From positions 1,821,368 through 1,885,367 of the forward strand of contig JBNZDD010013605.1 of NCBI GenBank assembly GCA_050575255.1: DNA of 64,000 nt, in the 5' to 3' direction. Shown one piece after another: positions 1-64,000 of this stretch. Source of the DNA: Harriotta raleighana. Taxonomy: Eukaryota. Each line of letters starts with the position of its first letter. The first letter of the stretch is position 1. The notes beneath the pieces are model-generated. The model did no database searches, was not told the DNA's origin, and saw only the letters and a list, made by a program, of their open reading frames with translations. The position numbers and the translations under genes were made by a program.

Positions 1-853
1 CGTATAAGTGCTTTGAGAAGCCTCGGAACACATGATACGGCAGTATGTCTAATGCAAGGATTATTATTAGTGTGATTTTTTTATGTAGCTGCTCGTACGA
101 ACCTCTTCCTTTGCCCATCCGTTTCGCTCACCCGAAGAGAGTTGCAGTTATTCGACACCCTCCTCGCCTCCATTGGTGGCTGTGCTTTTAACCACTACAC
201 CCCTCATCTCTGGAACTTCATGCCCCCAATCCCTTCGCTCCCTGAGAAGTTGTCCTATGTGAAGGGAGCTATAAAAATCCAAAGTTATTGTTGATCACAG
301 GCAATCGCTCCACTTTCCCCACACATTGTTACCGACTGTTCAAAGGGGACTTAACAGCCAAACTCGCATCGTCCAGCGGATCAAACTCAAAACTCCTTTC
401 TTGCATTCAAATCCTTCTCGGAGACCACCTTATCTCTGCAACATTACCGTGTGCTCGGTGGATATTTGGTGTGCTTTATTCCCCTGCCTGATCTGCCTCA
501 TCATTAGTGGGCGAGCATTTAATCATTCTGCCCCCAATCTGTGGAACTTGATCCTTGAGTCTTTCTGCCTCATCCCCTTCCTTCCCAGTTTTAAAGCTTG
601 CCTTGTACGTGCTTTCTCTTTGAAAACTCGCTTTGCTGTTGAATACACTTCCACCCCTTACCCCCTTCACACACACATCTCTGGTTGATAGTGTTGAGGC
701 TTTATGTGAAATAGAAATTTGGTGGGATTTGCCTTTTTGGAATCCATACTTCTTGTCTCAAGAGGAGGAAAGGGGAGGACGGGAGACACAATTGAGGGGA
801 ATGTTGACTGTGCGTTAGCCCAACACCTAGTTTTGTTTCTTCAATCCACACAG

Positions 854-991
854 CGGAAAGATGCTACGATAATGTTGGCGACACCTCTCACGTTGTTGGG
901 GAGACTTGGGAAAGGCCTTACCAAGGCTGGATGATGGTCGAGTGCACTTGTCTTGGAGAAGGGAATGGGCGCATCACCTGCAGCTCCCGCA
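854..991 (+). CDS. FN1: FN1 exon 5, type I-4
   Basis: cag|..|gtatgt, 138 nt; [42 protein letters not shown]. Confidence 0.95.
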
Positions 992-3900
992 GTATGTTAT
1001 CAGTCCTCTTCCCCCATGCTCTTAAGTCTCTTTATCAATACCAGTATTAATGAACTATCGAATACTTAACTTCCTGTTAATTTAAGGGCTTTTAATGGGC
1101 ATAAAATCGAGTTTTGAGTTTGAGAAGTCCACAAGTCAAGTTTTTACATGGGAGTAATTGTAATTTATTTGGATGGAGTGGAGGAATCCTGTAGTTTTAC
1201 GCTAAAATCTAATCTTGTTTTTTGAAAGTTTAAAAAATATATATTGTAAGGTGTTCGTATCTACATTGTCAGACTGAACCTACTGAGAATGGAAAGGGTG
1301 TGACTGCAGTCTCTTCTCTATACCCATTTACAGACAGGTGTAATGACCAGGATACAAAGAGTTCCTACAGAATCGGGGAGACCTGGACAAAGACAAATGC
1401 CCAAGGAAAACAACTTAACTGTGTTTGCACAGGCAACGGGCGTGGCGAATGGAAATGTGAAATGCATGCATCTTTGACATCTGAAAGTAAGCGTGTTTCT
1501 GTTCAGGATTAAATCGGATATTGGGCTGGTCAAAGTTTGCCCATTGCGAACTAAAACCAATATATATTTGGGAGACTGATACTAAAGTGGCTTAAAATCT
1601 TTCACAAGTTTTTTTTTACTTCTTCACTTCTAATATGGTAAAACTGATCACCGATAGAATAGCACAGCGAGTTGTGAGTGTGTTGGCAACAATTCATTGT
1701 CTTTTCATTAGATTTCTCAGTAGATTTCTCGCATCAGGAACATTATTGAACTTGGAAATGGAGCTCACTTGGCTCAGTTCCAGAGCTCCTGTAGCTCAGT
1801 GGATAGAGCACTCGCATTACAAGTGTGTGTGTTTGAATCCAGGCTGATCAGGCCAAGTTTCCTTACTCCACACGCCTAATAATAATCCATCCCAAAAAAA
1901 ACACAATAATAAAATGGGTCATTTCAATCCACGACCATGTGTGTGGGGGACGCTGCTGGGCGCAATTAGCTACCGCGTTTCGCCCGCAAATATACAATCA
2001 ATTCACTTTACAGTATATTCTGTGAAGCGCTTTCAGACGTCGATCAGATGTGAGAAGCGCGATATCAAATTCAAGGATTCTTATTATTATTTGAAATGGG
2101 TGGGAGTTTAAGATGAGTAAAGACAGCACAAACTGGGGTGGGGGGGGAAGCGACAATAATAAACCTGCATTTATATAGGGCCCTCCACGCTCGGTGTTGC
2201 CTCGGGAGAACTTCACAATGGTGGAGCCCAAGGCTGAGCCAGTGGGAGTGGGTAGCTGAATGTAAGCGTGGTCAAAGAGAATCGTCTGAAGAGGGGAAAG
2301 GAACGGGTGAGGTGAAGGGGTTGAGGGAGGGAGTTCCAAAGTTTCGGGGTCACAGTGACTGGAAAAAATCCCCATTCGCCCTTGTGTTAATGTAATGCAA
2401 GATCAGTCGTATGCCATATAGCTCTTTTGTGTGAGCTACTTGGCAAGTAGGTTCTCACTAGAGGATGGGCACTTCATTTGAACCATTTCAACATACCCTT
2501 ATGTGGTCTTCAGTTCATTTTTCTTTTGAGACCTGCTCAGATTGGTAACATATGTACTGAAAGATCCTCGTGTGGGGGTGGTGGTGGTAGGAGGGGGGGG
2601 GGGCCTGAAAATCTGATGTAAAGGAATATTTATTGACCCAAATCTTCTCCTGTTTTGTAGCTGGTGGCCCTCTTTTGGTTCACCCCGTTTACCAGCCTCA
2701 GCCGCATTGCGTCACCGAAGGTGGCACAGTACACGGTGTGGGAATGCGATGGATTAAGATGCAAGGCAGCACACGCATGCTGTGTACCTGCCTAGGTAAC
2801 GGTGTCACCTGTCAGGAGCTATGTAAGTGTTTTCATCATTGCAGTCTCTCGCTTGTCAATACAGTAATGCTGTGAATCACTCCCCAAGTACCGTAGATTT
2901 TAAAAGTACTTTTTAAGTTTTAAAAGGTGGAAAATTGACCCGTTAAAACTTGCAACTACTGTACACGTGTTGAAATATTTCCTGCGAATGCTAAATTTAG
3001 AGGAGATCGAGTGGTAAATTGCTTTCCTGCAGAATATGTATATATGTGAGTGTATATAAATGTGTGTATTATATATGTGTAGAGTGGCAGGGAAGGGGGG
3101 GGGCTGTCTGTTCATATGTGAGTCTGTATATATGTGTGTCTCTGTGTATGGATGTGTATGTACATGTATGTGATGGATATATATATTTGCGTATGTGCAT
3201 GTTTCTACAAATGAATGCGGGTGTATTTACGTGTATGCAAATTGTTTTGCGTACTCGCTTCTTTTACTCGCTAGACCATTGAGGAACTCTGATCTTCCCT
3301 CCTTATGATTTCTAACAGTTTTAAATAGTCCTTCAGAACTGTCGTCTCTTTTTCTCACTTGCCAACTTTTTAACCTTTAGCGGTGATGGCGAGATGCATT
3401 TCAACACACTCAATGCTTGACTTATTCTTCATAAAGTAACACTGTGTTACAAGTGAGCTATGTTTGTTTGTTTCCTTTGATGCCTTGCATCTGAGAGGAA
3501 TTAAGTGCGCTTCAGACAGCTCTGTAATTTCTCCAGAGACTCCTGTGTGATGCAGCGATATTTCAGAGTTTGGGCATTTCAACACTGCTGCCACTATTTG
3601 TTTAATGACAACCATTTGCAGCCTTGAAAACCAATTTTATTCTGTCGCTCTCAACTTCAAATATCATTAAATGCGTCTGGAGGACAGAATTAAGAACTTT
3701 AACTCTCCAGCAATGGCTGTGTAACTCGGTGGAAAAATATTACCCACATTGAGGCCAGCAAAGGGAACTGAAATGTGATTCCAAAACTGCCCGTAAATCT
3801 ATCTTATTCATAAGCTCTTTAAAGCTTGTCAGAATGGTGTACGTTACATGGATATTTGACACCCAGGTGCACTGAAGGAATTATCTTGGTCTCTCGGTTT

Positions 3901-5652
3901 AACTAATGGTGGGGGCTTGCGGGGCAGTCAGCCTTGGCTCAGGATCAGCTTGGCTCAGTGGTCGCACCTTTCCCTCCGAGTCAGAAGGTGGTGAGTGCAA
4001 GCCCCAAGTTGCGTCTTAGCTGACACTCCCAATGCAGTTCTGGGGTGAGTTGCATTGTTTTGAGAGGTCGTCCTTCAGATGAGCCATTAAACTGAGGTCC
4101 ATCTGCCTGTTGAGGTGGATGTGGAAGATCCTGTGACACTATTTGAAAACGAAGAGGGAGTTTCTCCCGGTGTCAAATGCACGGCGTATTGTTTAGTGAC
4201 TGTTTTGTCTTGTGATTTACCAGCGATGCAGACGTTTGATGGCAATGCAAACGGAGCGCCTTGTGTATTCCCGTTTACTTTCATGGGCAAGACTTACCAC
4301 AGCTGCACCAGTGAAGGACGTGGTGATACCAAACTCTGGTGCAGTACCACAGCAAACTTTGACAAAGATGGCAGTTACTCTTTGTGCAACGACCAGGGCT
4401 GTAAGTCAGAAACGTTTTGACATGTTTGCTTTCCGCCTAACTTGAATTTACAAATCCAGTTAAGAAGCTGAAGCAAGTCAGTTTCAGTGATGAAACTCAG
4501 TTAATACGCCCAATGGTTTCATATAAACAGCAAAAAAGAAAGATTTTTTAAAAAAAATTCGCAGAGCAAGTATTTCAGTAATTACATCCAAAACCAAGTT
4601 TAAATATGATTCTCCAGTGACAGAAACTCTTGGTTTTAAAGCAAAATCCTGTTAATACAATCCACTCACTATGTTTGTTTCTTATGGATGGAGTTAAGGG
4701 GGGTTGAAATGGGAAACTGTCAGCCTAGAAGCCGAGTCTTAATCATAATCAATATAATCTTCACGTATGATGTAGCACCTTTCACGTCTCAAAACACTTC
4801 TGTAATGTGGCTTGATTGTAGCCTCCACTGGTAATTTTTTTTTACTCTGCCAGGAAAGTTGATTTGCCTTTCTGTTTCCTTTCACTCCTTAAGCCTCCGT
4901 ATATGTCAAAACCCGAGGAGGGAACTCAAATGGGGCCTTGTGTTACATGCCCTTCTTGTACAACATGCGCAATTACACCGAGTGCACGGCTGACGGAAGG
5001 AGGGACGGCATGAAGTGGTGCGGTACCACACAAAACTACGACGCTGACAGCAAATTTGGCTTCTGTCCAATGCCCGGTATGTTTCACCCTCCCTCCCAAT
5101 TCCCCCTGCACTCTTTTCTCCCCTCTCCTCTTCTCCCCCCCCCACCCCTGTACAATCTACGTATGATTATTAATTGCACAATTGGAAGTTGTGTTTGTAT
5201 TTGCATTTCCTGCCTGAAAATCAATGGGTGGTTGGGGGTGGTGGGGGGGCTGGGGTGGGAAAGGGTTAAACGTCAGCAATAAAATAAAACTTCTCTCATT
5301 GGTGTGAACGGTGTGTGTTTCCAACCATGAGCGCTTTTGCTCTCTTGTGCTGCTGCTTGCTGCTCACTCTTCATTTTTCTCCCACTTTCCACCGACGTTG
5401 CTAGAAAACGAAGAAGTCTGCACCACTTCCGAGGGGGTCATGTATCACATCGGAGACCAGTGGGACAAGCGCCACGACCAGGGCCATATGATGAGATGTA
5501 CCTGCAATGGGAATGGTCGTGGGGAATGGAGTTGCATTGCACACACTCAGCTTCGAGGTCTGTCGTTACGCCTGAACAGACAGCTCACCTTGCCTTTTAT
5601 TTTCCGTGCAATGTTCATTGCCGTTGCCAGCAAATAACGTGTGCATTTCTGT

Positions 5653-5686
<34 letters not shown>

Positions 5687-8600
5687 ATTTAATGTGTGCA
5701 TATTCATTTGTGTGAGTGCGCGTGTGTATGCATGTGAGCTGTGCAATCCATGCATGCGCGTGGAAAAGTTTACAAGAAAAGCAGAAACATTCCTTGGGTT
5801 ATGTTCACAGTTTATCTGCTTGGGATTCCATTGGTACAAAGATGCTATCTGGCTCCCTTTTTTTTTTTGTGAATGATTTACTCGTTTTAAAAGTGTTGTC
5901 TGAGATTTGGGATCGTGGAGTTCAATCTTAGCCTCAGATCAGTCGAAAACAAGCAAATAATCTATTCTGCGCCTGATGAAACCCCTTGAACCTATCCATC
6001 GGGGGTGTCTACTTCTCTCTTGAGAGAGAGAGAGGGTTTCTGGTTTCAGTTTACATTAGGAGCACATGGTAGGACATTTAAAGGTGTATCACAAAGCTCT
6101 TCGATCTAGAATGCAGTGTGTTCAGATTCCACATTGATTAGCAAAGGTAGGAAGAGACGAGAGCAATGTTTGTTAGTTGCAATGGTTAGTTACAGCCAGG
6201 AACATTGCCATTGGATTCAAACAGCAGTTCTGATGAATCTCAAAATAGTGAGCCCCCAGTCTCTGTTCACTGATTATATCTTAATTCTAAGAAGGATTAA
6301 ACTTTACAATGCGTTGATGTGATGGTGAAAAATGTACACTTTCTGCTACTTGGTTGGTTTTGCCAGGATATACCATCTTCCATTCTCCCCCACAGATCAG
6401 TGCATCGTAGATGGGGTGACCTACGATGTGAATCAGAACTTCCACAAGCAACACGATGAAGGGCACATGATGAATTGCACTTGCTTTGGCCAAGGCCGCG
6501 GGCGATGGAAGTGTGATGCCATTGGTAAGTTTATATATCTATAGATAAGTGTGTGTGTATATATATATCTATATATGTGTGTATACATAATGTGTATGTA
6601 TGTAGATATATATATAAAATGAGTGTGTGTATTTTATATACATCTATGTGCATGATATATGTAAATCTATATACGTGTGCATGTTTTGATTCCATCCATA
6701 AATCAGTATATGTGATTTAAATGTGTGGCGTAATCATTACTGTAAAAGTCTGTTTATCTGGCATCCTCGGATGGGGGGGGGAGGGGTGGAGGTGGAGGTC
6801 GACTAATTGACTGTACCAAAAACCCAACATAAAAAATGTACTTATTTTAAAACATACCATGTTAATAATATCTAAATAGTAACAGAATGTTGTATGGATA
6901 CTTACCAATAAAGCAATAAAGCATTCCAGCACACTCGGTAAAGCATTTTTTTACCGATTGGTAAAAGCCCAAGTTTGTAAGTTTAATAAGTGCGCCTGCG
7001 CACGCATTGCACGCGTGCGCAAAGCGAGCAAACTCACGATTGCTGGAATGGGGAATTGCCCCGGGAGGGGGTCGAGCAATCCGGTTGATCGGGTCACGGA
7101 TAAATGGGCTTTTACTATAGATGTAATGTCTTTGGTAAGTCGATAGACGTGGTGTCAATACATCACCAGCAGAAGGCCTGAGCCTCGTGGACCCTGTGAT
7201 CAGCAGCCTCATTCTTTGCTGCTGGCAATGAATTTCCGACTTGAGAAAAAATCCCCATATGGTTCTGATTTGAGCGCATTACAGCTGAGCTCTGAACTGG
7301 ACCAGGTGCACAACTCTTCCCCTCTTGTGCAGTAAAATGTTCCAGGTCGAAATTTAATTCGTTTTTTCCTGGCTCGCATTTTGGCGTCTGCGGGTGATGC
7401 AGAACAGTCTAAATATTGAGGCAGTTTCGAGCAATGATGGGGGAGTAATGACAAGATCCGAGATGGAAATCTTGTGCCATAATCTTTGTGGAGTTAACAG
7501 CCTTGACGAAAAAAATGGGTTCCTTTAGTTTGTTTGCACGTCGGGAAATGCCTACACTTGTCGAACCAGCTGGCAAATGAAATGCCTCTCTTGCAGATCA
7601 ATGCCAAGACACAGAGACCCGCGAGTTTTACCAGGTCGGCGAATCGTTCAATAAAGTGCTTCACGGGATCACGTACTTGTGCCACTGCTACGGGCGGGGA
7701 GTTGGTGAATGGGGCTGTGACCCACAACAGCCCTACCCAGGTACAGTTCATTTGCTCTGAGCCCGAGACCCATATTCCTTGGTGGCTATTCCTTGGGTGA
7801 AAAGCTGTAGGTCAACCATTTAACCATTTACTCTCCATCTACCCTCCTTCTCCCCCCCTATTAGAAGTAGTACAAGTGAATTAGTTGTCAAAAGCAACAG
7901 CATACCACTGTAATGCAGAATTTGTTTTTGGTTAGGATTCAGGTAAAGGGAAGATAGAGGCTGGGTGCAATGGTGTATGTGTGGTGGGGAGGAGGTTGGG
8001 TGGGTGAAGACGACTTCAACTTCTTGGAAGATTGTACAAAAGCTCTGCATTAAAGTAGAACAGAAATGATGGCTTGTTCCATGTATTTTGGAATGTCAGC
8101 CCCCAGTTTAACATTTGTACAGTCCCAATATCTTCACCATAACTGGGGACATTTCCCACAATTGGCAGAGCAAGAAACAAATGGATATTGAGAAAAGCCT
8201 TCTTCCCCCTGTGAAAGTTTACACCAGCCAGTATCCAACTTAACTCCCCGAGCAACTTTGTGCAGTTGTTCTTTGTCTCGTTTCGCTCCACTTGCCCGGA
8301 GGGAGAACATTCTATCTTGATGGTGTAATTCTCCCTCGCAAACTAGCTTTACTGTACGCTATCTGTATGAGCAGAGTCTCGTTCTGTTTGTTTTTATCTG
8401 TTTAAAAGGGCCGGAGGAGTTGCCTGGGGCTGGCAAATGCAGAATCCTCACGAGCCAAGCCACATTAATGTGGTGATGGCACTGGATGGATTAGGAAGTA
8501 GGGAGCCAACCAGATATAGATAAGGAACCTTTCATACCCCGCTAGCATTCCAGAGGGAAACACGTGGATAAACAATTCAGTTAGTCACTCAGTGCTGTGA

Positions 8601-11600
8601 TGAGAGCAAGCGATACTAAAATTAGGAGAGTTGAGGGTTATAAATGATGGTTTAAAGGGGCAGCTATTCTGCTGATTATATCCCTCCCTTCCTCCCCTCC
8701 ATGCTTATTAGCTTGTTCATGGAAGTTGAACATTGTAAGGTCTTTGTGAATCCTTTGCTTTTAATTTTATAGCAGAAATATGAGGATAAAACACTGTATC
8801 CTGATTCACGTTCAACATTCCCCCACTCCCCTCCAACCCCCATCCAAACAATGGGAGTTCCCATAAGCCAAATTCACGTGAGCGCTTTGGGTTGTCCTCC
8901 CGACGTTAAAGATGCTGTCCAAGTGTAATTTTGTTGTTGTTGAAGTAGCTTTATTGTTGAGTCCTGTGGTCCGCAGCTGATTGGAGTTAAGCAGGCGTGG
9001 GGGCTGTTTATAGTCACTGCTTTTGCTGTAAAAGTTGAAGCTCTGCTCTTGTCCACAAAGCCAGGCATCTGCCGCCTGTCTGTTTGATCAGAAATCTCTC
9101 AGGAACATGACAAAGCACAGTATGTATGAGCGGAGAGTAGCTTCCCTTCAACCTGGGAAAAACGAGAGGGGGAGGCTGAACTTCAGCTGCTGCATCTTTA
9201 ACTTAGTTTGAAACATTGGCTAACTTTGGGTTGATATATCAGTTGACTTTGGTTTTCCACAGCAGTGGACTGGCTTTTTTTTGGAAGCTCTGATGTGATT
9301 GATCTATATTGACGTCAATTCCTCTTTTCTTGAAAGAGAAATCTCCTAAGGATTTATTGTCGGTAAACTCTTATACTCTAGCTCACATGTTTCCCTGCCT
9401 GTTCCAAGTGTTTCCCTGTTCCAAGTGTTTTCTGTGCTGTTCCAGAGCCTTTTTCCTCTGGTTTCTGTTGCACAAGATTTACGAGCTTTCAACATTGTGC
9501 GACCTGTGATGTACTGAAACTGACCTAACTGGAACAAGCAGAGAGATTTGAACCACTATACGCACCCCCTCCACATCCAACATCATTTGATTGAAATTGA
9601 ATCTCGTCCAATTCATATTGTATGAGGTAAAATGGTTAGAACTGAAGCCACCACTTGCACTTTTAGCTAGTTGTACTTTTATTTTTCCCCCCCCACCCAA
9701 GCTCACAATTTTATATGGGATAATTAAATTTTTCATTAGGGACTAGTGGATTATTTTAGCTAGCGGGATTGGTAAGTAGGTTAATAAATAACTGAGCATT
9801 AGTGACTTGCTCACTTCTTCCACCATTGGTGTCCTGTTTACAACCATCAGACAGAGAGATGTGGGACTGGTAGTAGGGTCACAGGAGATTGCATAGCCGC
9901 ACTCGTCGATGGTTACCGCACTCATCGAGCAAACGAGAGGACCTGCTTTCGATTCCCAGTCGGGATGAAAGTTTAGGAGAGTTTCCTTACTCCACACAAC
10001 TCTTGTTTACCCAGTAATAAGTTGATTTGTCTATTGCTCCCTCCAAAAAAAAATTGGTCATTCAATCCATGACTGTCCTTGGGACACTGTTGTATGCAAT
10101 TGGGTACCATGTGATTTTGTGAAGTGTTTTCACCCACAAAATACACAAGTAGATTTTGTGAAGTGCTTTTAAAAATCTCAACACCATGATTAGGCACTGT
10201 ATCAAATGCAAGAATTGATTATTATTATTATCACAAAGGTATGGTGGGGAGGGACTGAGGTCATTGAGGGATTTGAATGCAAACGCGAAGGATCTTGGAA
10301 TTTGTAGCAGATTTCAATGGCCAGTTGCATTCTTTAAGATAAATCAAATCTTCTTACAGGAGGCAATGGAGTTCGAGTCCTGATCACAGAGACTGGGAAC
10401 CAGCCAAACTCCCATCCTGTCCAGTGGAACGTCCCAGCTTCATCTCGCATCAAGCATTACATTCTGATGTGGAGACCTGTAAGTAAATCAGTCAATAAGT
10501 CAACCACTTGGCTAATATCCCCCATTATGCAAGAGGCCTGACCCTATGTCAAAACAGTGATGAGCATCAGGAAATGCAGTAAACAGGATGCTGCTAACAG
10601 TATTGCTAACTCAGTTGAGTTTGGATCCCTAGACATCGTACTCTTGTAAGTTGTACAGTGCTCTGGTCAGGACACAACTTGAGTATTGCATACAATTCTG
10701 GTCACCTGCCCAGACGCAAGAGGCAATGCAGAGGAGAGCAACAAGGATTAACATTGAGCAACGATTAAGGTTCTTCAGTTTTTAGAGAATATGTTTCCCA
10801 AGATTGAAGAGATTGAACCCAGAACAATACTTTCGGATGCACCAATACAGAAGAATGACAGGCCTTGAGTTTAGAGTTCTAGAGGGCATTGTCAGGACAG
10901 ATACTAGGAAATATTTCTTTACTTGGAGGATAATTAGCAACTGAAACTGATTGTAAGGATCGTGTTTAGGGCCAAGAAATTGGATCAGGTTAAAAAGCAG
11001 CTTGATGCTGCTATGGGAAGATTGAGATGGGATGAGTTCAAGAAGTCCATGATAACAATTGTTGACTTATCATTTATAATATCCCCTGCATGTATTTCCC
11101 TTGTACATATCTGTTTGTATGGAAGGGTAGTGCTGGTTTCTCTAAAGCTTCTATCTTTCCTTGTTAATACCATTTTTACCTCATCAGAAAAACAGCAGAA
11201 TCGACTGGAGGGAAGTGATTATTCCTGGCAACAAACACACCTACACCATCAGCGGCCTGAGATCCGGGATCACATACGAAGGCCAACTCATCAGTATCTT
11301 GCACTATGGGCAGAGAGAGGTCACCTATTTTGATTTCACAACCTCACAAGGAGCATGTAAGTAATGCTCCATGAAGCACCCAATGCTCACTCACCTCCTA
11401 TGTAAAACCATAGAAATGGACAACGGTGGGGGTGGAGGGATGGAACATTATGTATTTGCTCTTCCCAAGAAGAGCCGTCCATCCTAATCCCAATCCCCTG
11501 GTCTTTCCCCACATCCTCCCAATACGTTTTATCTGCCTGTGTTCATCTAATTCACCTTTACGTGTTCCCAATTGACTTCCAATCTGGTAAATCATCGCTC

Positions 11601-14600
11601 CTTATTCTGAGAGCAGACAACCTTGGCAACTCATTCCATCCTTCCGACCACAAGAGAGACCCTCTGTAACCAGACATATGGAGGGAGTGGGGTTGGAGGG
11701 GTGGGTGGGGAGAGATTTTGCCACAGTCGAAATTTTGCCATAGTCAAACTGTCTGGTTAGTTCTTCAACCAAACTTCAAACGACAGCTACAGAAAACCCG
11801 GACATAAAACTTTGGACATAAATCCAAAGATTTTGAATGCTCTGAAAATGCTGCGAAAGTGATTGAAAGTCTAAACCCAGGTGGAGGTTGTTCCCCGTCT
11901 CCATTCACTCTCTCAACTCAAAACAAAAGCGCATTTTACATGACTGCATGGAATGTGAGATCTTCCAATGGGGCTTTTTTTTACTTGAATACGTTGCAGT
12001 TATTGTTTCTCTTTTCCAGTGAACTTGTTGTGTCATGAGGGTGAAAGAGTTGTTCCGTCCCGAGTGCTTTTAACTTCAGGCTTGTTCTAGAGGCGAACAC
12101 TTGTTCTTTGTGCATCGGTGGTGACCTTGAACTTGTGTTTCCTGTTTCCACACAGTGGCCCCAATCGAGGGGGAGAACACTGCTGTCATTCCCCAAATTA
12201 ACATTAGGGAGACCCATACTTCGGCGGAGTCCATCACTGAGATCACCTCCAACAGTTTTGTGGTCTCCTGGGTGTCTGCCTCAGACACTGTGTCTGGTTT
12301 CAGAATCAAGTATGAGCTCAGTGAGAATGGCGCCACACCTCGGTACCTTGGTAAGAAATGAATTTATTGACTGTACGCTTTGGCTAATTAACTTGGGAGC
12401 AGTGAAGTCTTGTCTTAGTCTCTAAAAAAAACGTTTTGATTTTAGGATTTAAAATCGTGCAGAATTTGTGGGAAAATTAATCTTTGATTGCAAACCAAAA
12501 TTCTGCAATTTTTTTTAAAAAAAGGAAAACTACTACCTTAAGTCTAGACGTAAGACTTTTCTATTATTAAACTTGGAAAACAAATACAGAGACCAAAAGT
12601 ACTGTTGATGCAATTTGGGGTCCTTAAATGTAACATGGCCTCCTCCTTATGTTCCCCTCCCAGACGTTGGAAACACTGCTACATCTGTTTCTATTCCCAA
12701 CCTATTGCCTGGTCGCAAATACATCGTCAATGTATTCGAAGTGACGGAGGAAGGCGAGAAGTTGATCCTGACGACCACTCCAACAACTGGTAAATTCACC
12801 AAAAGAACAACATTTAATAATTAACGTCATTAATAATTACATTTGATATACTGGGGGCGCCATTCACGTCAGGAGGGATGTTTCAATGCTTCTCTCGGGA
12901 CACGCTGAAAAACGTTGGGAGCAGCTGTTGAATTTAATCTCTTTACACCTTTCCTTCCAGCACCTGACTCTCCCACTCATTATCGTGTTGATGTTGTAGA
13001 TGAAACAGCCATCACCCTAAGATGGTCCCCACCTCAAGCTCCCATCACAGGTACTTTTAAGTCTATATTACCAGAGTCATTTGTCAACTCCTAGACAGAA
13101 ATCGGGACACTCGCATGAAGCAGGAGAACTGTTCATCGCTTTTAAAGAGAAGAGGGAAAAATTGAGGTGTGTTATTTATAGGAGTAAATGTATTTATTAT
13201 GAATTGATTCTATCGACTTGTTTTGTTACAAAAACGTGACGAATGATAACCAACGTACCTGACTGTGAAACTGTACCTTGTAACACTGTGAAGGTTACCG
13301 AGTGATTTACACGCCCTCTGTGGAAGGTGCCAGCACTGAACTTACTCTGCCCAGCACGTCTACCTACGTGACCTTGAGCGACCTCCACCCTGGGGTGCAA
13401 TACAACATCACCATCTACGCTGTGGAGGAGCAACAGGAAAGTGTTCCTCTCTTCATCCAGCAGACCACGGCCGGCGAGACACTCCAAGGTACCAAAGGTC
13501 GAGCGACGGTCAGGAATTTGGTGGGGAAATCGCTTATCTCGACCGTAGGCATTTAGGGGATGATTTTCGCACTCTTTTCTTCTCCTTGTGGTTTTCTTAA
13601 GTTAGAAATCTGGGGGTCCTTAAATGTAACTGAACTTATGCTCCAACGCCACTCACTCCTGCTTATTCTGCGAACTGGTCTGCAGGATGGGCGGGTCCTA
13701 TAGTTGTGGAAAGGTTTACCTGGCAGAGAATGAGGCTGTTTGTGACTGGGAATTCAGAATGGGAACTAATTGTTCGTCGCACACTCTTACAAACTTCTTT
13801 GTAAGTAATCGCACAGCATCGGAACTCCTAAGGTACCCGTTAAGGGTCAATGTCAGCCTCGAGTCTTTGAGGCCGTGACACTCAAAAACATTTTGCTTTG
13901 TGAATCGTCGGGACAAAGAATGTTGAAAATTGCGCAAGGTTTGTACATGTCAAGTAATAAATTGGGGTGAAGGTCAGTAATAAGCTGACAGGAACATAAA
14001 AACAAAACGGCTTAATAGAAAGCAGCTGGACTGGGTTCCACAGTGATTAACCATCCCTCCAAGGCAGTGGAGCCAGTGAAAATTACTCCCCAACGCAATC
14101 CTATATTATCAGCAATATGATCAGCACAATACGGGTCATGTTTCAGTGCAGTCAGACTTCCACTAAACTACATTCTGGTGGGAACATTTTAAAATTCACT
14201 GGCCAGACCGCAGACCAAAAAGCAGACAGGAATGTACTGTATACTGGCTTTTGTTCTACTCTTCCCTAGTCTGCTCAGGGCGTGGGTGACCTTTTAGGGT
14301 CAAAACCTCTCTGCAGAAATTGTTTTTTTTTAAAAAAAAATTATTGTGGCAGAAAACCACCGCAATAATTTTCCCCAAAACAGAAACTTTCATTAAAACA
14401 GAACAGCTCACAAGACAAAAGCACTTTGTCTATCTGTGTGTCTGTCTTCAAAGCAGAAGGAGTGATTATTCAGTCCATGGTACATTCTTGTTGCCATATT
14501 GGGTCAAAATATTCTGCAGAAATCTTTGTCTGATAAGGTTTGAGGGCATGTTGTTTTTCCTTCCCAGAGGATTGATGAATGGAGGGTGACTGGGTATCAC

Positions 14601-17600
14601 TAATAAGATTGCATTACTTTGATGAAAGTGTGAAAAGCTTTGGTAAGGTGAATGCAAATAGACTTTTCCACGTTTCTGGACAAAGATAAAACTGTCTCGA
14701 AAGGCTAAGACCAGGAGGAATTTAGGGTTTTTTCCCCTGGGGACTTCCTTCATAGGTAGATTCCTAGCTCACGTCTGAGTCTGCATATTCTTTTCAATTT
14801 TTCCTTTTCAAGTACCTCGATGTAATTCACTATTTTTCAAAAAATACATCAAGTTGCCCTAAAAACAGTGTATGATAGAGAACTCCGGCCTCCCTCTGTG
14901 CGAAGACATTTTTTTTCCCCAATCTCCCCTTTAATTGGTTTAACATCTCCGAAGGCAGAAGGCACATTTGAAAACTCGGACTTTAAACTTCCACATTGAC
15001 CAATTTCACACGATTTTGAGAATTCCTAAACTGTAAGGGAGAATCCAGCTGTAGGCTAGGACGAGGTGTAATAACATGCTTGTGGAAGGCTTTGCTGTGG
15101 CAGCTTCCGTTTCCGATCTAATCTGCACGGGTGATAAGACTATTTTCTCTGGGAATTCCAGGTGTCCTGGAAGCACCCACCAACCTGCAGTTTGTTGATG
15201 TGGGCGAGACCAAAATCACCATCATGTGGAACGCACCGAACGCCGACGTCACTGGCTACCGAGTCAAGATCCACCCACTCACCCGACCCAGGGAGCCAGC
15301 CTTTGAGTTGCCCATCTCCAAAAATTTTGCTGCGGTCACCAGCCTCTCGCCCGGCACCACCTACCGCTTCGAAGTCTACGCCTTGAACCTCGACACAGAG
15401 AGCACCCCACTGGTCGGGGAGCAAAGCACCAGTGAGTAGACGTTCGCATTTGCTAAACTGGTAGGGTTTCGCTGCTCCCACAATCCAGACTGGGAAGAAC
15501 CACGGGGAGCTCCTCAAAGCCACAGTAAAACTCCCATTCCATTACTGTTGATTTCTGTGGTATTTATCAGAGTAACAATCCTTGCATTTGATGCGAAACC
15601 ATATCACATTGTGGTGATGTCTCAAAGAGGCTTTCTGTACGATTTTTGACTACTATTAGTTCTAGGTCCTGTTTGCCTCGGGATTCCAGTGGCTGTAAAT
15701 AAACTTGATATCCTGCTATAAAATTGGGCATTCACTTTATGGCTGTTCGTGGGGCGTCAACTGTGCACAAATTGGCCGTTATATTTGACTGCACTTCACC
15801 AAAAAATGATCTGAAGTGCTTTGAGGCGACCTGATAACATGGTCAAGTCTCTTATTATATCCATTTTTTTATTCTTAATATCTTATCTCTCAATTGAATT
15901 GGTTGCTCATCTCATTCTTTGCAGGTGGGATGATGCTGATGCTGGTTTAGTTTTCCACATTTGCCTGTAGAAGAACATTCCTCTCGTGCTTTTGACGGTT
16001 GTGTTTTTTTTTCAAAGTGTTCGATGCTAATCTTAAGTAAATGTTTTTGTTAGATGGGATATGGTTTGTCAATTCACCGCTCTGACCACACTGTTGCATT
16101 TACGGTGTCGGCCTGGGCTCAGTTGGCAGTGATTGTGGACCCTCCCAATTCAGTCCTGGGGGATTGCTGCTGTGTCGGGCGTGTTGTGAGATGTTAATAA
16201 AAACAGCGTCCCATCTACTCTTTAGGTGGGCATTAAAAACTCCCCATGGTACTTGGGGGGGAAAAAAACGTCTCCCAGACAAAAATCCTTCTGATAAATT
16301 GGGTCTCTCAAACGTCTATTTGTGGGATATTGGTGAGCACAAAATAACTGCCAATGTTTGCCNTAAAAAAAAGTAGATTTCTCCCAGACAAAAATCCTTC
16401 TGATAAATTGGGTCTCTCAATCGTCTATTTGTGGGATATTGGTGAGCACAAAATAACTGCCAATGTTTGCCTACAAATACAGTCACTGCATTTTTCAGCA
16501 ACAATCTTGTGAAAGGCTTTGAGGCGACTTAATGATGTGATCAGGTGCTATATCGAATGCCACCATAAAATTGTATGCAATACCTGCTTTTAGTACAGCA
16601 CCTTTCATGTAAGGAGGGCGGCTCGTGAAGTGAAGAGACTCTTAAGCTTGTCAGTATCATATGCGTTTCCCATGGTATGCATGTTTGTGCTCGGCCTGTT
16701 CTCTCTGGTGTTCGGCGTCTTGGGATTTTCACGTGTCTTGCTTGCGTGTCTCTCACAAATAGAACTGGATTCCCCAACCAATCTCGAGTTCAGAAACGTG
16801 AGCGATATATCTGCGATCGTGATCTGGACGCCGCCTATGGCCAGAATTACTGGCTATCTCCTCGTCTGGGGCCTGACCACCGGGGGGCAGCCCAAGACCG
16901 ACAACTTGAGACCAGGTGTCACTCGCTACCACCTGAAGAGACTCCAGCCCGGAACAGAGTACGTTGTGGCTCTCACTGCTGTGCAGGATAACCAGCAAAG
17001 CCCGAGAATCCACAGCATGCTGACCACCCGTGAGTTTGCCTCTCGCCTGTGTTCCTTCCCCCACCCCCTCCCTTTCTCTGGTGGTGTAGACCTGACCGCT
17101 GCACAACTGTGGTGCTGGTTACGGCTGTGTGTCCACACATTATTGTTGAGAGCACAAACAGAAAAGATCTGTTGCATTTGAACCAGTGTTGATAATTGTC
17201 AGGTGACATTTCGGGAGCGAGCGAGGGTGGGGTGAAATGCAGATAGGGATAAGGATGGCAGTGGGGCAGTAGGTGGGGGGGAACCCCCTTCCCCAACCCT
17301 CCCAAGACTTCAGGATCGGATGCAGTGTTTGTACACGCGTTTTTAAAATGTTTTTCTTTTGATTGCAGTGGAGTCTGTGGGGCCAATTCCTAACTTTAAC
17401 ACTGAAGTGTCCGACACAGATGTCATGATTACCTGGACTCCCATTGAGAGGATTTCCTTTAGGGTGAGAATGCTCCACGCATTGAATCATTGGTTCATTA
17501 AAATGATGCCAGTTAAATAACAATGAATTATTGCCTTTGATTTATGGCAGCTACAATTTCAAAACATCTCCACACCTAGTCACAGGGAGTGGCTGCGTGC

Positions 17601-20530
17601 GTCAATGAGTGTTTTAGTGGATGTGAGCTCGGATTTCAAATCGATCGACTCAAACATATGTGTGGCCATGGTCTCTGGGTGAGGGCCTGAGACTGTTAGC
17701 TCTCTGGTTTCATACAGATGTGTGGCTGGGAGTACAATTTCTTCTTTCCTCTTTTATTAGGTTAGAGTCTGGCCAAGCCAGGGTGGAGAGAATCCAAAAG
17801 AAGAAATTTCAGACACTGGCCTGATTGTTATCACAGGCCTGACGTCGGGAATCGAATACACGGTTGAAATCTCGCTGCTGGACGAAGGGCAGGAAAGGGA
17901 TATCCCCATTGTTAAGAAAATTGTTACCGGTGAGCTCCTAACTTGTTAACATCCCACCGAGGAGGGGAGGGGGGTGGGGGACTGCGTTGTAAAATTTGAC
18001 TACGCGTTGGTGATCATAATCCCGAACTCCCCAGAGCCCCCTCGTGTACTACAAACAACAACAAAAACATTGCATTGATAGAGCTGCCTGCTTTCACTGT
18101 GCATTTGTTATATCGATTGACGTTGTGTGACCTCTTCACACACAGAGCTTTCCCCACCGACTGATCTGCAAGTCCAGTCCAACCCTGGCACTGGAGAAAT
18201 CACAGTCACCTGGCAAGAAACCGCCTCACCAGGTAATGGAAACATTGGCACATTTTCACTCTGGATTCATTTGAAATTGCTGTTCTATTTGCTCCCGTAC
18301 TGTGGTGATGTGTGTTGCGCTCTCTGAGAGACACTTTAACTCTTGGTTTCGTAGAGGAGTACACTTTCTATGGGAGACTTCAGAGAGGAACCTCGGAGAG
18401 ATGCGTTAACATTTTAAATGGCATTGAAATAAGTAAATCCAGGTGAATACGTCTGGATGCACTAAGACAGCAGTACAAGAGGACGAAAGTTTATAGTTGT
18501 AAAGAGCAATATCAGGACACACACTGGGTTTCGCTCAGCTACAGCGTAGTTAACAAAGGGTGGTTGAGGCCAGGGCTCGTTTACAAAATGCCTTGACTGC
18601 ATTGAGCTACTCTTAGTTGTTTTGCTGATCTGATCAGAAACTGAAAATAGAATTAATTTAATGTCCTTATAATCAAAAAAAACAAGACTGTTTAGTATTA
18701 CTGTCGGAGATTAATGTCCGTTGAACGGTATTTCCAGGAAACTCCTCCTGGGACAGGATTAGCTGTATTTATCTAGCATTTCAGTGTGTCCTAAATTTTG
18801 GAAAAGATATTTAATTTAAGTTTTTTGTTTTTTTTTGGCTTTTGAACTAATCCGTTTTTCATTGCGAAACGCCCTGTTTAGACGTGACGGGTTACCGAGT
18901 GACGTGCGCTCCCAGGGATGGTCAGCAAGGCGGGAGCACAATCGAGGAGTATGTCCAAGTGGGTCAGAACTACTGGAGCACGGAAAACCTGAGCCCCGGT
19001 GTTGAATACAACGTCAGCGTTTACACTATAAAAGGCAACTCGGAAAGTGTTCCGGTTTCCACAATAGTAACGCAAGGTAAAACAATAAAACGAGTGCCAG
19101 AGCCTCTCGCCAATTCAAGGGATTTGAGGACAGCCTCTGCGGCCACTGTTCATGTAATGGGTGAGAGTGTTTGTAATGGGTGAGGGTCCGTCTCCCGATG
19201 GTAGACTTGGGGGCACCATTGTCCACTGGTGCAGGTAGGACGCACTTTGGGGCTTCTGAATCTTTTACATCCGCTTTCTCTTAATGCCACAATATGAGCA
19301 TTTTATTTCATGCTTGAAATGCAGATGCCGATTTCCACTCACCCACCCCACCACCCCACCCACCCCACCCCCACCACCCACCCCACCCCCACCACCCCCG
19401 CCGCCAATGCTCAAATAGCCTTCATTGTCTCAACTGCACCTTCTTTCATCGAAGAGCTTTTCATTTAAACGGAGCTCCCGCTGTAGCTGTCACTAACTTG
19501 TGTGCCTCGGACTAATAGAAGGCCTTTCAAGCTCTGGGTTAAAGGTGATATGAAAAATGGCTGAAACATTTTTTTTANACCCCACCCCCACCACCCACCC
19601 CACCCCCACCACCCCCGCCGCCAATGCTCAAATAGCCTTCATTGTCTCAACTGCACCTTCTTTCATCGAAGAGCTTTTCATTTAAACGGAGCTCCCGCTG
19701 TAGCTGTCACTAACTTGTGTGCCTCGGACTAATAGAAGGCCTTTCAAGCTCTGGGTTAAAGGTGATATGAAAAATGGCTGAAACATTTTTTTTAAAAAAA
19801 GCTAAATTTAAATAATACAATAATGGATCGGATCTTAAAATTGTTAAGTTCTTAAAATTGTATCTCGTATGGTATAAAGGAGCTTTATCAGCCTCAGTCG
19901 CTGCACTTTGCAGCACGCTTTTGAAGCGATTTGGGACATCCTCCCAATGTGAAAGGCGCTGTCACAAATGTAAAGTAGTTATTATAATTTGACGTATGTT
20001 TTCTGAGTGCGATTAATCTTAAACAGGGTAAGTGCTCGGGGAGTAAAAGAAGCATTAATGCATATCACCTTTTGAACGCTTCTTCGCTGCAAATCAAATC
20101 ATTCTTAAAAGCTATCATGCTGTTCATTTCTTTCTCACCATATTTCCTCCTTGTTGCCATTTAACTGATTAGACGTCCCGCAGCTCACTGACCTCACCTT
20201 CGTCGATGTTAGCGACTCCAGCATTGGTCTCAGATGGACACCACTAAACTATTCCACCATTACTGGCTACCGCATCACGGTCATTGCCGCCGGGGAATCG
20301 GTTCCTATATTTGAAGATTTTGTGAGCTCGTCTAGAGGATATTACACTGTTTACGGACTGGAGCCCGGGATACACTACGACATCAGTGTTGTCACTCTTG
20401 TAGAGGGTGGTGAGAGTATTGCTACAACTCGACAACAGCAAACTGGTGAATTTGGAACTATTTTTGCCCGCCTGTACCCCCCCAGCGGTCCAGTGCCCGC
20501 AGTGTGATATGATTTTACTAAACTCTTGTT

Positions 20531-20599
<69 letters not shown>

Positions 20600-23500
20600 G
20601 GTTTCCCTCCAAATTTGCACGAGTCGTCGCTGCACTTTTGCCCTCAGGGGGGGTGTTTTGCCCCCAAAAAGTGACGCTCGATGACTGACCCTCAAACTAA
20701 ATGCATGTAGCATTGTATGGTATGTGATCTCCCTGTGTGGATGTGGGTGTGGGTGTGCGAGCATGAGTTGAGTTTGTGCTTGTGTGGTTTTTAGATGGCA
20801 TCGCATGATGGATTGTTCTTCCTACGAAATGGGACCTTGAAATATACTTTTACCAAAGAACACATCGGGAGCAGATTTCTGCTGACTCTAATGTTTTTTT
20901 GCGGTGGGCGGTGGGAGGAGGTGATAGTGGTGTCTATCCTCTCGTGTTAACACACACGAGGCACAAGATTTCGTCACTCTTTTTTTCTTCTTCTTCTTCT
21001 TCAAAGGAAAAACAATCCAGCATTGGAGAGTCTTGACTGTTTGTTGCATGTCAGGTGGTTTCCACGGGNGGCATCGCATGATGGATTGTTCTTCCTACGA
21101 AATGGGACCTTGAAATATACTTTTACCAAAGAACACATCGGGAGCAGATTTCTGCTGACTCTTCTGTTTTTTTGCGGTGGGCGGTGGGAGGAGGTGATGG
21201 TGGTGTCTATCCTCTCTTGTTAACACACACGAGGCACAAGATTTCGTCACTCTTTTTTTCTTCTTCTTCTTCTTCAAAGGAAAAACAATCCAGCATTGGA
21301 GAGTCTTGACTGTTTGTTGCATGTCAGGTGGTTTCCACGGGAATAACTGGAATCTTCTCTTTTAATTTCAATGAACTCCTAGAAAGACTCGGATGAGCCT
21401 GTGCAGGATACAACAACGAGTCCCAGATTTCATGCAGCGGTCAACAAATAGTCATCTTTTTTGTTACTTGGGAGACAAAATGGTCCTTTTTGCTGAAAAG
21501 AGCCATTTGCTAATTCTGCTAAAAAAAAATATATATATTTTTTAAAAGACTGGGGAATCCTGCTATAAAATTATTGCGGAATCCTGTTATAAACTTAGTG
21601 GGTATCCTGTTAAAAGACGTATGGGGATAATGCCCACTGTCAGTAATGGGAGTGCTGTCACTCTGTGGTTTATATAGCATTCACCTTGCATTCGAGAGAC
21701 CTGGGTTCAATTCCAGGCAGGCTGAAACCTTGGGCAAGTTTCCTTGCTCCATAATCCCTCAAAAAAACAATAATAAATTATTATTGGGACACTTCTGTTT
21801 GCAATTGGCTGCTGTGTTTCGCCCACATATATAGATTCACTTTACAGTATATTCAGTGTAGTGCTTCTGGGATGTCTAGAAGTCGTGAAAAGCGCTATAT
21901 CAAATGCAAGAATTATTCTTATTCTTATAAAATAATAAGGAAATCCCTCTAAACAATGGGGGTTCTCTCTGTAAACAACGAGGATGATAATAATCTTTGT
22001 GTTTGGTAAAGTGCCTTATCAGGTCAGAAAGATGTCTCAAAACCACTTCACAGAATTTACTGTGAAATTCAGTGGCTGTATTCTGCAGGCAAAAATACTC
22101 CTTATAGAATTCTCCCTATAAACCATCAGGATTCCCACATAAACACTCGGACTTCCATTATAATCTCCTTAAAAACAGAATCCCACTGCAAACGAGTAAC
22201 AAAAAAATTATAACTATTTGCAACGATCTGCAGACGTTTGTGTCTTTTGTGGGGCTCGATTCTTCTAACATATTGGGTTCCACTCGATTTCTGTGTGCTG
22301 GAAAGAGTTGAAATGTCTGCTTGCATTAACCTGGGCCATTCAGCCACGAATGCATGATTCTTGTGTACATTTTTTTTTTGGTCATGTTCTCCCCTGCGCT
22401 CTCATCTTGTATGTCGGCCTGTTCCGGAGAGAAGCTGTTCATTGACTAGCGTTCCGTTTCTCCTTTGCAGTGGTCCCCTCACCCACTGATCTGCGCTTTA
22501 CCAATGTGGGCGGGGACACGATGCGAGTCAGCTGGACACCACCCAATTCAGTTGACCTCAGCAACTTCCTGGTGACCTACTTCCCCATCAAGAATGAGGA
22601 CGATGAAACCAGAGTAACTATTTCGCCTTCAGATAGCATGGTCGTGCTGAGAGGTAAAGAGAGTTTTTTTTAAAATCTATAAATCTCCATGTGTGGGGTC
22701 GGACCAATAATTCACATGCTATTATTGGGGCCATTGTGATCATAATAATCCTTGCATTTGATATAGCGCTTTTCACATCTTCTAGATGTCTCTAAAAGCG
22801 CTTCACAGAATATACTGTAAAGTGAATTGACTGTACTATATGTATATTGTGGATGAACGGAGCAGCCAATTGCGCACAGCAGCATCCCCCAAAACAGTCA
22901 TGTGGAAGAGATGGATTTGGCTTTAGATGCTCAACTGAGGGTCTCGTATAATACACTCAGTGAGCAGGTGGAGTCTCGGTTTAAAGTCTCAACTCAGAAA
23001 ATGGCACTAATATCACTGCACTGATCCACCAGAACTGCAAGGTCTCGGGCCAGGCTGTGAGCTCAAAAGCCCCAATGTGTGACCTTGATCCCACAATGTT
23101 CTGACCTGAGAGGCCCAGAGTGCCACCGAAAGTGATGANGCCATCTTAATGTCTTAGTGGAGCTCCTGTGGCTTAATGGTTAGAGCACTCGCCTTGCAAG
23201 CATGAGACCTGTGTTCGTAATCCAGGCAGATCAGGGCGAAACCTTGGGCAAGTTTCCTTACTCCACACACATGCCTGATAATAATCCCTCCAAAAACACC
23301 ACAATAATAAAATTGGTCANACCGTTGTAATGTCTTAATGTCTTAGTGGAGCTCCTGTGGCTTAATGGTTAGAGCACTCGCCTTGCAAGCATGAGACCTG
23401 TGTTCGTAATCCAGGCAGATCAGGGCGAAACCTTGGGCAAGTTTCCTTACTCCACACACATGCCTGATAATAATCCCTCCAAAAACACCACAATAATAAA

Positions 23501-26500
23501 ATTGGTCATTTCAATCCATGACTGTGTGAGGACGCTGCTGTGCGCAATTGGCTGCCATGTTCCGCCCACAAATATACAGTCAATTCACTTTACAGTGTAT
23601 TCTGTGAAGCGCTTTGGGACGTCGATAAGATGTAAAAAGCGCTATATCAAATGCAAGGATTATTATTATTAATTAAACCTCATTAGAAATGATGTTTCAG
23701 TTGTTTGATCTGGAGACGACCAGAATAACATTATTGAATGTGCTTGTGTCCCTTCAGATCTGCACCCTGGTACTGAATACGAGGTTCATGTCTTCTCTGT
23801 GATTGATGAGCGTCAGAGCACACCACTCGTTGGATTCCAGAAAACAGGTACAATACAAACAAAAGTGGGTAAACTTGTCTTTTTTTTTTTTTTTGGCAAG
23901 GCTTGGCTTGGCTTCTGGAGAAGTAAAATTCCCTCGGATTCATCCCACTACTGGTTAATCCACGCTTCACTATTGTCACATTGCAAAATGTATTCTCAAA
24001 TTCGCATGTTTTTATAGACGTTGTATCATTTTGAATGGCTGGGAATGGGCAAAAAAAAAAAAATGCCCAGGTTTAATTATAATAATAATACAGTAATAAT
24101 CGAGTGTTATAATAGCAGAGAGTGATGAGAGCACTGGCACAGATCTCTTCGACCGTGCCTTCAACTCCCCTCTCGAGTCTCTACCCCCTCCTTGCTCCCA
24201 TCCTTCCCCCCCCCCCTCGCCCTGAACATTTTCCCTTGCTCGGGTCCTGAACCAATCTGTCCAGCGCCTTGGGACGTCCTCCTGACGTGAAACGCGCTCT
24301 ATAAGTGTAATTTTGTTGTTGTTGTTGTTGTTGTTGTTATTCTGCCTTAATTGTACGAGTTTCACTGATGCAACATGTTCAGCTACCGGGAATCTTTAGT
24401 CTTTGTGGTGGATTGACCACACTATTCCGAAGCTTTTCCCAGTGTGCTTGTCAAGTTGCGAAAGTGTAGCTCTCTATGAGAAGACAGCAATGGATTGCGT
24501 CTACATGTAGACTTCATGCGCAAAATGGGGCAGCCTTTGCTTGGCGGGCAAACGATTCAGTTTGCGGATTCATTTCTTTTCCTCTGCAACAATATTGGAC
24601 CAGAAATATGTTCTCCTAAAAATATTCAAGCTATTCAAATACTTCAAACATTACGTTTTTCTCCTGTGCTTGATTCACCCACTGCAAGCTCAGCAGCCAA
24701 GTTGATCAATGTTTCGCCAGCAAGATCCAAGTTTTTACACTGTATTTGTATTATAACATATCTTATACTTATAATTTCATGTTCCAGGAGTGACTGGCAG
24801 CCGAGGCCTGGGCTAACGTTGGGTCGTAATGTTTCCTTTGGCGTTTGTTTGTGCTCTCCTAGGCATTGACTCCCCAACTGGCATTGACTTCTCTGAGACG
24901 ACTACCACCTCGTTCACTGTGCATTGGATTGCCCCCCATGCCCCAGTGACGGGGTACAGAATACGGTTCCAAGCTGAAAGTGGATCAAAGATAAAGGATG
25001 AACGTGTACCCGGGTCTCGCACCTCTATTCTCCTGACTGGTCTGACTCCAGGCACCGAGTACATCGTCAGTGTCTTCGCTCGCAATGGCCCTCAGGAAAG
25101 CTACCCTCTGGTCGGCCACCAGTCCACAAGTAAGTGTTCAAGGGGGTCAAACCATTTGGATAACGTGAGCGCAAGATCTTCTACCATTGAATTGTGTAAC
25201 TCGCGGGGAGGAATAATAACAATAATAATCCTTGCATTTTGACACAGTGCCTTATCATGTCTTTGAGACATCTCCCAACGCACTTCACCAAATATACTGT
25301 ACAGTGAATTGACTACATTTCGTGGTCGAAATGCAGCAGCCAATTGTGCACAGCAGCGTCCTACAACAGATGTGGATCGAGTGACCAAATGTTTTTTGTA
25401 AAATAACTTCTGAACTTTTATTAGCATTGCTCTATAGGTTTCACATGTCACATCACCAAGCATCTGCCTGCTTCATATGGCCCCTGCCCTATCTGCCCCA
25501 CTGTCGATGGGTGGGCTGGCTTTCAGCTATGCTGCTCCCACTCTCTGGGAATCTATCCTGGAGGTTCCCCTCCCTCCTTCCCCTCTTTCAAGGCCTGTCT
25601 TAAAACATGCCACTTTATAAATGTTAATTGAATTGTTTATTAAAGGGCTAATCTCATTTCAACATAGAATTGTAGAAATTGCAGCTCGGAAGGAGGCCAT
25701 TCCACCCATGGTGCATCAGTTGGTACAAGGTCTTCCATTGATATTGTAACCCCAATTCCCTGCAATGTATCTGTATCCTTTTATATAATGCCGTACATCT
25801 ATCTTAAGTGGAGAGGATGTTTCAAACCTCTTATTCTTCCTATTCATCCAGTTCCCTATAAATATTGTTGTGGTCTCGGCCTGAATGGAAGGATGAGTTG
25901 CTTTGCTGAATTATCGTATGTCTTCTTTTTCTCCAGCTTCTGATTCCCCAGTTGATCTAGAGTTTACCAGTTCGACTCCAAAATCCTTGACCATCAGGTG
26001 GACGCCTCCCCCCGTGGCCGTCAGATACTACAGAATAACCTATGGAGAGACGGGTCAGTAATGGTTCAGTACTCTACTTCCATATTCACAAATGAGAGAT
26101 AAGATATGTTGGAAATGTGTTAAGTTTTCAGGTAACTAATCCCCACTTTAATTTCTGTAGAACCCGTGGAAATATTTCATAGTGTAAAGCATGAAAATAA
26201 GGAATATTATTGATTCCTTACAAGGAATATAAATAAGGAAAGGGTCTTTTACGAGAGAAAATGCAGTGAGAGGCACATTATGTCACTGACACGGGGAAAT
26301 TTCCATGTGGCTGCATATGTGAATACACTTGATAAAGTTTCTGTGGTCAGAAGGGTAGGGGGGAGTCAAATTCTTACATATTAAATAAAAGGGAGTTTGA
26401 AGCTCAGGGAGGTTNGATACACTCGATAAGGTTTCTGTGGTCAGAAGGGTAGTGGGGAGTCAAATTCTTACATATGAAATAAAAGGGAGTTTGAAGCTCA

Positions 26501-29500
26501 GGGAGGTTGAGGAGTTTTCAGGAATGAAGACGTTGATGGGAGCCAAGGAATATATATAGCTTCTGTCTTGTCCATGTCCATCTGCAGGAAATTTACACTC
26601 GTCTGTTGCCTTGATGTCTACCACACAAGCTGGTAGAACATCGGCCACTCTGTACTTGTAATAAATCCTCCTGTGTGAAGTGAAGATATTTTAGTTGAAA
26701 GTGATGCCTTTCATTCTATGTTCTGAGCTTTTCCAATCCCAATTAAGGTGTCCCATCCATGATCTCACATAGTCAGAATGCTTGCCCATCAAACTCCTCA
26801 TTATTTGTGTTACAGAGGAGACTTGAGAAAGACTGAATGCTTGTTGATGCAATAGGGGCTCTAGATGATCTCTTGCCTTTTCTCATAGGAGAGCGTAAGC
26901 CTGTGAGAGAGACCACGGTGCCCGGTGGAGAGTCATCCACTACCCTCCACAACCTGCGTCCTGGTACTGAGTACAAAGTAACTGTTTACGCTGTGGCTGG
27001 TCGTGGGGACAGCCCAGCATCCAGCAAACCCGTTGAGGGCATTGAGAGAACAGGTAGGCGCGAAAGCAAAAATATAACACTGATACTGTGTGCGTGGGGG
27101 TGGGGGAGGATGGGGGGAGCGCGGAGTGTGAGTGAATTGAATGAGTGAATGTGAGTGAGAGAATGAACAAAACACTAGCAAAAAATATTACAAATTAGCC
27201 CCGATTGTTACATCGGTCACGGTGTTCAGTGCAATATTAATATTGTTAAGCTCTTCCTTGACTATTGACTGCTTTACTGTTACAGAGATTGACATGCCAA
27301 CTGAACTAGAGGTCAATGAAGGACAAGGGAACAGACTGACAGTCAGATGGAGGCCCCCTATTGCCCCAATCACGGGTTACAGGATCACAAGTGTTCCTAA
27401 GGATGGCCAAGGCCCACCTATAACCAAAACAGTCCCTGCCGGTCAGTAACCACAGTCACTATTGTCAGTGGGAGGAGGAAAATCAGATGTGGAACTTAAT
27501 ACTGAATCTCTGGTTGTGGGGTTGAAGATGGGGCAAGATTCCACTCGGATATTATTTTGTCCAGAATTTGGCAAATTGTTAAAATGAAACCTTCCCATTT
27601 TTAAAATGGAATTTCCAGCAGGTCTTAAAAGCAGTTCTTGAAAAGATCAGCTTCCGAACTAATGCTGCGTTGTTCTGTGTGCACTGAAATGCTCCATAAA
27701 TAAGATGTAATCTAAAGCCAGGTGCAATTTTACCTCAGAATCTACGGTTTAGCATGGAATTCTACAGCTAACGTGAGGTATTCTGAGGGGATGGAGGAAG
27801 AGCACGGAGTTGCGGCAATTAGGATAGTTGTCTTTGTTGGAGGAGTAAACATTGCGCTGTAAGATCTGAGATGATTCCACAGATGTGGAGCTCCTGTGGC
27901 TTAGTGGTTAGAGCACTCGCCTTACAAGCGTGAGACCTGTGTTCGAATCCAGGCAGATCAGGGCGAAACCTTGGGCAAGTTTCCTTACTCCACATGCCCA
28001 ATAATAATCCCTCCAAAAAAAACCACAATAATAACACATTTTAATCTATTACTGTTTGTGGGGGACACTGCTGTACGCAATTGGCTGCTNCACATTTTAA
28101 TCTATTACTGTTTGTGGGGGAGGGGACGGACGCTGCTGTGCGCAATTGGCTGCTGCGTTCCGCCCACAAATATACAGTCAATTCACTTTACAGTATATTC
28201 TGTGAAGCGCTTTGGGACGTCAATAAGATGTGAAAAGCGCTATATCAAATGCAAGGATTATTATTATATAATAAAGCGACAATACTGATTTTAAAACATG
28301 CCTTATATTCGACCTGAAATTCCACCTTGTCTCAGCCTGTGAGGCCATCCTGTGGCAATGTGGAACATTCCTTAATTCATCCATTATTTGGAAATGCTTT
28401 TTCTGCAATTCTTTGTTTTTATTTAAAAAAAAACGTTTTCAAATTCAGCCCGAATTTAAGAATGTTTTACGAAGTTCTTAACTTTAAAAAGTCAAAAGGT
28501 GCACATTTCAGCCATTTGTATTTTCAAATGCTCAGCACTAGATGTTTAATGTATAGGGAATAGGAAAGGAAGAAACCTGGTAACAAACAATGAGTAATAA
28601 AAAAAAGTAATGATGAGTAATAGTTGTGAGTAGTATACAATAACAAGATAGTATTAAATACAATGATGTTGGCAGGAATATCTTAATATGGCATTTATTT
28701 TGGAGCAAACGCACAACTTTTAATTGCTTACTTTTATGTGAGTTTTTAAAATTAATTTCTAGAATTATTTCTTGCACAGAATTCAACTGCAGGGCTGTTA
28801 ACACGGGGACATAGCAGTGAAAGCCATGATTATGTTACGTGCCTTGTCCCTTCCAGGTCAAACCATGGTGACGTTCGAGGGCTTATTGCCAACCGTGGAG
28901 TACTTGGTTAGTGTATCTGCACTGGGTGAGAGGGGAGAGAGCCCACCCCTGACAGAAACAACCTTCACCAGTATGTATTCCCATCCTTTCCATTGATAAA
29001 TGCTGTGAAACAACCCCCTCCTGTTTGGAAAGCCATTTTGACAGACTTCTGTTCCCTTCCTGCGCCTCGCCTCTACCCTAGTTTGAACTGCAATGACTTT
29101 TAAAAAATTTTTTTTACTTGTGTGCTCTGTCCCAAGTTGGAGGAATTGACTTTAAAGAGAAGACTGTATCCTTCAGTTGTCTGGCTCCTTGTGTGTGGAA
29201 ACAAGGCAAATAGATTTGTCCTCGCGTCCATTTATTCCAACGTTTAGATGCGACGACTTTGCCACAATCTCAGTACCATGTCTGTGTAGGTTTCTCTCTT
29301 CCCCCCCCCCCACCCCCACCCCCACTCCCACCCCCACCCCCACCCCCCCCCCACCAATCCCAACTTTGCTGCTCGCTTTGTGCAATGCCTCCTTATGCTT
29401 CCCGCCCTCCAAATTAGATGCCAGCCACACTGTGCCCAGATCTGCCCTCTGAGAGGGACAGACAGTGTAAATCGCCTTGCTACCCCACCGAGCAGTTAGC

Positions 29501-31119
29501 CTATCTGCGTAGTGCATGCCGTGACTACTTCTGCTCACTTCCAAAGTCTGCCTCAATGAACAATTAGATCGCTTTGAGCTTTTCGATCTGTGCTGTCTCT
29601 CTCTCGTGCTTGTAGTGATTGGGCTGCTGTTTGGATATTTTTGTTGAAATGAGCCATGTTTATAGTGCATTGAAGAGGCTGTTCGGGGGGGGGGGGTGGG
29701 CTGGGACGTCGGCTCAAGAGGGTTTGGGCCTTCTCGCTAAGCTCTTCAATGCACTGATAAAAGAGAAAAGCACTTCAGAGCATTTGCTTAATGGCCCGGA
29801 GTCAACAGCAGCAAGGTGAGCGAGAGAGAGAATAAACGCTGCTTAACTTTGCTTCCCATTATCTTGCCTCGCAGCCATTGACCGCCCAAAAGCACTCACG
29901 TTCACAGATGTTGATGTTGATTTCATCAAAATTGCTTGGGAGAGCCCTGAGGGCCAGGTCACTAGCTACAGGGTGACCTACTCGAGCCTTGAGGATGGAA
30001 TACGTGAGGTTGTGCCAGCACCTGAGTCTGAGGATGATTCTGCTGAGCTGAAGGGTTTGAGGCCTGGCACAGAGTACATAGTGAGCGTGTATGCCCTGTA
30101 CCTTGACCAGCAAAGTTTGCCTCTGACAGGCAATCAGAGTACAGGTATGTGCTGGGGTAGTATCATTTCTGTAAGGTTATTAAACGCACAGTGGATGGCT
30201 ACCAGCAGTGCACCAGTTACTCTCCCATTGCCTTTCATGCCAAGATAATCAGATGGGAGCATTGAAAGATCAAAAAAGATAAGATATTCCTCACTTGGAT
30301 TGAAGTGGAACAGAAATGTGTCGCAGGGAGGGAGAGAGGGTGGTATGAGTGCCAAACGCTTCAGTAGATCTTTGCCCAACTCCATTTGATGTACCATTAA
30401 TACCAGGGCAATGCCTGGTAACTATGCCCAAATGTGACCAGTTGCGAGGTCTTGTTGCACACCACCTCATTCTGTCTTATTCCCTCCTGACCTACAAACG
30501 AGAATTTAGAGCTCGAACCCTAGCCTGTAATGAGACCACCGAACCCAGCACATGTAATCAACACTTTCACACTTTGTTAAAAAAAAACCCCATCAGCTCA
30601 ACAAATGTGAAGGAAAATTCCACGCTTCAAAAATTAACTGAAGTACCAAATTAAAACCATCCCTCAGGAAATCCTATTCATACCGTTCATCTTTATAACA
30701 GCCAGAGGTAACGTGAACAACTGCACAGTTGTATTCAGTCAACCTTATTGCTGCATCCATTATAATAACTATATAGACATTTAGCACTTTCACAATGTGC
30801 TCCCATTACCCGAGTAGTTTGGATCAGTCCACTTCTTTTATATACTGCTCAATTGCAATAATATTTCCGCTTGCCCTTATCTGCAAATGTATAGTCACTA
30901 CCCATTACAGTAAATGCTGTGAAAGGGCTTATTGAGACATCCCCCTAATATGAAAGGCACAATGTGAAATGTAAAGATTATTCCTATCACATGTTCGTGC
31001 AAATGTCTCGGTGACGACCCTGATTTCAGAATTGGAATAACCCAGGTCAATGTCTTAACCTCTAGAGCGTAATCCTATTGACTTCCCCATCCACTGCCTT
31101 CTTCCCCAACCCCACCACT

Positions 31120-31153
<34 letters not shown>

Positions 31154-34100
31154 CACTTCCATCTGGTCAAAATCATGGCAAGTTTCCAAGTAGGCTTGTA
31201 GTATTGAGCACGAGTGGCAAGGAAACCATAGCTTGGTAATTTGGATCAAGACATGAACATTTCTCAAACTATTTCCTTCTGAGTAAGTAGTCAATTATTA
31301 ATCCAAAAGGAAATGTCAAGCAGCTTAATCCGCAAATTTATCCCAATTGAGCTACACAACAGGAGTCTCTGGATTAATGGCTGTGCGTCACTTCTTGCAA
31401 ACTTTGAAAGAAGCCTCACTTGCTGCCTTGCCCTGCCTATCTTTGTTCTGCTTTACCCTCTCCCTGTGTGCATGTTTGCCTTCAAACCCCCTCAGGCCCT
31501 GGTGCAGAAACGTTCTCTGGTGAGAAACACTCGATATGGACTTTCACAAATCGACTGCGACCATTTGTAACCATACTCCGCGCTGGAGCGCAAAGTGTTC
31601 GCTTCGCAAACAATCCAGCGCTGATCACAGAGGCAGAGCGTTAGTTGGATACATTTTACGAGTGAGAAGTTGCCGATTCCATACAGGGAGCCCAGTAAAA
31701 ACCTAGCCCTTCCCAGATGTTGTCAGTGAATTCCAGCTGGGAGAGACGTGGCTTATTGATGCAGCCCGCCTCGATTGGAAATGTTCCTCGGGCTGCCCTT
31801 TTACTGACTTAAATTTTGATTGCTTCACCTTCCCTGCAGCCATTCCTTCCCCCACTGACCTGGAGTATGTACAGGTAACTCCAACCAGCATGACCATTAG
31901 CTGGCATGCGTCCACAGCTCAGCTGACTGGTTACCGCGTCGTGGTGACCCCGAGAGAGAAATCCGGCCCGTCCAAGGAGCTGAATGTGAGCCCGGATAAC
32001 ACCAGTGCCACCGTCTCCGGCTTGATGGNAAGTAATTCCCTGTTGTATTCCCCCATTTCATCTGTATTGGATCATTTCATTCTCATTTCTCTCACATGTT
32101 TTCTTTATTTAGCACGCTTGCCTTTCTGTTAAACATGTTATTTAAAAAAAAAGTCCAAAACAAATTTAAGAACTATTTTTGTTTCTCTTACCAACCNGAG
32201 TAATTCCCTGTTGTATTCCCCCCCATTTCACCTGTATTGGATCATTTCATTCTCATTTCTCTCGCATGTTTTCTTTATTTAGCACGCTTGCCTTTCTGTT
32301 AAACATGTTTTTTTTTTTTTAAAAAAGTCCAAAACAAATTTAAGAACTATTTTTGTTTCTCTTACCAACCCCCCCCCCCCCNNNNNNNNNNNNNNNNNNN
32401 NNNNNNNNNNNNNNNNNNNNNNNNNNNNNNNNNNNNNNNNNNNNNNNNNNNNNNNNNNNNNNNNNNNNNCCCCCCCCCCCCCATTCCACTCCCATTCGCT
32501 ACCCCACCCACCCCCCCCAACCCTTCAGGTTGCAACCAGATACAACATCTTTATCTACGCCATCAAAGACTCGCTGAGCAGCAGACCCCTGCAAGGCATT
32601 AAAGCAACGCTCGACAGTACGTGCTTCCTTTCCTCTGTTCTTCAGCCTTGATACGTGCTGGCTGCCCTCCCCCCTCCCCCCCCCTCCCCCCTCCTCTCTC
32701 TCTCCCTCCATTGCTAACCTGGCTCTTCTATATTGTCTAGACGTCAGCTCGCCCCGCAGACTCCGATTGAATGGGGTCACTGAAACCAGCATTACCTTGC
32801 ATTGGCGTGCAAAATACCATGGCATCACTGGCTTCCAGATTGATGCAGTTCCTTCTGGCAGCAGGAGCCCTGTCCAGAGAACCGTAGGCCCTGACCAGCG
32901 AGTCTACACCATTACAGGTAAACTACAAGGGCGTTCGATTGCTGTAGCGCACCCCATTCCCACCACTGTTGGAACAACAACAGCAAAATTACGCTTGTAG
33001 TTCACGTCGGGAGGACGTCCCAAAGCGCTGAAGTCAGGCCTCTTGACAGGAATGTGATGATGATAATAATAATACTTGTATTTAATGTACCAGTCTTGGA
33101 AGGATTTTACTCTGAACTGATGTGACTGTAGACTTTGTAGGCAAATTTGCCAGCCAATGTGCGCATTAGTGTCCCACAAGTAGCCATGAAGTGAAGGATA
33201 AAACATACTCATGAGTTGCAAGCAGACTCTTTTCACAGTGATTATGCTTCTTTCCTCTGTTGCTTTGAATCTTGAGAGGTTTGGGTGATGAAGGCATGTC
33301 CTCGAGGCACACCTGCCCTACCATCGTCTATTTACAGCAACAATCGATTTAACTGCTGCAAAACACTTCACAGGATTTACTGTAAAGCGCATTGCAGCAA
33401 ACTAATTTGATCACGGTAATGTCCCACAAACAGCCATGAAGTGAATGAATAAGCATTTTATCTGAGCGATTGTTGGCCAGAACGTTGGAAGAAATTCCCT
33501 TGGTTTTGAGCAGTATCATTGAATATTTTAACTTCTACCTGAATATTCTACTTGAGCAGGCATGTGGGACCTCAGTAACGAACGATATTATGTGTTTTGT
33601 GTATTACAACTTTGTACTGATTCTTTCCCCCATTTTTTTTTCCTCAGGCCTTTTGCCCGGCACCGAATATAACATCCACATTTACACTCTCAGTGGGAAT
33701 ACCCGCAGCCCACCAGCCACTATCATTGCTAAAACTGGTGAGTAAGGTGTTACAGTAATAATAATCCTTGCGTTTGATATAGCGCTTTTCACGTCTTCTA
33801 GATGTCCGAGAAGGGCTTCACAGAATATACTGGAAAATGAATTGACTGTATATTTGTGGGCAAAACACAACAGCCAGTTGCACACAGGTATGTCCTACAA
33901 ACAGTTGTGGATTGAAATGGAACAATTTATTATAAAGCATTGTGCGCTTTTATTGTAGGAAATGGGATGGGTTTTGTGTAATTTTTGGCCAGGGTTTTTC
34001 CCTCTGCAGTTCTTAAAAAGAGACTGCTTCCAATTCAACAGTTTTCCATAACTGCACAACATTAAATCTTAAGTCAAATAGTTTTTTGCCAGCCAAGACT

Positions 34101-37100
34101 GAGTGGGATCTCAGGGTTTGAAAGTCGAGTGTCTGCTTTGTCTATTTTCAGTTGTATTTCCTAAAGCTGTCGTTTTACTCCGAGTGGGTCTTGTGTGAAG
34201 AGGTAAAATCGAGTTGATATAATTATTTTCCCCTCCCCCTTAGGTATCGATTCTCCATCAAACCTGCGGTTCATCTCAGCCACAACTGATACCATCATTT
34301 TCACATGGCAGCCACCGCGAGCTCAGATCACTCGCTATATTGTCACCTATCACCCCAAGGGAGGGCGGCCCATACTTCTCCAGCCACAGCCGGTAGTGAC
34401 TGCCAGGGAAGCTGTGATCCCAGGTACACAACAGACTCACCCAAGCCTGCAAAAGTCATAGCTTCTCAGGATAGTACCAGTGATGAGTTAGGATATGACC
34501 AGGACTGAGTGAACTCGGCTATCGCTTGCGGTTGAGGCGATTGAGAGGCATTTTAACGTTATAAAAAGATTCAAAAAGAGTCTTCCATTGACCTTAATCA
34601 GTCGACTGTTTCCATTTGTTGGTTGAAACGAAGGGCATTTGATCTCATCCTTCCAGAACACCCATCCTACCTTCCTACCATTACAGCATCAAGCTGGTTC
34701 ATAGTATAAGTCCAGCTATTGTTAACTATCCTGTGTAAAGGAGAGCCTTGAGGGATGTGGAGCTTGAACCCACAGATACAGCCTTCTGTCTCGAGTTGAG
34801 GCGAGTCACCACGACCAACTGAAACGGTTACCGCAGGCGGTAACGATTCTAAACCTACAATCTCTCTGCTCCATTTTCAACAGGCCTGCAGGCTGGAACC
34901 GAGTACTACATCTACATTAAAGCAGTTCAGAATAATCTACAAAGTGAACCTCTGAGTGGAAGGAAGTTCACAGGTAAGGGATCCTTTGCTTTTCAGGGTA
35001 GAAAAGTGAAGTAAAGAGATCGAATTACTTACATCCATACAGCCTGAGCAGATCATTCATTCAATCTACGAGGAAACTACTCGTGGCCTAAAATCTGACA
35101 GCAGAAACCTCTGTTACGAGCAAATTCTTTTCAGTGTTGGAAACTCACTATTTAAGCTGATTCAAATGCTAAGATTAATTTTGATTTATATATTATATTA
35201 GTTTATGACTTTCTAAAACCCTCAACACCTCAATAGTAGAAACAGTTGTGTGTGGAAGTCCACATTAGATCCTTAAGCTGTCAAAGACCTAAAAATCCAG
35301 TTAGTCTAAGCCTCTTGAGACTCAAAATTTTGTTTAGAAATGGCGCGGAATTGTGTGGTTTAAATGAGTTTGTAATTTTGAAGCCAGTTCGTTTTTAAGA
35401 TGCGGAGATTACAAGCGGCTTCTAAATTAAGAGTCGTTTTGCTATGACTTGAGGGGCCTCCATNCGGAAGTCCACATTCACTTAGATCCTTAAGATGTCA
35501 AAGACCTAAAAATCCAGTTAGTTTAAGCCTCTTAAGACTCAAAATTTTGTTTAGAAATGGCGCGGAATTGTGTGGTTTAAATGAGTTTGTAATTTTGAAG
35601 CCAGTTCGTTTTTAAGATGCGGAGATTACAAGCGGCTTCTAAATTAAGAGTTGTTTTGCTATGACTTGAGGGGCCTCCATTCTACAGAACTCTGCTCGTG
35701 CTATCGAAGGTGAGGCAACACAGAAATACATACAGGAATACATCTAACCTTTCACCCCAGTGAGTGTAGCAGTAAAAGTATTATAAACATACTCGTGAGT
35801 TGCAAGCAGACTCTTGGGACCGTTCTTTTGAATTGAGTAGGTAATGTCGCTCTAACGTTTGAAGCTGATCTTTTCCCTTGGTATGACGTACAGACTCGTG
35901 ACCCGTTTCGGATGAATCCTTCGGAAACATTGTTCCCACTCGGCTGACCCAATTTATTTACTCTTGCGATGTGCGGATGTTTTTGCTTCTGTAACGCCTC
36001 GTGGCGATTTGCAAAGGAGTTTGCCTGCGAGAGTCGCTTCCTTGCTTTGAAAATCTTTCCTTTCTTTGAATACGGCTAGCTGTCATGTGCTTTGTACAGC
36101 GATATTCAACGGCTTGCAAAGGACACAAATGGGCAGAAATTCCCTTCAGCAATAGGCGTAATGCGTTTGGCAATGCACTGCTCGTAATGGGGGAATCTTA
36201 TTGGTGCCAGCCATTCGTTGGCAGAGTTGCCTCGCATAACCTTGTTTGGAATTTCCTCAGTTAATGTGCTAGAAAGTTACATTTGGATGTTGATAACTCG
36301 ATAGCTACTATCAACTGATTGCTCTGCTTTTGGCCAACCCTGAAACAATGGTTGTGTTTATTAATGCTGCTGCCCGCAGTTCCTAACAGCCCGTGCTTCT
36401 CTTCTGCTTCTCAAGCCTCTACTCCACAGCTTGCCACCCTCTCCCCATACTTAAACCCTGACCGAGTGGACATTCTGCCCTTCTACGATCAGTCAGAGCT
36501 TATCTCCAACCCCAGATATGACGAGAGGAATCATGTACCAATTACAGGAATAACCGACCAGGGTTTGGGTATAGACGGTAAGCGGCCGCCGTTAGTTGAC
36601 CAAGGGACAGATCAACATCGGCCGACGCAACCGGAAAACCGATACAACACTGAGCTAGGTATTCTGGATAGAGGGACCACCTCAGGCCAGCCGCCGATTA
36701 CCAATCACCATCTGACGGATCTTCCGGGGGTGAATCATAAGCCTTATCCACCGAGGGTGACCGTGCAGGGAAGAGTGGAGGAAACGGGGCAGAATCCTCC
36801 GCCCCACCGTGTGTTAGTAGTGGATGAGACTCTCCCTCCCCTCCCACTGCGACCCGCACATAACCAAACGAGTGAGGAGGCACAGCAGTCGAGAACTGTC
36901 ATCTCCTGGAAGCCGGTCACTGTCGCTTCCGGATACATCTTGTCCTGCCATCCCGTGGGCCGGGAAGAAGATTTGTACCAGGTAATTCAACTTCGAACCA
37001 ATTAGAACTAACCACCCGTCCTTATGCGCAATGTAATATACAAAAGCTGAAGCTAGAATTGTTTGCTTGTTTGTTGAGTAAGGCATTAGTTGTGCTCTAA

Positions 37101-40100
37101 TAGTGTAACCCCCCGCCCTCCCAAGGTGAGACAGAAATATTCACAAGAGCTTTCTGCCTTACAGATTTCTTTTTTTTTTCTGAGGTTGATATTTAACAGT
37201 CGGGTACATGAACCCTGGCCGGTGTTCCCATCTCCTACCCAGGAGGCTGAGGCTTAATTGTAGCACCTCAATTCGTGCCCCCAGCTAAGATCAAGGAACA
37301 TGGTAGAAGCTAGGAATTGTTTCGACCTTTGTTTTGTGGTCAACACATGTGGACACCCATCACTATGCTTACACTAGTATCCAAACCCAGCTGAGCATTC
37401 CACATGTGTTCGAACACCTACACATGGATTTTTCCCTGTGGCTGGAAGGGAATGCGCACTCTATCCCCGGAGAGTCGCGCCATGCTTAACCGAATTCTAG
37501 TGAATCTTAGGAGCAGGTTAGCGAGAGCCAAGGCTTGTGTGCGTTCCGGAGTAAGCATCGGGCTGGAGTTTTAACAAAACAGAAACAACATGGCTTGCCA
37601 TTGAAAGCACTGTGTGAAACCTGTCCAGCTAGAATCACTGTAACTAACTGTTAGGGTTTTGGCCACCATGGTTAACGGGGGCCAAATTCCTGTCCTAGTA
37701 AACCTTTGGCTTTCTGGTCTGTTAGGATTTTGTAACATCCTCAAATTTTTATAATGTTCATTTTTCAGAAGTTTTCTTATAGGGTATTTTGACCCCCAAA
37801 AAATTATTTTCAGAAGCAGGACTTGAGAAGGTCCAGCCACGGATTGATTATTATGGTTGGCAGTTGTGCACGGAAGGTGAATGGGATTGAATGTACATAG
37901 TTTTATCTGACATCGTCTGCCTTGCAGTTTAGAGTACCGGGATCCTCCACTCGTGCAGTACTGACCGGACTGTCCATAGGGGCACAGTACAATATTGTCG
38001 TAGAAGCTTTGAAAGGACAACTGAGGCAAAAAATCCTGGAGGAAATCATCACTGGGGGCGATTCTTGTAAGTATTTTCATTTTTTGATATTAAAAAATCA
38101 GCCTGTCTGGCCGAAACTGGTCTTCCTCCCCCAGCAGCTCTACTAATACAAGGAGATGTGGCAATGAGCAGTGGAAGAAGTTTTCCTGCGTTCCCAAGGC
38201 TCCATGGCATAAAGGAAAAGTGATTCATATGGAAACCTGGATCCAATGTTAATTTTTATGCTGTCAGATATTCTACAGTCTGGTTCTCAAAGACTTGGCC
38301 TTCTATAGGATCTTCTTTTCCTGGCTGGGACCAGTCCCATTTCCTCCCGAGGGCAAGGTTGCCAGCCTTCATGCTGTAATGCATTCTTGTTATTTGCAGG
38401 CAGGACATTTACAAAAATTTTGTTTGTGACGCCCGCTTGTAACACATCTCCCTTTCCCCCTTCCCCTCAGTACCTTCCTTTACTCTGTTGTATAACGGCT
38501 TTTCACCTTGAAGAGGGTTTAAATCTTCATGGTTTATTGTCCCCAAGGTCTCGCCACATTACTGCCTTACTGCATTACAATGAGAACAGTAACATTTGGA
38601 ACAGATTGACCTATCTCATGCATTTCCATTACAAATTCTGGCAGTTTCAATCTCCGGGCCTTGAGACAATGCAGCAAGCCAACTTTCTGTCCACAGGACA
38701 TCTTCTCCCACCCAATATAGTCAGCTTGAATTACTGTGCAGCAATATTCTCCTCATGCCAGGAGCATGGAAATTGACACTCTTAAAACCAGTGACTGCTT
38801 CAGGACAAATCAAGGATATAACCAAGTACAGGCCAGCCTTATTGTAACATGGTAGTTTGATCACAAACTCAAACCCTGTGAGATAATGGGAGAGTGCTCC
38901 ACTCTACAAATAGTCAAGACTCTCAGGTTAACAAATTGACATGGATGTCACTTTCTGATCATGTATGTGCCCAAAGAGCTAACAATTACTCCTGCGAGCA
39001 TTTCTACTTGGCTTACTTTAAACCACTTCCTTACAACCTTACCACCGGTTCCCTTGGTTGCTGGGGCTCCGCTAGATGCCAGCACACCGATGACCTTGTG
39101 TGTACTATGTCTAGATAGCTAGGCAGTCAGCACAAGAAGCCAGATGTGTACTGCCAGGCTCGGTAAGCGAACACACTATTCTGAGACCATTATAACAAGT
39201 TTGCCTGTAATTTGGGGATCTTGCAATTGCCGTTCGATAGACCCCAGAGCGGAGTGTGCACGAGTTCACTTTTGTCCTACTTCACTTTTGTCCCACCTCT
39301 CTTTTGCCCTTCCCAATTCAGTAACCTGTTTTTCTTTTATGCGACAGCTTCCGAAGACTACTCTCCCGCCTCCAGCACGGAAGACTCCTGCTATGACAGT
39401 GCCACTGGCTCCTACTACACAGTGGGCCAGGAGTGGGAACGCATGTCTGAAACTGGCTTCAAACTTTGGTGCAGATGCTTAGGCTATGGAAGTGGTCATT
39501 TCAGATGTGATTCATCCAGTGAGTAGTTTGCTGGGATTCACCCTCATTTTTTTTTACACACACAAGTGTGCCCTGGCCATGTTTGAAAGTGTTTCCGCTG
39601 CGTAGCTCACTGAAATTCACAAACATGGGCGAGGCACTGGATATGCGTGAAGTGTATTCATGTGGAATGAAAATGTGCTTGCATTGGACTCTTGAAATGT
39701 TCTGGGTCAATGCAAGCTTTAAGCCTTCTGTCCTCATACAGTAGCTCCATTGTGTCGAGCGACTCTGCAATGAGCTGAGATGACCACTTGACATGCGATC
39801 GTAATGGTCACATGGGGAAATGTTTTGCGTCTACAGCTTGGATAAAAGAGCCAACGATCCACTGGCCCTTATATGCCCTGTGTGTGTGTGTGTGTGTGTG
39901 TGAGGAACAATTCAAGCTATTTCTAGATTGTTCAATGAGATGATAGAAATGATGGTAGAAAAGAGGCCATCACATCCAAGCTGGTGTGACCTCGCCTCAA
40001 TTAGAGCTGTCTGGTGTGTTCCATCACCATTGCCTGGTCTTTCTATGAACCCAATTTGTTGGTTAAAGGCCAGTTACTTTTCTGGAGACAGCAAAATTGA

Positions 40101-43100
40101 TCTTAATAGGTTCTGTTCAGTTTTAAGAAATTAGAAAAGGGAAGCTATGGCGATATGTTACAAAGGGGATCTTGTAGAATAATTATACAAGATCTTAAAT
40201 GCGTTTGAAAAATTAATCCCAGAAAATATTTTTACATGTGCAGGAAATGACACGGGTTTAGGTTAATTTCATGTTGGGTCCATGGAAATGTTCCTGTAAC
40301 TAAAATCTCTTCTCATTCTTCTCCTCGCCCCCACCTTCCCTCCCTCCCGCCTCCCTCTTTCCAAGCTGGTGTTAAAGAATTAGATCAATTACTCCCCCAA
40401 CACCATCACCTCCCACCTCTCTATTAACAAGCCGGATCCTTATAATGATCTGTCAAATTCTTCCACTCAAAATTCATTTTGAAGATGGATTTCTGCTAAG
40501 AATCGCTAGACAAATTGTAGAAAAAAACACCATCGAAGTCAGAAAAGCTGGCATCCAAAAACTGACACCAAATAAAAGAATTTGACAATTGCCAGCAAAG
40601 CATCCTTGGGACCCAGTCTGCCCCATGCCCCAAACAGACTTTTAGTCTATATTTCAACATATGGGAGGGGGAGTGGGGGGGGGCGGTGGGAGACGAGAAG
40701 AGCTCGGGGGAATGCAGGAACTGACCACTAAAGTGGCAGCAACATGTGTTTGAAATTAGTCGCTGAATATGGGAGAAATTATACCATATTGTTAAAGTCT
40801 TGCAAAATGATAGCTTCAGGCTACACTGGCTACATTCGCCATGAAAACTGTCCAATATGCTGAAAGCGAGTCTTGTGTGATTATTGGATTCTTCCTGGGG
40901 AATGGGTGTGTGGGGGAGGGGGGGGGGGGCGGGGGGGGGGGGACAGAGGGAAAAAAGTATGTGAGTGTGGGTTGAGAAGGTTGGTGGAATACTATTAGCA
41001 ATACAATTTACATTTAGATATACTGTAGTGCCTTTCACATCAGGAGGACATTCAGAGTACTTTACTATCGTGGCTGATGGTGGGGAGTGTGCGGGCAAGT
41101 GTGGGGAGGAAATGTGATCGAAAGAATGGTCAAAGGGATGTTTTGAAGGGGATTTTAAAAGAGGGGAAGGAGGGAGCGAGTGAATCAGAAGGACTTGGGA
41201 TGGAATCCAAAACTAATGCAGATATAGTACAGTTGTACATGTCTGGGCTATAATGAGCTGATCTGAATACTGCAAGCGTTTTCTATGTTGTGTTCCTCTG
41301 GAGACCTCGGATGTGCTCCACAATGTTCTACTGTTTATAAAACATGTGTTTCTTCTTTTTTTTAAAAAAATCTTCCATGAGGAACATGTTGTAGTGGTCA
41401 GGAAAAGCATTCCNGCTGATCTGAATACTGCAAGCGTTTTCTACGTTGTGTTCCTCTGGAGACCTCGGATGTGCTCCACAATGTTCTACTGTTTATAAAA
41501 CATGTGTTTCTTCTTTTTTAAAAAAAAATCTTCCATGAGGAACATGTTGTAGTGGTCAGGAAAAGCATTCCTGAGTGTTTTAAGACAGCATTTGTTTATT
41601 ACAGTAATATAAATTGGCATCCAGGCAGCTTCTGGGTGTTTGATGTCAAAATTGAAGGCTATTTCCTCCTCATTCCCGACCCTAATGCATAATAATCTCT
41701 GTGACCTTGCCATAGGACAGCTATATTGCTAGGTGGGTGATACAATGTCTTAAGTAAATGATGGGAGGACGTAACTACAGTTTACCCTCGTCGATCGCGG
41801 GGCTTACGTTCCTGGAAAACTGTGCACTCAACAAAATTGCATTGGAGAAGCTTAAGAAGTAATGGGAAAAGGGGGGTCAGGGGAAATCCAGTCGCAGGCT
41901 ACCTACCTCAAGCCTCCAGCACATCCAATGCAAGGAACCTACTGAGGTGGGCTACAGCTGGCTGGCCCGCTCCTCGCTCCGTCCGCCTCTCCCGCTCTTC
42001 TTGCTCCCCACCCACCACTCTTCCTGCTCTCGTCTCTCCTACCACCCAGAAAGTGGGCAAATCGGGGTGGGAGGCAAGCAGAGAGGTGCGGGGCAGCGAG
42101 CCGCTCGGAGGTGGGAGGGGAGGGTGGGAGGACTCGACGAGGTGGGGAGCAGCGAGCCACCCGGAGGGCAGAGTGCTGGGGACACAGAAAAGTTACAGCG
42201 GCTTTGTTATCGCTTTATTGCTATAATAAAGTGATAACAAAGCAGTAAAGCAATAAAAAGAAGCGATAAACCAACGGGGTAGATTAGCCTACATTGCTGT
42301 ACACTTCCTGTCTCTCTCTGTCTCTTCTGTTTACCATGCAACGCAATAAAATTCTCAGAGTCCGAAGCGTTATTCTATTTACCCAGAATGCATTGTGCGT
42401 GGGGATTTGGCTTTAGTCGGGATTAATGCTCGTGCGTGTGGGATCAGCCAGCCGAGGAATCATCAGATTTAGTCGGGAGCTGTCGGCGTCTTCACCCGTG
42501 CGCTGCACAAAAAGTGATGCTTTCGTTTCGTTGAATATACTTGAATTTGCAATCGATAAAAGTCGCCTTCGACGAGTGGGTCACTGTATACCGAACCTGG
42601 AAATGGATCCATTTGCTTTGTGGCTGAGATGGGTTCCGTGTTCACTTCACTGGCTAAACCGTGCGCTCGTTCTTCTCTGTTTCCCCTCGTTGCAGAGTGG
42701 TGCCATGACAGTGGTATGAACTACAAGGTGGGCGAGAAGTGGAATCGCCAGAGTGAGACGGGTCAGATGGTTAGCTGTACTTGTCTGGGCAATGGAAAGG
42801 GAGAATACTCGTGCGAGCCTCGTAAGTGGATTACCTGTTAACCCGCTCTTCCACCCCTTCCCCTCAGGTGGTGTCGCGAGAGGTTGAAGGCAATGCCTTG
42901 GGAAGAGTTCCCGACGGGAAAGGCGCTATCTAAAGGCACAATTTGTTGTTGTGGTTGACTAAAGCGACTGAACTCTTTATTGTTTTATTAGCCTTTTGCG
43001 GTGGTCACCCTCTGGAACTCCATCCCACAATCCCTCTGCTTCGCCATCTCCCTCGCCATCGCCTTCTCTAAGACCCTCCTCTTTTGACAGTTTCTTTAGT

Positions 43101-45746
43101 CGCCCACCTACCCCAACCCTTCCTCGCCCTCCACTCCTCCTGATCCCAACCAGCAGCTTGGGTGCAGATGTTAGTTCCTTGGGATGAAAGGTGCTATGCA
43201 AACATCATCTGTTGCAGAGACCTCAGCTGTGGATTTGCAGCATTGCCGCCAATCCGCCTCTTCTCCAAACCTTGCCAACCTGAGCCTAATACTCTGCTCA
43301 GGCAGCTTGCTTAATACTCTACAAGGGAGTTATCTCCCTGCCTGGCAATCCCCAGCAGCACTAAATGAGTAGTAAGTGAAACGAAGCAAGAGATGCTCTT
43401 TCTCAAGAGTTGCAAGAGCTACTGTTTCTTTTGGTTTTTATCTTGGGATCCTAATGTGACTGTATCTTCTGCTCCCAGATGAAGCCACTTGTTACGACGA
43501 AGGAAACCTGTACAATGTAGGCGAACAGTGGCAGAAAGAGTACCTCGGGACCATCTGCACTTGCACATGCCTTGGAGGACGACAGGTACATTTAAGAGTT
43601 TGGGGATTTTGGTTGCTGCTGTCTCGCCTTTTTTTTTAACTCCAAACAAACACTTTGCAGCTCTTGTCAAGGTAACAACTGCCAGGGTATCTTAACTGTA
43701 ATAATTAATGCTTGCTAGGAGTCCGGCTTCACTCCTCAGCTATATTCACCCCGAACCTGATCGAGAGGAATCTTATCGCGGGTGGCAAATTCCATAGTAA
43801 TTCCTTTATTGCAAAATACCCAGTAGTACAACATGCCATATTTCAAGCCTTCCTGTGACGTGAAAGCTCTTCCTTCAGAGGAGCATGACATGCATGATAG
43901 GACTAGGATTCCTTCCCCAGGAATCCATTTCCAACCCTCCCACATATGTGTTTTCATTGAAACCTGCGATGGTTGGGCTGCAAATTCTCTTCCGGTGGCG
44001 ATGAGGCTTTGAAGTCGAAACCTATTCAGACGGATTAACCCAGGAGTAAGATACCGGGATGGGAAGCAAAGTGTCTATAAAGTGAGAAAAGAGGCTGGAG
44101 AGAGAAACTCCCGTCTTCCCGACTGCCGTCTCGTCTCATCTCACACGCCTCAGCTGTTTCAGCCCATTCCAGCCTGACCTTGGGCACTCCAGGAAGATAA
44201 TGATAAGATAATGATAAACGCAAATTGAATTGTGTGGTAACGCTAATTTCTCCTCCTTATTACAGGCTTGGAGCTGTGAGAATTGCCGTAATCCTAATGT
44301 GGATACCGTGGTGGGAAGCACCCACTCTCAGTCTTCAGAGTCTGCCAACCGAATGCCCATACTGATTCCATCAACATTCGGATCGGGAAGATACGTGCGC
44401 ATAAATGTACAAAAACCCAAACTCTTTTTGCGACACTTCCAGTGACTTGGAGACATAAGACACCTCCCACACTTTTAGCGAGGACCCCCACAAACGGTTT
44501 CACCCATCATAAAAACTATTCGCACACAAGTGTCTCAGACATTCAGTGTCTTCATAAAGGCATGACTGCAGACACCCCAGGAAGCATGATCCAGCTAAAT
44601 TTCCCCCTCCACCCTACCTCCACCCCCGTAACCACCCTAAAGGCAATGCGTGAAATTACCTATAGAATAATATATATTTTTTAAAAACTGGAATAAATAG
44701 AAAAATTACCCTGACGCGTTTTGAAAATATTCAGCGTTTTGTGGAGAGCTCAACATCTGGATCTAATCCAGGATTTCAGAATTCAACCCAGAGAACATTC
44801 TTAGCACGGTCCAACATACAAGGGACAGGGATGTTTCCGCATTGAATAATTTCCGTACTATGTGTCACATGCATGAGACTACCCTGTGCTGTGTGTATCT
44901 ACGGGAGTTGGTCAACAAATCTCACCCCCTCCCCCAATATGAAAATGGGCCTTCATTTTTATGGCTGTTGTGGAACATTATTGAGCTCAAATTGGCTGCC
45001 GCATTCAGCTGCAAATACTTGTTTTCTACACTTTAAAAGAGTATAATCTTGTGAGGCAATTTGAAATGTCACCTAGATAATGTGCAAATATATATATATA
45101 TACTGTATTTGCATCGCCCTAGTTAAAGGTTAATCCTGACCAGTTGTGAATATATTCCTTGCGCTATGGAGAAGATTGGTTCCCACATGGGTAATGAAGT
45201 TCTTTAGTCCACTAAGATTAAGAGTTTTTCTTAAATAATATTCATTGATTCCATCTATTCCATATCCGGGCTTTCTTAGCAATCTGGCTGTAGGTTACAC
45301 TTTGTAAATGATATTTTGCTGGGTCTGTGCTAAAATTGCTCTTCACATACACTCATTTCCTCTCCTGCCCCCCTCTAAATCTTGCTTCACAAATCCCTAG
45401 CATCTTATGATATTGAGTGATATATAAATCTGTACAATTCACCTATTCGCTTCAGGAAGGGGGGGGGTGGTCTTAAAGATAAAACACTTTAGATATCTTC
45501 CAACTGCACACTCTTGATGGAGATGGGAATATCTGGGTGTACGAGGGGTATTAGAGGGACAGTCGGGATTTGAACCCAAGCTGGGGGAGGGTGGGTCAGG
45601 ATCAGGAAGGCTAGAAGGGCGACTGAAGGCAGTTTCTTCCAACTCAACTAATGCTTTTTTTCTAAACACTTGCGTTTCTTTTGCAGCAAATCCAATGCCC
45701 CATCGAGTGCCTCGAGCCGAGGGAACAGCAGGCTGACGGGGAATAA
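854..45746 (+). CDS. FN1: Fibronectin 1, 5'-partial (exons 5-46 in human numbering, 42 exons)
   Basis: Spliced exons with AG/GT boundaries and consistent phases encode I-4..I-6, II-1/2, I-7..9, III-1..15 with EDB/EDA/V, I-10..12 and the C-terminal CPIEC; GRGDSP at 26999-27016; most exon lengths match human FN1. Confidence 0.98.
1334..1486 (+). CDS. FN1: FN1 exon 6, type I-5
   Basis: cag|..|gtaagc; [30 protein letters not shown] (NGR motif). Confidence 0.95.
1783..2090 (+). mobile_element. tRNA-derived SINE, family A (full length)
   Basis: A box TAGCTCAGTGG, B-box-like GTTTGAATCC, body gcgcaattagct, tail ..atcaaattcaagga..(tta)n; many copies in the window. Confidence 0.85.
2661..2822 (+). 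CDS. FN1: FN1 exon 7, type I-6
   Basis: tag|..|gtaagt; [25 protein letters not shown]. Confidence 0.95.
3945..4175 (+). mobile_element. Deu-domain (SacSINE1/AmnSINE1-like) SINE
   Basis: tRNA head ggctcagtgg..tccgagtcagaaggt, then Deu core gatgagccattaaactgaggtcc..ggtggatgt..gatcc..gagggagtttctcccggtgtc. Confidence 0.7.
4224..4400 (+). CDS. FN1: FN1 exon 8, type II-1
   Basis: cag|..|gtaagt; [26 protein letters not shown]. Confidence 0.95.
4894..5076 (+). CDS. FN1: FN1 exon 9, type II-2
   Basis: aag|..|gtatgt; [37 protein letters not shown]. Confidence 0.93.
5405..5557 (+). CDS. FN1: FN1 exon 10, type I-7
   Basis: tag|..|gtctgt; [31 protein letters not shown]. Confidence 0.95.
5656..5682. 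repeat. (TG)n microsatellite
   Basis: Seen directly. Confidence 0.9.
6396..6524 (+). CDS. FN1: FN1 exon 11, type I-8
   Basis: cag|..|gtaagt, 129 nt; [26 protein letters not shown]. Confidence 0.95.
7597..7740 (+). CDS. FN1: FN1 exon 12, type I-9
   Basis: cag|..|gtacag, 144 nt; [28 protein letters not shown]. Confidence 0.95.
9905..10230 (+). mobile_element. Degenerate tRNA SINE (family B type)
   Basis: ttcgattccc B box, gtttccttactccac, ..atcaaatgcaag..(att)n tail. Confidence 0.6.
10360..10478 (+). CDS. FN1: FN1 exon 13, III-1a
   Basis: cag|..|gtaagt; [25 protein letters not shown]. Confidence 0.93.
10630..11050 (+). mobile_element. Degenerate CR1 LINE 3' fragment
   Basis: tacagtgctctggtcaggacacaacttgagtattg..caattctggtcacc resembles the CR1 ORF2 LY..LVRPHLEYC.QFWSP motif; disrupted. 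Confidence 0.6.
11188..11356 (+). CDS. FN1: FN1 exon 14, III-1b
   Basis: cag|..|gtaagt; [27 protein letters not shown]. Confidence 0.93.
12156..12350 (+). CDS. FN1: FN1 exon 15, III-2a
   Basis: cag|..|gtaaga; [33 protein letters not shown]. Confidence 0.93.
12664..12789 (+). CDS. FN1: FN1 exon 16, III-2b
   Basis: cag|..|gtaaat; [22 protein letters not shown]. Confidence 0.93.
12961..13050 (+). CDS. FN1: FN1 exon 17, III-3a
   Basis: cag|..|gtactt, 90 nt; [30 protein letters not shown]. Confidence 0.93.
13294..13488 (+). CDS. FN1: FN1 exon 18, III-3b
   Basis: aag|..|gtacca, 195 nt; [31 protein letters not shown]. Confidence 0.93.
15162..15431 (+). CDS. FN1: FN1 exon 19, III-4
   Basis: cag|..|gtgagt; [30 protein letters not shown]. 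Confidence 0.95.
16763..17029 (+). CDS. FN1: FN1 exon 20, III-5
   Basis: tag|..|gtgagt, 267 nt; [21 protein letters not shown]. Confidence 0.95.
17369..17463 (+). CDS. FN1: FN1 exon 21, III-6a
   Basis: cag|..|gtgaga, 95 nt; [26 protein letters not shown]. Confidence 0.93.
17761..17929 (+). CDS. FN1: FN1 exon 22, III-6b
   Basis: tag|..|gtgagc, 169 nt; [26 protein letters not shown]. Confidence 0.93.
18146..18232 (+). CDS. FN1: FN1 exon 23, III-7a
   Basis: cag|..|gtaatg, 87 nt; [22 protein letters not shown]. Confidence 0.93.
18375..18600 (+). mobile_element. Degenerate CR1 LINE 3' fragment
   Basis: Similar to 10800-10930 (ttttaaatggcattgaaa..gtaaatccag..acaagagga..). Confidence 0.45.
18882..19076 (+). 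CDS. FN1: FN1 exon 24, III-7b
   Basis: tag|..|gtaaaa; [23 protein letters not shown]. Confidence 0.93.
20173..20445 (+). CDS. FN1: FN1 exon 25, alternative extra domain B (EDB/EIIIB)
   Basis: tag|..|gtgaat, 273 nt; [36 protein letters not shown], close to human EDB. Confidence 0.96.
20533..20599. repeat. (TG)n microsatellite just downstream of EDB
   Basis: ~33 TG units with one interruption. Confidence 0.95.
21660..21926 (+). mobile_element. tRNA SINE family A, diverged
   Basis: GGTTCAATTCC B box, gaaaccttgggcaagtttcc, tail aaaagcgctatatcaaatgcaag. Confidence 0.8.
22471..22653 (+). CDS. FN1: FN1 exon 26, III-8a
   Basis: cag|..|gtaaag, 183 nt; [21 protein letters not shown]. Confidence 0.95.
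22742..22905 (-). mobile_element. SINE family A 3' half
   Basis: Reverse complement of the family tail (ataatccttgcatttgatatagcgcttttcac..cagccaattgcgcacagc). Confidence 0.8.
23348..23670 (+). mobile_element. tRNA SINE family A, full length (5' half duplicated at 23159-23319 across an N join)
   Basis: GGAGCTCCTGTGGCTTAATGG..GTTCGTAATCC..(tta)n. Confidence 0.9.
23758..23847 (+). CDS. FN1: FN1 exon 27, III-8b
   Basis: cag|..|gtacaa, 90 nt; [24 protein letters not shown]. Confidence 0.93.
24130..24340 (+). mobile_element. L2-type LINE/SINE 3' end with (TTG)n tail
   Basis: cagcgccttgggacgtcctcctgacgtgaaacgcgctctataagtgtaattttgttgttg; related copies at 59115-59575 and 61140-61265. Confidence 0.6.
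24863..25129 (+). CDS. FN1: FN1 exon 28, III-9 (synergy-site module)
   Basis: tag|..|gtaagt; [30 protein letters not shown]. Confidence 0.95.
25220..25385 (-). mobile_element. SINE family A 3' half
   Basis: Reverse complement of the family tail. Confidence 0.75.
25937..26053 (+). CDS. FN1: FN1 exon 29, III-10a
   Basis: cag|..|gtcagt, 117 nt; [20 protein letters not shown]. Confidence 0.95.
26889..27053 (+). CDS. FN1: FN1 exon 30, III-10b with RGD
   Basis: tag|..|gtaggc, 165 nt; [18 protein letters not shown]. Confidence 0.96.
27286..27441 (+). CDS. FN1: FN1 exon 31, III-11a
   Basis: cag|..|gtcagt, 156 nt; [26 protein letters not shown]. Confidence 0.94.
27887..28267 (+). mobile_element. 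tRNA SINE family A, full length
   Basis: A box TGGCTTAGTGG, B box GTTCGAATCC, (tta)n tail; small internal duplication at N28090. Confidence 0.9.
28857..28970 (+). CDS. FN1: FN1 exon 32, III-11b
   Basis: cag|..|gtatgt, 114 nt; [25 protein letters not shown]. Confidence 0.93.
29875..30144 (+). CDS. FN1: FN1 exon 33, alternative extra domain A (EDA/EIIIA)
   Basis: cag|..|gtatgt, 270 nt; [40 protein letters not shown]. Confidence 0.96.
31122..31150. repeat. (CA)n microsatellite
   Basis: Seen directly. Confidence 0.9.
31840..32027 (+). CDS. FN1: FN1 exon 34, III-12a
   Basis: cag|.., 188 nt; donor contains an N (gnaagt); [33 protein letters not shown]. Confidence 0.92.
32529..32616 (+). CDS. 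FN1: FN1 exon 35, III-12b
   Basis: cag|..|gtacgt, 88 nt; [23 protein letters not shown]. Confidence 0.92.
32741..32917 (+). CDS. FN1: FN1 exon 36, III-13a (heparin-II site)
   Basis: tag|..|gtaaac, 177 nt; [23 protein letters not shown]. Confidence 0.94.
33648..33737 (+). CDS. FN1: FN1 exon 37, III-13b
   Basis: cag|..|gtgagt, 90 nt; [15 protein letters not shown]. Confidence 0.93.
33757..33925 (-). mobile_element. SINE family A 3' half
   Basis: Reverse complement of the family tail. Confidence 0.75.
34244..34423 (+). CDS. FN1: FN1 exon 38, III-14a
   Basis: tag|..|gtacac, 180 nt; [18 protein letters not shown]. Confidence 0.94.
34884..34973 (+). CDS. FN1: FN1 exon 39, III-14b
   Basis: cag|..|gtaagg, 90 nt; [30 protein letters not shown]. 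Confidence 0.93.
36416..36981 (+). CDS. FN1: FN1 exon 40, V/IIICS region plus III-15a
   Basis: CTAAC branch point, pyrimidine tract and aag|; ASTPQLATL aligns to human DELPQLVTL; ends ..[14 protein letters not shown]|gtaatt. Confidence 0.88.
37205..37330 (-). mobile_element. Possible AmnSINE2-like ancient SINE fragment
   Basis: Reverse complement reads gatcttagctggggg..gtgctacaattaagcctcagcctcctgggtaggag..gccagggttc, resembling the AmnSINE2 core from memory. Confidence 0.4.
37928..38066 (+). CDS. FN1: FN1 exon 41, III-15b
   Basis: cag|..|gtaagt, 139 nt; [24 protein letters not shown]. Confidence 0.94.
39348..39518 (+). CDS. FN1: FN1 exon 42, type I-10
   Basis: cag|..|gtgagt; [34 protein letters not shown]. 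Confidence 0.94.
41778..42586. mobile_element. Tigger/pogo-like non-autonomous DNA transposon (MITE)
   Basis: TA|cagtttaccctcgtcga ... tcgacgagtgggtcactg|TA: imperfect TIRs with TA flanks; start CAG..CCCTCG..TCGCGGGG.TTACGTTCC is Tigger-like. Confidence 0.65.
42696..42821 (+). CDS. FN1: FN1 exon 43, type I-11
   Basis: cag|..|gtaagt, 126 nt; [25 protein letters not shown]. Confidence 0.95.
43479..43585 (+). CDS. FN1: FN1 exon 44, type I-12
   Basis: cag|..|gtacat, 107 nt; [33 protein letters not shown]. Confidence 0.95.
44266..44394 (+). CDS. FN1: FN1 exon 45
   Basis: cag|AWSCENCR..; phase-0 donor TAC|gtgcgc is the best candidate but weak, so the 3' end is less certain. Confidence 0.78.
45687..45746 (+). 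CDS. FN1: FN1 terminal coding exon 46
   Basis: cag|[19 protein letters not shown]; interchain-disulfide CPIEC. Confidence 0.93.
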   Translation, partial: QIQCPIECLEPREQQADGE

Positions 45747-46562
45747 GTCTTGAAAGCACTGAAGTGACAGCCGAACTGCTGCGCTGCTACCTAAACACCA
45801 AATCTATCGAGCTTCCAGATTGTGTGTCTGCCTGTATGTGTGTTTGTGCGCGAGCTTGCGTGAGAGAGAAACAAAGAGAGAGAATGCATGCACCCAAATA
45901 CCTTTCGCCAGCTTCAGCACAGCTCCCCGTCACAGCCTGCCTCCCAGCGTTTTGAGTTCGACAGGCTGTCAGCTGAAGGCTTTAGTGACTGGGTTTAAAT
46001 TACTGAAGACCTTGCAATTTTTTTTTTTGGTTTCCTTGAAACACCATTCAGTATTACAATCCCAACCCAAATGCATAGGGTCCCTCTTGAGAGAGAGCGA
46101 GAGACAGTAGAGAGAACCCCTTATGAGACTATGCAATTCTCCTNNNNGAGAGAGAGAGAGAGACAGTAGAGAGAACCCCTTATGAGACTATGCAATTCTC
46201 CTATCCCCATGTCTATTGTATTGTACAATGAGTTAAATGATCATCACTGCTGATAATTTTCCAGAAATGCACACCTTTCTACGCGTTAACCTACAAACAT
46301 CGTCAGGACTAACTGAGTGTTTATATTGATTGATGTTGTAATTTTATAGCTGTAACCTTAAGGAGCTGTTATTTATCAAAACTTTTCTTTCTATGCAGTG
46401 TTTTTTTTACCAAACTTTTTTTTTATATACTGAACACAAACTCAAAAAATAAAAGGGTGAAATCTGACAATTTTTTTTTGGGGGGGAATAATTTACACGA
46501 TTGGTGATGGGCCTGTTTACAGATGCCAAAGCTTTCTACTGTGGGCAGCCAATTCTGGTTTT

Positions 46563-46568
46563 AATAAA
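46563..46568 (+). promoter_or_regulatory. FN1 polyadenylation signal AATAAA (a second one at 46448-46453)
   Basis: AATAAA ~820 nt after the stop, followed by a T-rich tract; preceded by tgccaaagcttt-ctactgtgg, resembling the human FN1 3' end. Confidence 0.7.
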
Positions 46569-46968
46569 GATACTTTTTTTGTTTTAAAACCCTTACAACG
46601 GAGTCCTGTGTTTCACTGGATTTGCTTTTCATGCCAGGAGCACATCTCGGAAGCGCGCACATTACAGGGAGCCAGTTTTACATTCAAGCTTCAAAGAGGT
46701 GGCCAGGAAGAGGGACTCCCAATGATGGACCCTGATGTTTGCTGAGTAGAAGCAGCCAAGCTAATAGTTACAGGAAAGTACAGTGGAATACATGTCTGAT
46801 GCTTGGCTAACCTGCAACAATTCCTCTTTCTCTTCCCCACCACCCCTCCCCATCGCCCCACTTCCCCTAAATCCCAGAGTTCACTTCAACGCCCAACGGC
46901 TGGCTCCCCCTTCATTCCCGAAGTTCCAGCTTCCTAAAAAAATTTCAAAAGATCTGCGTTGTAATCTT

Positions 46969-46974
46969 TTTATT
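46969..46974 (-). promoter_or_regulatory. Probable ATIC polyadenylation signal
   Basis: First AATAAA on the - strand ~180 nt after the ATIC stop. Confidence 0.55.
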
Positions 46975-47151
46975 TCCACAACGAGTTTTGGCCAGTTTTT
47001 TTCCCCCCAAATACAAAAAAAACACATATTCAGGTGTGAAAACACACAAGTCACGGGAATGCATCAAAACACTTCTTGGGGAGTACAATTTGAATCGTAT
47101 CCAACGATGTCAATAATGCGTTCGCTTTGCAAGTTAACTTCTCGCTCGCTC

Positions 47152-62068
<14,917 letters not shown>

Positions 62069-62804
62069 CTTTAATAGGGGATTAAAGTTCAGGCAAAAAA
62101 CAAATGTTAAGAACATCGTAACTGAAGCCAATCAACAATGCAGAGCAGAAGCCTAGTGAGATGGGAGAAATTAAGTTCAACATCAACTGAAATGTAATCA
62201 GAATATGGATGGAGAGTAATAGCTAAGATCTCACAATGTCCCACCCTTCCCCATTGCTCCAGACTAATGCTATGGGGCTTATATTCAATTAAATAATATA
62301 ATAATATTCCCTTTATGTCCTGAATGTTTCATACTGCAATAGCGTTAGCTCCTGCTGATCTTTTGTATGCAATAAGTTTGACTCGATAGCATACGTGCCT
62401 CTGGGTCAGAAGATTACAACTCCAGGATTTACCCTGGGACTGGAGCTGACAAGACTAGGCTAATATTTCTGCTTTAGATAGAGGTTCACCCTTTAATGTT
62501 TCAGCTTCGGAGATCTGTGGCGGTGAGTGACTGCCTTAAAGTGTGCATTCAAAGATTGAAAGATGTTTCAAGGACCCGAGTAACCTGGCTAGTTATTAAT
62601 TTCAGTTCCTGTCTCTGTCTAAGTGTGGCTATCACTAGGGATCTATAAATATCGAACCACTCCTCACTACTGTCTATTTGAGGAGTCTGGATTCCCATCC
62701 AAACAGCTGCTAGCTGTATAGAAGGCAATCTGCCTACGCTTTAAATTATACCCGTGCCTTCTCTTAATGGGTCTAAAATATCTGATTCACTGCTTATGTG
62801 GCTC

Positions 62805-63127
62805 AGCTCCTGTGGTTAGAGCACTCGCCTTACAAGCATGAGGCCTGTGTTCGAATCCAGGCAGATCAGGGCAAAACCTTGGGCAAGTTTCCTTACTCCA
62901 CATGCCTAATAATAATCCCTCCAAAAAAACACACAATAATAAAGAAATTGGTCATTTCAATCCACGATTGTTTGTGGGGGGGGGACGCTGCTGTGCGCAA
63001 TTGACTGCCTCGTTCCGCCCACAAATATACAGTCAATTCACTTTGCGGTATGTTCTGTGAAGCGCTTTGGGACGTTGATAAGATGTGAAAAGCGCTATAT
63101 CAAATGCAAGGATTATTATTATTATTA
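62805..63127 (+). mobile_element. tRNA SINE family A, full length
   Basis: gtggttagagcactcgccttacaagc..GTTCGAATCC..(att)n. Confidence 0.9.
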
Positions 63128-63158
63128 GATGTACAGAGGAACTGTTTCTGTAAGCCAT

Positions 63159-63526
63159 GGAGTCCTGTATCTCAGTGGTTACTCGCTACACACAACAAGT
63201 GAGAGGATCTGGGTTCGATTCCTGGCAGGGTGAAAAATTAGGCAAGTTTCCTTATTAAATTTGCCTCTGTTTACCTAGCAGTAAGTAGGAACTCGGTTAT
63301 TAATTGACTGGTGGGGAAATAATCCCCCCCACCTCTCCCCCCACCCCCCAACAATGTGGACAATCCACAACTGTTTGTGGGACGCTGCTCCGCGGAATTA
63401 GCTGCCACGTTTGGCCACGAAATACACGATACACTCAATTGACTTCACTCTACATTCTGCTAAGCGCTTTGAGACGTCTCGAGGAAGCGATAAGGCATGA
63501 GATCAAATGCAAGGATTATTATTATT
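63159..63526 (+). mobile_element. tRNA SINE family B, full length
   Basis: GGTTCGATTCC, gcctctgtttacctagcagtaagt, tail atcaaatgcaagga(tta)n. Confidence 0.8.
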
Positions 63527-63923
63527 ACTTTCTACCCAGACTAGGTGTCAATCCTGCTGCACAGACTGACAGCCCCCTTTTCACCCTGCAATACGCACAA
63601 TTACTACAGAGTATTTTACAGGACAGTGTATCATGCAAAGCTTGAAGCACTCGGGAGACACCACCCACATGACGGGCGATATGTAAACGGAAGTTCTTGT
63701 TGCTGAAACACAATACGATACTAATGGAAAAAAACGAAGAATCCTCCACAAAATGTCCCAAGCTTTCAGCCACCTCTGCCCACCTCATCCCCTCCAAACT
63801 CTCCATTCATTTAACTCCCCCTCCCTCCCTCCCTCCCTCTCTCCCCACACACACACACATATACACACACAGACAAGCTCACAGTACTGAAACCAGACTC
63901 AGGCCATGCTCTGGGTAAACCAT

Positions 63924-63988
63924 AGAGAGAGAGAGAGAGAGCGCGCGAGAGAGAGAGAGAAAGAGAGATAGAAAGAGAGAGAGGGAGA
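63924..63988. repeat. (GA)n-rich microsatellite
   Basis: Seen directly. Confidence 0.85.
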
Positions 63989-64000
63989 CATTATGGGATT

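What the first reader, a model, noticed from the sequence alone, without database searches (positions are those of the whole stretch)
31496..31519. Candidate unannotated 24-nt frame-preserving FN1 microexon between EDA and III-12
Seen: a ~75-nt pyrimidine-rich tract with no AG (31418-31493) ends in ctcag. It is followed by 24 nt (GCCCTGGTGCAGAAACGTTCTCTG) and a good donor |gtgaga. The unit is phase 1-1 like the module boundaries around it, has no stop, and would insert (G/S)PGAETFS between III-11/EDA and III-12. The tract holds an RBFOX hexamer TGCATG (31469-31474) and several TGC triplets near the acceptor. Established: UGC motifs near the 3' splice site mark SRRM3/4-regulated microexons, and the standard vertebrate FN1 model has only EDA, EDB and V as alternative segments. 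Inference: this may be a fourth alternatively spliced FN1 segment, or a decoy exon that regulates EDA.
Basis: partly seen in the sequence, partly recalled or inferred. Interest (0 to 1): 0.72.

Follow-up and report, generated by a model that had tools for sequence, protein, structure and literature searches.

The report
Cryptic microexon in chimaera fibronectin
An intron of a chimaera's fibronectin gene holds a 24-base stretch with unusually good exon-like splice signals, but no shark, ray or elephant-shark fibronectin we examined carries the extra eight residues, so it is likely a normally skipped look-alike rather than a fourth optional segment.

Summary
The sequence is as described: AG, 24 nt (31496-31519), GTGAGA, behind 80 AG-free, 76% pyrimidine bases, in the EDA/III-12 intron of a chimaera FN1. 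Its splice sites score like this gene's real ones. A neural-microexon filter, set after the fact on the candidate and two control units in DCTN2, found no in-frame hit in 1.19 Mb of this genome; 12 of 300 simulated FN1 intron sets gave one. So the signal is unusual, not unique.

Against a fourth FN1 segment: none of 71 FN1 proteins from 19 cartilaginous fishes, including 15 Callorhinchus milii entries, has an insert there, and 302 of 305 measurable vertebrate junctions are standard. The 7-8-residue linkers of two teleost proteins are unrelated in sequence. Inclusion in RNA and conservation of the intron DNA remain untested.

Best reading (0.6): a lineage-restricted cryptic microexon, normally skipped. 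A regulated chimaera-specific linker exon, perhaps paired with a weaker 15-nt unit I found at 30895, stays possible (about 0.12).

The parts
28857..28970 (+). FN1 exon III-11b (constitutive, upstream)
   Evidence: boundaries fitted to C. milii isoform X1
29875..30144 (+). EDA (EIIIA) cassette exon, 270 nt
   Evidence: 95.5% amino-acid identity to C. milii EDA; boundaries
   Evidence: acceptor 1.5, donor 6.2, AG-to-AG 67, TGC at -13 and -23; unverified
31414..31493 (+). AG-free pyrimidine tract with YTNAY branch-point-like motifs (-78, -41), a CTCTC run, 6 YGCY and 7 TGC
31469..31474 (+). TGCATG (RBFOX-type hexamer), 27 nt before the candidate and 1.3 kb after EDA
   Evidence: 22 such hexamers on this strand of the 64-kb window
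31496..31519 (+). candidate 24-nt microexon (AG...GTGAGA), with an internal in-frame acceptor at 31508 that would give 12 nt
   Evidence: inclusion in RNA not shown
31840..32027 (+). FN1 exon III-12a (constitutive, downstream)
   Evidence: 87% amino-acid identity to C. milii; matches III-12 in PDB 6xax, 6xay and 1fnh

Best explanation
This 24-base unit in the EDA/III-12 intron of a chimaera fibronectin gene has good splice signals but is likely a lineage-restricted cryptic microexon that is normally skipped and adds nothing to the functional protein. Shown: the signals, their rarity, and the absence of the peptide from all related FN1 proteins examined. Inferred mechanism: exons this short usually need SRRM3/4, which the hepatocytes and mesenchymal cells that make most fibronectin are not expected to express (established for mammals, assumed for chimaeras). 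The UGCAUG, YGCY and CU-rich motifs lie upstream of the unit, over its pyrimidine tract, where RBFOX-, MBNL- and PTBP-type binding would be expected to block rather than help it. If FN1 is little expressed in SRRM3/4-positive cells, such a unit can arise by drift and is not purged; any rare inclusion keeps the frame and only lengthens a domain linker.
For: 0 of 71 FN1 proteins from 19 chondrichthyan species has an insert before III-12 (70 standard spacing, 1 two residues shorter), including 15 of the 16 C. milii cluster members. 302 of 305 measurable vertebrate junctions are standard. The same models resolve EDA, EDB and V variants, 1-residue variants in three species and a 7-residue variant in axolotl. 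A chance hit per FN1-sized intron set is not negligible: 12 of 300 Markov simulations at AG-to-AG >= 70 and 28 of 300 at >= 60; 5 in-frame units with both sites as strong occur in 1.19 Mb. Unused decoy exons outnumber real ones, and cryptic microexons with and without UGC are a catalogued class (passages of PMC3098058, and 10.1101/2024.09.17.613571). The acceptor (8.6) is stronger than those of the two DCTN2 control units (1.9, 5.3), whereas SRRM3/4 targets typically have a weak 3' site.
Against: The filter that keeps both DCTN2 control units and the candidate finds 0 in-frame and 2 out-of-frame units in 1.19 Mb, so the full architecture is rare. A second in-frame unit at 30895 passes at AG-to-AG >= 60 in the same 1.7-kb intron; shuffles of that intron give one unit in 7 of 3000 and never two. 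The comparison proteins are mostly automated models of other species, which can miss tissue-restricted microexons, and only 120 of 1214 hits were listed. The repression by RBFOX, MBNL or PTBP is inferred from motif position alone.
Confidence: 0.6

Rival explanations
1. A genuine, regulated microexon restricted to chimaeras (SRRM3/4-type or another tissue programme), perhaps used in tandem with the 15-nt unit at 30895. It would add an 8- or 13-residue spacer between III-11/EDA and III-12 and loosen that hinge.
For: Long AG-free zone, displaced pyrimidine tract, CTCTC followed by TGC at -27 and -19, and a good donor match the architecture described in passages of 10.1101/2024.09.17.613571, PMC12871342 and PMC8797185. 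It passes the control-derived filter with 0 in-frame hits in 1.19 Mb, and the only two FN1 hits at AG-to-AG >= 40 are both in this intron. The insert falls at a domain boundary, and two teleost fibronectins carry 7-8 extra residues at the same junction.
Against: Absent from all 15 listed C. milii entries and 56 elasmobranch entries. Thresholds were set after seeing the candidate and only two control units. The second unit barely passes (acceptor 1.5, donor 6.2). FN1 is not a typical neuronal transcript (recalled).
Confidence: 0.12
2. The tract is an intronic regulatory element for EDA (an RBFOX/MBNL-type enhancer downstream of the cassette, or a decoy that engages U1/U2AF without being spliced); the 24 nt are incidental.
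For: In mouse endothelium Rbfox2 loss lowers EIIIA inclusion modestly, 50% versus 60% (passages of PMC5771670). The tract has TGCATG and 6 YGCY; 9 of 14490 background 80-nt tiles have 6 or more.
Against: It lies 1.3 kb from EDA. Two TGCATG in the 2.6 kb of introns flanking EDA against about 0.9 expected from the window's density. Sliding windows with 5 or more YGCY occur at 15 places in this gene. No conservation data.
Confidence: 0.13
3. A conserved fourth alternative segment of vertebrate FN1 that annotation has missed.
For: Two teleost proteins have +7 and +8 residues at this junction.
Against: Those linkers differ in sequence, recur in each tandem EDA-like repeat of the herring protein, and both proteins also have a longer III-10/III-11 linker. 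The other 303 measurable junctions have no insert. No paper listing pointed to such a segment.
Confidence: 0.03
4. The strong acceptor is used at low level with a downstream donor or by retention to 31840, giving a stop-containing, decay-prone transcript.
For: Reading on from 31496 meets a stop just after 31641, and 31496-31839 is 344 nt, out of frame.
Against: A good donor lies 24 nt after the acceptor. No RNA evidence.
Confidence: 0.05

Closest known systems
Cryptic (low-PSI) microexons and pseudoexons, as defined from VastDB in 10.1101/2024.09.17.613571 (passages) and decoy exons in PMC3098058 (passages)
   Same: Intronic unit with good acceptor and donor, with UGC/UCUC motifs, absent from annotated isoforms of relatives
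   Different: Low inclusion has not been measured here; it is inferred from absence in other species' proteins
SRRM3/4 (eMIC)-dependent neural microexons; control here: two units in the chimaera DCTN2 gene (G000:C13257:78395 and 78492)
   Same: 30 nt or shorter, 3n, AG-to-AG distance about 80, TGC within 25 nt of the acceptor, good donor
   Different: Stronger acceptor than both controls; nearest TGC at -19 against -14 and -10; host is a secreted matrix gene; no protein-level conservation in 19 cartilaginous fishes
FN1 alternative segments EDA, EDB and V/IIICS (passages of PMC3182887 and PMC4422808)
   Same: Same gene; in-frame unit at a type III module boundary
   Different: EDA, EDB and V are seen as alternative across shark, ray and chimaera models and are described in lamprey; this unit appears in none and would encode a linker, not a domain

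Membership tests
SRRM3/4-dependent microexon | 30 nt or shorter, frame-preserving | tested here: met
   24 nt, no stop
SRRM3/4-dependent microexon | Long AG exclusion zone, extended pyrimidine tract, distant branch point | tested here: met
   82 against median 41.5; YTNAY at -78 and -41; branch point by consensus only
SRRM3/4-dependent microexon | UGC near the acceptor with UCUC upstream | tested here: met
   TGC at -19 and -27, CTCTC upstream; 20 of 40 ordinary acceptors also have a TGC there
SRRM3/4-dependent microexon | Strong 5' site and relatively weak 3' site | tested here: inconclusive
   Donor above 23 of 39, but acceptor above 26 of 40 real sites, on a small gene-trained matrix; MaxEntScan not available
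SRRM3/4-dependent microexon | High conservation across vertebrates | tested here: not met
   At protein level: 0 of 71 chondrichthyan and no matching insert in 305 vertebrate junctions; intron DNA not testable
SRRM3/4-dependent microexon | Neural or endocrine inclusion that depends on SRRM3/4 | not testable with these tools
   Needs raw reads or a minigene
Alternative FN1 segment (EDA/EDB/V class) | Present in some annotated isoforms and absent in others, across species | tested here: not met
   Isoform differences in C. milii and 23 other isoform groups show EDA, EDB, V and a few species-specific changes, none at this junction
Cryptic microexon / pseudoexon | Exon-like signals inside an intron | tested here: met
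Cryptic microexon / pseudoexon | Inclusion below 10% in nearly all tissues | not testable with these tools
   Needs chimaerid raw reads; only indirect support
Recursive splice site | Acceptor AG followed directly by a donor GT | tested here: not met
   AG is followed by GCCCTG

The most novel reading that the evidence does not exclude
Chimaeras evolved a tissue-regulated pair of microexons (15 and 24 nt) in the EDA/III-12 intron of FN1: a fourth alternatively spliced region that inserts a flexible 8-13-residue spacer in front of the heparin-binding III-12-14 modules and so tunes fibronectin conformation by linker length instead of by whole domains.
Probability: 0.1. Interest if true: 0.6.

Novelty: new member of a known kind. 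Interest (0 to 1): 0.22.

Why it matters
If the best reading holds, it is an ordinary cryptic exon and a reminder that a neural-microexon sequence code also appears in non-neural genes. If the novel case holds, it would break the three-region model of FN1 splicing (EDA, EDB, V) described from lamprey to mammals, and put a microexon programme on a secreted matrix protein at a hinge whose flexibility is thought to affect matrix assembly. One look at chimaera junction reads decides it.

Tried and rejected
RNA: no RNA holder listed (4 runs, RNA only by guess, each holding 0.06-0.07 of the words). Laying all 4 on 31170-32025 at 90% likeness laid nothing. This is no evidence either way.

Protein searches for transcript-derived fragments: III-12a against longer proteins gave 1 hit, which starts after the junction. 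C. milii III-11/III-12 against shorter proteins gave 15 hits, with no new chondrichthyan fragment across the junction. No protein identical to the window's exons turned up, so 'unannotated' may only mean that this species has no models in the collection.

Metagenome scan with III-12a: 288 pattern matches, none confirmed. No look-alike windows in the scan's notes.

Repeat or duplicate origin: single copy in the own genome; these searches skip simple repeats. RNA structure: z = 0.21 for 31400-31560, no signal. YGCY cluster as evidence: rare in fixed tiles, common in sliding windows of this gene, so set aside. Recursive site: rejected, AG is followed by GC. Teleost linkers as orthologues: rejected.

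A TOG-domain search meant to find CKAP5 as a control hit another compact locus and was dropped; DCTN2 was used instead. MicroExonator supplements gave no hit for Fn1 but none for two control gene names either, so they are uninformative. The 2019 paper on the origin of neural microexons is not held; bioRxiv supplements and VastDB, which may list C. milii events, could not be seen. PMC8911335 passages added nothing.

Matrix caveats: one donor was corrected by hand, the last intron was left out, and the V-region acceptor in the training set is probably misplaced by 36 nt.

Full report
Host gene. The window holds most of a fibronectin gene on the + strand. Forty-two exons were placed against C. 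milii isoform X1. EDA is 95.5% and III-12a 87% identical in amino acids to C. milii, and at most 78% and 84% to the sharks and rays examined, so the genome is a chimaera other than C. milii (inference). The candidate lies in the 1695-nt intron between EDA (29875-30144) and III-12a (from 31840).

Observation. The unit would add (G/S)PGAETFS exactly at the boundary where III-12 begins in the solved three-module structures 6xax and 6xay, so it would lengthen a linker and not break a fold (inference). An internal acceptor at 31508 offers an in-frame 12-nt version. The stretch is single-copy and shows no special RNA fold.

How unusual is it? On matrices from this gene's own sites the donor beats 23 of 39 and the acceptor 26 of 40 real sites; the AG-to-AG distance of 82 is twice the median. 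In 1.19 Mb of the same contig (60 stretches, both strands, unannotated) no in-frame unit of 30 nt or less equals it on all three measures, 5 equal it on the two splice sites, and 32 pass loose criteria; this is 0 (upper bound 0.12), 0.16 and 1.0 expected in FN1's introns. For a less self-serving threshold I located DCTN2, which I recall has tandem 9- and 6-nt neural microexons in mammals. A scan found a 9-nt and a 6-nt unit in the expected intron, with AG-to-AG distances of 84 and 81 and TGC at -14 and -10; their use in this species is not shown. A filter that keeps both (distance >= 70, TGC within 25 nt, donor >= 6, pyrimidines >= 60%) keeps the FN1 candidate and finds 0 in-frame and 2 out-of-frame units in the background. 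Fourth-order Markov simulations of FN1's introns give a hit in 12 of 300 runs. The thresholds were set knowing the candidate, and the first stage reads very many windows, so a few-percent event per gene is expected to surface. At distance >= 60 a second, weaker in-frame unit appears in the same intron (30895-30909, 15 nt); 1 of 300 simulations gave two units in the gene at that threshold, and 0 of 3000 shuffles of this intron did. This is the best evidence against pure chance.

Is it used? Inclusion in RNA remains untested. At protein level I collected FN1 sequences through (one search listed 120 of 1214 hits). Of 331 examined, 305 could be measured at the junction before III-12 and 26 could not (fragments, divergent lamprey and other entries); the seven full-length lamprey entries show a standard junction in the printouts. 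302 have the standard spacing. All 71 entries from 19 cartilaginous fishes lack an insert, including 15 of 16 C. milii cluster members; no stored protein has PGAETF or GAETFS. The same models resolve EDA, EDB, V-region variants and changes as small as 1 and 7 residues, though those look like splice-site shifts and not microexons. The two exceptions, herring fn1b (+7) and a fathead minnow protein (+8), have unrelated linker sequences and also longer III-10/III-11 linkers. They show that such a spacer can be tolerated, not that it is homologous. Limits: these are mostly automated models of other species, and intron DNA of relatives was not available.

Mechanism. Passages of 10.1101/2024.09.17.613571 (section 10 read whole), PMC12871342 and PMC8797185 with its preprint describe SRRM3/4 targets: long AG-free zone, displaced pyrimidine tract, UCUC then UGC, weak 3' site, and repression by PTBP1 outside neurons. 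The candidate fits except for its stronger acceptor. The first of these papers also defines cryptic microexons with and without UGC. Plasma fibronectin is made by hepatocytes (passages of PMC3182887); that FN1-producing cells lack SRRM3/4, and that RBFOX or MBNL bound upstream of an exon represses it, is recalled knowledge applied by inference. The likely outcome is skipping where FN1 is made, with no selection for or against the unit (0.6). A regulated chimaera-specific exon gets 0.12, an EDA regulatory element 0.13 (Rbfox2 affects EIIIA only modestly in mouse, passages of PMC5771670; QKI acts upstream of EDA, passages of PMC8464043), a conserved missed segment 0.03 and a poison acceptor 0.05. 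These are judgements, not computed values.

Comparison with what is known. EDA, EDB and IIICS are described already in lamprey (passages of PMC4422808). Literature searches (listings only) showed no report of an FN1 microexon; subscription papers, VastDB and bioRxiv supplements were not searched, and one 2026 preprint using C. milii data does not mention fibronectin in its main text. The scan's own notes hold a skate EDA finding and real microexons in other genes of this genome, but nothing on this unit.

Verdict. Observation confirmed; interpretation only partly supported. Most likely a cryptic microexon, a new member of a known kind; interest 0.22. The open possibility of a chimaera-specific linker exon pair (about 0.1, interest 0.6 if true) can be settled with junction reads and one intron alignment.

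Noticed in passing
window 30895-30909: Second in-frame microexon-like unit (15 nt) in the same intron, with a 67-nt AG-to-AG distance and TGC at -13 and -23 but weak splice sites.
   Followed up: partly
window 20446-22470 (intron after EDB): Four TGCATG hexamers (20702, 21045, 21318, 22351) against about 0.7 expected; two appear to be copies in a duplicated segment. Recalls the RBFOX sites downstream of mammalian EDB.
   Followed up: no
window about 20800-21360, 32029-32300 and other single-N sites: Near-identical segments repeated on either side of single N bases, likely assembly artefacts; one N replaces the +2 base of the III-12a donor at 32029.
   Followed up: partly
G000:C13257:78395-78403 and 78492-78497 (L064): Two microexon-like units (9 and 6 nt) with long AG-free zones and TGC motifs in a DCTN2 intron; used as controls, not verified by RNA.
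   Followed up: partly
proteins P0181 (herring fn1b) and P0369 (fathead minnow): Linkers 7-8 residues longer after EDA-like modules and longer III-10/III-11 linkers; herring has tandem 96-residue EDA-like repeats. Whether the linker is a separate exon is unknown.
   Followed up: partly
proteins P0349 vs P0173 (axolotl): A 7-residue variant directly after EDB, probably a downstream donor shift.
   Followed up: no
   Followed up: partly
window 36380-36416: The V region has two nearby acceptors; the AAG before 36416 matches the C. milii V start better than the CAG before 36380.
   Followed up: no
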